Source: a virus (taxonomy: Duplodnaviria; Heunggongvirae; Uroviricota; Caudoviricetes). Taken from it: a DNA stretch of 42,541 bases. Made by a program: the position numbers and the translations under genes. Below are positions 1 through 42,541 of this stretch, piece after piece. The DNA lies in the IMG/VR virus record IMGVR_UViG_2529293215_000009; one strand, 5' to 3'. A model generated the notes under the pieces. The model worked only from the letters and a program-made list of their open reading frames with translations, was not told where the DNA came from and did not search any database. Numbering within the stretch: position 1 is the stretch's first letter; every line of letters starts with the position of its first letter.

Positions 1-76
1 GAATGAATCCTGGCGGTACGACGGGAGTGATAAATACCCGTGGCCACAGCCGGTGCTGTACCACATTTGCCTCGAG

Positions 77-292
77 ATGCGTGACAGAGGGATTGAGCGG
101 CAGATGACGGAAGGTGAGTTAAAACGACTTGCAGAACGGCAACTGACGAAATGGGCAAAGCAAGTTGGTAACGGGATGAGTATTCCCCCGATCCGGAGAC
201 AACTCGCATCGCCGAAGTGCCCGCAAGGGCCAACGCCAATTGAATTACTGAAACAGGAATACGAGCGCCGGAAGGCGGCTGGTTTTGTTTGA
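77..292 (+). CDS. hypothetical protein (flanking prophage-like DNA)
   Basis: ORF 53..292 in track begins at GTG; first in-frame ATG at 77; no recognisable motif. Confidence 0.3.
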   Translation: MRDRGIERQMTEGELKRLAERQLTKWAKQVGNGMSIPPIRRQLASPKCPQGPTPIELLKQEYERRKAAGFV

Positions 293-325
293 ATCTGAGA
301 AACGATTTTGTCGGAGGAAATTTTA

Positions 326-1042
326 ATGGAAACCGTATCTGACGCACTGAAAGCACTGAAAAGAGCCTCTTCACATGTGGTGGCAGCTCGCCTTGGAATT
401 AGTCGTGAAGAGGCTGTCAACGAACTGTGGAAACTGAAACGCCGTGGAGAAGCGGATAACAAGGGGGCGATATGGTGGCTGACTCAGGCTGGTGAAAGTG
501 AACCGGTGTCACCGGTACCGAAAGTGACGGCGCAAATGCTGACAGAGGCGATTGAACAACATGGCCCACAAACGGCGGATGAACTGGCATTGATGTTCGG
601 AATTACCTCCCGCCGGGCGAATTCATCGCTGGCAATGGCAATCAGCAAAGGGTGTCTGATTCGCGTGAATCAGGATGGTAAATTTCGTTACTGCATACCG
701 GGCGTTGATTTACCGGCAGAGCCGAAAGCAGCATCCGTAGCTGAAACGGAGGGTAAAGCCCTTCCTCAGCCAGCTGGTGTTGCGTTACCAGTCCAGGAAA
801 CGGCTGCACAGGAAGAAATTAAAACAGAAGCGGTGGAGGACATTGTGAAGTTGCAGCAATCGTTCACTGAAGCGAAAGCAGATGACCTGATTCTACCATC
901 GCTGCATGTGGCTAACCGCGAGCTGCGCCGGGCGAAAAGTAATGTTCAGAAGTGGGAGCGAGTCTGTGCTGCGCTACGGGAACTGAACAAACACAGGGAT
1001 ATTCTCCGGGATATTACCGCCACCAGAGAGCAGCAGCGGTGA
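326..1042 (+). CDS. hypothetical protein, possible winged-helix DNA-binding repeats
   Basis: ORF 308..1042; GGAGG at 313-317 then ATG 326; two segments resembling wHTH ([38 protein letters not shown]). Confidence 0.45.
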
Positions 1043-1356
1043 GTGGCTGGAAGAAGTGGCGCTGGGCTGAAATCCTGATACTCCGGCAGTGTGCGGGAAC
1101 GATGAGAGTCGAAAGCATCGGTTATCTGATTGGCCGTAGTGAGTCAGCCGTCAGGACGAAAGCGCGGGAACTGGGTATCAGCATGATGTTACGGGGTGAT
1201 TATCACCAGTCAGCCAAATGTTCACAGCGTGATATTGAGCTGGCGTGGCAACTGCATCAGCGTGGTGTACCCCGACGGGAAATTGCCGAAAAGTTTGGGA
1301 TGAAGTTGGGCGCAGTGAATAACTACGTTTATTTCGACAGGAGGGTTCAGGAGTGA
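1039..1356 (+). CDS. hypothetical HTH-like protein
   Basis: GTG at 1039 overlaps stop of upstream ORF (GTGA); motif [18 protein letters not shown] suggests HTH; start uncertain. Confidence 0.35.
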
Positions 1357-1655
1357 GGGTGAGGGTTTATATCGCCGGTCCGATGACGGGATATGAAAAT
1401 TTTAACCGCGAGGCATTTCACAAAACGGAAGAGGTGCTGAAACGGGAAGGGCATACCGTTTTAAACCCGGCAGTACTTCCGGACGGGCTGACTCAGCCAC
1501 ACTACATGGATATTTGCATGGCAATGCTCCGTTGCGTGGATGCGGTTTACATGCTGAAAGGCTGGCAGCAGTCGGCAGGTGCAGGGGCTGAGCTGGCACT
1601 GGAGGAGAAACCGGGCCATGCGGTGATTTTTCAGGAGGTGGGCAGTGAATATTGA
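1353..1655 (+). CDS. DUF4406-like prophage protein (nucleoside 2-deoxyribosyltransferase-like fold)
   Basis: N-terminus VYIAGPMTGYENFNREAF...GHTVLNPA typical of DUF4406 family found in lambdoid prophages; GTG start overlapping previous stop. Confidence 0.5.
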   Translation: MRVRVYIAGPMTGYENFNREAFHKTEEVLKREGHTVLNPAVLPDGLTQPHYMDICMAMLRCVDAVYMLKGWQQSAGAGAELALEEKPGHAVIFQEVGSEY

Positions 1656-1684
1656 CCCGGCGATAACGATTGATATGGCCCTGA

Positions 1685-1689
1685 ACGCC
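1685..1689. repeat. candidate 5-bp target-site duplication (ACGCC), left copy
   Basis: ACGCC directly precedes putative left terminus TGTAACC; identical pentamer at 40909..40913 directly after right terminus. Confidence 0.45.
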
Positions 1690-1862
1690 TGTAACCAGGT
1701 GAATCATTTGATACCAACGAGGGTTTTAGTGAAAGGAGGTGAAATCACCTGTAAGATACTGAAATAAAACAGGTGATGTCTGGATGAGCGCTTAAAGTCT
1801 ATTTGATACCGATTGTGCAATAATTAATCGTTTATTCTAAAATCGGCAAAACTTTTGATACT
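1690..1862 (+). repeat. left end (attL-like) with three TTTGATAC(C/T) putative transposase-binding repeats
   Basis: TTTGATACC at 1707..1715 and 1802..1810, TTTGATACT at 1854..1862; same motif in inverted orientation three times at right end; starts 5'-TGTA like Mu. Confidence 0.55.
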
Positions 1863-1939
1863 GCGATCTCAACTTTTTAAAGCGTTTAAAACTTCATTAA
1901 ATCTATATGGCAACTAACATACGGGCCAGCCTCGCCAAA

Positions 1940-2470
1940 CTAACCCGCTTTAGATTCTACCGGATTTGATTGCCTACTTGTCTCGGTTTTTTCCAAAATC
2001 TCTCTGACGCAATCGTCTGGCATATCTACAATCATCAACGCAGCCAGGCGCTTCCTGCCTTCTAGTTGTAATAAATCCTGGTTTTCTTTATCCAGCAGTG
2101 TCAGAACCGTCTCTACACCTTTGCGAGCAAGGAGATTGGTTAACTGTTCTCGTTCGTCTTTCGTAAGGAATGAAAGCATCTGTGTAAGTTGATCTCCCTT
2201 ATCACCAGAACAACCAAAATTACCACAAATACCAACATCGTTTGGTGATTCACCCTTGCCCTCTTTAAGCCACTCAAGACTAACTCCTTCACTTTCAGAA
2301 ATTCGTATAAGGATACTTTCTCTGGGGGCTGGTTGTGTTTGTCCTCCCTTGAAATAGCTGTTTAATGTGTTGATATTGATTCCCCACGCTCTGGCAGCTG
2401 CACTTCTTGAAGGGTAGCGCTTTGTAAGCATTCCAATACGTTCAATAACAGGTTCTTTTCCCTGCGACAT
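1940..2470 (-). CDS. c: prophage repressor (c-like), HTH DNA-binding
   Basis: Minus-strand ORF next to left end and divergent from ner as in Mu; HTH-like SRSAAARAWGININTLNSYFKGG; start taken at ATG 2470 (MSQGKEP) with upstream AGAGG. Confidence 0.65.
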   Translation of the reverse strand: MSQGKEPVIERIGMLTKRYPSRSAAARAWGININTLNSYFKGGQTQPAPRESILIRISESEGVSLEWLKEGKGESPNDVGICGNFGCSGDKGDQLTQMLSFLTKDEREQLTNLLARKGVETVLTLLDKENQDLLQLEGRKRLAALMIVDMPDDCVREILEKTETSRQSNPVESKAG

Positions 2471-2552
2471 AAAGATACCTCTTGGTGCTTTTCTAAGGAA
2501 AGGTTTCTTTCTATTTATCCAATTGAAAAATAAGGATAAAAGCAAAAATTAG

Positions 2553-2587
2553 CCAAAATACCAAAAATACCTTGATTTGGTATTTTT
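2553..2587. promoter_or_regulatory. operator-like repeats between c and ner
   Basis: CCAAAATACC AAAAATACC ttgattt GGTATTTTT: perfect 9-bp inverted repeat with 7-bp spacer plus a direct copy, in the divergent c/ner control region. Confidence 0.5.
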
Positions 2588-2600
2588 AGTGATGCATTAT

Positions 2601-2640
2601 TTACCCGTGCAGATATCCGCACGAATATCCGCGCGGGTAA
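2601..2640. promoter_or_regulatory. second operator-like element (inverted TTACCCG arms enclosing tandem ATATCCGC)
   Basis: TTACCCG at 2601..2607 and CGGGTAA at 2634..2640; ATATCCGC at 2613..2620 and 2625..2632, about 20 bp upstream of ner ATG. Confidence 0.4.
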
Positions 2641-2660
2641 CTTTTTAGAATAGAGGAAGT

Positions 2661-2909
2661 ATGAGTAGAAGAGAAGTTTCAGATCACGATTGGCCGCCTG
2701 AAATCATCAAGGCGCGCTTACACATGGCTGGCTTATCACTGCGCTCTTTATCTTTAAAGGCTGGTTACAGCAGGGATTCGCTGAAAAGCGTATTACGTAC
2801 TCCTTGCCGACCGTATCAGCAAATAATTGCTGATGCTCTTGGGGTATCGCCTGAAGAAATCTGGCCCAGTAGATACCAGGTTAAGAGCTATATGAGAAAG
2901 GCGTCATGA
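2661..2909 (+). CDS. ner: Ner-like DNA-binding regulator (Nlp/Ner family)
   Basis: 82 aa; C-terminal QQIIADALGVSPEEIWPSRYQ closely matches Mu Ner EQIIANALETKPEVIWPSRYQ; position immediately upstream of transposase. Confidence 0.85.
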   Translation: MSRREVSDHDWPPEIIKARLHMAGLSLRSLSLKAGYSRDSLKSVLRTPCRPYQQIIADALGVSPEEIWPSRYQVKSYMRKAS

Positions 2910-2910
2910 T

Positions 2911-5001
2911 ATGTATGTCATTGCAAAAGAACTGATTGGCGCGCCCGGAATGCCTGCTACAACAAAAGGTATTCGCCAGGCATTACAACGTTACGTACAA
3001 GGGAAAAGCTGTTGTTCCCGTCGTCGCTCAGGCTCTAAAGCAACTGAATACAGCATCGACTGTTTACCTGAAGTGACGCAGCAGGCATTACGTGAACGTT
3101 ATGCCCTGCAACTGATGACGCAAAAAGCCGATGAATCACCGGCTCCGGTAGTGACAAAGGCCAGGCGCTCACCTGCCGTGGTTGATGCGGTGGAGGCATA
3201 TCGCGGATCACCACAACTGATGGTCGAACGCCTTAATGCCCTGACTGAAAACCAGCGCCAGGTGGCTGATGCACGAATCGCGATCGTCAGCGAAGTTCTG
3301 AAAGTCGCGCAACAACCTGGTTTCAGCTGTGCGAAGGCTATCCGGTTTATCGTTGACAACCTGGCACGTTCGCAGCTGGACGAGCGCATTGTGGCAATGG
3401 TTGAGACGGCGAACGCCAAAAAGGGAAACAGCCGCGCGTTAAGTGAAATCACGCTGAAACGCTGGATTGCGGCCTTTAACAAGGCGCAGAACGCCGCTGA
3501 ACGCCTGCTTTTACTGGCACCGGGTAAGCGCCAGGAAATAAAAGCCGAAGATATTAACTGGCTGCCCGAATTTCTGGCGCAGTATCGCCAGTCAAACGGC
3601 CGACCAATGACCGAGGCTTACGAGGATTTTGTCGCTGAATGGCAGCACCGGCACGCTGATGAGCCTTATATGCTCGATATCATGCCGTCTTATGACACCA
3701 TTCGCCGCGCAATGAAGAAACTGCCGGAAGTGGTGAAACAAAAAGGCCGGGTGACCGGCAGTGAATACCGCCAGCTTGAGGGATTCACGCGCCGCGACTG
3801 GTCAAAAATGCCGGTGAATTATGTCTGGATTGGTGACGGTCACGGCATGAAGCTGAAATGCGCACACCCGGTTCACGGTCGGCCATTTGCACCGGAAGTG
3901 ACCTTTGTTATCGACGGTGGCACGCGCTTTGTGGTGGGCTGGAGCCTTGACCTGGCTGAAAATGTTTTCGCCGTAGCCGGTGCCATACAGCACGGCATTC
4001 GCCATCACGGCAAACCGTTTCTGTATTACTCGGATAACGGCTCCGGGGAAACCGCCGACATCCTGGATAAGGAGGTTGTGGGGATACTGCCGCGACTGGG
4101 GATTAATCACCCGACCGGGATTGCCGGTAATCCGCAGGGACGAGGCATTATCGAACGGCTTAACCGCACATTACCGATGCGCATAGCCCGTAAATACCGC
4201 ACCTATTTCGGGAAAGGTGCAGATCGCGAGACGTTACGCAAAACCAACCGCGATTTACGCTCGGCATTTACTGCCCTGCAACAGGGCAAACGGCTGAACG
4301 CCCGGCAGCAGTCAGCGATGCGTGATTTACCGTCCTGGTCTGAACTGATTGATGCCATTCGTGATGGTGTTGAGTGGTACAACAACCGGCCGCACGATGA
4401 ATTACCGGTGAAGCCGAACGGCAAGCATTACAGCCCGGCGGAGTTCAGAAAAAAACGCCTGGCGGAAGAGGACACGGAAATTGAATGGCTGTCCGATGTG
4501 GAATTGCGGGACATGTTCCGGCCGATGGTGGAACGCCCTGTAAGACGCTGTGAAATACGCTGGCTGAATAATATTTACTACGCGCCCGAGCTGCGTGATG
4601 AGCATGGCCGCAAGGTGCTTATCAGCTATGACATTCATGATGCCGAACGAATTACCGTACGTCGCCTGGATGGCAGCGTGATTTGCGAGGCGGTATGGGA
4701 CGGTAATAAACGCGAAGCCTTCCCGGTTAGCGCGGAATACTACAAACAGCAGCAACGCCTTAAAGGCATGCGTAAACGCGCAGAGGAAAAAATCCGTGAT
4801 GCCGAGGATGAGGTTGTCAACGTGCTGGAGCACAAGCCGCAGGAGCCCTGGCTGGAAAACATCTATCGCCCGGTAGGTAATACGGTGGCCGTTCAGCAAC
4901 CTGCCGTTGATGATGAGCCTGATGAAGAATACGAGCGCAATTTCCAGCGGGGATTGCAGTTGCTCGAAGCGAAATTAAAAGAAAATGACCCGCTGGCCTG
5001 A
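2911..5001 (+). CDS. A: Mu-type DDE transposase A
   Basis: 696 aa after ner; DDE-like blocks NYVWIGDGHGMK, LYYSDNGSGE, GNPQGRGIIERLNRTL; size and position as MuA. Confidence 0.9.
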   Translation: MYVIAKELIGAPGMPATTKGIRQALQRYVQGKSCCSRRRSGSKATEYSIDCLPEVTQQALRERYALQLMTQKADESPAPVVTKARRSPAVVDAVEAYRGSPQLMVERLNALTENQRQVADARIAIVSEVLKVAQQPGFSCAKAIRFIVDNLARSQLDERIVAMVETANAKKGNSRALSEITLKRWIAAFNKAQNAAERLLLLAPGKRQEIKAEDINWLPEFLAQYRQSNGRPMTEAYEDFVAEWQHRHADEPYMLDIMPSYDTIRRAMKKLPEVVKQKGRVTGSEYRQLEGFTRRDWSKMPVNYVWIGDGHGMKLKCAHPVHGRPFAPEVTFVIDGGTRFVVGWSLDLAENVFAVAGAIQHGIRHHGKPFLYYSDNGSGETADILDKEVVGILPRLGINHPTGIAGNPQGRGIIERLNRTLPMRIARKYRTYFGKGADRETLRKTNRDLRSAFTALQQGKRLNARQQSAMRDLPSWSELIDAIRDGVEWYNNRPHDELPVKPNGKHYSPAEFRKKRLAEEDTEIEWLSDVELRDMFRPMVERPVRRCEIRWLNNIYYAPELRDEHGRKVLISYDIHDAERITVRRLDGSVICEAVWDGNKREAFPVSAEYYKQQQRLKGMRKRAEEKIRDAEDEVVNVLEHKPQEPWLENIYRPVGNTVAVQQPAVDDEPDEEYERNFQRGLQLLEAKLKENDPLA

Positions 5002-5071
5002 AATAAAAAATAACCCGAGCGGCGACTCAGGTTATTTGATTAAACAAGGTATCAAATGAGAGGTTAATAAT

Positions 5072-6004
5072 ATGACTGATATTAACGATGTAATCAAGAC
5101 CATTGATGAACTTATTGATGGCGGCGTACTGACGCAGTATGCCATCGCCAGAGAGGCGGGAATTTCCGACGGCACATTATCGGCTTTCCGCAAGGGGAAA
5201 TATAAAGGCGATAACGCCGCTGTGGCTGCTTCCCTGCGTTCCTGGTATGAGAACTGGAATAAACAAAGCGCACTGCCGGAACCGCCGCAGTTTGTGGAAA
5301 CGCAGACAGTTCAGGAGCTGCGCGCACTGTTTCAGGCGGTTCGCCTGATGGGCTGTATTAACGTCATTGTGGGCGTGCCGGGGGTAGGTAAAACGGCCAC
5401 CGCCCGTAATTACTGCCAGGAGCAACCAAACACCTGGATGATCACCCTGTCACCCGCGCACTCCAGCGTCACGGAGTGTCTGCTGGAGCTGGCCGATGCG
5501 CTGGGGATTGATTACACCCGCGCGAACAAAGGGGCATTATCCCGCGCCATCCGCCGTCGCCTGATGGGAACGCGTGGACTGGTGATTGTGGATGAGGCGG
5601 ATCATCTTGGTATTGACGGTCTGGAGCAACTCCGGGCAATTCAGGACGCCACGGGGATCGGGATGGTGCTTATTGGTAACCCGCGCGGATTGTTTAAAGG
5701 TGGACGCCGCGCCTTTGATGATTTATCGCGCCTGTTCAGCCGTCTTGCCCGTACAAAACAACTTCGCAAGGCCAAAAAGGCGGATGTGCTGGCCATTGCC
5801 AGGGCATGGGGTATCAGTGGTGAGGCCGAGCTGGCCGTCATGCAGGCTATCGCTGAAAAGCCGGGAGCGTTACGCGTTCTGACACATACGCTTAACCAGG
5901 CGTGGCTCACCGCCAGCGGTGAAGGTGCGGCGCTGACAGAAAAACATATTAATGCGGCCTTTAAAGAGGTTTATACCAACCCTGAATTACTCTCACAGGT
6001 GTGA
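5072..6004 (+). CDS. B: Mu B-like transposition ATPase (AAA+)
   Basis: 310 aa; Walker A GVPGVGKT, Walker B LVIVDEADHLG; immediately after A. Confidence 0.9.
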   Translation: MTDINDVIKTIDELIDGGVLTQYAIAREAGISDGTLSAFRKGKYKGDNAAVAASLRSWYENWNKQSALPEPPQFVETQTVQELRALFQAVRLMGCINVIVGVPGVGKTATARNYCQEQPNTWMITLSPAHSSVTECLLELADALGIDYTRANKGALSRAIRRRLMGTRGLVIVDEADHLGIDGLEQLRAIQDATGIGMVLIGNPRGLFKGGRRAFDDLSRLFSRLARTKQLRKAKKADVLAIARAWGISGEAELAVMQAIAEKPGALRVLTHTLNQAWLTASGEGAALTEKHINAAFKEVYTNPELLSQV

Positions 6005-6006
6005 TT

Positions 6007-6228
6007 ATGGCGGTATTTTATATTCCTGATATTTACGGACGCTTTTACCTGGTTAATTTCGATAACGTGAAGGTGATTTCACTGGCCGAAAATAAAGAAT
6101 GTGGCGATTTACTTTTTGAATTTAATGACCGCACACGAATGGTGATATCTGCCGGACTTGATCGCGAAGGTGCGACAGAAGTTTACAGCGGAATATGCCG
6201 TTCTGTTGGTGCGAAACAAGTCAGCTAA
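6007..6228 (+). CDS. hypothetical protein (accessory early region)
   Basis: ORF 6001..6228; ATG at 6007 just after B stop; no recognisable motif. Confidence 0.4.
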   Translation: MAVFYIPDIYGRFYLVNFDNVKVISLAENKECGDLLFEFNDRTRMVISAGLDREGATEVYSGICRSVGAKQVS

Positions 6229-6240
6229 ATGAGGTGTTAT

Positions 6241-6495
6241 ATGAATATGCAATCCTGCGGTAACAAAATGAATTTATTCGACTCCCTGAACAGCGCGCGC
6301 CGTCTGACCGAACTTGCCGGTGCGGTACTGGAACGCAGTAAGCGCTACCCACAACGTTTTGCACTGAAAACCACGCCGCCGGTAGGCAACGTGCAGGGAA
6401 CCGGTGAAATTGAAATCACCATACAGACCAACGGCCTGCGCCGCCGTGTGAAGGCCACCCGCATCAGCGGCTGCACGGTTTACTGGGAGGTGTGA
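6241..6495 (+). CDS. hypothetical protein (accessory early region)
   Basis: ORF 6229..6495; GAGGTG then ATG at 6241. Confidence 0.4.
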   Translation: MNMQSCGNKMNLFDSLNSARRLTELAGAVLERSKRYPQRFALKTTPPVGNVQGTGEIEITIQTNGLRRRVKATRISGCTVYWEV

Positions 6496-6496
6496 G

Positions 6497-6778
6497 GTGA
6501 AAAAAAATCTCATTGCATGGGCGTGGTCGAGTGGTCTTATTGAGTTTGGTTACGTCCTGCCGGAAGGTGCATTGCCGATAGTTGCCGGAAAGCCTGCCAC
6601 GGTACGGCATGTGATTGAGGTTATGGCGCGTCATGGACGTGATGAACAGGAGCAGTTACTGGTTCCGGGGATACCGGAAGCGGTGACGGAGGAAGAAGCC
6701 TTTAATGCCATGATTCGGTTCTGCCGTGAGGTCAGACGCCGGGTCAGTTATCCAAACAGAACGAGGACCAGAGGATGA
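6497..6778 (+). CDS. hypothetical protein (accessory early region)
   Basis: GTG start preceded by GGAGGTGTGAGG; 93 aa; tightly packed in operon. Confidence 0.4.
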   Translation: MKKNLIAWAWSSGLIEFGYVLPEGALPIVAGKPATVRHVIEVMARHGRDEQEQLLVPGIPEAVTEEEAFNAMIRFCREVRRRVSYPNRTRTRG

Positions 6779-7047
6779 GTAAAGTCGTACGCATTATTTT
6801 CGAATACAAGGAGCACGTTATCCATAAAAACGCTGATGGAACAGTGCGCATGGGGGTAAGTCTGGACATACGTTCAACCGGGATAAAGCAGAAAGGTGAT
6901 GGACCCGCCATGATTTTTGGGGTGGTTATGCTCGCGGAAAGCAGAGACTTTGCTGAACTTGTGGCAATGAAAGCCAGTGCGCTCATGAAAGATATGAGCA
7001 TGCGTTCCGGGGTTATTAAAGGTAATGAATTTAATCAGCAGGGGTAA
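6775..7047 (+). CDS. hypothetical protein, paralog 1 of a tandem pair
   Basis: N-terminus MSKVVRIIFEYKEHVIHKNADGTV parallels the next ORF. Confidence 0.45.
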   Translation: MSKVVRIIFEYKEHVIHKNADGTVRMGVSLDIRSTGIKQKGDGPAMIFGVVMLAESRDFAELVAMKASALMKDMSMRSGVIKGNEFNQQG

Positions 7048-7051
7048 TTCC

Positions 7052-7345
7052 ATGAGCAAAGTACGCGTTATTTTTGAATTTAAGCATGTTTCGCATGACG
7101 AAAAACCGGCAGGCAATGACTGTGTTGAAGTGCATGAAAAGATTGGTGTGGATGTAAAAACAGAACGTGATACGAATAACAGGCCGACGTCACTCTGTGA
7201 CGTTTATGCAAGTATTCTCCAGTATCACAGCCCTGAAATTATTCAGTTTCTCTCAGCGGAATTTCAGGCATCTGTACAGGCTTTTGGGGCGGATGCCATC
7301 ATTAAACGCCACCGCGTGCATAAAGCATCAGGCACACTGCAATAA
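7052..7345 (+). CDS. hypothetical protein, paralog 2 of a tandem pair
   Basis: ORF 7025..7345, ATG at 7052; N-terminus MSKVRVIFEFKHVSHDEKPAGNDCV parallels the previous ORF. Confidence 0.45.
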   Translation: MSKVRVIFEFKHVSHDEKPAGNDCVEVHEKIGVDVKTERDTNNRPTSLCDVYASILQYHSPEIIQFLSAEFQASVQAFGADAIIKRHRVHKASGTLQ

Positions 7346-7356
7346 GGAAAAACAAA

Positions 7357-7887
7357 ATGGCAAAACGCGTTACAAAATTAAAGGCCGCAGCAGAGGCGGC
7401 ACCGCAGACCCGTGAAGAGGTCAGCCGCGATATCCGCACCCTGGGCGATATTCAGCGAGAGGCGCTGCGCCTGGAAACAGCGATGAATGATGAAGTGGCA
7501 GAAATCACCGCCCGTTATACGCCGCAGATTGAAAACCTTAAAAAAGAAATCAAAGTGCTTTTTAAGGGGATTCAGGACTGGTGCAAAACCAACCGTGATG
7601 AGCTGACGAACGGCGGCAAAACCAAAACTGCCAATCTGACCACCGGAACGGTGTCATGGCGACTGGGGAATCCATCATGCAGCGTCAGTCGTGATGTGGA
7701 AGGTGTGATTGAAATGCTGCGCCGTATGGGCCTTGAGCGTTTTATCCGCACGAAAGAGGAAGTGAACAAGGAAGCGGTCCTGGCGGAGCCGGATGCGGTG
7801 AAAGGGATTGCCGGTATTAAGGTGAATAAAGGCGCTGAAAGTTTTTATGTCGAGCCTTTTGAACAGGACGCCGGACTGAATAAATAA
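7357..7887 (+). CDS. gam: host-nuclease inhibitor Gam (Ku-like DNA end-binding)
   Basis: 176 aa; RLETAMNDEVAEIT, NRDELTNGGKTKTANLTTGTVSWR, LERFIRTKEEVNKEA closely match Mu Gam. Confidence 0.9.
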   Translation: MAKRVTKLKAAAEAAPQTREEVSRDIRTLGDIQREALRLETAMNDEVAEITARYTPQIENLKKEIKVLFKGIQDWCKTNRDELTNGGKTKTANLTTGTVSWRLGNPSCSVSRDVEGVIEMLRRMGLERFIRTKEEVNKEAVLAEPDAVKGIAGIKVNKGAESFYVEPFEQDAGLNK

Positions 7888-7984
7888 CACCGCATTAATC
7901 AATTAAATATCACTTCGTTTTAATTATGGCGCTCGCGTCAGGGGACTGCCTGCGCCTGTAAACTGAAAATAAGGAACAGGATAT

Positions 7985-8527
7985 ATGGCATATTTTTATT
8001 TCAAATTAGACCGTGTGCAGACAAATAAATATTTCACCAAATATCAACAGACTGTTTTACCGCTACGCAACAGTATTCTTCGGGCATTACTGAAAAATAC
8101 AGGCGCTGCCGGATTGCGCTTAAAGCCGTTTGCCATGGACGTAATCAGTGAGTTTTATTTTTCTGGTGCTCTGCCTGCGGGCTGGCGTAAGCGCGATGAT
8201 GTGGCTTTTATCGGGGACGGACCGTGCTTTATTGCCAGACCTGATGAGTCATGCCCTGAAGGTCCGGCGATTGCCGCAATGATTGAAACCGCTGAACGTG
8301 AGTTAAGAAAGCGTCCTGATTTCCTTGTCTGGCTCTGTGAAAAGCTGGGGGTAATGAGAATCCCCTCCATGTTTAACACGGACTCCTGGTGGACCCCGTC
8401 GCTCTCCCGTGATGCCCTGTGCGTGGTGTTTAAAGTAGGCGCTTATGGCAGGGAAATAAAAGGGTGTATTCCTGAAGAATGCCAGGAAATTAAACATTCT
8501 GAATATGTGGCGCTGACGGAGGAATAA
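7985..8527 (+). CDS. hypothetical protein (accessory early region)
   Basis: 180 aa ORF with ATG start; no recognisable motif. Confidence 0.4.
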   Translation: MAYFYFKLDRVQTNKYFTKYQQTVLPLRNSILRALLKNTGAAGLRLKPFAMDVISEFYFSGALPAGWRKRDDVAFIGDGPCFIARPDESCPEGPAIAAMIETAERELRKRPDFLVWLCEKLGVMRIPSMFNTDSWWTPSLSRDALCVVFKVGAYGREIKGCIPEECQEIKHSEYVALTEE

Positions 8528-8530
8528 TTC

Positions 8531-9064
8531 ATGATTGATGCAAAAGTGCTTGAAGGGGTTAAAAACTGGCTGAGTATTTACGGGCGTCTGACCTGCGGCA
8601 TTCTGGCTGAAAAAATGAATATGCCGCCATCCTCGATGGTTTATTTTCTGCGTGATGCGGTCGATGCCGGGGTGCTGACGGAATGTAACGGTTTTTATGA
8701 TATTCCGCGTCCCCGCCCGGTGCAGCCGGTTCGTCGCAAATGCAGCCAGGAAGGTGCGGCTGATGATGTTCAGTGGTGCAGCTTCAGAAAGTCCCTGCCG
8801 TGGATTGAGGGGCATGATATTCCGTCGATGGCGTGGGAATTTGCTCAGGGCGTACTGACCTGCGAAACCGTTTATGTGGTGGCTGAAGTTGATGAGCAGG
8901 CCATGAAAGAAGGCGTGCCCCAGTTTGTGATGGCGTATATCGACATTCGCCTGGGTGTCATTATCTGCGGTTTAAGCGGCTGGAATATCACCGAACATGT
9001 TCTGCGTTACCTGATTGTTGACCGGACGGCTGCGCCTGCCGGGATATCTGCGGAGGTGGCGTAA
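8531..9064 (+). CDS. hypothetical protein, possible N-terminal winged helix
   Basis: 177 aa; N-terminal VKNWLSIYGRLTCGILAEKMNMPPSSMVYFLRDAVDAGVL resembles wHTH. Confidence 0.4.
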   Translation: MIDAKVLEGVKNWLSIYGRLTCGILAEKMNMPPSSMVYFLRDAVDAGVLTECNGFYDIPRPRPVQPVRRKCSQEGAADDVQWCSFRKSLPWIEGHDIPSMAWEFAQGVLTCETVYVVAEVDEQAMKEGVPQFVMAYIDIRLGVIICGLSGWNITEHVLRYLIVDRTAAPAGISAEVA

Positions 9065-9579
9065 TGTTCTTTAAAACATCAAACCCTTCCGCGCTGGCTG
9101 CGTGGCAAAAATACCAGCAGGACTACAAGAAAGTTAAGGATGAGGCAAAACGTCTTGAGGCCGTGCTGAATGTTGATTGTCGGTCGGTATTTGTATCCGG
9201 TATCAATGGTTTTTATTTTAAAGGACTGCGTTTTACGGATAACAAATATCCTTTTCATCGCGACTTATGGCGAAAACCGACTGCGTCGAATGGCTGGAGC
9301 TGCACGCCGCGCACATCGTGTATTCCCAAAGCCCTGTGCGCTGCCTCTGACGAACTTAACAGTCTGTGGCGTGAATATTCGCCCGTCACGTATGCCAGAA
9401 CCGATGCCCTGTTGTTCTGGCTGGGTATTGATTTCTCGGCAATCCTGTTTGGCCCTGTGGAGTGGTTCTGCGTTGACGATGTGATTTACCTTCAGTGCGG
9501 CGTAAAACCCGCAAAACAGAAAATGACCGAAATTCTGTCTGATGAGTTTTATGCTGCTGAAAAGCGAGTCAGGGGGTGA
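9064..9579 (+). CDS. hypothetical protein (accessory early region)
   Basis: 171 aa; start overlaps upstream stop (TAATG). Confidence 0.4.
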   Translation: MFFKTSNPSALAAWQKYQQDYKKVKDEAKRLEAVLNVDCRSVFVSGINGFYFKGLRFTDNKYPFHRDLWRKPTASNGWSCTPRTSCIPKALCAASDELNSLWREYSPVTYARTDALLFWLGIDFSAILFGPVEWFCVDDVIYLQCGVKPAKQKMTEILSDEFYAAEKRVRG

Positions 9580-9582
9580 TGT

Positions 9583-10134
9583 ATGATGATTTTACAACCC
9601 ATGGGGCGAAAAGGCCGTGCACCCGCTCATGTCCGTGCGTGGACACCTGAAGAAGATGCACTGCTGATTGCGCTTTATCCATCCACCCCGGTTAAGGATA
9701 TTGCTGTCAGGGTAAAAAGAAGTTTCTGGGGTGTACATAACCGGATTGTTTTATTACGCGGTACTTACCCGGAGTTGCTCAAATGCAAACGTCCAAGATT
9801 TAAACATGATGAAGATAAATTTATCCGAAAAAATGCCAGAACGATGACCGGTAAGCAAATAGGAGAATATCTGGGGCGAGACCGGGATTCTGTCCACAAA
9901 CGGGCGCGATATATTGGCGTAAGCATGAAAAAATACGGAGAGTTGCTGCCCTTCACCCGTATACCTGATGATGATGTTCATCTTATTCGTGAATTACGGG
10001 ATGCTGAATCACCACGACGTCTTACCTTCCGGGAAATAGGCGAGAAATTTGAATTATCCGAGAGTACGGTGAATTTTATTTATCACCATCGCCGGACTGC
10101 CGAAGATGTTGTATTACGGGAGTTAATGCCATGA
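9583..10134 (+). CDS. hypothetical protein with three HTH-like repeats
   Basis: Three internally repeated segments (WTPEEDALLIALYPSTPVKDIAVRV, DEDKFIRKNARTMTGKQIGEYLG, DDDVHLIRELRDAESPRRLTFREIGEKF). Confidence 0.45.
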   Translation: MMILQPMGRKGRAPAHVRAWTPEEDALLIALYPSTPVKDIAVRVKRSFWGVHNRIVLLRGTYPELLKCKRPRFKHDEDKFIRKNARTMTGKQIGEYLGRDRDSVHKRARYIGVSMKKYGELLPFTRIPDDDVHLIRELRDAESPRRLTFREIGEKFELSESTVNFIYHHRRTAEDVVLRELMP

Positions 10135-10442
10135 TAACGACATTATTTGTTGAATCAGACGAGCCTCTGGTATGTGCCGCCGGAATGTCGGTTTGTGGCG
10201 GAACGCTGACCGGTGTTTATTTCGGGGATTTGCGCGGTTATCCCTGGCATTCACTGGATGACGCATTTCCGCCTGATATGGAGGCTGTCGTGCTGATTGT
10301 TCAGTATGGTGACCAACAGGAACTGCGCATCGGCCATATGGGGTATGAAGGCTTTTTTATTGATGAAGAAACCGGAGCCTGCCTTGAAGATGAGGACGGA
10401 CAGGTGACGCACTGGTGCCATATTTCAGCTTTACCGGAATGA
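10131..10442 (+). CDS. hypothetical protein (accessory early region)
   Basis: 103 aa; start overlaps upstream stop (ATGA). Confidence 0.4.
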   Translation: MITTLFVESDEPLVCAAGMSVCGGTLTGVYFGDLRGYPWHSLDDAFPPDMEAVVLIVQYGDQQELRIGHMGYEGFFIDEETGACLEDEDGQVTHWCHISALPE

Positions 10443-10456
10443 CGGGAGGTGAATGC

Positions 10457-10807
10457 GTGAGAAGTTATATTGATAATGAAAAACTGAAGACAATCAGCGA
10501 CTGTCTTAGCTTGCTGGCAAAAATAAAAGAAACCATTGAAGAGATTAAATTTCAGCTTGAATACGAACCCTGTGGCGATGATACATGGCGTAACTCTGCC
10601 AGAAAAGCACTGGCTGTCTTTCAGAAACAACGCCGGACTGTTGAATACCGCCTTGCTGTATTGCGCCAGGAGGAAAAGGAAAGAAATATAAGACGTCATG
10701 AACTCGTTAATGATTTTCTTGTTCGTGAATTAAAGGAGCGTGTGCCGGAGTCGGTATTTTTTGAGTGTGAGGCTGTTGCCCGTAGCAAAGCACTGGAAAC
10801 TGATTAA
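10457..10807 (+). CDS. hypothetical protein (start uncertain)
   Basis: ORF 10415..10807; GTG at 10457 preceded by GGGAGGTGA; coiled-coil-like composition. Confidence 0.35.
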   Translation: MRSYIDNEKLKTISDCLSLLAKIKETIEEIKFQLEYEPCGDDTWRNSARKALAVFQKQRRTVEYRLAVLRQEEKERNIRRHELVNDFLVRELKERVPESVFFECEAVARSKALETD

Positions 10808-10819
10808 ACAGGCAGGTGA

Positions 10820-11155
10820 ATGATGAGTATTGAATTAAGATCGTCTTATGAATATCGTAAAATTCTCATCGCCGGAGGCATGAAACCGGAAGATGCAGAA
10901 AAAATCGTTTCTTTTATGGATAAAGAATGTGACAAACGGGATATGCCAGAAATTATTATGGATGACATGATTCTGCATTCAGCCGTAGCGTTAAGCCCGT
11001 TATGGATTGTGCATTCTCTTGCTGAAATTGCCAAAGGCACCGATAAACAGGCAGCTGTTGCTGCCCTTCAGACGCTTAATGAAATGCGTATATCTCCACG
11101 CCCGACATTAATACATATGATTCTGTCCAGCATGGAGGATAAAGCAAATGAATAG
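10820..11155 (+). CDS. hypothetical protein (accessory early region)
   Basis: 111 aa ORF. Confidence 0.4.
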   Translation: MMSIELRSSYEYRKILIAGGMKPEDAEKIVSFMDKECDKRDMPEIIMDDMILHSAVALSPLWIVHSLAEIAKGTDKQAAVAALQTLNEMRISPRPTLIHMILSSMEDKANE

Positions 11156-11345
11156 TCTACCCGCTGGATGGGCGCGGCCACTAATGGCCAGGAAGCATCA
11201 TTTTTTTAAAACAGGCGAAAATATCAGTATATGTGGACGGTGGTTATATCTGGCTCATAATCGCGAGCCGGATACATTTGAAAGCCCTGATGACTGTGCC
11301 GAATGCCGCAGAAGAGTGAATAAGGAGAAAGATAATGGACAATAG
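11148..11345 (+). CDS. hypothetical small protein, possible Cys-rich metal-binding
   Basis: 65 aa; Cys at ICGRW and DDCAECRRR. Confidence 0.35.
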   Translation: MNSLPAGWARPLMARKHHFFKTGENISICGRWLYLAHNREPDTFESPDDCAECRRRVNKEKDNGQ

Positions 11346-11631
11346 TTCTCTGTTGTTCTGGTGCTTATATATCACATCCTTTTTCGGCGCATTTGTTATT
11401 ACCCGGTGGTTATGTCGAAAAATCATCTGCTTTTTTGATAAAAGACATCCGGTTGAACGGGCGGCTGATGCGCTCATTCAGCAGGCCATTGTGTTATATA
11501 GCGGTGAATTTTTCTGCCGGATAACAACCAGAGATGGCTGGCACATAATGATTATTCCACCAACACACCATGCCCGGTGGGATGAGGCAGAAAAGGCTTT
11601 CCATGTCCGTAAAAAGGTAAATACGGTATGA
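11335..11631 (+). CDS. hypothetical small membrane protein
   Basis: 98 aa; hydrophobic N-terminus LLFWCLYITSFFGAFVITRWL. Confidence 0.35.
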   Translation: MDNSSLLFWCLYITSFFGAFVITRWLCRKIICFFDKRHPVERAADALIQQAIVLYSGEFFCRITTRDGWHIMIIPPTHHARWDEAEKAFHVRKKVNTV

Positions 11632-12137
11632 GAGGAAAACTGATATCCGCCATTCATGTGGCAAAGCGCGAGCTTGCCCTGGATGATGAGACTTATACAT
11701 CCGCGCTGCTGGCAGCCACCGGCAAAACCAGCTGCCGGGATATGTCACCGGATGAGTTATCCCGCGTGCTGGATGTTTTCAAAAAACGCGGTTTTAAAGT
11801 GCGTCAGAACCCGGTTAACCGGGCCTTAAAACCGGGTACGGTGACCGCCAAAATTCGCGCCATCTGGAAGGTGATGCACCGGCAGGGCTTTATCACCGAT
11901 GGTGCGGAAACCGCCCTTAACCGCTGGGTGAAATCGCAGACGGCCGCGCAGAACGGCGGCGAAGGTGTGGCAAACTGGCAGTGGCTGGAGCAACACCCCG
12001 CCCTGGCCTCAGATGTGCTGGAGCGTCTCAAGCGATGGCACCGCCGCAAAATGCTGGCCGCGATGGGAATGCCCGAACGCACGCTGATGGGGTATGACGC
12101 CGTTTGCAGGCAGTATGAAAAATCACTTCCCCGTTAA
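11628..12137 (+). CDS. gemA: GemA-like protein (Mu gp16 family)
   Basis: N-terminus LISAIHVAKRELALDDETYTSALLAATGKTS...FKKRGFKV matches the conserved gp16/GemA pattern; sits just before mor as in Mu. Confidence 0.75.
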   Translation: MRGKLISAIHVAKRELALDDETYTSALLAATGKTSCRDMSPDELSRVLDVFKKRGFKVRQNPVNRALKPGTVTAKIRAIWKVMHRQGFITDGAETALNRWVKSQTAAQNGGEGVANWQWLEQHPALASDVLERLKRWHRRKMLAAMGMPERTLMGYDAVCRQYEKSLPR

Positions 12138-12142
12138 CCCCA

Positions 12143-12172
12143 AATCCCGCCACAACGCGGGATTTTTATTTT
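12143..12172 (+). terminator. intrinsic terminator at end of early operon
   Basis: AAATCCCGC cacaac GCGGGATTT hairpin followed by TTTTATTTT, right after gemA stop. Confidence 0.65.
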
Positions 12173-12206
12173 AAACTTACCGGGAACGCGAGAACCGGAG
12201 GCTGAT

Positions 12207-12632
12207 ATGGCAGAAACTCAGATGAGCATGTTTGGTGGTGACAGTGAGCAACTGCACGCCCTTATCGACCGCCTTGATGACATCCCTGATGATGTTCTCA
12301 AAAAGAACTGGCCGCGGACCCTGTCAGAACTGGTTGAAGTCACCGGCGCAGAACTTCAGCGTCAGGGGATTGAGCCGGTACTGGCCGGTAAACTGGCACG
12401 CAAGGTGGCTGCGGCTCAGGCAGCCTATATGGGCGGACGGGGTTATTACCTGCCGGTCGGGGAATCTCTCTTTGCCGAGCTGCGAAACAATGAGATATTT
12501 TCGCGCTGGGACCGGGGCGAGAAAATTGAATCCCTTCGCCGCCATTACCGGATGTCAGAAACCCAGATTTATACCGTCATACGTGAACAGCGCCGTCTGC
12601 ATCTGGCAAGAACGCAACCGCCACTTTTCTGA
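12207..12632 (+). CDS. mor: Mor/C-family transcriptional activator
   Basis: 141 aa; LRNNEIFSRWDRGEKIESLRRHYRMSETQIYTVIREQRR parallels Mu Mor IRDLRIWNDFNGRNVSELTTRYGVTFNTVYKAIRRMRR. Confidence 0.8.
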   Translation: MAETQMSMFGGDSEQLHALIDRLDDIPDDVLKKNWPRTLSELVEVTGAELQRQGIEPVLAGKLARKVAAAQAAYMGGRGYYLPVGESLFAELRNNEIFSRWDRGEKIESLRRHYRMSETQIYTVIREQRRLHLARTQPPLF

Positions 12633-12703
12633 TATTCCGCAAAGCCTGCCGCCTTTCCTTCACCGTTACGCTGACTCAGAGAACATCATGAGACAGCGTA
12701 ACA

Positions 12704-13204
12704 ATGCCAAAACTCCCCGCACCACTGCGTAAAAAGCTGATTGCCCTTGTTCTGGCCGGTGCCGGGACGTTCACGATTGCCACGCATTACACCGGTTACT
12801 GGGAAGGGAAAGAAAACTCCACGTATATCGATCCCACCGGTACACCCACCATCTGTTACGGCCATACCGGCCCGGATGTGAAACCGGGTATGACCCTGAC
12901 GGATGAAGAATGCCTGGAACTACTGGAAAAGGACATGAAATGGGCCTTTGCGGCCATTGATCGGCGTGTTCAGGTGCCGCTTACCCGTGGTCAGACTGTG
13001 GCGCTGGCTTCGTGGATCTTCTGGGCCGGTGAAACGAACTTCCGCAACTCCACGCTTCTGCGCCTGATCAATGCCGGGCAGATGCCCGCGTCCTGTAAGC
13101 AGTATATCCGCTGGATTTATTCAAAGGGGGTGAAACTCCCCGGCCTTGAGGCCCGCCGTTCGGCGGATGAATGGTTATGTCGCTACGACTTGCCGAAAGT
13201 CTGA
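12704..13204 (+). CDS. lys: endolysin (lysozyme-like) with N-terminal signal-anchor (SAR type)
   Basis: Hydrophobic N-terminus KLIALVLAGAGTFTIATHY then E-x8-D-x5-T lysozyme catalytic spacing in EGKENSTYIDPTGTPTICYGHT. Confidence 0.8.
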   Translation: MPKLPAPLRKKLIALVLAGAGTFTIATHYTGYWEGKENSTYIDPTGTPTICYGHTGPDVKPGMTLTDEECLELLEKDMKWAFAAIDRRVQVPLTRGQTVALASWIFWAGETNFRNSTLLRLINAGQMPASCKQYIRWIYSKGVKLPGLEARRSADEWLCRYDLPKV

Positions 13205-13316
13205 ACCGCTTCTGGCGACCGCTCATGATAGCGCTGCTGTGTGCGGTACTGCTGTTACGGGGTGTCCTGTGGCTGCGGTGAATAATGCCTTACCGGCCCT
13301 GATTGCCGGGGCGTGC

Positions 13317-13667
13317 ATGGCGGCGCTGGGGATTATCGCTGTACTGGTTGCCGCGATATGGGGAATGCACCAGAAGACGCAGCGCCTTGAAGACAATAAT
13401 CAGGTGCTTGTGCGTGAGCGGGATGAGGCGCGTCAGGTGCTGGCAAATCAGCAGCACACCCTGCAACTCATTTCACAAATCAGTGAGGCGGCCACGAATG
13501 AAAAACAACAGAACATTCAGCACAGCGAGGGGCAGCAGAGCGTTGTCCGCCGGTCGCTGGCAGCAGTGCCTGCGGCCTCTGCCCCTGTTCCTGATGATGT
13601 GGCTGATCGGGTGCGCCGGGCCGTCTGTGAAATACGTGCCTGTGAAGCCGGTGCCGATCCCCGCTGA
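13317..13667 (+). CDS. i-spanin (Rz-like)
   Basis: N-terminal TM MAALGIIAVLVAAIW followed by coiled-coil-like QRLEDNNQVLVRERDEARQVL; directly after endolysin; start chosen at first ATG after lys. Confidence 0.55.
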   Translation: MAALGIIAVLVAAIWGMHQKTQRLEDNNQVLVRERDEARQVLANQQHTLQLISQISEAATNEKQQNIQHSEGQQSVVRRSLAAVPAASAPVPDDVADRVRRAVCEIRACEAGADPR

Positions 13668-13869
13668 ATGGCTGGCTGACTGCCTGGTCCCTCCTGCGCC
13701 GGAGCCGTTCACGTTTGGGGCATCGGTCACTTACAACCTGCAACTGCTGGCGGTGATCAAGAACTGCAACGTGGACAAGGCCAGTATTCGTCGTCTGGAG
13801 ACGCGGCGACAACATGAATTTACTGATATGGCCGGAACGCCTGCTGTTCCGGCAGGAAAAACGAAGTAA
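13498..13869 (+). CDS. o-spanin candidate (Rz1-like lipoprotein), overlapping i-spanin in another frame
   Basis: Alternate-frame ORF with lipobox-like LIGC and proline-rich mature region (VKYVPVKPVPIPAEW...PPAPEP); start uncertain. Confidence 0.45.
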   Translation: MKNNRTFSTARGSRALSAGRWQQCLRPLPLFLMMWLIGCAGPSVKYVPVKPVPIPAEWLADCLVPPAPEPFTFGASVTYNLQLLAVIKNCNVDKASIRRLETRRQHEFTDMAGTPAVPAGKTK

Positions 13870-13878
13870 GGAAAAGGT

Positions 13879-14106
13879 ATGGATGATTCAGATCGTGCTC
13901 AGGCTGTGATGGAGCGGGGATCAGAACGCGCCCTTTGTAACCGGCTGACACGTAAGCGCCAGGCAGTGGATACGCCGGGCAGACGTGTCTGCGCGGACTG
14001 TGGCGGAGAGATCCCCGCCGCACGTCTTGTTGCTGTGCCTGATGCCATCCGTTGTGTGAACTGCCAGAACATCATGGAGGCCCGTAATGTGGGTCAGCAT
14101 CGTTAA
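13879..14106 (+). CDS. TraR/DksA-family C4 zinc-finger protein
   Basis: 75 aa with CADCGGEIPAARL...IRCVNCQ four-Cys arrangement typical of TraR/DksA. Confidence 0.6.
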   Translation: MDDSDRAQAVMERGSERALCNRLTRKRQAVDTPGRRVCADCGGEIPAARLVAVPDAIRCVNCQNIMEARNVGQHR

Positions 14107-14395
14107 AGATTATGTTGTGCCGATCCTTTCGGCGACGGCAACCGCTGGCGGGATATTCATGGCGCTGATGCGCAAAACGTTTGTCCCCCGCGAGGCCTTT
14201 GAAAAACTCTCCGACCGCGTTGAGAAGGTGGAAACCCGCCTGTCGTCACTGCCGACAGAAGCCGAGGTCAACCGTCTGAATGTGGAAATCGTGACCCTGC
14301 GGGGTGAACTGAAAACCACGAACGCCACGCTCCGCTCTGTCTCCTATCAGAACGAACTGCTGCTGGAGCAGGCTGTAAGGAAAAAAACGCAATGA
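14087..14395 (+). CDS. small membrane protein (positional equivalent of Mu gp25)
   Basis: 102 aa; N-terminal TM VVPILSATATAGGIFMALM then coiled-coil; lies between lysis genes and terminase genes. Confidence 0.4.
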   Translation: MWVSIVKDYVVPILSATATAGGIFMALMRKTFVPREAFEKLSDRVEKVETRLSSLPTEAEVNRLNVEIVTLRGELKTTNATLRSVSYQNELLLEQAVRKKTQ

Positions 14396-14682
14396 GTGAT
14401 TTCATTACTGAAGATCAGCGTCTGGTCATTCTGCGGTCGCTGGCAGATTACAACGGTGAACTGGGTGAATCCGTGCTCCAGGACTGTCTGGATGATTACG
14501 GCCACCGCGTGTCCCGCGACACCGTTCACACCCACATTGCCTGGCTTGCCGAGCAGGGACTGGTGCGCAAACGCGTTCTGATTAACGGTTATTTCATCGC
14601 AGAGCTGACCGGCCGGGGGCAGGATGTGGCGGAAGGCCGGGCCTGCGTTCCGGGTGTGAAGAAACCACGCGCAAGGGGGTAA
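14392..14682 (+). CDS. hypothetical protein (Mu gp26 position)
   Basis: 96 aa ORF translationally coupled to neighbours, just upstream of small-terminase-like gene. Confidence 0.45.
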   Translation: MSDFITEDQRLVILRSLADYNGELGESVLQDCLDDYGHRVSRDTVHTHIAWLAEQGLVRKRVLINGYFIAELTGRGQDVAEGRACVPGVKKPRARG

Positions 14683-14684
14683 CG

Positions 14685-15266
14685 ATGGACAAGCCGACGC
14701 GTGGTCGTGTACGCAAGGTGGATTTGCTCCCCGACAGCATCCGTAAGCCGCTGCTGGAAATGCTGCGTGAAAAACGTCTGACGCAGGTCCAGATCCGCGA
14801 GGAAATCAACCGTCTGATCCGTGAGGCGGGCCTGCCGGAAGAGCAGCAGCTTTCACCGGCGGCCATCAGCCGGGAAGCCTCCCGTAATGAGCTGATTGCC
14901 CGTAACCTGCGTGATTTACGCGAGCAGACAAAAGCCATGATGGCCGAACTGGGGGACAAGCCAACCGGTGAAACCACAGCGCTGATTCTGGAAATGTCCC
15001 GCGCCCTGATGTACCGCCGCCTGCGTGCCGCGACCGAATCTCTGAACAGCGACAGCGACGTGGATATGCGCCTCATCAAAGACATCCTCCTGTCAGCACA
15101 GCGTGCGGAAAGTGCCGCCGAGCGCAGCATTAAGCGTGAAAAAGAAATCCGGGCCGCATTTGCTGAAGAGATGGCAAACGCGGTCACCGACGAGCTGCGC
15201 GGCGTGGACGGGATGAGTGAACAGCTTGAGTCCCGTATTAAGGGGATTCTGTTGGGTAAAGCCTGA
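14685..15266 (+). CDS. terminase small-subunit-like protein (Mu gp27 position)
   Basis: 193 aa, basic N-terminus, immediately upstream of large terminase with overlapping stop/start. Confidence 0.6.
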   Translation: MDKPTRGRVRKVDLLPDSIRKPLLEMLREKRLTQVQIREEINRLIREAGLPEEQQLSPAAISREASRNELIARNLRDLREQTKAMMAELGDKPTGETTALILEMSRALMYRRLRAATESLNSDSDVDMRLIKDILLSAQRAESAAERSIKREKEIRAAFAEEMANAVTDELRGVDGMSEQLESRIKGILLGKA

Positions 15267-16930
15267 TGAATAACGCCGAAGAACTCTCACCCTTACTGAC
15301 GAATACCGTCTCCACCCGCAAAATTGATCTGGCCGGTGAAAAAGCCCTGCTGGGCGTGGATGTGCCGGACAGCCTTGATTTGCCCGGTGATATGCCGGTG
15401 TTTCTGGATTATCAGGCCCGCTGGTTTGAGGATGAAAGCGAGGTCTGCATCGCGGAAAAATCCCGCCGTACCGGGCTTACCTGGGCGGAAGCCGGGCGTA
15501 ACGTCATTACCGCTGCAAAACCGAAGCGGCGCGGTGGCCGCAATGTGTTTTATGTGGGGTCAAAGCAGGAGATGGCGCTGGAATATATTTCTGCCTGCGC
15601 ACTGTTCTCCCGTGCCTTTAACCAGCTGGCAGATGCTGATGTGTATGAGCAGACCTTCTGGGATCGGGATAAAAAAGAAGAAATTCTGACCTACATGATC
15701 CGCTTTCCGAACAGTGGATTCAAAATTCAGGCACTGTCTTCCCGTCCGTCAAACCTGCGCGGCCTTCAGGGGGATGTGGTGATTGATGAAGCCGCGTTCC
15801 ACGAGTCACTGGATGAGCTTCTCAAGGCGGCAATGGCGCTCACCATGTGGGGCGCGCGCGTGCGTATTATCTCCACGCATAACGGCGTCGATAATCTGTT
15901 TAATCAGTACATTCAGGAAGCCCGCGAGGGGCGCAAGGATTACAGCGTCCACCGCATTACCCTGGATGATGCCATTGCGGACGGGCTGTACCGTCGTATC
16001 TGTTATGTCACCGGCCGCGAATGGTCGCCGGAAAGCGAGCAGAAGTGGCGTGATGATCTCTACAAAAACGCCCCGACCCGTGAGGATGCCGACGAGGAAT
16101 ACGGCTGTATCCCGAAAAAATCCGGCGGTGCCTATATTCCTCACGCGCTTATTGAAATGGCGATGATCCGCGACATCCCGATTCTGACGTTTGAAGCCCC
16201 GGACGACTTCATCAGCCGTGCCGCATGGCTGCGTGAATCGGAGGTTTTAACCTGGTCTGAAGAACATTTAAAACCGCTTTTAGAGGCGTTAAATCCCCGT
16301 TCCCGCTTCAGCTTCGGGGAAGACTTTGCCCGCACCGGTGACCTCTCCTGCTTTGTGCTGCTGGAAATCACTGAATCCCTGGCAAAACGCGAGGTGTTTC
16401 GCGTGGAGCTGCGTAACCTGCCATATGCCCAGCAGGAGCAGGTGATGATGTACATCCTGACCCGCGTTCCGGCCCTGGTTGGTGCAGCGTTCGACGCCAC
16501 CGGTAACGGCGGCTATCTGGCCGAAGCCGCGCTGCTGGCCTTTGGCCCGGACATCATCGACAGCGTGATGTTATCGCCGAAGTGGTACGGCGAGTGGATG
16601 CCAAAACTGAAGGCCGAGTTTGAAGATCAGAATATCCTCGTCGCCCGCCATCAGACCACGCTTGATGATTTGCGCCATGTGAAGGTGGTTAACGGTATCC
16701 CGCAAATCGACAAGGGGCGTACGAAGGACCAGAACGCAACGGCTGTGAACGCCCGCCGCCATGGTGATTTTGCCGTGGCGCTCTGTATGGCAAACCGGGC
16801 GTCATACATGGAGGGCTTCATCCTGGATGAATCAGCCTGTCAGGCGCTGCCGGAGCGGTCGCGGGCAATAGAGGGCGGTTATCGTGATGACGATGAGGCA
16901 TATCATGAATTTGATCGGGGGTGCTGGTAG
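15266..16930 (+). CDS. terminase large subunit (Mu gp28-like)
   Basis: 554 aa; position between small terminase-like gene and portal; acidic nuclease-like motifs (VIDEAAF). Confidence 0.8.
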   Translation: MNNAEELSPLLTNTVSTRKIDLAGEKALLGVDVPDSLDLPGDMPVFLDYQARWFEDESEVCIAEKSRRTGLTWAEAGRNVITAAKPKRRGGRNVFYVGSKQEMALEYISACALFSRAFNQLADADVYEQTFWDRDKKEEILTYMIRFPNSGFKIQALSSRPSNLRGLQGDVVIDEAAFHESLDELLKAAMALTMWGARVRIISTHNGVDNLFNQYIQEAREGRKDYSVHRITLDDAIADGLYRRICYVTGREWSPESEQKWRDDLYKNAPTREDADEEYGCIPKKSGGAYIPHALIEMAMIRDIPILTFEAPDDFISRAAWLRESEVLTWSEEHLKPLLEALNPRSRFSFGEDFARTGDLSCFVLLEITESLAKREVFRVELRNLPYAQQEQVMMYILTRVPALVGAAFDATGNGGYLAEAALLAFGPDIIDSVMLSPKWYGEWMPKLKAEFEDQNILVARHQTTLDDLRHVKVVNGIPQIDKGRTKDQNATAVNARRHGDFAVALCMANRASYMEGFILDESACQALPERSRAIEGGYRDDDEAYHEFDRGCW

Positions 16931-18519
16931 TGGGACGCATAATTGATCTTGACGGAAAACCTTTCTCCTTTGACCCGGAGATGCAGAGTGCCGCGCTGGA
17001 TATTCCGCAGATTGCCAGCCGTTATATTGAACATCCGGCCTCGGGTATCACCCCGAACCGGGCGGCACAGTGCCTTCGCGGGGCTGAACGTGGCGATCTG
17101 ATTGCCCAGTCCGATCTTGCCGCTGACATTGAAGAAAAGGATACCCACCTTTTTGCTGAGCTGGGCAAGCGACGCCTTGCCATTCAGGGGGTGCCCTGGA
17201 GTATTGAGCCGCCACCGAACGCCAGCGCGAATGAGAAAAAGGACGCGGAAATGCTCGACGAATATCTGCATTCCGCCGACTGGTTTGATGCCATGCTGTT
17301 TGATGCCACCGATGCCATCCTGAAAGGCTATTCCTGCATGGAGATTGAGCACGGGATGCTCGGTAAAATGCACATCATCCGCGCCATCCGCTGGCGTGAC
17401 AGCGGGCATTTCTGCCTTAACCCGGATGATTTGAGCGAACTGCGGCTGCGTGACGGCAGCCATGCCGGGGTGGCGTTTCAGCCCTTTGGCTGGATAGTGC
17501 ATCAGTCACGTTCACGCACCGGTTACGGCGGCGCAACGGGGCTTGTCAGGACGCTTATCTGGCCGTTCATTTTCAAAAACTATTCCGTGCGCGATCTGGC
17601 TGAATTTCTGGAGGTGTACGGCCTGCCGATGAAGGTCGGTAAATACCCGTCCGGGGCAACGCCGGAGCAGAAAAGCGCCCTGATGCGGGCGGTGATGGAT
17701 ATCGGGCGACGTACAGGCGGGATCATCCCGGCCGGGATGTCGCTGGAGTTTCAGGCGGCAGCGAACGGTCAGGCCGATCCGTTTGAAACCATGATTTCGT
17801 GGGGGGAGCGTTCCATCTCCAAAGCTATCCTCGGCGGCACGCTGACCACGGAAGCCGGAGACAAGGGCGCGCGCTCGCTGGGTGAAGTGCATAACGAGGT
17901 GCGCCGGGAAATCAGGGATTCTGATTTACGTCAGCTGGCCGCCACGCTGAACCGCGATCTGGTGTATCCGCTGTATGCCCTGAACACCGCCCACGCCATA
18001 GATATCCGTCGCCTGCCGCGTATCTGTTTCCAGACAAAAGAGCCGGGGGATATCACCAAAATCACCAGTGCGGTGATGCAGCTCAGTACGGGGATGGATA
18101 TTTCTGATCCCTGGATACGTGAGCAGACGGGTATTCCGCAGCCCACGCCCGGCGAAGCCATCTTCCGTGTCCGTCAGAGTGGCAATGAACCTGCTCAGAC
18201 AGACAAAGAGATGCCACCGGAAAAACAGGAGAAGACAGAGCAGACGGCGCTGGCTGCCAGACTGCCGGAAGCGAAGAGCAGCCCCCGAGATGAACTGGAC
18301 GACATGGGGGATGCGGTGCCTGCCCGTCGGTTACAGGAGGCCATCGACCCGGTACTGGAGCCGGTCATTGATGCCATCAGAACGCGGGGGCTGGCGGAGG
18401 CACTGGCAGACCTGCCTGCCCTTTACCGTGAAATGGATGATTCCCGCCTGATGACGCTGCTCAGTGATGCCATGTTTGCTGCGGAAATGAAGGGGATGCT
18501 GGATGGCACAAGGGATTGA
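16921..18519 (+). CDS. portal protein (Mu gp29-like)
   Basis: 532 aa directly after large terminase and before F-like gene; GTG start at 16921 uncertain. Confidence 0.75.
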   Translation: MLVVGRIIDLDGKPFSFDPEMQSAALDIPQIASRYIEHPASGITPNRAAQCLRGAERGDLIAQSDLAADIEEKDTHLFAELGKRRLAIQGVPWSIEPPPNASANEKKDAEMLDEYLHSADWFDAMLFDATDAILKGYSCMEIEHGMLGKMHIIRAIRWRDSGHFCLNPDDLSELRLRDGSHAGVAFQPFGWIVHQSRSRTGYGGATGLVRTLIWPFIFKNYSVRDLAEFLEVYGLPMKVGKYPSGATPEQKSALMRAVMDIGRRTGGIIPAGMSLEFQAAANGQADPFETMISWGERSISKAILGGTLTTEAGDKGARSLGEVHNEVRREIRDSDLRQLAATLNRDLVYPLYALNTAHAIDIRRLPRICFQTKEPGDITKITSAVMQLSTGMDISDPWIREQTGIPQPTPGEAIFRVRQSGNEPAQTDKEMPPEKQEKTEQTALAARLPEAKSSPRDELDDMGDAVPARRLQEAIDPVLEPVIDAIRTRGLAEALADLPALYREMDDSRLMTLLSDAMFAAEMKGMLDGTRD

Positions 18520-19834
18520 TTTAGGTTATGCCGCCACACTTGCCTCAAAAGAGGCGGTGGCATACTTCCGCGCCAAAGGGGCGCATATCAGCTGGAACTG
18601 GTTCGAAACAGACGCGGATGTTCATGCCCGTTCATTCACGGCGGCAAAAGTGGCACGCCTGGACGTACTGACCACACTACAGGCGGAAGTGCAGCGTGCT
18701 GTTGATGAGGGGATTTCACAGAAAGCATTTATTCGCACGCTGACACCCCGCCTGCAAAAGCTGGGATGGTGGGGAAAACAGATTGTGGTGGACAGTGCCG
18801 GTAACGCGGAAGAAGTGCAGCTGGGCAGTCCCCGCCGTCTGGCGCTGATTTACAACGTGAACACCCGTGTGGCTTACAATGCCGGGCGTTACACGCAGAT
18901 GATGAACAACACGGACACGCATCCGTTCTGGCAGTATGTGGCGGTGATGGACAGCCGCACCCGCCCGGCACATTCCGCCCTTAACGGGCTGGTATTCCGC
19001 TATGACGATCCGTTCTGGAATACACACTACCCGCCCAATGGCTGGAACTGTCGCTGCCGTGTCCGGCCATTGTCTCAGGCCCGTCTGGATGCGATGGGGC
19101 TGTCTGTTTCATCCGGTCAGGATCATCTCTCCACCCGCAATGTTGAGGCTGGCGTGGATAAGCAGACCGGAGAAGTCAGAGAAATGCCGGTGACCACATA
19201 TTCAGATGGCACCAGAACCATGACACCGGATGTGGGCTGGTCATATAACCCCGGCTCGGCGGCGTTCGGCACAGACCAGGCGTTGATCCGTAAACTGATC
19301 GAGGTGAAAAGCCCGGCGCTGCGGGAAATGGTAGTGCAGGAGATGAACAACAGCCCGGAGCGGCAGCTGGCGTTCCGCATCTGGGCAAAAAACATCATGA
19401 AAACCCGGCGAGGCGGTAACGATATCCGCACGCTGGGCTTTATGACCGAAAGCATTGCGCAGGCGGTGGAAAGCCGGACGGGAACGCCACCGGCCCGCCT
19501 GCTGGCGATGAGCGGTAAAAATGTGCTCCATGCGGACAGCATGAAACATCAGAATGACGGTATCGCCCTGACGCCGGAGGATTTCGGTCGATTACCGGCA
19601 ATGCTGGCAAAGCCAAAAGCGGTGCTGTGGGACAAACGCCACAACAATCTGATGTATATCGTGGAAAGTAAGGATAGCAGTGTGCAGATTGCCGTTAATG
19701 CGCCGTACAGCCTGAAGCGTCAGCCGGATAAACTGGATGTGATTGTGAATGCTTACCGGGTTATCAATATGGATAAGCTGAAATCGGATATCCGGGGTGG
19801 AATGCTTGAGGTACTGGAAGGAGATATTGATTAA
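18503..19834 (+). CDS. head morphogenesis protein (Mu F-like)
   Basis: 443 aa following portal with overlapping start. Confidence 0.75.
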   Translation: MAQGIDLGYAATLASKEAVAYFRAKGAHISWNWFETDADVHARSFTAAKVARLDVLTTLQAEVQRAVDEGISQKAFIRTLTPRLQKLGWWGKQIVVDSAGNAEEVQLGSPRRLALIYNVNTRVAYNAGRYTQMMNNTDTHPFWQYVAVMDSRTRPAHSALNGLVFRYDDPFWNTHYPPNGWNCRCRVRPLSQARLDAMGLSVSSGQDHLSTRNVEAGVDKQTGEVREMPVTTYSDGTRTMTPDVGWSYNPGSAAFGTDQALIRKLIEVKSPALREMVVQEMNNSPERQLAFRIWAKNIMKTRRGGNDIRTLGFMTESIAQAVESRTGTPPARLLAMSGKNVLHADSMKHQNDGIALTPEDFGRLPAMLAKPKAVLWDKRHNNLMYIVESKDSSVQIAVNAPYSLKRQPDKLDVIVNAYRVINMDKLKSDIRGGMLEVLEGDID

Positions 19835-19955
19835 CGGTCAGTGGCGGGGGTTGAACCCGCATACATGATCCACCCGGAGGCAGGCACCGACTTTACCAGT
19901 TAAGCGTACACTGACCGCCTGTTTATTTTATATTCATCCTTTATGCGGAGGCAAT

Positions 19956-20429
19956 ATGTCATCCATTGATGCCGCTGTCGTTGTTGACGTTACGCGTCTC
20001 CAGCGGGTCTTTGCCCGGCTTCAGTTTGTGGGTGGAGGGAAAGACCTGGCCCGCAGTGTGGCGGCGAGTCTTCTGTCATCGTCAGAAATGGCGTTTGAAC
20101 AGGAAAAAGAGCCGGACGGCGAACGCTGGCATGACTGGTCAGATCCTTACCGCAAGTGGCGTACCCGTAAGGGATACATGCCCGGCAAAATCCTGACGCT
20201 GAACGGCGATCTGGCCCGACGCCTGACCACGGATTATGGCGATACCTGGGCGCTGATTGGATCAAATGAGCCTTATGCGGCCATTCATCAGTGGGGTGGC
20301 CTGCCTGGTATGCCACCGGGACCGGCGGCCATTGGCGCACGCCCGTATATGGGCTTTGATCAGGTGGCAGAGCAGGAGATCATGGACGAAATCAGAAAAC
20401 GCTTTAAAAAGGCCACAGAAACGCCTTAA
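19956..20429 (+). CDS. virion morphogenesis protein (Mu G-like)
   Basis: 157 aa; conserved position between F and protease I. Confidence 0.65.
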   Translation: MSSIDAAVVVDVTRLQRVFARLQFVGGGKDLARSVAASLLSSSEMAFEQEKEPDGERWHDWSDPYRKWRTRKGYMPGKILTLNGDLARRLTTDYGDTWALIGSNEPYAAIHQWGGLPGMPPGPAAIGARPYMGFDQVAEQEIMDEIRKRFKKATETP

Positions 20430-20605
20430 TTGTTTAAGGTATGCAAATGCATTACCTTACCCCCTTCAGGCGCGTGTCGTGATTTTCTAACCTGTATTTA
20501 ACGGGCTTTAAAATCTGCGTGAAGCGCCTTTGTATTTTTCCCCTGGAAGCACTTCCTGAAATCCCGCAAAACCCGCCCTGAAAATTCCCGGCTTATGCTG
20601 CCGGA

Positions 20606-21730
20606 ATGAAGACGAAAAACACGCCCAAACTTGCTTATGCCATTCTGAATGCCATCAGCCTGTCCGCAGACGGGGACGGTGACTGGTGTCAGATCATGCC
20701 AGCCGGTCGGGTAAAGGCCCGTGACGGTCGCCCGGAAAAACCGGCCGAGGGCTGGCTGATTAACCGTGCGACCGTTGAGCGCATGGTATCCCGGGTTGTG
20801 GCGCTCAATCAGCCGGTGAAAATTGACTACAACCACCAGACCCTGATTAAGGGGCATCAGGCACCGGCTGCCGGTTTTGTGATGGCCTCACCGGAGAATT
20901 TTCGCTTCAGTGAAGAGCGTGGCTTCGAGGTGCGCCCGAAGTGGAACCCTCCGGCCCTTGAACATCTGCGTAATAACGAATTCCCCTGGTTTTCACCGGT
21001 GATTGGCTATGACGAGAACACCGGCGAACCTGTCGAACTTCGGATGCTGGCTATTACCGGTGACCCCGGTCTGACCGGCATGAATCCTGTCGCCGCGCTG
21101 TCGGCGGATGACCTTTATAACGCCTTAAACCCTCCTTTAAAGGATACCTCCATGAATGAGCAATTACGCCAGTTGCTGACGGCGCTCGGTCTGACCGTGG
21201 CTGACGGTGACGAATTTACGCCGGAGCTGGGCACGGCGGCGCTGTCTGCCCTCACCGGGATCAAAACCCGTGCGGATGCACACGACAACCTGAAAACACA
21301 GGTCGCCAGTCTGTCGGCAGAGCTGGAAACCGCAAAAGGCACACCGGCTGGCGGCATTATTGATCTGACGAAATACGTGCCCGTTGAAACGTATAACGCC
21401 CTGCGTACCGAATACGTTGCGCTGTCGGCGCAGCACGGCAGCACCACGCTGGAGCAGGTGCTGGACAAGGCTGAATCCGAAGGGCGCATCTTCAAAAGCG
21501 AACGCGGCTATCTGGAACAACTGGGCGGGCAGATTGGCGTTGCGGCACTTTCTGCACAGCTTGACGCCCGCCAGCCGGTTGCGGCCCTGACCTCTCTTCA
21601 GACCGACACCGTGACCGTGCCGGATAAAAAGACTGCCACCGCTGCGCTGTCGGCTGAAGATATCGCGGCCGCCAAACTGCTGGGTAAAACCGAAGCCGAG
21701 TTCCTGAAAATGAAAGAGGAAATGCAATAA
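20606..21730 (+). CDS. prohead protease / scaffold (Mu I-like)
   Basis: 374 aa immediately upstream of major capsid gene; Ala-rich coiled-coil C-terminal half typical of scaffold. Confidence 0.7.
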   Translation: MKTKNTPKLAYAILNAISLSADGDGDWCQIMPAGRVKARDGRPEKPAEGWLINRATVERMVSRVVALNQPVKIDYNHQTLIKGHQAPAAGFVMASPENFRFSEERGFEVRPKWNPPALEHLRNNEFPWFSPVIGYDENTGEPVELRMLAITGDPGLTGMNPVAALSADDLYNALNPPLKDTSMNEQLRQLLTALGLTVADGDEFTPELGTAALSALTGIKTRADAHDNLKTQVASLSAELETAKGTPAGGIIDLTKYVPVETYNALRTEYVALSAQHGSTTLEQVLDKAESEGRIFKSERGYLEQLGGQIGVAALSAQLDARQPVAALTSLQTDTVTVPDKKTATAALSAEDIAAAKLLGKTEAEFLKMKEEMQ

Positions 21731-22677
21731 TGCCTACCCCGATTACACCGGCGATGATCACCGCCCTGATGACGGGCTACCGTTCTGATTTTCAGGCCGG
21801 GATGTCCATGGCCCCGTCGCAGTATAAAAAAATTGCGATGACCGTGCCCTCCACATCGAAATCCAACACCTACGGCTGGCTGGGGCAGTTCCCGCAGTTC
21901 CGTGAGTGGATCGGCTCCCGCGTCATCGAGAAGATGAAAGCCTATGGCTATGCCATCGTGAACAAAACTTTTGAAGGCACTGTCGCCATTAGCCGCGATG
22001 ACTTCGAAGACGACAACCTCGGTATTTATTCCCCGTTGTTCCAGGAGATGGGGCGCGCTGCGGCGGTACAACCGGATGAGCTGGTCTTTGCTGCCCTGCG
22101 TGACGGGATCAGTGCGGCCTGCTATGACGGTCAGAACTTCTTTGATACCGAACATCCGGTTTACCCCAAAGTGGATGGCTCCGGGGATGCGCAGATGGTC
22201 AGCAATATGTTTGTGGCAAAAACCGGCTCTGTCGGCGCACAGGCTGATTACAGCGGTCCGGCCTGGTATCTGCTTGACTGCTCCCGCGCGGTAAAACCGC
22301 TGATTTATCAGGATCGCCGTAAGGCTGAACTGGTTGCCCAGACCAAAGTCGATGAAGGTCGCGCATTCACCGATAACGAATTTGTGTTTGGTGCATCCGC
22401 CCGTCGCAATGTGGGCTACGGCTTCTGGCAGATGGCCTACATGATGCAGTCACCGCTGACGCTGGATGCACTGTGGCACGGCTGGTCAGCCATGCGCGAA
22501 TTTACCGCTGACGGTGGCCGCAAACTCGGCATTAAACCCACCCATATTGTTGTCCCCACCTCGCTGGAAAAACAGGCGGTGCAGCTGCTGGAGCGTGAAC
22601 TGTTCGCAGACGGAAACGCAACCGTCTCTAACGAGATGAAGGGCAAGCTGGAGCTGGTTGTCGCGGATTATCTGTAA
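21730..22677 (+). CDS. major capsid protein (Mu T-like)
   Basis: 315 aa; follows protease/scaffold with ATGCAATAATG overlap; length typical of Mu-type major head subunit. Confidence 0.8.
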   Translation: MPTPITPAMITALMTGYRSDFQAGMSMAPSQYKKIAMTVPSTSKSNTYGWLGQFPQFREWIGSRVIEKMKAYGYAIVNKTFEGTVAISRDDFEDDNLGIYSPLFQEMGRAAAVQPDELVFAALRDGISAACYDGQNFFDTEHPVYPKVDGSGDAQMVSNMFVAKTGSVGAQADYSGPAWYLLDCSRAVKPLIYQDRRKAELVAQTKVDEGRAFTDNEFVFGASARRNVGYGFWQMAYMMQSPLTLDALWHGWSAMREFTADGGRKLGIKPTHIVVPTSLEKQAVQLLERELFADGNATVSNEMKGKLELVVADYL

Positions 22678-22684
22678 ACGGTGA

Positions 22685-22703
22685 GCCGGGCTTACGGCCC
22701 GGC
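22685..22703 (+). other. GC stem-loop after capsid gene
   Basis: GCCGGGC ttacg GCCCGGC, perfect 7-bp stem 8 nt after capsid stop, no U-tract. Confidence 0.4.
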
Positions 22704-22720
22704 CCCTGCGGAGGGCAAAT

Positions 22721-23095
22721 ATGAATGAACATCACACTGTGGCAGCAACAGATGATTCAGGTCTTCAGGTCAGTGGTGACAATTCTGTCACGGTGCTGGC
22801 AGAAGTGCGTTGCAGTCGTTCGGCGTTTCGTCGTGCGGGGTTCCTGTTCACGCGTGGACGTCAGCAGGTTGAGGTCACCCCGGAGCAGCTTGCCCGACTG
22901 GAGGAGGAGCCATGCCTCACTGTGCGAATACTACAGACGTCTGCTGATGATGCGGGGAGCGTGGCGGGTGTGGTTCATGCAGTGGCCGGTACAGATTTAG
23001 CCGAAGCCGAAGCCGAAGCCGAAGCCGAAGCCGAAGCCGGACAGGATGCTCCCCGGAAAAAGACCGGTAACAAAGCGGAACAGGCCCGTGCATGA
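22721..23095 (+). CDS. small head-region protein with (Ala-Glu)6 repeat (Mu gp35 position)
   Basis: GGAGGG then ATG 22721; 124 aa; contains AEAEAEAEAEAEAG encoded by (GCCGAA)6. Confidence 0.55.
   Translation: MNEHHTVAATDDSGLQVSGDNSVTVLAEVRCSRSAFRRAGFLFTRGRQQVEVTPEQLARLEEEPCLTVRILQTSADDAGSVAGVVHAVAGTDLAEAEAEAEAEAEAGQDAPRKKTGNKAEQARA
23000..23035 (+). repeat. perfect hexanucleotide microsatellite (GCCGAA)6 inside CDS
   Basis: Six tandem GCCGAA units in frame, encoding (AE)6. Confidence 0.95.
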
Positions 23096-23511
23096 ATTAC
23101 GCCACTGAAACCGATATGCGGGCGCGTTACCGCGAGGATTTGCTCAGGCCGTTACTGGCTGTGCCCCGTTCGGATGAGCCGGACACGCGCAAGCTGAACC
23201 GGGCGCTGACAGATGCGTCAGCCCTTATCGACAGCTATCTGTCCGCCCGTTACACGTTGCCGCTGGAGGTTATTCCGGCCGTTCTTGTTCAGCACTGTTG
23301 CGCGATTGCCTTTTATTACCTGTGCGATCAGCGAGCCTCCGATCAGGCGCGTGACCGTTACCGTGAAGCGCTGGCCTGGCTGAAAGATGTCATGAACGGC
23401 AATGTGCCGGTCGGTGTGGATACGAACGGTGCGGCCCCTGAATCCGGGGATTTACCACAGGTTCAGTCTGATGCAGCGGTATTCGGGCGCAACCAGAAGG
23501 GCTTCATATGA
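23092..23511 (+). CDS. head completion/connector-like protein (Mu gp36 position)
   Basis: 139 aa, overlapping start (ATGA), downstream of capsid. Confidence 0.6.
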   Translation: MNYATETDMRARYREDLLRPLLAVPRSDEPDTRKLNRALTDASALIDSYLSARYTLPLEVIPAVLVQHCCAIAFYYLCDQRASDQARDRYREALAWLKDVMNGNVPVGVDTNGAAPESGDLPQVQSDAAVFGRNQKGFI

Positions 23512-24068
23512 TTACGGAAACCGAACAGGCATACATCGCCCGTATCCGTGAGTATTTCGGGAATGAACTGGTGTCTGTTGACACGCATCCCGGCGACTGG
23601 AGCGACAGCGTACTGCGCACCATGCTGATTAACGCCCCGGCGATCTACGTTGCCTGGCTGGGTGCCGGTGAAGGCCGTACCCGTGGTCGCCTGGTCAGTC
23701 ACTGGGTGTTCTACGTCATCGGCGACATGCTCAACGGGCGTGAGGCCAGCCGTCCCGGACTGTATCAGATTGTGGCCCGGCTGATTGCCGTGCTTAACGG
23801 CTTCAGAACAGAAAAAACCTCACCGCTTTACTTTGAAAAGGCGGTCAACGGTTACACCGAAACCCAGGCGGACAGTGGTGCGGTGATGTATGCGCTTTAT
23901 TTCTCCTGCGAGGAAATGATCGCACCGCTGACCGATACCAGCTCGCTGGACGACTTCCTGCGTCATTACGAAACCTTTGTGGAGCCGCCCGGTACGCCGC
24001 CGTTTGAGGCACATATTGATTTGCCGGGGAACACGACAACGGCGGTCGAACCGCCGGAGGAACTGTAA
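23508..24068 (+). CDS. structural protein (Mu gp37 position)
   Basis: 186 aa, overlapping start, between head and tail sheath genes. Confidence 0.6.
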   Translation: MITETEQAYIARIREYFGNELVSVDTHPGDWSDSVLRTMLINAPAIYVAWLGAGEGRTRGRLVSHWVFYVIGDMLNGREASRPGLYQIVARLIAVLNGFRTEKTSPLYFEKAVNGYTETQADSGAVMYALYFSCEEMIAPLTDTSSLDDFLRHYETFVEPPGTPPFEAHIDLPGNTTTAVEPPEEL

Positions 24069-24314
24069 ATGAAAACCATCTTTATCAAACCCGCGCCGGG
24101 ACGCCTGATTCGTGATCCCGACACAATGCGCCCGCTGGCACAGGAGGGGGAGGAAAAGCCCTTTACGCCGTTCTGGTGTCGGCGTCTTGATGACGGCGAT
24201 GTCATTCAGGCTGAAAAAGCCGCTGAAGAGGCTCCGGCTGTATCTGCGGATGCAACGACTGCGACAGAAAAACCGGTCGCCCAACCGGCATCCGATAAGG
24301 AGAAACCGCAATGA
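24069..24314 (+). CDS. small structural-module protein (Mu gp38 position)
   Basis: 81 aa ORF between gp37-like and sheath. Confidence 0.5.
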   Translation: MKTIFIKPAPGRLIRDPDTMRPLAQEGEEKPFTPFWCRRLDDGDVIQAEKAAEEAPAVSADATTATEKPVAQPASDKEKPQ

Positions 24315-25813
24315 TTAATTTTGACGGGATCGGTAATGACCGCCGTATACCGCTGATTGAGGTTGAGTTTAATAACTCCATGGCTGTCACCGGCACTCCG
24401 GCACAGCGTCAGTGTGTGCTGCTGTTTGGTCAGGCGAGAATGAAAGAGAATGCCGTGGACGGTGCCGGTGTTCTGGATGTTCCGGTCAGGATCACCCGTG
24501 CGTCTCAGGCAACAGAACTCTGGGGGCGCGGCTCCATGATTGCCCTGATGGTGGCGGAATTTATCGCCATCAATCCTGATGCTGAACTGTATGCCATTGC
24601 TCAGGGGAACGGCACCGGACAGGCAACGGCTGCGGCCATGAATCTGACCGGAACGGTCACCCGTGACGGGATTGTTTATGCCTGCGTGGGGGGGCGGCGT
24701 TATACACTCCCGGCACCAAAAGGTAAGAAAGGCAAAGAACTGACCGACGAGCTGGCCGCGCTGATCAATGCCGATCCTGACGCGCCCTTCACGGCCTCCT
24801 CTGGTGCAGGAAGTGGTGATAATGGCGCAGGTCTGAAAGGGTCTCTGGGGATCACCGCCCGCTTTACCGGTGAATGCTCCGTTCATGATGTGCGCCTGAA
24901 CTATCACGACGGGGAAGCAACCCCGGAAGGAATACAGGTCGCTATAGCCTATCCGAAACAAAAAGCGGCTAACCCGGATATCACCCGAAGCGTGGCGGGT
25001 ATGGGCGATCGCCAGTACAACTATGTCGTCATGCCCTATAAGGATGATGCAAACCTGAAAATCATCAGTGATGAGCTTCTGAAACGCTGGGGACCGGCCA
25101 AAATGTCTGACGGCGTGCTGTGGCTGGCACATACCGGCACGTTTGGTGAGGTGCAGGCATTCGGGGCAAAACGCAATGATTTTCTGGCGACCTGCACATC
25201 CATTCCCAAAGCCCCTGAACCGGATTACCTCTGGGCAGCGGCGGTCTGTGCCACCTGTGCACCCTCTCTGGGAGCAGATCCTGCGCGTCCGCTTCAGACG
25301 CTGGCGCTTCCGTCACGCATGGCCCCGGCTCCGGCCGATCGTCTGACGCGTGAAGAGCGTAACAGTCTGCTGTGGGGAGGGATTGCCACGGTCAGTGTGG
25401 CTGCCGGTGATGTGGTTCAGATCGAACGTCAGGTGACCATGTATCGCCAGAACGTGTACGGCGAAAGTGATCCCAGCTATCTGGATGTGGAAACCATCTA
25501 CACCCTCTCCTGGCTGCGTTATTCCCTGCGTACTTTTATCACACAACGTTTTCCGCGCCATAAACTGGCTGATGACGGGACGCCCGTTCGTGCCGGTCAG
25601 AATATCGTGACGCCGGAGATCATGAAGCTTCAGTTAATTTCGCTGGGTGAAGAGTGGGTGGAACTCGGGCTGGTCGAAAATCTGGACACCTTTAAAAAGA
25701 ATCTGCTTGTGGAGCGTAATGCGTCAGATCGAAACCGTCTTGACGTGTTATGCACGCCGGATCTGGTTAACCAGTTCCGCTTCCTGGCAGCACAGATCCG
25801 TTTCATTTTGTGA
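24311..25813 (+). CDS. tail sheath protein (Mu L-like)
   Basis: 500 aa followed by small tube gene, the usual contractile-tail arrangement. Confidence 0.8.
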   Translation: MINFDGIGNDRRIPLIEVEFNNSMAVTGTPAQRQCVLLFGQARMKENAVDGAGVLDVPVRITRASQATELWGRGSMIALMVAEFIAINPDAELYAIAQGNGTGQATAAAMNLTGTVTRDGIVYACVGGRRYTLPAPKGKKGKELTDELAALINADPDAPFTASSGAGSGDNGAGLKGSLGITARFTGECSVHDVRLNYHDGEATPEGIQVAIAYPKQKAANPDITRSVAGMGDRQYNYVVMPYKDDANLKIISDELLKRWGPAKMSDGVLWLAHTGTFGEVQAFGAKRNDFLATCTSIPKAPEPDYLWAAAVCATCAPSLGADPARPLQTLALPSRMAPAPADRLTREERNSLLWGGIATVSVAAGDVVQIERQVTMYRQNVYGESDPSYLDVETIYTLSWLRYSLRTFITQRFPRHKLADDGTPVRAGQNIVTPEIMKLQLISLGEEWVELGLVENLDTFKKNLLVERNASDRNRLDVLCTPDLVNQFRFLAAQIRFIL

Positions 25814-25821
25814 GGTAAGGC

Positions 25822-26187
25822 ATGAGCGGAAAACAGTATCAGGGTACGGCCACTATCCGTGTGAACGGTCAGGAATACGAGACGCTTGAGGGGGCTACAT
25901 TTTCTCCGTCTGGTTTTGAACGTGAAGTGGTGAAAGGCGCGAAAGTCTATGGTTACCGCCAGAAACCACGTGAAGCGACGCTGGACTGCAAATTTCCGGC
26001 AGGCGGAGAAGGTTCACCAGCCGCCGATGAAATCAACAACTGGACTGCGGTCACTATCGAGTTTGTGGCGGATACCGGCGAAGTCCACATGATGACGAAG
26101 GCCTGGAGCAGTGAACCGGCCTCGCTTGACGGTGGCGGGGAGATCTCCGTGAAGTTCGCCAGCGCCTCCAGTACCCGTGTTCAGTGA
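25822..26187 (+). CDS. tail tube protein (Mu M-like)
   Basis: 121 aa right after sheath. Confidence 0.75.
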   Translation: MSGKQYQGTATIRVNGQEYETLEGATFSPSGFEREVVKGAKVYGYRQKPREATLDCKFPAGGEGSPAADEINNWTAVTIEFVADTGEVHMMTKAWSSEPASLDGGGEISVKFASASSTRVQ

Positions 26188-26201
26188 TCAGGAAAAATAA
26201 A

Positions 26202-26678
26202 ATGACCACACGTAAGAAAAAAACGGCAGTTTCCGAGGCAGCCGTGATGGAGGCAATCCGGGAAGCACTTGAGGGGGCTGATCCACGCACTGCCGGGCTG
26301 ACAGAGCAACTGGCAAAGGGATATGTGGATCTGCTTGATGGTCTGCCGTTTGGTGAGACCCGTGAATATCGTGTCACGTTCCGGGAACTGACAGCGAAAG
26401 ACAGTATTGACGCAGAAGCAGAAGCCGAGCGCGTGGTGGAGACAAACAATGGCCCGATGCTGATAGCGTCTCCGTCGTTACGCGGTGTTGCACTGCTGCG
26501 CCGTCAGATTGCCGCAGTGGGAGACATTGAAGGTCCGTTGTCACCCCGTCAGATTGGACAGTTAAGCGAGCGCGATCTCTCCCGCCTGATGGCAGCGGTC
26601 AGCCTGCTGGATACCGCGCTTGCCGGAAAGCTGGCAGCTGACCGGGGGCGATCAGGCGCAGTGTCGGGATCAGATTGA
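26202..26678 (+). CDS. tail assembly chaperone
   Basis: ORF 26184..26678, ATG at 26202; between tube and tape measure; overlapped at 3' end by a +1-frame ORF. Confidence 0.6.
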   Translation: MTTRKKKTAVSEAAVMEAIREALEGADPRTAGLTEQLAKGYVDLLDGLPFGETREYRVTFRELTAKDSIDAEAEAERVVETNNGPMLIASPSLRGVALLRRQIAAVGDIEGPLSPRQIGQLSERDLSRLMAAVSLLDTALAGKLAADRGRSGAVSGSD

Positions 26679-26802
26679 AGAAGCGGCAATTATCCTGGGG
26701 ATGGTGACAAAAAGCGGTCCGGAATGGGCGCTTAACCTCCCCCTGTCGCAACTTTACCGGCACTGCCGACAGACAGAAAAAATCATCAGAACGAAGCAGT
26801 AA
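26620..26802 (+). CDS. candidate frameshift extension of tail assembly chaperone
   Basis: +1-frame ORF overlapping chaperone 3' end and ending 2 nt before tape measure start; GGGGG run at 26644..26648 in overlap. Confidence 0.4.
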   Translation: MPESWQLTGGDQAQCRDQIEEAAIILGMVTKSGPEWALNLPLSQLYRHCRQTEKIIRTKQ

Positions 26803-26804
26803 GT

Positions 26805-28880
26805 ATGGCCCGAAATCTCAGAGCATCTCTGATAGTTGATTTGCTCGGCAATATCTCAGCCAAATCCCGCCAGTGGTCACAGGAGCTGGGGGCATTCTCA
26901 CGCTCCGGCCAGGCGGGGCTGGGTGGCCTGGGAAATGCTGCCCGCCGTGCCGGGCAGGAAACAGATGTACTCGGAAGCAGAATGCAGCGCACGCTGGCCG
27001 GGGTGCGGGGCAGTATCCGCCATGTCACTTCTGATTTTGACCGTCTTCAGGGCAGTATTACCGGCACCATCGGGCGGATCAGCAATCTTTACGGAATGCT
27101 GGCCGGTGGTGCTGCTGTATATGGCTTTAACCGGGGATTTATTCGCCCGGCAGCGGAGATGGAAACCTATATGATTCGCCTGAACTCCCTTTACAAAGGG
27201 GATCGGGCGAAAACTGATGATGTCCGCAGGTGGGCAATACAGAATGCGAAGGAAACCACCTGGGGGCTGGCTGGCGTCATGCAGGAATATACGTCCAGTC
27301 TGGGCTTTGGTATGAGTGACAGGGAGGCCCGAAATTTTGTCACCATGCTTCAGGATCAGGGTGCCGTGGGCGGCTGGTCACTGTCCGATGCACAGGGGGC
27401 ATCCCTGCAACTGAAACAGATGTATGCAAGAGGCAGTATTCAGGCGGCGGATGCAAATATTCTTGCCACCTACGGCATTAATGCCTACCGCGTGCTGGCT
27501 GATCGTCTGGGTGTGGACCAGAAAGTGGTCAGAAAACTTGGTGAAAAAGGGCTGCTTGGGCCGGACAGTATTCGCCTGTTATTTCAGACGCTGGCGGAAC
27601 AGGCCAGGGGAGCACAAAAGGACGCAATGAATTCCTGGAGTGGCCTGACGGCCATGATGGGTGACGTCTGGGACCAGTTTGCCCGGGATGTGATGGACAG
27701 TGGGCCATTTGAAAAACTGAAGGGTAATCTCAGGGGATTTCTTTCATGGGTTGACAGTGCCAAATCTGATGGCAGTTACCATTCCCTGGCGGAAAGCACG
27801 GCATCAGCCATGAACCAGGGCTTTGAGTATGCCCGTGATGCAGTGACAGGGTTTTATCAGGCGATCAGAAAGGTACGCGACACGCTTCAGGCTCTGCGGG
27901 ATGCGGGCTATGGTGATGCGCTGGATCGCATTGGTCAGGGGGCACAGACTGCCGCGAAATACCTGCTGTACATGTATCTCGCCACCCGTGCCCTGAAAAT
28001 GGCGCGGGCTGTCGGAACGGGGATTATACGTCCGGGTGCTGCATTGCTGGGATACGGATTATCAGCGGCGGCCTTCCTGACTTCACCTTTCCGGCGCTCT
28101 CCTCCGGCCGGAACACCACCAGGCACATCTCAGGGACGAGGGCAACGTTTTATAAACTTTCTTACCGGGGTAAATCCGGCAGCCGTTCAGCCAGTACTTG
28201 TAACAAACTGGCCCACAGGAGGACTGTCCGGCACCGGCGCGACCGATACATCCTCAGGCGGACGTCAGGGGCGGGGCCGCAGGAAACGCGGACCGGGGCG
28301 CGGAAGACCGGTCACGCCTCCCCTGCCACCGTCCCCAGTGCCACCGTCTCCCTCTTCTGGTGGGGCAGGGTTCTGGGGGCGCATGATGGGGCGCGCCGGT
28401 GGGTTACTTTCGTCTGTCGGTAGCCGCATGGGGCTGGGGCGTTTCTCCGGCTTTTTCCGCAGTGCCGGTGGACTGGCCGGCCGGCTGGGTGGAGGTGCCC
28501 TGTGGGCTGGCGCGATGGCAGCCCCGGTTCTGCTGGATGGCAGCGCCAGTGCCACAGACAAGGGAGAAGCGGTCGGCTCTCTTGCAGGCAGTATTGCCGG
28601 TGGTGCGCTGGGGGCGGCAGCCGGACCTGTGGGGATTGCCATTGGTTCTACGGTGGGCAGCTATCTCGGTAACTATCTGGGGGGATGGCTGACTGAAGCC
28701 TGGCAGAAATTACGGGGCAGTGATGATGAAAGCAGTGGACAGGCGGTACAAAAAGCCTCTGCCCGTGTGGAGCTGGTTGCCCCGGAAGGGTGGCAGGCTC
28801 GCAGTATTGATATTGATGACACGTCCGGTCACGGACTGGATGTGAATGTCTGGAACGGAGGGAATTATGGCCTCTGGTGA
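26805..28880 (+). CDS. tail tape measure protein
   Basis: 691 aa; Gly-rich and proline-rich low-complexity C-terminal half; between chaperone and baseplate genes. Confidence 0.8.
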   Translation: MARNLRASLIVDLLGNISAKSRQWSQELGAFSRSGQAGLGGLGNAARRAGQETDVLGSRMQRTLAGVRGSIRHVTSDFDRLQGSITGTIGRISNLYGMLAGGAAVYGFNRGFIRPAAEMETYMIRLNSLYKGDRAKTDDVRRWAIQNAKETTWGLAGVMQEYTSSLGFGMSDREARNFVTMLQDQGAVGGWSLSDAQGASLQLKQMYARGSIQAADANILATYGINAYRVLADRLGVDQKVVRKLGEKGLLGPDSIRLLFQTLAEQARGAQKDAMNSWSGLTAMMGDVWDQFARDVMDSGPFEKLKGNLRGFLSWVDSAKSDGSYHSLAESTASAMNQGFEYARDAVTGFYQAIRKVRDTLQALRDAGYGDALDRIGQGAQTAAKYLLYMYLATRALKMARAVGTGIIRPGAALLGYGLSAAAFLTSPFRRSPPAGTPPGTSQGRGQRFINFLTGVNPAAVQPVLVTNWPTGGLSGTGATDTSSGGRQGRGRRKRGPGRGRPVTPPLPPSPVPPSPSSGGAGFWGRMMGRAGGLLSSVGSRMGLGRFSGFFRSAGGLAGRLGGGALWAGAMAAPVLLDGSASATDKGEAVGSLAGSIAGGALGAAAGPVGIAIGSTVGSYLGNYLGGWLTEAWQKLRGSDDESSGQAVQKASARVELVAPEGWQARSIDIDDTSGHGLDVNVWNGGNYGLW

Positions 28881-30216
28881 CGGTCGTGGTGCGTTCCGTG
28901 GTGTGCCGTTCCTCGTCTGGCGTGAGCAGCGCGAACGTGGCGGGCGAAACATTGTCCGTCGGGAATATCCGTTACGGGAAACCGGTGGTGCAGACGATCT
29001 GGGACCTAAACTGGCTGAATTTACGTTCAGTGTACTTGTGATGGGGGATGATGTTCAGACACAGCGAAATCGTCTGCGTGATGCCCTTCGTGCACCCGGT
29101 GCCGGGGAGCTGCTTCACCCGGATTACGGCACGTTAAATGTGCTGATAAACAGCTTTGAAAGTCGTTATAACGCTGCTGAACAGGGCGTGGTTGAGTTCA
29201 CCATTAATGTCACGCCGGTAAGTGATGATACCGCACCTGCTGTCACACAGGACACGGCCGCCATTCTGGAGCAGAAGAGTACCACCGCGCTCGGGAAGGT
29301 TTTTGAAACCCTGGAAGCGGGCTGGACGGTGATTTCTGACGGAATGCACGATGTCCAGGCAATGACCGAAACCATCAGCGATAAGGTGTCCGCCCTGGAA
29401 AATGCCGTTTCCGGCATGGGGATTGTACAGGATATCAGTGCCTTTACTGCCACGTTCACGGCGCTGAAAGGGAATGCCACGGCATTACTGACAGCACCTT
29501 CCCGCATGGCCTCATCTTTTGCGGGGCTTTTCAGTGCCCTGATCACCCTGCCATCGCTGCCGTCACTGTCTTCAGGAGGCCTGAATACCCGGCCCGGTGG
29601 CAGTATCGGCCGGACGACATCCGCCGTCTCTCAGGGAATGCCGCAACTGTACAGGACATTATCTTCCCTGCGTTACGTGCTGGATGAGCAGGATAATCCG
29701 CAGACTCTCATCGGTCTGACACCGGCAGCACAAAAGAATATTCGTCTGATACGGGCGGTAATGCAGAGTGCTGCCGTGGTGGCCCAGGCACAGACCGTGG
29801 GAAAACTGCTGGATCAGGTTCTCAGTCAGGAAACCCTGCCGGACAGTGACGCAGCCCACCGTACCTGGCCTGTCTGGCTGGAAAGTTCAGTTGATCTTCA
29901 GCGCATTAACCGTGACTTAAGCGAAGCGCTCGAACGGCAGGTGATGACACTGTCCGGGCAGGGGTATACCGCCACGGCGCTGACGCTTCGTGATGCCAGA
30001 CTGGCACTGACAGAGGATCTGAATACACGGGGAGTTCAGCTACCCGGTGCAACAGTAGTGACTGTACGTACCACCGAGCCTGCACTGGTGACCCTGTACC
30101 GTGCCACCGGGAACAGTACCGGCTGGCAACGTTTTGTGCGCCGTAACGGTATTGTTGATCCGCTGTTCATTCCCGGAGGCCATTCAGTGGAGGTGATTAG
30201 TGAGCAGCAGGGTTGA
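28867..30216 (+). CDS. tail/DNA circularisation protein (Mu N-like)
   Basis: ORF 28846..30216; GGAGGG then ATG 28867; follows tape measure. Confidence 0.65.
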   Translation: MASGDGRGAFRGVPFLVWREQRERGGRNIVRREYPLRETGGADDLGPKLAEFTFSVLVMGDDVQTQRNRLRDALRAPGAGELLHPDYGTLNVLINSFESRYNAAEQGVVEFTINVTPVSDDTAPAVTQDTAAILEQKSTTALGKVFETLEAGWTVISDGMHDVQAMTETISDKVSALENAVSGMGIVQDISAFTATFTALKGNATALLTAPSRMASSFAGLFSALITLPSLPSLSSGGLNTRPGGSIGRTTSAVSQGMPQLYRTLSSLRYVLDEQDNPQTLIGLTPAAQKNIRLIRAVMQSAAVVAQAQTVGKLLDQVLSQETLPDSDAAHRTWPVWLESSVDLQRINRDLSEALERQVMTLSGQGYTATALTLRDARLALTEDLNTRGVQLPGATVVTVRTTEPALVTLYRATGNSTGWQRFVRRNGIVDPLFIPGGHSVEVISEQQG

Positions 30217-31324
30217 ACTGTATCTGGGCGGTGAGATTTTTTCCGGCTGGCTGACGGTGAGTGTTCGTCGCTCTCTTGAACATCTGGCGGGCTCCTTTGA
30301 ACTGGGGGTAATGATGCCCGGTGTACGCCTTCCGTCATCCGTCCGTGCCGGTCAGTCTCTGGAATTGCGCATTGACGGTCAGCCTGTGATCACTGGCTGG
30401 CTGGATCAGGTCCGGCAGCGCATCAGCGCCACGCGTTTTCAGATCACGCTCAGCGGACGGGATAAAACCGGTGACCTGGTGGACTGTTCAGCCATTCATC
30501 CGGGCAGCCAGTGGAGGAACCGCACGCTGGAGCACATTGCTTCAGATTTGTGTGCTCCGTTCGGGGTCACGGTGCGCTGGCAGGTAAATGATGCAACGGC
30601 AGCCCGGCCCTTTTCCACCTTCACACTGGAAAACTCAGAAACCGTGGCAGATGCGCTGACACGGGCCGCGAGACACAGAGGCGTCCTGGTAACCAGTAAT
30701 GCCGCCGGTGAACTGGTTTTCACTCAGGCCGGCAGTCAGCGTGGCGACACGCTGACGCTGGGCGAAAATCTGCTGGATTTGGATCACAACGTGGATCACC
30801 GTCTGCGCCACAGTGAATACCGTGTACGGGGGCACGGGCGTGGTGGTGGTCATGCCGGGGATGCACTGACAGCCGGAACGCTGGCCGCACCCGTTGGTAC
30901 GGTGACAGACAGTGCCATCCACCGTTACAGACCGAAAATTGTGCTGGCGGATCATGCTGTTGATGCAGACGGTGCACGCCAGAGGGCTGTCCGGGAAATG
31001 CGCCGGGCGGTTGCCCGCTCTGTGCGCCTGACAGCCACCGTGCGGCACTGGTTTCGGGAGAACGGCCAGTTGTGGGATATCAACCTGCTGACGGCTGTCA
31101 CGGCTCCCCGCACCGGAGTGGAAGAGCGTGATCTTCTTGTCTGTCAGGTGGAGTTTTCGCTGGATGCAAATCACGGCGAAACCACCCGTCTGATTCTGGC
31201 ACCCCGTGACGGCTTTATTGTTCCGGCAGAGCCGGGAAACAGCGGAAGCGGAAATGCGGGTGACGTGGACGCCTTCGTGCGGGCACAGATGAAAAAACAG
31301 GGGATTAAATTCAATGATGAATGA
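30200..31324 (+). CDS. baseplate hub / tail protein (Mu P-like)
   Basis: 374 aa; GTG start after GGAGGTGA; position after N. Confidence 0.65.
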   Translation: MSSRVELYLGGEIFSGWLTVSVRRSLEHLAGSFELGVMMPGVRLPSSVRAGQSLELRIDGQPVITGWLDQVRQRISATRFQITLSGRDKTGDLVDCSAIHPGSQWRNRTLEHIASDLCAPFGVTVRWQVNDATAARPFSTFTLENSETVADALTRAARHRGVLVTSNAAGELVFTQAGSQRGDTLTLGENLLDLDHNVDHRLRHSEYRVRGHGRGGGHAGDALTAGTLAAPVGTVTDSAIHRYRPKIVLADHAVDADGARQRAVREMRRAVARSVRLTATVRHWFRENGQLWDINLLTAVTAPRTGVEERDLLVCQVEFSLDANHGETTRLILAPRDGFIVPAEPGNSGSGNAGDVDAFVRAQMKKQGIKFNDE

Positions 31325-31928
31325 CGAAGTCATCAGCCGCCTTCTGGCCCCCGTGATGCGGGGTGTTCGTCTGCTGTTCGGGCGTGGTGTACTGACCGGC
31401 ACAACGGACACGATGAAAATCCAGAATGTGCAAATCACCGGTATGGATGGTGAAACCTTTGATGACGTTGAACGCCCCCAGCAGTACGGGCAAATCAGCG
31501 TCCCCCTGCCTGGTGCGGAAGTTTTTCTGGCCTGTGCTGGCGGACAACGGGATCAGGCCGTGGTGCTTGTGGTGGAAGACCGCCGCAGTCGCCCGACCGG
31601 ACTTACCGCCGGAGATACCGGCGTGTATCACCATGAGGGGCACCGTATACGTCTGACAAAGAACGGCCGGATCATTGTGACCTGTAAGACGCTGGAGATT
31701 TACGCCGATGAAGGTGTTCAGGTGGATACACCGGAGGCTCACTTTACCGGTAATGTCACAGTGGATAAGAACCTGCATGTCAAAGGCAATGTGTCCATTG
31801 ACGGCACCGGAAGATCACAGGGGACGTTCACGATGTCCGAAGCGGTTATTGCCGGGATCACCTATTCAGGTCATGTGCATCACGATAACGGTGAAGGCAG
31901 CAAAACGGGAGGACCAGAGAATGGCTGA
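31314..31928 (+). CDS. baseplate assembly protein V-like (spike; Mu gp45 position)
   Basis: 204 aa within baseplate cluster. Confidence 0.6.
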   Translation: MMNDEVISRLLAPVMRGVRLLFGRGVLTGTTDTMKIQNVQITGMDGETFDDVERPQQYGQISVPLPGAEVFLACAGGQRDQAVVLVVEDRRSRPTGLTAGDTGVYHHEGHRIRLTKNGRIIVTCKTLEIYADEGVQVDTPEAHFTGNVTVDKNLHVKGNVSIDGTGRSQGTFTMSEAVIAGITYSGHVHHDNGEGSKTGGPENG

Positions 31929-32358
31929 TATTGCTGTCGTCTGGGATCAGGGTTGCGGTTCCCTGCAACTGAACGGCGCAGATCTTCTGACGGATAACAG
32001 CCTGCTGACTGCGGTCATTATTTCACTGTTTACGGACAGGCGGGCGCTGGATTCCGATGAAATCCCTGACGGCACCCGTGACCGTCGGGGATGGTGGGGA
32101 GACAGTTTCCGGGAGCGCCCCGTTGGCTCCCGTCTCTGGCTGTTAAGCCGTGAAAAGACGCTGTCCTCCGTGGTCAGCCGTGCACAGGCCTATGCTGATG
32201 AAGCGCTGGCGTGGCTGCATAAAAGCGGTGCTGCCACATCCGTGGTATGTCATGCCATGCGTGTGGGGCATGCTCGCCTTTCGCTTTCCGTGAAAATCAC
32301 CCTGCCGGACGGAAGCAGACATCCGATGATTTTTTATGCTGATATGAAGGGGGAATGA
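31921..32358 (+). CDS. baseplate protein (GP46-like)
   Basis: ORF 31708..32358, ATG at 31921 overlapping previous stop (ATGGCTGA); 145 aa. Confidence 0.6.
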   Translation: MADIAVVWDQGCGSLQLNGADLLTDNSLLTAVIISLFTDRRALDSDEIPDGTRDRRGWWGDSFRERPVGSRLWLLSREKTLSSVVSRAQAYADEALAWLHKSGAATSVVCHAMRVGHARLSLSVKITLPDGSRHPMIFYADMKGE

Positions 32359-33440
32359 TGCCTTATCAGCCCTTACCACTGGCGCAACTGATCACACAGA
32401 CACAACAGGATATCAGCCAGCGCCTGCCCGGTTCGCAGCCGGGCGTGAATGAAACCACCCTGAATGCCATTGCGTATGCACTGGCGGGTCTGTCAGCACA
32501 GGAGCATGAACATCTGGCCTGGATCTCCCGGCAGATAATTCCGACAGAAGCTGATGAAGCCGAACTCCTGAAACACTGCGCATTCTGGGGTGTCATCCGT
32601 AAACCGGCTTCCCGCGCTGACGGACCGGTACAACTGATGCTGACCACGGATGCAGGGATCACGGAAGGCGTACTCCTTCAGCGAAGCGATGGTGTTGTGT
32701 ACCGCATCACCGGCTCTGCGACCGGAAAAGCCGGAACACTGAATGTTAATGTGGAGGCGGAAAGTGCGGGGCGCGCTGGAAATACCCCGACCGGAACCCG
32801 CCTGTCCTTTATCACGCCACAGGCGGGCATCAACCAGACAGCCACGGTCACCGGCACGGGACTCACCGGTGGTGCGGATGTGGAAACGGTGCCGGAGTTG
32901 CTGTCCAGGCTGGTATTCCGGGTACAGAACCCGCCATCAGGGGGAACACAGTATGATTTTGAACGCTGGGCACGGGAAGTACCGGGCGTGACGCGGGCAT
33001 GGTGTAAGCCTGAATGGCCTGAGGCGGGTAGTGTTGGTGTGACTTTTGTTCAGGATAATAACCCTGACATTTTCCCCGGAGAAGGTGATGTGAAGCGGGT
33101 GGCGGATTATATCCGCAGTCATGATGATCCGGCGACGGGCCAGCCCGTTGGTCAGCCACTTGGGCCGACAATCAGCGTGTTTAAGCTGACCAATAAGCCG
33201 GTGGCGTTTGAGATCAGGATTGTACCCAAAACGCCGGAAAATCAGGCTGCCGTAAAACAGGCATTAACGGACCTGCTTTATAACGAATCGCGGCCGGGTG
33301 GACTTGTATTGCCTTCATCATTCTGGCGGGCTGTTGCAGGGGTGAAAGGACTGGAGGATTTTGAAGTTCGCAGCCCGCTGAAGTCCGTGATGGCCGGAGA
33401 TACAGAGTTGCTGACCGTGGGGGAAATCACATGGCTGTAA
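32355..33440 (+). CDS. baseplate J-like protein (Mu gp47 position)
   Basis: 361 aa, overlapping start (ATGATG), between gp46-like and gp48-like. Confidence 0.7.
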   Translation: MMPYQPLPLAQLITQTQQDISQRLPGSQPGVNETTLNAIAYALAGLSAQEHEHLAWISRQIIPTEADEAELLKHCAFWGVIRKPASRADGPVQLMLTTDAGITEGVLLQRSDGVVYRITGSATGKAGTLNVNVEAESAGRAGNTPTGTRLSFITPQAGINQTATVTGTGLTGGADVETVPELLSRLVFRVQNPPSGGTQYDFERWAREVPGVTRAWCKPEWPEAGSVGVTFVQDNNPDIFPGEGDVKRVADYIRSHDDPATGQPVGQPLGPTISVFKLTNKPVAFEIRIVPKTPENQAAVKQALTDLLYNESRPGGLVLPSSFWRAVAGVKGLEDFEVRSPLKSVMAGDTELLTVGEITWL

Positions 33441-33991
33441 CCCTGACCCCGCATCAGCGTGCCCTGTTGCAGTTGCTGCCTGACGGGCTGGCATGGGATA
33501 AGCGGCCGTCATCCGTTCTTGCGGCTTTGTGCCTGGGCCTCAGTCATTCCACGGAGCGTGTTTCCTGGACCGGTAACCAGATGCTGGCAGAACGTTTTCC
33601 TGATTCATCCCGTCTGCTGCTGGAAGACTGGGAGCGTTATCTGGGGTTACCGGAATGTGATATGACCGGCGCAACAATTCAGGAGCGTCAGCGTTATGCC
33701 GGGAATAAATACCGGATGAAACCCTCTCTTAACCGTGAATTTTATATCCGGTTTGCGGCAGAGTTTGGTTATGAAATAGATATTCAGCCATCACCGGATT
33801 CACAGTGGGTCAGTATTGTCACGATTAACAGTGAAACCGGCTACCGGAATATGAATGTGCTGGATGATATTCTCACGCCGCTGCGTATTTATGAAGGCGG
33901 TGCGCTGGAATGTATTCTGAACCGTTATAAGCCTGCATGGCAGACGTTTATTTACGTGTATGCAAACAGCCATGAAGAGGAGACTATTTAA
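33431..33991 (+). CDS. tail protein (Mu gp48 position)
   Basis: 186 aa immediately upstream of tail fibre gene. Confidence 0.6.
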   Translation: MAVTLTPHQRALLQLLPDGLAWDKRPSSVLAALCLGLSHSTERVSWTGNQMLAERFPDSSRLLLEDWERYLGLPECDMTGATIQERQRYAGNKYRMKPSLNREFYIRFAAEFGYEIDIQPSPDSQWVSIVTINSETGYRNMNVLDDILTPLRIYEGGALECILNRYKPAWQTFIYVYANSHEEETI

Positions 33992-34902
33992 TGTTTCATG
34001 TTGATAATAATTCCGGCGTGGCGAATATGCCTGCGCTGGCACCGGCGCAGAGTAATACCACCACCTGGTTTACCGAAGGTGACGGACAAAAAGGTATCAG
34101 CTGGATTGGTCAGGACTGGCTGAATATTCTCCAGGCCGAACTGCTGAATATTCTGGCTGAAGCCAGTATTCAGCCGGATAAGGCGCAGTTAAACCAGCTT
34201 ACGCTGTCCATTAAAGCCATTATCGCTGCGAATGCCTTTTCCCGGAAAAACAACCTGAAAGAAATTGCTGATGCCGGTGCGGAAGCCCAGCGTCTTGCCC
34301 GTGGTTATCTTGGTCTTGGGGCGCTTGCCACAAAAAACAGTCTTGGTCCCGGTGACGTTAATGCTCTGGCGAAGGATCAGAACCTTGCCGACCTGGAGAA
34401 TGCGGGAACCGCCCGTAATAATCTGGATGTTTACAGCAAAAGCGAAGGTGATAACCGTTACCTGCGCAGGGAGCAGAACGGCGCAGACATTCCGGATAAA
34501 GGCGCTTTTATCGATAACGTCGGTTTACGGGAAACGGTAAATAAGGCTGCTGATGCCCTGCCATCGGGTGGAACCGCCGTGGCAGCAAACAGACTCGCCA
34601 CCCCAAGAAATATTAATGGCGTTCCTTTTGACGGAACGCAGGATATCAACATCACGTCAGGAATGACGCAGTCAACCGCAGATGGCCGGTATGTACAGAA
34701 TGTTCAGCTTGGAGCACAGAGCTATCATTCACCCGGAGGCAATGAAATATCATGGAATTACAGCGCACCTTCCGGTTGTATGCTTTCCGGTATTAACGTG
34801 CAGGAAACCGGCTCCCGGTCTGCGGACAATATCGGTGGGGTCTATTATCGCCCGGTTCAGATTTATATTAATAATGCCTGGAGAACGGTAAGTTCAGTGT
34901 AA
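33991..34902 (+). CDS. S: tail fibre protein S (constant part 33991..34520 fused to variable part Sv 34521..34902)
   Basis: 303 aa; gix-like site inside coding sequence at 34508..34533; C-terminal YYRPVQIYINNAWRTVSSV parallels the inverted cassette on the other strand. Confidence 0.8.
   Translation: MFHVDNNSGVANMPALAPAQSNTTTWFTEGDGQKGISWIGQDWLNILQAELLNILAEASIQPDKAQLNQLTLSIKAIIAANAFSRKNNLKEIADAGAEAQRLARGYLGLGALATKNSLGPGDVNALAKDQNLADLENAGTARNNLDVYSKSEGDNRYLRREQNGADIPDKGAFIDNVGLRETVNKAADALPSGGTAVAANRLATPRNINGVPFDGTQDINITSGMTQSTADGRYVQNVQLGAQSYHSPGGNEISWNYSAPSGCMLSGINVQETGSRSADNIGGVYYRPVQIYINNAWRTVSSV
34508..34533. promoter_or_regulatory. gix-like recombination site (left), inside S
   Basis: TTATCGATAACG TC GGTTTACGGGAA; resembles Gin/Hin site consensus TTATCCAAAACCTCGGTTTACAGGAA; core TCGGTTTACGGGA shared with right site in inverted orientation. 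Confidence 0.7.
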
Positions 34903-34936
34903 ACCACAGAAAAGGGTGCTGAATGCACCCTCTGAA

Positions 34937-35458
34937 TTATTCCGGTTTTTCCGGCCAGGGAATCGCCTGGTAATGCCCCTCACTGGCAATATCATTAAAG
35001 TGCATTTCTTTAAGCTGTCGGATATACGCCATCCAGCGCGTCAGCTGTAATTTATTTTCATCGCTAATCATGTCCAGTTTTAATTCTGTTTTCCAGTCAT
35101 CCACGGTTTCGTTGGCTTCCTGGAGCAGCGATGAGCGACGCTTTTCAGCAACCGTCTTCCAGTTTACCGGCACCTTTGATATCAGGCCATCAGAACACTG
35201 CCAGTTACCGTCAATATTCACACCTTCCGGCAGTTCGTCCACTTCAACAACAGTAAAACCTGCCGGATATAAAGCAGAGACATCTTCAGCAACAGAGCAG
35301 ATAATACCCGTTACAGGCGAAATACAGAGTTTGTATTTCTTTGTGAAAAGCGGGATAGATTCATAAAAATCCCTTCCGTCCTCACTCTGGAAATACTGAA
35401 CATCCTCACCATAGGGTTTGTGTTCCGGGTAATATCGTTTTACGTTAATAAGCTCCAT
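34937..35458 (-). CDS. tail fibre assembly protein (Tfa, U-prime equivalent)
   Basis: ORF 34937..35569; ATG at 35458 preceded by AAGGTG; C-terminus WMAYIRQLKEMHFND...AIPWPEKPE resembles Tfa family. Confidence 0.7.
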   Translation of the reverse strand: MELINVKRYYPEHKPYGEDVQYFQSEDGRDFYESIPLFTKKYKLCISPVTGIICSVAEDVSALYPAGFTVVEVDELPEGVNIDGNWQCSDGLISKVPVNWKTVAEKRRSSLLQEANETVDDWKTELKLDMISDENKLQLTRWMAYIRQLKEMHFNDIASEGHYQAIPWPEKPE

Positions 35459-35537
35459 TATTTCACCTTGTTTTTGTTGAAAAGACAAAATCATCATATA
35501 TTTATTCAGATAATCTGTTTTTTGAACTACTGCACTT

Positions 35538-35896
35538 TTATGCGCTGGAAGCTGTTTTCCACGAACCATCTATCAGAAACTGAACAGGTCGATAATATGC
35601 GGTTACCGTTGCATTACCATCACCAGCGACATCAAGCCCTGTAAGTACGCATCCGTCAGGAACTTCAAAAATATTATATTGCATTCCAATCGTTGACCTT
35701 GAACCTCTTCGAATGCTTTGAACATAACGTGAGTCAGCCACAGACTGCGTCATCCCCGATGTAATATTTATATCCTGCGTTCCGTCAAATGGGACACCAT
35801 TAATATTTCTTGGAGTGGCGAGTTTATTCGCTGCAACAGCCGTTCCGTTCGATGGCAGGGCATTCGCGGCCCTGTTTACAGTATCCCGTAAACCGA
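35538..35896 (-). CDS. promoterless alternative tail-fibre C-terminal cassette (Sv-prime)
   Basis: Minus frame open from gixR to stop at 35538..35540; encodes NLGLRDTVNRAANALPSNGTAVAANKLATPRNINGVPFDGTQDINITSGMTQS..., parallel to Sv; no start codon. Confidence 0.7.
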
Positions 35897-35908
35897 GGTT
35901 TCAGGGAT
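35883..35908. promoter_or_regulatory. gix-like recombination site (right), adjacent to gin
   Basis: ATCCCGTAAACC GA GGTTTCAGGGAT, half-sites 10/12 palindromic; central GA complements the TC of the left site. Confidence 0.7.
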
Positions 35909-35962
35909 GCCGTATATCTGCTTTAAAAGGCCTTTCCACCTCTTTTTAAGGAAGGTAAATAC

Positions 35963-36523
35963 ATGCTGATTGGCTATATACGCGTATCAACAAATGACCA
36001 GAACACCGGTTTACAAAGAAATGCGCTGGAATGTGCAGGATGTGAGCAGATTTTTGAAGACAAAATGAGTGGTAAAACGACACAGCGGCCGGGACTGAAG
36101 CGGGCACTGAAGAAACTAAAACCCGGTGACACACTGATGGTCTGGAAACTGGACAGGCTGGGGCGCAGTATGCGCCACCTTGTTGCGCTGACAGATGAAT
36201 TACAGCAACAGGGGATAAATTTTCGTAGTCTTACTGACAACATTGATACGTCAACCCCCATGGGGCGCTTCTTTTTTCACATAATGGGTGCGCTGGCAGA
36301 AATGGAGCGTGAATTAATTGTCGAACGGACACGGGCTGGTCTTGCAGCTGCCCGTGAAAGGGGACGAACCGGCGGCAGACCCCGTCGTCTCACGCAGGAA
36401 CAATACGAGCAGGTCGGGCGTTTACTGGCCGGGGGTGTCAGTCGAAGACAGGTGGCACTTATTTTTGATATCGGCCTTTCAACCCTTTATCGTTATTATC
36501 CTGCGAGCGTTTCGGAAAAATAA
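35963..36523 (+). CDS. gin: serine DNA invertase (Gin/Hin/Pin family)
   Basis: 186 aa; N-terminal MLIGYIRVSTNDQ with catalytic Ser context, C-terminal HTH; immediately next to gix-like site. Confidence 0.92.
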   Translation: MLIGYIRVSTNDQNTGLQRNALECAGCEQIFEDKMSGKTTQRPGLKRALKKLKPGDTLMVWKLDRLGRSMRHLVALTDELQQQGINFRSLTDNIDTSTPMGRFFFHIMGALAEMERELIVERTRAGLAAARERGRTGGRPRRLTQEQYEQVGRLLAGGVSRRQVALIFDIGLSTLYRYYPASVSEK

Positions 36524-36622
36524 GACGCTCCCTTTGTTGGGCCTTTACTGAATTAACGCAAAATGGCGTTTATCGGTCTGTGGATATGATAATTCAGTTT
36601 ATTCAGGAACAGGCTGATTATT

Positions 36623-42541: not shown

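What the first reader, a model, noticed from the sequence alone, without database searches (positions are those of the whole stretch)
26202..26802. Candidate programmed frameshift producing an extended tail assembly chaperone
A 60-codon ORF in the +1 frame overlaps the last 19 codons of the chaperone and stops 2 nt before the tape measure start, the G/GT-like arrangement conserved in tailed phages. The overlap contains a GGGGG run, but the frame relationship is +1 (or -2), not the common -1.
Basis: partly seen in the sequence, partly recalled or inferred. Interest (0 to 1): 0.5.

Follow-up and report, generated by a model that had tools for sequence, protein, structure and literature searches.

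The report
Mu-type -2 frameshift in tail chaperone

Summary
A gp41-family tail assembly chaperone gene (26202-26678) is overlapped by a +1-frame ORF (open 26590-26802). That ORF ends 2 nt before the tape measure ATG (26805), and a G5 run (26644-26648) lies in the overlap.

Frame 0 reads CGG GGG CGA. Phage Mu gene 41 has the same nine bases in the same frame; GenBank marks that site as a "verified -2 translational frameshift" (Xu et al. 2004), and UniProt lists the product as FS-gp41.

The 52-aa extension is 53% identical to Mu's (E=1e-21). It evolves under purifying selection only in that frame (dN/dS about 0.1, against 0.7-11 in the other two frames).

GGG CGA is invariant in 51 distinct relatives from Escherichia, Klebsiella, Pasteurella, Shewanella, Vibrio and Alteromonadaceae phages. 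In 44 of them the preceding codon also ends in GG. No conserved RNA structure accompanies the site.

Best reading: a -2 ribosomal slip gives a 200-aa G-T-like fusion alongside the 158-aa chaperone. RefSeq does not annotate the fusion, and PHROGs files the extension as "unknown function".

Verdict: a new member of a known kind, of low interest. Two points stay open: the exact slipping tRNA, and possible coupling of the Shine-Dalgarno-less tape measure start to the frameshift.

The parts
26202..26678 (+). Tail assembly chaperone gene, frame 0 (158 aa); homologue of Mu gp41 and equivalent of lambda gpG
   Evidence: ORF list. Pfam Gp41_Mu PF23746 E=7e-32 and Phage_TAC_7 PF10109 E=1.1e-5. PHROG 508 'tail assembly chaperone' E=4.6e-46. 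RefSeq calls it 'phage tail assembly protein' WP_000213225.1. 49% identical to Mu gp41.
26643..26651 (+). Shift site CGG GGG CGA (G5 run 26644-26648, followed by the rare Arg codon CGA)
   Evidence: Sequence. The same 9-mer in the same frame occurs in Mu, D108, SfMu and distant Mu-like phages. GGG CGA is invariant in 51 distinct relatives, and 44 of them have NGG GGG CGA. P(NGG GGG CGA | Arg-Gly-Arg) is 0.0026 from the window's codon usage, and CGA is 5% of Arg codons.
26647..26802 (+). Extension in the +1 frame (T-like domain): GGC after a -2 slip, through TAA 26800-26802. It adds 51 residues and gives a 200-aa fusion.
   Evidence: Translation. 53% identity to the Mu FS-gp41 C-terminus, E=1e-21. 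PHROG 12783, E=4e-38. dN/dS about 0.1 in this frame against 0.7-11 in the other two. Length of 45-52 aa is conserved in all relatives.
26805..28880 (+). Tape measure protein gene (691 aa); likely client of the chaperone part. Its start has almost no Shine-Dalgarno pairing and sits 2 nt after the extension's stop.
   Evidence: Pfam TMP_3 PF20155 E=1.9e-18. Anti-SD duplex -1.4 kcal/mol, against -4.3 to -9.3 for the sheath, tube and chaperone starts. Stop-to-start distances of -23 to +14 nt in relatives.
25822..26187 (+). Tail tube protein gene (121 aa); immediate upstream neighbour and, by analogy with lambda gpV, the likely partner of the extension
   Evidence: Pfam Tail_tube PF10618 E=3.3e-31. 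Gene order sheath-tube-chaperone-TMP, as in Mu.
24311..25813 (+). Tail sheath gene (500 aa); context showing a contractile Mu-type tail module
   Evidence: Pfam Phage_sheath_1, Phage_sheath_1C and Phage_sheath_domII.

Best explanation
The region is the tail assembly chaperone gene pair of a Mu-like prophage, expressed as in phage Mu. Most ribosomes read 26202-26678 and make the 158-aa chaperone. A minority slip two nucleotides backwards at C GGG GGC GA (26643-26651) and continue in the +1 frame to TAA 26800-26802, which gives a 200-aa fusion.

The most likely slip has peptidyl-tRNA(Gly) on GGG (26646-26648), with the slow, rare CGA codon waiting in the A site. That tRNA re-pairs perfectly with GGG at 26644-26646. 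The next codon read is then GGC (26647-26649), and the junction is ...AADRG-GDQAQCR...

By analogy with lambda gpG/gpGT, the shared N-terminal part binds the tape measure protein. The extension recruits the tube protein so that the tube polymerises around the tape measure. Neither form ends up in the virion.

Shown here: homology, identity of the site, conservation, and purifying selection on the extension frame. Taken from the literature: that the Mu site shifts by -2. Inferred: that this copy shifts, which tRNA slips, how efficiently, and what the two domains do. The confidence given is for a programmed shift into the +1 frame at this site producing a chaperone-extension fusion; that the shift is -2 by tRNA(Gly) specifically is less certain (about 0.6).
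For: - The chaperone belongs to the Mu gp41 family and lies between the tube and tape measure genes in a complete Mu-like prophage.
- Frame-0 CGG GGG CGA is identical to Mu gene 41. GenBank AF083977 annotates Mu_56 as a 'verified -2 translational frameshift in PMID 15469818'.
- My reconstruction of the Mu -2 product is exactly UniProt P0DJY4, 'Probable tail assembly protein FS-gp41'.
- The extension is 53% identical to Mu's, E=1e-21.
- Relatives were ascertained through a peptide motif elsewhere in the protein. GGG CGA is invariant in 51 distinct sequences, and 44 have NGG GGG CGA.
- Every Arg codon before GGG is CGG or AGG (together 22% of Arg codons in the window), across about a dozen lineages below 50% identity. 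CGA makes up 5% of Arg codons.
- dN/dS is about 0.1 in the extension frame only.
- Extension length and its end next to the tape measure start are conserved.
- No start codon for the extension is conserved: the window has only TTG 26620 and ATG 26701, both with poor or misplaced SD pairing.
- The element is present in 228 complete E. coli genomes, with up to 4 copies per genome, which suggests a live transposable phage.
Against: - No protein data exist for this prophage, and the Xu et al. 2004 paper could not be read here.
- The direction (-2 rather than +1) is carried over from Mu, not tested.
- A tRNA(Gly) on GGG could re-pair equally well at -1, and the site alone does not explain why -2 is used.
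- Seven relatives have only four Gs (AAG/CAG/TCG GGG CGA). There a -2 re-pairing of tRNA(Gly) would mismatch at the first codon position.
- GenBank UIW09302.1 places the Mu junction after CGA (..ERGR|EW..), whereas UniProt places it after GGG (..ERG|GEW..). The slipping tRNA is therefore not settled even for Mu in the databases.
- No stimulatory RNA structure was found, so nothing but the site itself explains the efficiency.
Confidence: 0.9

Rival explanations
1. The same site and the same extension are used, but the shift is +1. Peptidyl-tRNA(Gly) on GGG moves forward onto GGC while the hungry CGA codon is empty. The product is a 199-aa fusion (...AADRG-DQAQCR...) with one Gly fewer.
For: +1 and -2 lead to the same frame. 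A rare A-site codon is the classic trigger of +1 slips (own knowledge; prfB and Ty1 are discussed in PMC5009743). The G run directly 5' resembles the AGGGGG Shine-Dalgarno stimulator of prfB +1 frameshifting (own knowledge). The 4-G variants (AAG/CAG/TCG GGG CGA) keep GGG C but lose perfect -2 re-pairing.
Against: Mu's identical site is recorded as a verified -2 shift (PMC5009743). A +1 slip gives no reason for the two Gs before GGG, yet 44 of 51 relatives have them, using otherwise disfavoured CGG/AGG codons. GGG to GGC re-pairing has a C:C clash at the wobble position.
Confidence: 0.1
2. The shift is -2 but is made by tRNA(Arg, anticodon ICG) after CGA has been decoded. The tRNA slips from CGA (26649-26651) back onto GGC (26647-26649), swapping a poor I:A wobble for a good I:C. 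The junction is ...AADRGR-DQAQCR..., also 200 aa.
For: GenBank's curated Mu product UIW09302.1 has exactly this kind of junction (..QERGR|EWLRC..). The bases this slip needs, GGCGA, are the invariant core in all 51 relatives, including the 4-G variants. It would explain why CGA specifically is invariant and why the shift is -2 rather than -1 (inference).
Against: Re-pairing would be only 2 of 3 positions, with a G:G clash at the first. It does not explain selection for G at the one or two positions before GGG. UniProt P0DJY4 uses the other junction.
Confidence: 0.15
3. The downstream ORF is a separate small gene translated from its own start codon. It is annotated this way as gp41.5 in phage D108 and as a 48-aa hypothetical protein in E. 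coli M3. No frameshift is involved.
For: Such stand-alone annotations exist, and they have been clustered as PHROG 12783 'unknown function'. The window has TTG 26620 and ATG 26701 in this frame.
Against: No start codon is conserved. The ATG used in E. coli M3 is GCG in the window, and Met 26701 is Val or Ile in Mu and others. SD pairing is weak for TTG 26620 (-3.1 kcal/mol) and abuts the start codon for ATG 26701. Conservation of the peptide begins exactly at the G run (G-D/E...), not at any start. Nucleotide-level invariance of the shift site would be left unexplained. The Mu fusion is reported as verified.
Confidence: 0.03
4. The frame change is made at the RNA level: RNA polymerase slips on the G5 run and deletes or adds a G in a fraction of transcripts.
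For: A homopolymer lies at the junction. Some assemblies carry a 4-G version that fuses the frames directly (L052; Logan proteins P0002 and P0008), so the run is at least indel-prone at the DNA or sequencing level.
Against: Known bacterial transcriptional slippage needs runs of about 7-9 A or T; five Gs is short (own knowledge; slippage sites are reviewed in PMC5009743). It would not explain the invariant CGA. Mu is recorded as a translational frameshift.
Confidence: 0.02

Closest known systems
Phage Mu gp41 / FS-gp41 (Mu_41/Mu_56; UniProt P0DJY4): -2 programmed frameshift in the tail assembly chaperone gene (Xu, Hendrix & Duda 2004, PMID 15469818)
   Same: Same protein family (PF23746). Same gene order: sheath, tube, chaperone, tape measure. 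Identical shift site CGG GGG CGA in the same frame. Homologous extension (53% identity). Same +1/-2 frame relation, with the extension ending next to the tape measure start.
   Different: Only 49% identity in the chaperone part. The window protein has about 30 extra N-terminal residues. The frame-0 tail after the site is 8 aa rather than 6. The tape measure start is 2 nt from the extension's stop with no SD, against 14 nt with an AGGA SD in Mu. The fusion has not been demonstrated and is not annotated for this prophage.
Lambda gpG/gpGT (-1 frameshift at G GGA AAG)
   Same: Two nested products from the gene just upstream of the tape measure gene. A short form is made in excess and a rare long form carries an extra C-terminal domain. 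No strong stimulatory structure is needed. The functional model (the G part binds the tape measure, the T part binds the tube subunit) is taken from here (PMC5009743).
   Different: Direction is -1 on a heptanucleotide with tandem tRNA slippage. No detectable sequence similarity. Non-contractile tail.
P2 gpE/gpE+E' (-1 frameshift; myovirus tail chaperone)
   Same: Contractile-tail phage. The chaperone family is distantly related: Pfam Phage_TAC_7, 'E, or 41 or 14', hits the window protein at E=1.1e-5. Same position upstream of the tape measure gene.
   Different: P2 shifts -1 (PMC5009743; PMC2628397). The site and the extension are unrelated in sequence.
Arterivirus nsp2TF (-2 frameshift at G GUU UUU) and other +1-frame tail chaperone cases such as haloarchaeal virus HSTV-2
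   Same: These reach the +1 frame by an unusual route. -2 frameshifting is among the rarest recoding events (PMC5009743).
   Different: Eukaryotic ribosomes with a protein trans-activator for nsp2TF, and different shift sites. The resemblance is in mechanism only.

Membership tests
Mu-type gp41/FS-gp41 -2 frameshifting tail assembly chaperone | The upstream ORF is a homologue of Mu gp41 | tested here: met
   Pfam Gp41_Mu PF23746 E=7e-32, covering the whole profile. tblastn to Mu: 49% identity, E=2e-26.
Mu-type gp41/FS-gp41 -2 frameshifting tail assembly chaperone | Shift site C GGG GGC GA near the 3' end of frame 0, in the same register as in Mu | tested here: met
   Window GAC CGG GGG CGA TCA against Mu GAA CGG GGG CGA GTG. 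The site lies 11 and 9 codons before the stop respectively.
Mu-type gp41/FS-gp41 -2 frameshifting tail assembly chaperone | The +1-frame extension is homologous to the C-terminal part of Mu FS-gp41 | tested here: met
   BLASTP: 25/47 identical, E=1e-21. The reconstructed Mu fusion equals UniProt P0DJY4.
Mu-type gp41/FS-gp41 -2 frameshifting tail assembly chaperone | The extension frame is maintained by purifying selection in relatives | tested here: met
   dN/dS is 0.09-0.32 in the extension frame against 0.7-11 in the other two frames, for ten pairwise comparisons.
Mu-type gp41/FS-gp41 -2 frameshifting tail assembly chaperone | A fusion protein is actually made, and by a -2 (not +1) ribosomal shift | not testable with these tools
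   Reported for Mu only (GenBank note; PMC5009743). The primary paper is not held.
G/GT-type tail assembly chaperone pair of long-tailed phages (Xu et al. 2004) | Two overlapping ORFs between the major tail/tube gene and the tape measure gene, the second lacking its own conserved start | tested here: met
   Gene order. No conserved start codon in the extension frame.
G/GT-type tail assembly chaperone pair of long-tailed phages (Xu et al. 2004) | Canonical -1 slippery heptanucleotide X XXY YYZ | tested here: not met
   The conserved extension is in the +1/-2 frame. The -1 frame closes after 20 codons and its length is not conserved. This is the known Mu exception and does not count against membership of the functional class.
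G/GT-type tail assembly chaperone pair of long-tailed phages (Xu et al. 2004) | Both products are required for tail assembly, in a set ratio, and both are absent from virions | not testable with these tools
   Shown for lambda (cited in PMC5009743). The Mu cryo-EM study did not resolve gp41 in the virion (PMC11915804).
Frameshift sites with an RNA stimulator (downstream hairpin or pseudoknot) | A stable or covarying structure 3' of the site | tested here: not met
   Folding z-scores of +0.08 (window) and -0.50 (Mu). RNAalifold finds no consensus pair in 30 relatives.

The most novel reading that the evidence does not exclude
In this prophage clade the tape measure gene may have no independent ribosome entry. 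Its ATG (26805) has essentially no Shine-Dalgarno pairing (-1.4 kcal/mol) and lies 2 nt after the stop of the frameshift extension (TAAGTATG). The tape measure protein could then be made mainly by ribosomes that first frameshifted and then re-initiated. That would tie tape measure output to the output of the long chaperone form, so the -2 shift would act as the single dial setting both. A secondary open point: relatives with only four Gs may reach the same frame by a different slip (+1, or a tRNA(Arg) -2 slip), meaning the slip mechanism may have changed within one orthologous site.
Probability: 0.12. Interest if true: 0.45.

Novelty: new member of a known kind. Interest (0 to 1): 0.17.

Why it matters
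Biologically it adds little: it is the orthologue of a recoding event shown in Mu twenty years ago. Its practical value is in annotation. RefSeq leaves 126 nt "intergenic" at this spot in 228 complete E. coli genomes, many of them O157:H7 and other Shiga-toxin strains. The fusion protein is absent from a 15-billion-sequence collection, and PHROGs carries the extension as a family of unknown function.

The comparative set assembled here is also useful in its own right. It shows that GGG CGA is invariant across gamma-proteobacterial Mu-like phages, that it carries no RNA structure, and that natural 4-G variants exist. It also exposes a disagreement between UniProt and GenBank over the junction residue. 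Together these give a ready-made series for working out how bacterial ribosomes perform a -2 shift, one of the rarest recoding events.

Tried and rejected
- **Downstream RNA stimulator.** Single-sequence folds of the window and Mu are no more stable than shuffles. A 30-sequence alignment gives no consensus pair. Rejected.
- **Phage-encoded tRNA that might modulate decoding of GGG or CGA.** ARAGORN and Rfam find nothing in the window. Rejected.
- **Independent start for the extension.** Candidate starts are not conserved and have poor SD geometry. Rejected as the main route.
- **Chance ORF.** It cannot be rejected from this sequence alone (P about 0.05-0.17). It is rejected by conservation and dN/dS.
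- **Conserved -1-frame product from the same G run.** The length of the -1 frame is not conserved. Not pursued.
- **Upstream SD-like GGAG/GAGG, 10-14 nt before the G run.** Seen in several distant relatives but absent from the window and Mu, and confounded with a conserved Glu codon. Left as a note.
- **Reading Xu et al. 2004.** The paper is not held. A literature search for the site's sequence gave only irrelevant hits.
- **Structure prediction of the fusion.** There is no PDB relative by sequence.

Full report
**1. What is in the sequence**

The region belongs to a contractile-tail module, read:
- sheath, 24311-25813
- tube, 25822-26187
- a 158-aa ORF, 26202-26678
- a 126-nt stretch with no frame-0 gene
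- a 691-aa tape measure protein gene starting at 26805

Pfam assigns these to Phage_sheath_1, Tail_tube, Gp41_Mu (PF23746, E=7e-32; also Phage_TAC_7, E=1.1e-5) and TMP_3.

The +1 frame is open from 26590 to TAA 26800-26802. It is listed as a 60-codon TTG ORF from 26620 and ends 2 nt before the tape measure ATG. Frame 0 reads GAC CGG GGG CGA TCA, with the G5 run at 26644-26648.

Taken alone, the ORF is not statistically striking. At the window's +1-frame stop density, 41 open codons beyond a stop have P of about 0.17 and 70 open codons about 0.05.

**2. Where the window comes from**

The 801 bases around the site are at least 99% identical in 195 complete E. coli genomes. Another 33 genomes match at 84-99%. 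Many are O157:H7 and other Shiga-toxin-producing strains, and some genomes carry up to four copies.

In one O157:H7 genome the surrounding 40 kb is a complete Mu-like prophage. It has Gam, Mor, lysis genes, gp27, a DUF935 portal, a gpT head subunit, sheath, tube, chaperone, tape measure, baseplate genes gp44-48, a Gin-type recombinase and Com.

RefSeq annotates only the 158-aa "phage tail assembly protein" and leaves the 126 nt empty. In a few relatives the extension is annotated as a free-standing small protein: D108 gp41.5 and a 48-aa hypothetical protein in E. coli M3.

**3. The link to phage Mu**

In Mu (AF083977) gene 41 reads CAA GAA CGG GGG CGA GTG, the same nine bases in the same frame.

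I rebuilt the Mu product by reading through GGG and stepping back two bases. That 188-aa sequence is exactly UniProt P0DJY4, "Probable tail assembly protein FS-gp41".

Atkins et al. [quoted passage not shown] 2004 and Baranov et al. 2006. They also say that tailed phages use -1, -2 or +1 at this gene pair. PMC2628397 says the same of Mu. I could not read the primary paper.

**4. Comparative evidence**

I collected nine annotated phage loci and 80 IMG/VR loci. The IMG/VR loci were found through a peptide motif in the middle of the chaperone, so their selection was independent of the shift site.

- **Extension.** In every intact locus the +1 frame, and only that frame, is open across the gap. 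It encodes 45-52 residues that begin G-(D/E) and share a pattern of the form ...LPL.R/QL..R....
- **End of the extension.** It ends between 23 nt inside and 14 nt before the tape measure start.
- **Shift site.** Among 51 distinct extension DNAs, GGG CGA is invariant. Forty have CGG GGG CGA, four have AGG GGG CGA, and seven have only four Gs (AAG, CAG or TCG GGG CGA).
- **Hosts.** The named phage relatives come from Escherichia, Shigella, Yersinia, Klebsiella, Pasteurella, Shewanella, Vibrio and Alteromonadaceae.
- **Codon choice.** From the window's own codon usage, the chance that an Arg-Gly-Arg tripeptide is spelled NGG GGG CGA is 0.0026. CGA is 5% of Arg codons, and CGG plus AGG make up 22%.
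- **Why "RGR" is conserved.** The invariant "RGR" in the protein alignment is best read as a shadow of a nucleotide signal. Where the run has only four Gs, the first residue is K, Q or S rather than R.
- **Limit of the Pfam profile.** The Gp41_Mu profile ends at residue 150, exactly at this motif.
- **Selection.** The window's extension is 53% identical to Mu's (E=1e-21). Nei-Gojobori estimates against ten relatives give dN/dS of 0.09-0.32 in the extension frame and 0.7-11 in the other two.

**5. Mechanism**

No stimulatory RNA structure is evident. Folding energies of the 100 nt from the site are ordinary (z = +0.08 for the window, -0.50 for Mu). A 30-sequence alignment yields no consensus pair. 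This fits the review's remark that frameshifting in some tailed phages appears to work without stimulators.

*Preferred model (inference).* Peptidyl-tRNA(Gly) sits on GGG (26646-26648) while the rare, I:A-wobble-decoded CGA codon keeps the A site empty. The tRNA re-pairs perfectly two bases back on GGG (26644-26646), and GGC (26647-26649) is read next. The product has 200 aa with the junction ...AADRG-GDQAQCR.... This explains the selected Gs before GGG.

*A variant.* The slip could instead be made by tRNA(Arg-ICG), moving from CGA back onto GGC. The junction would then be ...DRGR-DQAQCR.... GenBank's Mu protein UIW09302.1 encodes this kind of junction (..ERGR|EW..), whereas UniProt has ..ERG|GEW... 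The variant would explain why GGCGA is the truly invariant core and why the shift is -2 rather than -1.

*A rival.* A +1 slip (199 aa, ...DRG-DQAQCR...) reaches the same frame. It is disfavoured by the Mu record and by the conserved upstream Gs.

The three junctions give different tryptic peptides, so one mass spectrometry experiment would settle the matter.

*Alternatives judged unlikely.* Independent initiation is unlikely because no start codon is conserved and SD geometry is poor. Transcriptional slippage on five Gs is unlikely on general knowledge, and it would not explain the invariant CGA.

**6. Function**

This is inferred by analogy, not tested here. In lambda, gpG and the G part of gpGT coat the tape measure protein. 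The T domain binds the tube subunit and starts its polymerisation. The ratio of the two forms matters, and neither is in the virion (PMC5009743). The Mu cryo-EM study did not resolve gp41 in particles and calls it a probable chaperone (PMC11915804). There is no solved structure of a sequence relative.

**7. Side observations**

- The tape measure start of the window has almost no anti-SD complementarity (-1.4 kcal/mol). The sheath, tube and chaperone starts score -9.3, -6.9 and -4.3.
- The whole clade at 80-86% identity shares this lack of an SD, with the extension's stop 2-13 nt upstream. Mu and most other relatives have a moderate SD.
- This permits, but does not show, termination-reinitiation coupling of tape measure synthesis to the frameshifted ribosomes. 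An A-rich, unstructured leader is an ordinary alternative explanation.
- PHROG 12783 ("unknown function") is this extension (E=4e-38).
- Some assemblies carry one G fewer and thus a direct fusion (L052, which also has a second indel; Logan proteins P0002 and P0008). These are probably sequencing errors or decayed prophages.

**8. Verdict**

The region is an unannotated orthologue of the known Mu gp41/FS-gp41 -2 programmed frameshift. It is a new member of a known kind and of low intrinsic interest. It has modest value for annotation and as comparative material for studying how a bacterial -2 shift works.

Noticed in passing
L001 (phage Mu AF083977) 1858-1870; proteins P0001 and P0006: UniProt P0DJY4 and GenBank UIW09302.1 both give a 188-aa Mu -2 frameshift product but differ at the junction residue (..QERG|GEWL.. 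against ..QERGR|EWL..). They place the slip at different codons, GGG against CGA.
   Followed up: partly
L032-L037 (AAG GGG CGA), L039/L040 (CAG GGG CGA), L058/L062 (TCG GGG CGA); site near 1940-1950 in each locus: Three lineages of relatives have only four Gs at the shift site, so tRNA(Gly) cannot re-pair perfectly at -2. The extension is still intact and conserved. They may use a different slip (+1, or tRNA(Arg) -2).
   Followed up: partly
window 26785-26807; also L003, L005, L021-L038: The tape measure ATG has essentially no Shine-Dalgarno pairing (-1.4 kcal/mol or weaker) throughout this prophage clade, and it lies 2-13 nt after the stop of the frameshift extension. Mu and most other relatives have a moderate SD. 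This suggests possible translational coupling.
   Followed up: partly
window 26647-26802; PHROG 12783: The extension peptide matches PHROG 12783 (54-position profile, category 'unknown function') at E=4e-38. That PHROG is evidently built from mis-annotated free-standing copies of the frameshift extension, such as D108 gp41.5.
   Followed up: yes
L052 about 1846-1870; proteins P0002 and P0008 (Logan assemblies): Some assemblies have one G fewer (CGG GGC GAG), which fuses the chaperone and extension in one frame (187-aa products, ..ERGEW..). L052 also has a second indel further on. These are either homopolymer sequencing errors or decaying prophages.
   Followed up: partly
window about 19807-19887, minus strand (= L093 13708-13788): RefSeq/PGAP annotates a 'tRNA-OTHER' here, between the head morphogenesis and virion morphogenesis genes. 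ARAGORN and Rfam (gathering thresholds) find no tRNA or other RNA family anywhere in the window. It is probably a false call.
   Followed up: partly
Alignment A2 columns 10-20 (10-14 nt upstream of the G run) in Vibrio, Shewanella, B23, L076, L083 and L091: Several distant relatives have a GGAG/GAGG/AGGAG Shine-Dalgarno-like element 10-14 nt 5' of the G run. That is the spacing known to stimulate backward slips in dnaX. The window and Mu lack it, and it coincides with a conserved Glu codon, so it may be protein-level conservation.
   Followed up: no
L093 34900-35628 (E. coli O157:H7 ECP19-2498); LC727881 and LC727895: Copies of this prophage or close relatives sit at different places: next to a shortened flgG in one O157:H7 genome, inside Stx-converting prophages in others, and at up to four copies per genome. 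This is consistent with active Mu-type transposition.
   Followed up: no

Follow-up and report, generated by a model that had tools for sequence, protein, structure and literature searches.

A compact invertible tail-fibre segment with a single assembly gene in an Sp18-type Mu-like prophage of Escherichia coli O157:H7

Organisation of the fibre locus

The locus contains a tail fibre gene (S) whose 3' end lies inside an invertible segment, one fibre assembly gene (tfa), a silent fibre cassette, the gene of a serine DNA invertase (gin) and two inverted recombination sites (gixL and gixR) (Table 1). They belong to a stretch of 42,541 nt (hereafter the window, i.e. the whole of the DNA analysed) that makes up an entire Mu-like prophage of the Sp18 type from E. 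coli O157:H7. The window follows the genome plan of Mu (with genes for a Mu-type repressor, transposase, Mor, head, tail and baseplate, as well as com and mom), and its S-to-gin region is 99.4% identical to that of Sakai Sp18 (15 out of 2533 nt differ). Sakai Sp18 (ECs_4989–ECs_4992) is the same element, with the same gene order and orientation, but it is inserted in sorM whereas the window prophage is in the ycj operon, and its crossover dinucleotides are TT/AA instead of TC/GA. ARAGORN gave no support to the 'tRNA-OTHER' annotated by RefSeq within the prophage.

Table 1. Positions of the features of the invertible fibre locus in the window
Feature	Position	Strand	Remarks
S constant 5' part (Sc)	33991–34519	+	codons 1–176; stays put on inversion
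gixL	34508–34533	+	inside the S reading frame; central TC at 34520–34521; natural flips join here
Left inverted arm	34516–34697	+	codes for the conserved start of tip A
Tip cassette A	34522–34902	+	126 codons + stop; expressed in the window orientation; no assembly gene after it
GC-rich hairpin	34911–34933		between the convergent S and tfa stops; T-run on the minus strand
tfa	34937–35458	-	173 aa; only assembly gene in the segment; antisense to S in the window orientation
Spacer	35459–35537	-	AT-rich, 79 nt, between cassette B and tfa; Mu has 2 nt here
Silent tip cassette B	35538–35894	-	118 codons + stop, no start codon; joins Sc after inversion
Right inverted arm	35719–35900	-	codes for the conserved start of tip B
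gixR	35883–35908	+	central GA at 35895–35896
gin (serine DNA invertase)	35963–36523	+	186 aa; Pfam Resolvase (E 1e-51) and HTH_7 (E 2e-14)

In the window orientation, the S reading frame (33991–34902) encodes a fibre of 303 a.a. (Sc plus tip A). Its residues 1–198 are 46% identical to residues 1–191 of Mu S, and the distal 72 residues of tip A are 41% identical to Mu S 437–503; the fibre is a shortened Mu S, in which the middle of ∼240 residues is missing. The protein matches PHROG 1833 (tail fibre) over its full length (E 3e-166), and no Pfam family was found for it even at E 10. Flipping the segment in silico at the core gives an in-frame fibre of 295 a.a. (Sc plus tip B); a constant 5' exon in frame with alternative 3' cassettes is likewise present in 20 related loci. 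All the cassettes are under purifying selection as judged from dN/dS (e.g. 0.12 for tip A against a diverged allele). The two divergent tips noted in a preliminary description of this DNA are thus both in frame, with 28 identical residues over 66 aligned between their C-terminal parts, and it is plausible that they recognise different receptors. In RefSeq, just the last 67 codons of cassette B are annotated, as a free-standing 'tail fiber protein', and there is an additional, spurious antisense ORF. The hairpin that follows cassette A looks like a terminator, to judge by its sequence.

Both gix sites are 26 bp long: gixL reads TTATCGATAACG-TC-GGTTTACGGGAA, and gixR, inverted relative to gixL, reads ATCCCGTAAACC-GA-GGTTTCAGGGAT. 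By hand count, gixL is identical to Mu gixL at 22 out of 26 positions. A degenerate 19-nt gix pattern, scanned over the 42.5 kb, matched exactly these two sites (0.07 matches expected by chance) and no third one. The DNA from crossover to crossover measures 1377 bp and the annotated boundaries of the Mu G segment are 3059 bp apart, in agreement with the earlier description of 1.38 kb, less than half the Mu segment, bounded by two inverted gix-like sites.

Just inside the sites are inverted arms of 182 nt each, 79% complementary and separated by 1021 nt. Near-identical arm peptides in opposite orientations had been reported, and we found 48 out of 54 residues to be identical (ATPRNINGVPFDGTQDINITSGMTQS is the same in both). 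Between the arms dS is 1.06 (synonymous sites are near saturation), dN/dS is 0.067 and the longest exact match is 20 bp. Because dS is near saturation and the arms share no more than 20 bp of consecutive identity, we attribute their similarity to selection on the encoded peptide; on this sequence evidence, the arms represent the start of either cassette, conserved as peptide-coding sequence, and not recombination substrates.

The gin gene is intact, and its product aligns with Mu Gin over 181 residues in one ungapped block at 76% identity, with the RVSTNDQ motif of the catalytic serine preserved. The gin gene of Mu contains, in its 5' part, a recombinational enhancer that acts in cis and is bound by Fis. 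In the window, identity to Mu over the first 180 nt of gin is 67–87%. Just one 15-mer with the Fis consensus (GTGCAGGATGTGAGC, beginning at 36033) occurs in both at corresponding positions, and no second site could be established at the spacing expected.

Inversion in natural genomes

Both orientations, rather than one only, are present in public genomes, which bears out the preliminary description's Gin/gix-type invertible segment: 182 complete E. coli records have the window orientation and 23 are flipped, and the IMG/VR loci divide 22 to 6 in the same sense, although these are not independent samples, as many of the genomes are clonal O157. Some pairs of copies differ by the flip itself. 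For example, strain 8479 has one copy on the chromosome and one on a plasmid, and flipping the 1377 bp makes them identical over 8702 bp. In another example, the locus L001, flipped back at the core, equals L002 over locus positions 1352–7061; a third pair (L046 and L056) consists of opposite copies in one genome with identical cassette and Tfa proteins. The crossover can be confined to 13 bp (window type compared with FORC_044) or 28 bp (strain 8479; the L001/L002 pair), and both intervals contain the gix core. In Sakai-type copies the two cores have changed together (TC to TT in gixL and GA to AA in gixR); this TT form is found in 89 records, flipped copies exist for both core types, and the paired change is a natural, population-level example of the rule that two cores must match. 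Ten IMG/VR contigs break off at gixL or shortly beyond it, which is what cultures of mixed orientation would be expected to give on sequencing.

Site-specific inversion of this kind would proceed by Gin pairing gixL with the inverted gixR, cutting both at the identical central dinucleotide and rotating the 1377 bp. The window orientation would then yield Sc fused to tip A (303 a.a.), and inversion would place tip B in frame with Sc (295 a.a.), with the lone tfa directly downstream and presumably co-transcribed. The cutting is probably done by the phage's own Gin, with host Fis and the enhancer, rather than by another Din-family invertase in the cell.

The preliminary description had also allowed for inversion by homologous recombination; this part is not supported, since the mapped crossovers lie at the gix core and the arms share at most 20 consecutive bases. 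We consider it extremely improbable that RecA-dependent recombination between the 182-nt arms drives the inversion, wholly or partly. The arms are there, at 79% identity, and in one lineage (L001, L002, L017 and L018) the right arm begins with a 26-nt patch that has been converted to left-arm sequence, a sign that the arms have exchanged some sequence. The patch, however, is non-reciprocal and abuts the crossover site, so that local conversion during site-specific exchange fits it better. Moreover, the minimal segment for efficient pairing in E. coli is longer than the 20 bp of the longest exact match, the dS of 1.06 means that the arms are not being homogenised, the natural crossovers map within 13–28 bp of the core, and reciprocally chimeric arms were seen in none of the 10 loci compared site by site.

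The switch is real and active. It is also already in the literature and ordinary in kind: the host-specificity region of Sp18 was described in 2009 as invertible, with genes distinct from those of Mu (PMC2669165). Hundreds of sequenced genomes of Shiga-toxin-producing E. coli contain the element, and its orientation varies between otherwise identical copies, which matters for O157 prophage typing and comparative genomics; in practice, assemblies break at the site and RefSeq misannotates the silent cassette.

Relation to other inversion systems

The locus has three features of a Din-family system, namely a small serine recombinase adjoining the segment, inverted 26-bp sites with identical asymmetric cores, and inversion at the core. 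The segment is very probably the equivalent of the Mu G segment, a Gin/Din-family serine-invertase switch that swaps the C-terminal third of the tail fibre, and as such it belongs to the textbook class of phage host-range switching by DNA inversion. It shares with Mu the homologous gix sites at the same place in S, the TC core, the proteins (Gin 76%, Sc 46% and distal tip domain 41% identical), and the position of gin immediately right of the segment with com-mom further on. It differs from Mu in having a much shorter segment (1377 bp, with cassettes of 118–126 codons, compared with ∼3.06 kb), one tfa instead of U plus U', inverted similarity of ∼180 nt inside the sites at 79% (Mu is described with 34-bp repeats), and four extra genes between gin and com.

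Other Din-family invertases that switch the C-termini of tail fibres are Cin (C segment of P1), Pin (P segment of e14) and Min (p15B, which has many cassettes). In P1, the inverted repeats within the segment are long (∼0.6 kb) and near-identical, unlike the arms of the window, which have diverged to 79%. The e14 segment is compact (∼1.8 kb) and adjoins ymfQ, a Mu-gp48-like gene. P1, Mu and e14 each have one assembly gene per tip.

A Mu-like prophage of Citrobacter braakii ATCC 51113 (L006, the same as IMG/VR L071) has the same order of S, one opposite-strand tfa, silent cassettes and gin, and the N-terminal part of its S (residues 1–147) is 73% identical to that of the window. Unlike the window, it has three gix-like sites with three tip cassettes sharing one tfa, and a second fibre and tfa pair after gin. 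The scan of GTDB species that covered such relatives gave two informative ones only, one of them cut by a contig end.

The single tfa gene

Against the one assembly gene per cassette of the Mu/P1 type, the segment contains one Caudo_TAP gene. Its product is assigned to Pfam Caudo_TAP (E 5e-18) and PHROG 136 and is 28–30% identical to Mu U and U'; the gene is co-oriented with the silent tip B and antisense to the expressed tip A. Since the S and tfa stops are only 34 nt apart, there is no room for the remnant of a second tfa. The single-tfa layout is kept in every Sp18-type locus examined (28 out of the 28 IMG/VR loci of this type that include tfa), spanning lineages in which tfa is only ∼60% and gin 81% identical; two tfa genes are found in more distant relatives (L066 and L067). 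In Sp18-type loci the cassette next to tfa is one of three types. We also considered a hidden chaperone gene for tip A antisense to tfa, and rejected it: the open stretch of 130 codons there shrinks to 67 in diverged alleles.

This asymmetry appears to be the one unusual trait of the element, and a modest one; anything new to be learned here could come only from the shared assembly gene, and would concern the matching of chaperones to tips. Because the layout is conserved across diverged lineages and recurs in Citrobacter (three tips, one tfa), it seems to be selected rather than a product of decay. We suggest, tentatively, that the one-chaperone design may be functional and alter the effect of the switch, either with a generalist Tfa that is expressed from both sides of the segment and serves two or more tips, or as a toggle between Tfa-free (tip A) and Tfa-capped (tip B) fibres.

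If a single Tfa serves both tips, which is quite possible though short of probable, it would be made in both orientations, from the late S operon when the segment is flipped and, in the window state, from a leftward promoter of its own, situated in the spacer or upstream of the silent cassette. Whichever the allele, the spacer is AT-rich and long (79, 121, 51 or 69 nt, compared with 2 nt in Mu), and the same Tfa allele adjoins the unrelated B tips B1 and B2. The closest outside relative is the Tfa of Rac-SA53, with an identity of 53% overall and 66% in the fibre-binding N-domain; its gene comes immediately after that of a fibre with a tip 70% identical to tip A. In addition, sense-oligo arrays of the Sakai lysogen, which has the window orientation, show ECs4990 (tfa) and ECs4991 (the silent cassette) up 2.13- and 2.12-fold (PMC2241611); however, this change is small and comes from a lysogen, not from late lytic expression. 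Nor did scans of the minus strand upstream of tfa, with a promoter tool and with relaxed settings, give a convincing sigma-70 promoter (the best promoter-like feature is a perfect TATAAT at 35678–35673, with a poor -35), and the spacers of different alleles have no motif in common. No obvious shared late-promoter motif emerged when the tfa spacer was compared with the sequences upstream of late operons. Over 16 distinct allele combinations, Tfa covaries with tip A and with tip B to a similar extent (correlations of 0.58–0.77, confounded by shared ancestry).

The many other tfa genes of O157 genomes bear on another possibility, a doubtful but not remote one: tip A may need no co-expressed Tfa, folding alone or borrowing the Tfa of another prophage, so that the switch would toggle between a Tfa-free fibre and a Tfa-assisted, Tfa-capped one. 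The cassette without tfa carries a type-A tip in every Sp18-type locus, and tip A is under purifying selection in that tfa-less context (the dN/dS of 0.12 given above). The presence or absence of Tfa could matter in itself, as the Tfa of Mu remains part of the mature fibre and has a role in recognising the host (summarised in PMC9608196); given that it also binds host surfaces, such a toggle, if true, would be a second layer of host-range switching. On the other hand, P2-like phages, Rac-SA53, SfMu and Mu, which have related tips, do possess a tfa (in Rac-SA53 and Mu directly downstream of the fibre gene), and the type-A-like tip of the Citrobacter relative is directly upstream of tfa. The window orientation, with its tfa antisense to the late operon, would also suit a non-productive or 'off' state, in which the fibre is made without its chaperone and infectious phage come from the flipped state only. 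This seems unlikely, as the cassettes for tip A remain intact and show purifying selection even between lineages only ∼60% identical in tfa, more genomes have the window state than the flipped one, and Sakai, which has the window orientation, releases Mu-like particles (PMC2669165).

Organization of the invertible segment

The switch works like the G segment of phage Mu (its features are listed in the table). It is bounded by gixL (TTATCGATAACG TC GGTTTACGGGAA, with the two-base core set apart) and gixR (ATCCCGTAAACC GA GGTTTCAGGGAT), and these are the only two places in the whole window that match a degenerate 19-nt gix pattern (0.07 matches expected). gixL agrees with the gixL of Mu at 22 out of 26 positions and occupies the homologous place in S. 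The crossover points are 1377 bp apart, as compared with 3059 bp between the annotated boundaries of the Mu G segment; the segment is compact because its cassettes are short and it holds one assembly gene, not two.

Features of the invertible tail-fibre region and its invertase gene (window coordinates)
Feature	Position	Strand	Remarks
tail-fibre gene S	33991-34902	+	303 aa
gixL	34508-34533		
left arm	34516-34697		
hairpin	34911-34933	both	minus-strand T-run
tfa	34937-35458	-	173 aa, Pfam Caudo_TAP
spacer	35459-35537	-	79 nt, AT-rich
silent cassette B	35538-35894	-	118 codons, without start codon
right arm	35719-35900		
gixR	35883-35908	+	overlaps cassette B start
gin	35963-36523	+	186 aa

The arms form a 182-nt inverted repeat (79% complementary) and encode peptides identical in 48 out of 54 residues; beyond them the two tips diverge. 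When the segment is flipped in silico, the constant part of S is fused in frame to cassette B, giving a protein of 295 aa (303 aa before). The preliminary description (two inverted gix-like sites around about 1.38 kb, less than half of Mu G, arms with a near-identical peptide and two distal tips) is confirmed, and its main interpretation as a tail-fibre switch was right.

S resembles the fibre of Mu at both ends (46% identity between residues 1-198 and Mu S residues 1-191; 41% between residues 231-302 and Mu S residues 437-503), but the ∼240-residue middle of Mu S is absent; the short fibre matches PHROG 1833, an established phage family, over its full length (E 3e-166). Gin, which has Resolvase and HTH_7 domains, aligns with Mu Gin at 76% identity without gaps and retains the catalytic-serine motif. 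The switch has the defining features of a Din-family inversion system that we tested (its Fis enhancer is putative), and lacks the one assembly gene per tip of Mu/P1-type segments. Tail-fibre genes are a major class in surveys of programmed inversions (PMC9881135).

The invertible cassette has given rise to two annotation artefacts in RefSeq: a 'tail fiber protein' drawn as a stand-alone ORF (35538-35741, minus strand), which consists of the final 67 codons of silent cassette B, and a 61-codon 'hypothetical protein' (35764-35949, plus strand), antisense over the right arm and gixR.

Natural inversion and its crossover point

Both orientations exist. With the window sequence and its in-silico flipped version as queries against 5,426 complete E. 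coli genomes, and counting matches that covered at least 80% of the query in a single piece, we found 182 records in the window orientation and 23 flipped ones. Among IMG/VR loci of the type of prophage Sp18 of strain Sakai, tfa is on the minus strand in 22 and on the plus strand in six. Precise inversion is shown by three natural pairs. The flipped locus of strain 2012C-4502, when turned back at the core, equals that of strain 2013C-4081 (window orientation) over locus positions 1352-7061, which cover the entire switch; strain 8479 has two prophage copies, a flipped one on the chromosome and one in the window orientation on plasmid p8479-1, whose 8702-bp stretches are identical after flipping 1377 bp; and in one IMG genome two loci (L046 and L056) encode identical cassette and Tfa proteins but are oppositely oriented. 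Ten IMG/VR contigs stop between ∼20 nt before and 150 nt after gixL, an effect that mixed orientation in the sequenced culture would be expected to have on assembly.

Because the outer half-sites are different as far as the core, and the arms from position +11 onwards, the crossover must lie within 13 bp (window type compared with FORC_044) or 28 bp (8479 lineage). This supports site-specific inversion at gix, one of the two routes proposed initially. The other, homologous recombination between the arms, is not supported: the arms share no run of identical bases longer than 20, and reciprocally chimeric arms were seen in none of ten loci compared site by site. Between the arms dN is 0.071 and dS 1.06 (ratio 0.067), i.e. 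the DNA has diverged nearly to the limit of the code and the peptide is preserved; it follows that the arms are the start of each cassette, conserved for the peptide encoded, rather than homology that is being maintained.

One lineage (loci L001, L002, L017 and L018) has two changes in the region of the right arm and gixR that corresponds to about 35870-35908 of the window: the first 26 nt of the right arm have been converted to left-arm sequence, and the outer half-site of gixR has a 1-bp insertion (GAAAACC for GAAACC); this lineage, to which the strain 8479 pair belongs, still inverts. The patch is a non-reciprocal event beside the crossover point, and resembles the local conversion reportedly seen at P1 cix sites.

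The cores vary in a paired manner. The window cores are TC at gixL and GA at gixR (34521 and 35895), whereas those of Sakai Sp18 (NC_002695.2, 5070000-5080500) are TT and AA. The TT form of gixL, found as an exact match in 89 records, is the commoner one among window-orientation records; TT records also found in the gixR list have AA there (with or without the 1-bp insertion), and flipped junctions were found with TT and with TC cores. Serine invertases require matching two-base overhangs, and the paired change keeps the cores matched, thus providing natural evidence that the sites have been kept functional. Our literature search, of incomplete coverage, found no paper on this paired change.

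One assembly gene and two tips

In Mu, the pairs S-U and S'-U' each have 2 nt between their members, whereas in the window tfa follows cassette B only, antisense to the fibre operon in this orientation. Exactly one tfa is found in every Sp18-type IMG/VR locus that includes the gene, among them lineages with tfa ∼60% and gin 81% identical. The cassette without tfa always has 126 or 116 codons and encodes a tip of type A; the one beside tfa belongs to any of three unrelated types (118, 121 or 119 codons), and each combination is seen in both orientations; the single-tfa layout is not decay in one strain. Two more distant relatives (L066 and L067) have two tfa genes, and L067, in which both sites were found, has a 2.9-kb segment. 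In Citrobacter braakii ATCC 51113 (L006, 6819-9230; L071 in IMG/VR), a related Mu-like prophage carries three tip cassettes and one tfa (229 aa), together with three gix-like sites, of which one is in S and two are inverted; after gin come a collagen-like second fibre and its own tfa. This prophage looks like a multi-inversion form of the one-chaperone layout. The same literature search, again incomplete, found no paper describing the single-tfa layout, and the asymmetric chaperone arrangement is a modest, testable question.

Decay of one alternative does occur in individual IMG/VR copies: in L049 tip A has been shortened to 36 codons, and in L064 tip B is frameshifted (99 codons with an unrelated tail).

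How tip A is folded has three candidate answers. We lean, tentatively, towards one Tfa that is shared by the tips and made in both orientations. The window Tfa has its closest outside relative in Rac-SA53 (53% overall, 66% in the fibre-binding N-terminal part), where the gene directly follows that of a fibre with a tip 70% identical to tip A; tip B has its nearest relative in Hafnia phage yong1 (59%), whose Tfa is only ∼35% identical; and one Tfa allele adjoins two unrelated B tips. Taken together, these comparisons suggest a generalist Tfa, which may serve tip A too. On a sense-oligo array, ECs4990 (tfa) and ECs4991 (silent cassette) rose 2.13-fold and 2.12-fold in a Sakai lysogen entering stationary phase (PMC2241611), and this joint rise is a hint of leftward transcription when the segment is in the window orientation; we found no convincing leftward promoter for this putative tfa/silent-cassette transcript. 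That tip A is independent of a co-expressed Tfa is only slightly less likely, although tips like it occur in P2-like phages, Rac-SA53, SfMu and Mu, and the carriers all have tfa (directly 3' of the fibre gene in Rac-SA53 and Mu). A non-productive window state is improbable: tip A is under purifying selection (dN/dS of 0.12). The same is true of tfa (0.105).

A perfect TATAAT with a poor -35 lies within silent cassette B (35673-35678, minus strand), ∼215 nt upstream of tfa.

The prophage and its other genes

The window (42.5 kb) matches E. coli O157:H7 strain NE 1092-2 (NZ_CP038328.1, 2929766-2972306) with 100% identity. It contains an entire Mu-like prophage, whose insertion point is in the ycj sugar-transport operon. 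The gene plan is that of Mu: repressor, ner-like gene, Mu transposase, B-like ATPase, gam and Mor-family activator, then lysis, head, sheath, tube and baseplate genes, tail fibre and invertase, and com and mom last. From fibre to invertase only 15 out of 2533 positions differ from Sakai Sp18; the prophage is therefore an Sp18-type phage. The element is already known and ordinary in kind; Asadulghani et al. (PMC2669165) state that Sp18 has an invertible region for host specificity, with genes that differ from those of Mu.

Between gin and com, a gene on the plus strand (36623-38662) encodes a protein of 679 aa that has DUF6645 and a SASA domain of the sialate-O-acetylesterase type; it is followed by three more small genes (38809-39767). 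Mu has nothing at this position, so the block looks like cargo (a 'moron'). RefSeq places a 'tRNA-OTHER' in the head-gene region (19857-19936, minus strand); ARAGORN predicted no tRNA over the whole window. The mom gene (40044-40781, plus strand), 100% identical to Sakai ECs_4998, is missing from the RefSeq annotation of the strain, where a 'ycjN pseudogene with internal stop' (40135-41427, minus strand) overlaps its position instead.

Follow-up and report, generated by a model that had tools for sequence, protein, structure and literature searches.

The invertible tail-fibre segment of an Sp18-type prophage

The window analysed here, a stretch of DNA of 42,541 nucleotides, carries a full-length Mu-like prophage (approximately positions 1690-40909) which has 98.9% sequence identity to Sp18, a prophage of E. 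coli O157:H7 Sakai. At the tail end its gene order is that of Mu, with baseplate J (gp47) and gp48 ahead of the fibre gene S, and then an invertible segment and a Gin-like invertase, and a 679-aa SASA/DUF6645 gene is present after the invertase. A loss of mom was ruled out, since the window aligns with Sakai Sp18 through both com and mom. Details of the features of the segment are presented in Table 1.

Table 1. Features in and around the invertible segment (positions are those of the window)
Feature	Position	Strand	Remarks
S, tail-fibre gene as currently expressed, 303 aa	33991-34902	+	Open reading frame; constant part (Sc) 33991-34520, variable part (Sv) 34521-34902
Left crossover site, gix-like, 26 bp	34508-34533		Core TC at 34520-34521; 22 of 26 positions as in Mu gixL
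Left arm of 182-nt inverted repeat	34516-34697		79% complementary to 35719-35900; encodes the N-terminal part common to Sv and Sv'
Terminator-like hairpin with T-run	34911-34933	-	AGAGGGTGCATTCAGCACCCTTT TCTGTGGTTT; follows tfa
tfa, tail-fibre assembly gene, 173 aa, Caudo_TAP	34937-35458	-	PF02413, E=5e-18; Mu U (5YVQ_B), E=2.9e-14
AT-rich spacer, Sv' stop to tfa start, 79 bp	35459-35537	-	Holds the -10-like hexamer TATGAT at 35493-35498
Sv', silent alternative cassette	35538-35895	-	Joins Sc after inversion to give the 295-aa S'
Candidate sigma-70-like site inside Sv'	35673-35703	-	TTCAAG / 19 nt / TATAAT; among the top 0.008% of PWM scores in the window
Right crossover site, gix-like, 26 bp	35883-35908		Core GA at 35895-35896; in opposite orientation to the left site
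Gin-family serine DNA invertase, 186 aa	35963-36523	+	Resolvase (E=1e-51) and HTH_7; 75% identical to Mu Gin

Residues 1-198 of S match Mu S (5YVQ_A, E=1e-48), and the left crossover site (TTATCGATAACG TC GGTTTACGGGAA) occupies the same position in the S gene as gixL does in Mu. The two gix-like sites form the outer ends of the 182-nt inverted repeat. The gene for the invertase adjoins the segment, and the catalytic Ser of the enzyme is present in MLIGYIRVSTNDQ. As defines a Din-family switch, the constant 5' part of S is located outside the segment and the alternative in-frame 3' parts inside it, and the two inverted 26-bp sites have matching 2-bp cores. Inversion of the segment in silico results in an in-frame S' which is followed by tfa. 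The canonical layout with a separate chaperone for each tip (U and U'), typical of Din-family switches and not part of their definition, is absent from the window. Judged from these sequence features, the element is an Sp18-type Mu-like prophage with a switch of the Gin/G-segment type. More than two crossover sites were not found in the window, where the only further gix-like match, at 36000-36013, is weak; a nested inversion of tfa alone was ruled out, no extra gix-like sites being present on its flanks.

A single tail-fibre assembly gene

The product of tfa scores 65.9 bits against the PF02413 profile (curated cut-off 22.1), and its match to Mu U (5YVQ) spans residues 17-147. The first-pass annotation had described a single tfa gene, co-oriented with the silent minus-strand cassette, and had concluded that the expressed S(Sv) gene is left in the present orientation without a co-transcribed assembly gene. 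Both statements hold, and the gene lies exactly where it had been placed. It is convergent with S, tail-to-tail with Sv, and the two stops are separated by only 34 bp, so that there is no room for a second tfa after Sv. When Tfa was compared with the whole window by tblastn at E values up to 100, no second Tfa-like gene was detected, either downstream of Sv in the same direction or elsewhere, the next best match having an E value of 0.4. Caudo_TAP genes are as a norm placed next to their client and co-transcribed with it; here tfa lies beyond the spacer from the silent cassette and is convergent with the expressed S. A scan of GTDB genomes for the Tfa protein gave no matches, and the nearest Tfa outside Sp18-type elements, from a phage collection, is 53% identical.

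Natural inversion and conservation of the layout

The switch flips in nature. Matches covering 80% or more of a 2.7-kb query, run in its present and in its in silico flipped version, were counted in complete E. coli genomes, and 182 copies were found in the orientation of the window and 23 in the flipped one. Both orientations occur within O157:H7, some strains carrying two copies, one in each state. The present orientation is also that of the Sakai reference genome and of most of the IMG/VR copies.

The layout with one tfa is kept across lineages in which Tfa is 59-100% identical, with a tail-to-tail junction of 32-35 bp. The comparison with related prophages that the first-pass annotation had proposed gives the same answer as the window itself: exactly one tfa is present in relatives with Tfa proteins of 98%, 72% and 67% identity (L003-L006, L010-L017 and many IMG/VR loci among them), and several of these lineages show both orientations. 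The tip convergent with tfa is the conserved one. It occurs as two related types with the common signature ADN(I/V)GGVYYRP, and Sv is 74-100% identical across lineages. The tip co-directional with tfa occurs as four types whose mutual identity is only 30-47%, and unrelated Sv' tips are accompanied by the same Tfa (98% identical). In every lineage tfa is co-directional with Sv' and never with Sv.

The same phage backbone is also found, in L025, with a canonical two-chaperone segment whose tips belong to unrelated families (Gp53-like_C and Collar), and the backbone therefore accepts either design. The one-chaperone design recurs in Salmonella Mu-like prophages (L027 and L071) with an unrelated chaperone family, DUF4376. 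To judge from these comparisons, the one-tfa layout is neither a product of decay nor a recent accident.

Covariation of the N-terminal domain of Tfa with the convergent tip is suggestive in some pairs and inconsistent overall.

Sv as a probable client of Tfa

Over its last 70 residues Sv is 70% identical to the Rac-SA53 fibre tip, 58-63% identical to P2-like tips and 40% identical to the Mu S tip (E=4e-12). Directly after these homologous tips, with gaps of 1-3 bp in Rac-SA53, P2-like phages and Mu S, a Tfa gene is present. The Tfa of Rac-SA53 is 53% identical to that of the window, and in non-invertible Mu-like prophages (L018) a Tfa of 57% identity is placed after an Sv-like tip. A structure of the Mu S tip bound to U is available (5YVQ), and the N-terminal domain of Tfa has been described to bind the fibre while the C-terminal domain drives trimerisation (PMC9608196). 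Judged by its homologues, Sv is an ordinary client of Tfa. Sv and Sv' tips are approximately 41% identical and have the C-terminal motif YYRPVQ..I.G.W in common, and one Tfa could plausibly serve both.

The spacer, candidate promoters and a candidate terminator

In layouts where the chaperone belongs to its own fibre, the gap from fibre stop to chaperone start ranges from -11 to +20 bp (24 gene pairs of an S-anchored survey together with Mu, P2-like phages, Rac-SA53 and Fels-2). The gaps before shared chaperones in related Mu-like phages are 51, 79 or 120-121 bp for Caudo_TAP and 69 or 90 bp for DUF4376, and in the S-anchored survey long spacers are confined to shared-chaperone layouts. The spacers are of five types which cannot be aligned with each other, yet each of them has a hexamer matching TATAAT in at least five of six positions which ends 34-35 nt before the ATG: TATGAT in type A (the window, on the minus strand, where it ends 34 nt before the ATG of tfa), AATAAT in type B, TATTAT in type C and TATAAT in types D and E. 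A common 2-nt register in four independent spacer types was obtained in 2 of 100,000 shuffles. The -35 regions of the spacer types are poor, and a simple sigma-70 scan found no site with 9 of 12 matches in the spacer of the window. Late promoters of Mu are activator-dependent, and poor -35 regions would fit a promoter of such a kind. The window encodes a late activator of the Mor/C family at 12207-12632. The candidate sigma-70-like site inside Sv' occupies a position that is not conserved in other Sv' types.

The hairpin which follows tfa looks like an intrinsic terminator of that gene; read on the plus strand, that of S, it has no T-run.

An invertase-anchored survey of 80 further IMG/VR loci returned mostly canonical two-chaperone segments. 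Its counts were not used; several apparent single-Tfa segments (L125 and L155, for example) hid a second small chaperone outside the search panel. Two exceptions were found in this set. In L131 the shared Tfa is preceded by a 94-nt spacer, with the best -10 located 51 nt before the ATG, and the L113 group has a shared Tfa without a spacer and was seen in one orientation only. The pattern of spacer and fixed register is therefore limited to Mu-like phages related to the element of the window.

Independent regulation of the Sv'-tfa strand

In the published array data for Sakai, ECs4990 (tfa) and ECs4991 (the Sv' fragment) are listed among the genes changing at least 4-fold at the transition to stationary phase, with log2 values of 2.13 and 2.12 (Bergholz et al. 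2007, PMC2241611). Their ten-point profiles are parallel and run from about -1.0 to about +1.3, while ECs4989 (S) changes by under 1 log2 unit, ECs4993 remains flat and ECs4986 declines (PMC2241611). The array covers uninduced lysogens rather than lytic growth (PMC2241611), and the orientation of the segment is taken from the reference genome rather than from the culture itself. The parallel rise of ECs4990 and ECs4991, which their neighbours do not follow, means that the Sv'-tfa strand is transcribed and regulated apart from the late operon. Since ECs4991 is induced equally, at least one transcription start lies upstream of its probe, and the -10 of the spacer may thus not be the active promoter, or not the only one.

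Locked derivatives

Derivatives that are locked in the present orientation, having neither the invertase nor the 5' part of Sv', were identified at seven IMG/VR loci and in seven complete genomes. Their order is S, a convergent and intact tfa, the upstream spacer, a remnant of approximately 130 bp of the Sv' tip, and the SASA gene. Four of the genomes each carry the prophage at a site of its own in the chromosome, adjoining bcsA, citF, a type I hsdR or xdhA, and the strains that carry locked copies are diverse non-O157 strains from humans and mice. Transposition and infection are the only routes by which a Mu-like element reaches further sites and strains, and the locked lineage has therefore kept spreading. 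As most of Sv' is lost in these copies, the only possible client of their Tfa is the convergent S.

Among the locked copies tfa is intact, with protein differences of 7-11% and dN/dS of 0.11-0.16. The synonymous divergence is far above that of the shared junction, so the variation has probably been brought in by recombination, and the dN/dS values are no proof of selection in the locked state.

A proposed single chaperone for two alternative tips

We put at about 0.6 the probability that the locus is a host-range switch of the Gin/G-segment type in which one Tfa serves both tips and is expressed, independently of orientation, from a promoter of its own inside the segment. The two alternative tips are of the same structural family, and one Tfa would act as chaperone for both. 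Since tfa is inverted together with the segment, co-transcription with S is not possible in both orientations, and tfa would instead form a self-contained transcription unit whose promoter lies upstream within the segment, either at the TATGAT hexamer or at the site inside Sv', and which ends at the candidate terminator (34933-34911). As the segment now lies, S(Sc-Sv) would be expressed as part of the late operon, and Tfa from a separate promoter on the other strand; once the segment is flipped, tfa in addition stands downstream of Sc-Sv'. Production of Tfa during lytic growth is a part of this proposal.

The first-pass annotation had offered three ways out for the expressed fibre, of which a promoter at 35459..35537 making tfa orientation-independent is the favoured one. 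The spacer, the register of its -10, the candidate terminator, the locked copies and the array data all point to it, with the amendment that the promoter is not necessarily confined to the spacer, given the co-induction of ECs4991 and the candidate inside Sv'. Another way out was that Sv folds without a chaperone. Tfa would then be needed only for the diverse Sv' tips, and the present orientation would pose no expression problem. The invariable pairing of tfa with the Sv' direction fits such a division of labour, as does the finding that nearly identical Tfa proteins accompany unrelated Sv' tips. However, every homologous tip elsewhere, Mu S included, is paired with a Tfa, and those of Rac-SA53, P2-like phages, L018 and Mu S are directly followed by one of the same family; moreover, an intact tfa has been kept in locked derivatives with only the convergent S as possible client, and the long spacers with their fixed -10 register would be left unexplained. 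We therefore regard a chaperone-free Sv as unlikely. The last of the three, that the switch in its present orientation is OFF or defective and yields fibre-less or misfolded-fibre particles, so that only the flipped orientation is productive, draws on the fact that a canonical operon of fibre, chaperone and terminator arises in the flipped orientation alone. It is not borne out by the population data: 182 of 205 complete-genome copies and most of the IMG/VR copies are in the supposedly defective state, locked derivatives have inserted independently at four sites, for which they must have spread as phage, and the Sv tip has been conserved. We consider this explanation highly improbable.

It is also conceivable that the Sv fibres obtain their Tfa in trans, from tail-fibre assembly genes of co-resident O157 prophages. 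Tfa proteins are able to function across phages, lambda Tfa being able to replace gp38 of T4. Potential donors are abundant in Sakai, which is reported to carry 18 prophages, 11 of them lambdoid (PMC2669165). Against this stands the occurrence of the layout, the locked form included, in diverse non-O157 strains of humans and mice; a helper-dependent phage would not keep an intact tfa of its own beside Sv, and the closest Tfa outside Sp18-type elements is rather distant at 53% identity. Supply in trans seems very unlikely to us. Equally hard to credit as the defective state is a recent degeneration, in which a second tfa once stood after Sv and was deleted. The two-chaperone segment of L025 on the same backbone could be taken as a trace of such a past, but its tips are unrelated, which makes it a different cassette and not an ancestor. 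In addition, the one-tfa layout and its 32-35-bp junction have been kept where Tfa differs by up to 41%, and the one-chaperone design recurs with the unrelated DUF4376 in L027 and L071.

The shared, orientation-independent Tfa that we prefer would have consequences beyond this locus. A single chaperone for tips of 30-47% identity, not coupled to the fibre operon, implies a broad specificity of Tfa, and could explain how new tip cassettes are swapped in without a chaperone of their own. It predicts that an upstream spacer with a promoter is present before a shared chaperone, a rule that would be useful for reading host-range modules of prophages and for designing fibres whose tips can be exchanged and which need only a single helper. 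The layout offers no surprise at the level of mechanism; it is tidy and testable.

A different role for the Sv'-tfa strand may also be considered. Chimeric fibres which result from PinQ/PinR inversion in cryptic prophages reportedly mask receptors or block superinfecting phages. Sv'-tfa could likewise be a module that is expressed in the lysogen, induced in stationary phase and has a function in the host cell, for example in masking receptors or blocking superinfecting phages, which we think quite unlikely. If it were true, the shared-chaperone switch with its fixed-register promoter would be a general and previously undescribed class of design in Mu-like phages.

Comparison with known fibre switches

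The invertible region of Sp18 is already known. Sp18 has been judged intact and its DNA was found to be packaged (Asadulghani et al. 2009, PMC2669165); the element is the same as ours, and the passages of that report that deal with it do not mention a shared chaperone, the spacer or independent regulation. In the literature searched there was no description of a single shared chaperone, of the spacer, of independent regulation or of locked derivatives.

In the textbook fibre switches of Mu and P1 every alternative tip has its own chaperone. The likeness to the G segment of Mu extends beyond the invertase and the placement of the gix-like site: Sc is homologous to the corresponding part of Mu S, the four tips are all of one family, and both U and U' are homologues of Tfa. 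However, Mu has two chaperone genes, each located 2 bp after its own tip, whereas the single gene of the window starts 79 bp beyond the silent tip and runs towards the expressed one. The variable parts are also much shorter in the window, approximately 120 aa as compared to approximately 330 aa in Mu.

The H-G / G'-H' arrangement of the P2-like Fels-2 and the segment of L025 likewise have a Din-family invertase adjoining alternative fibre 3' ends. Unlike the window, both have a symmetrical two-chaperone layout with tips of different families and gaps of -1 to 20 bp. The colinear modules of Rac-SA53, P2-like phages and L018 have tips that are 58-70% identical to Sv; for their Tfa the identity is 53-57% in Rac-SA53 and L018 but approximately 32% in the P2-like phages. 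These modules differ from the window in that they do not invert, and Tfa is encoded 1-14 bp after the tip on the same strand.

In Salmonella, the loci L027 and L071 combine three crossover-site repeats with serial silent cassettes and one common chaperone. We take them to resemble the Min-type multiple-inversion systems of p15B, from which the window, with two crossover sites only, is distinct.

Orientation of the switch and its fixed derivatives

The invertible tail-fibre switch is strongly biased in its orientation among complete E. coli genomes, 182 of which carry it as in the window and 23 flipped, and a similar bias is seen in the IMG/VR copies. Such a bias could reflect slow or biased inversion, or selection at infection for fibres of the Sv type, the tip that is currently expressed. 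A set of derivatives of this prophage (L033-L037, L044, L049 and L090-L093) has no invertase gene, is missing the 5' part of the silent alternative tip Sv', and carries the fibre-assembly gene tfa in a fixed orientation, convergent to the tail-fibre gene S. These locked derivatives occupy four distinct chromosomal insertion sites, namely bcsA, citF, hsdR and xdhA. In the invertible segments of two Salmonella Mu-like prophages (L027 and L071), one DUF4376 chaperone is common to two serial silent cassettes, and this multiple-inversion layout is reminiscent of p15B Min.

Features of the window and of the compared prophages
Feature	Location	Strand	Remark
Invertible segment, Salmonella Mu-like prophage	L027 4900-8400		3 crossover-site repeats
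Invertible segment, Salmonella Mu-like prophage	L071 5900-9400		3 crossover-site repeats
Divergent left end, repressor-proximal	window 1780-3077		differs from NZ_CP038328 only
Divergent early-region stretch	window 10137-10808		differs from both Sakai and NZ_CP038328 copies
'tRNA-OTHER' (RefSeq annotation)	NZ_CP038328 copy (L002) 19857-19936 = window ~19836-19915	minus	between head genes
Extended tfa ORF, 210 aa	window 34937-35569	minus	open frame across spacer to ATG within Sv'
SASA + DUF6645 gene, 679 aa	window 36623-38662	plus	SASA domain sialate-O-acetylesterase-like

Start and expression of tfa

Several database entries for 'Tfa' proteins of 190-210 aa use the extended start. The N-terminal extension of the 210-aa form is probably an annotation artefact, because Tfa homologues begin at MELINV. 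In a microarray study of an uninduced lysogen (PMC2241611), tfa and the silent Sv' fragment (window 34937-35741, minus strand; Sakai ECs4990 and ECs4991) rose about 4-fold on entry into stationary phase and grouped with RpoS-type genes.

Neighbouring gene and sister copies

ARAGORN detected no tRNA in the whole window, where the RefSeq call on the NZ_CP038328 copy maps between head genes. Apart from two short regions, the window is 98-99% identical to other Sp18-type copies. In the Sp18-type relatives examined, the SASA/DUF6645 gene comes next after the invertase, and in the locked derivatives it directly adjoins the upstream region of tfa. Its product might be an enzyme that modifies receptors or is associated with the tail. 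About 30 nt upstream of its ATG lies TATGATAAT, which is similar to the tfa spacer.
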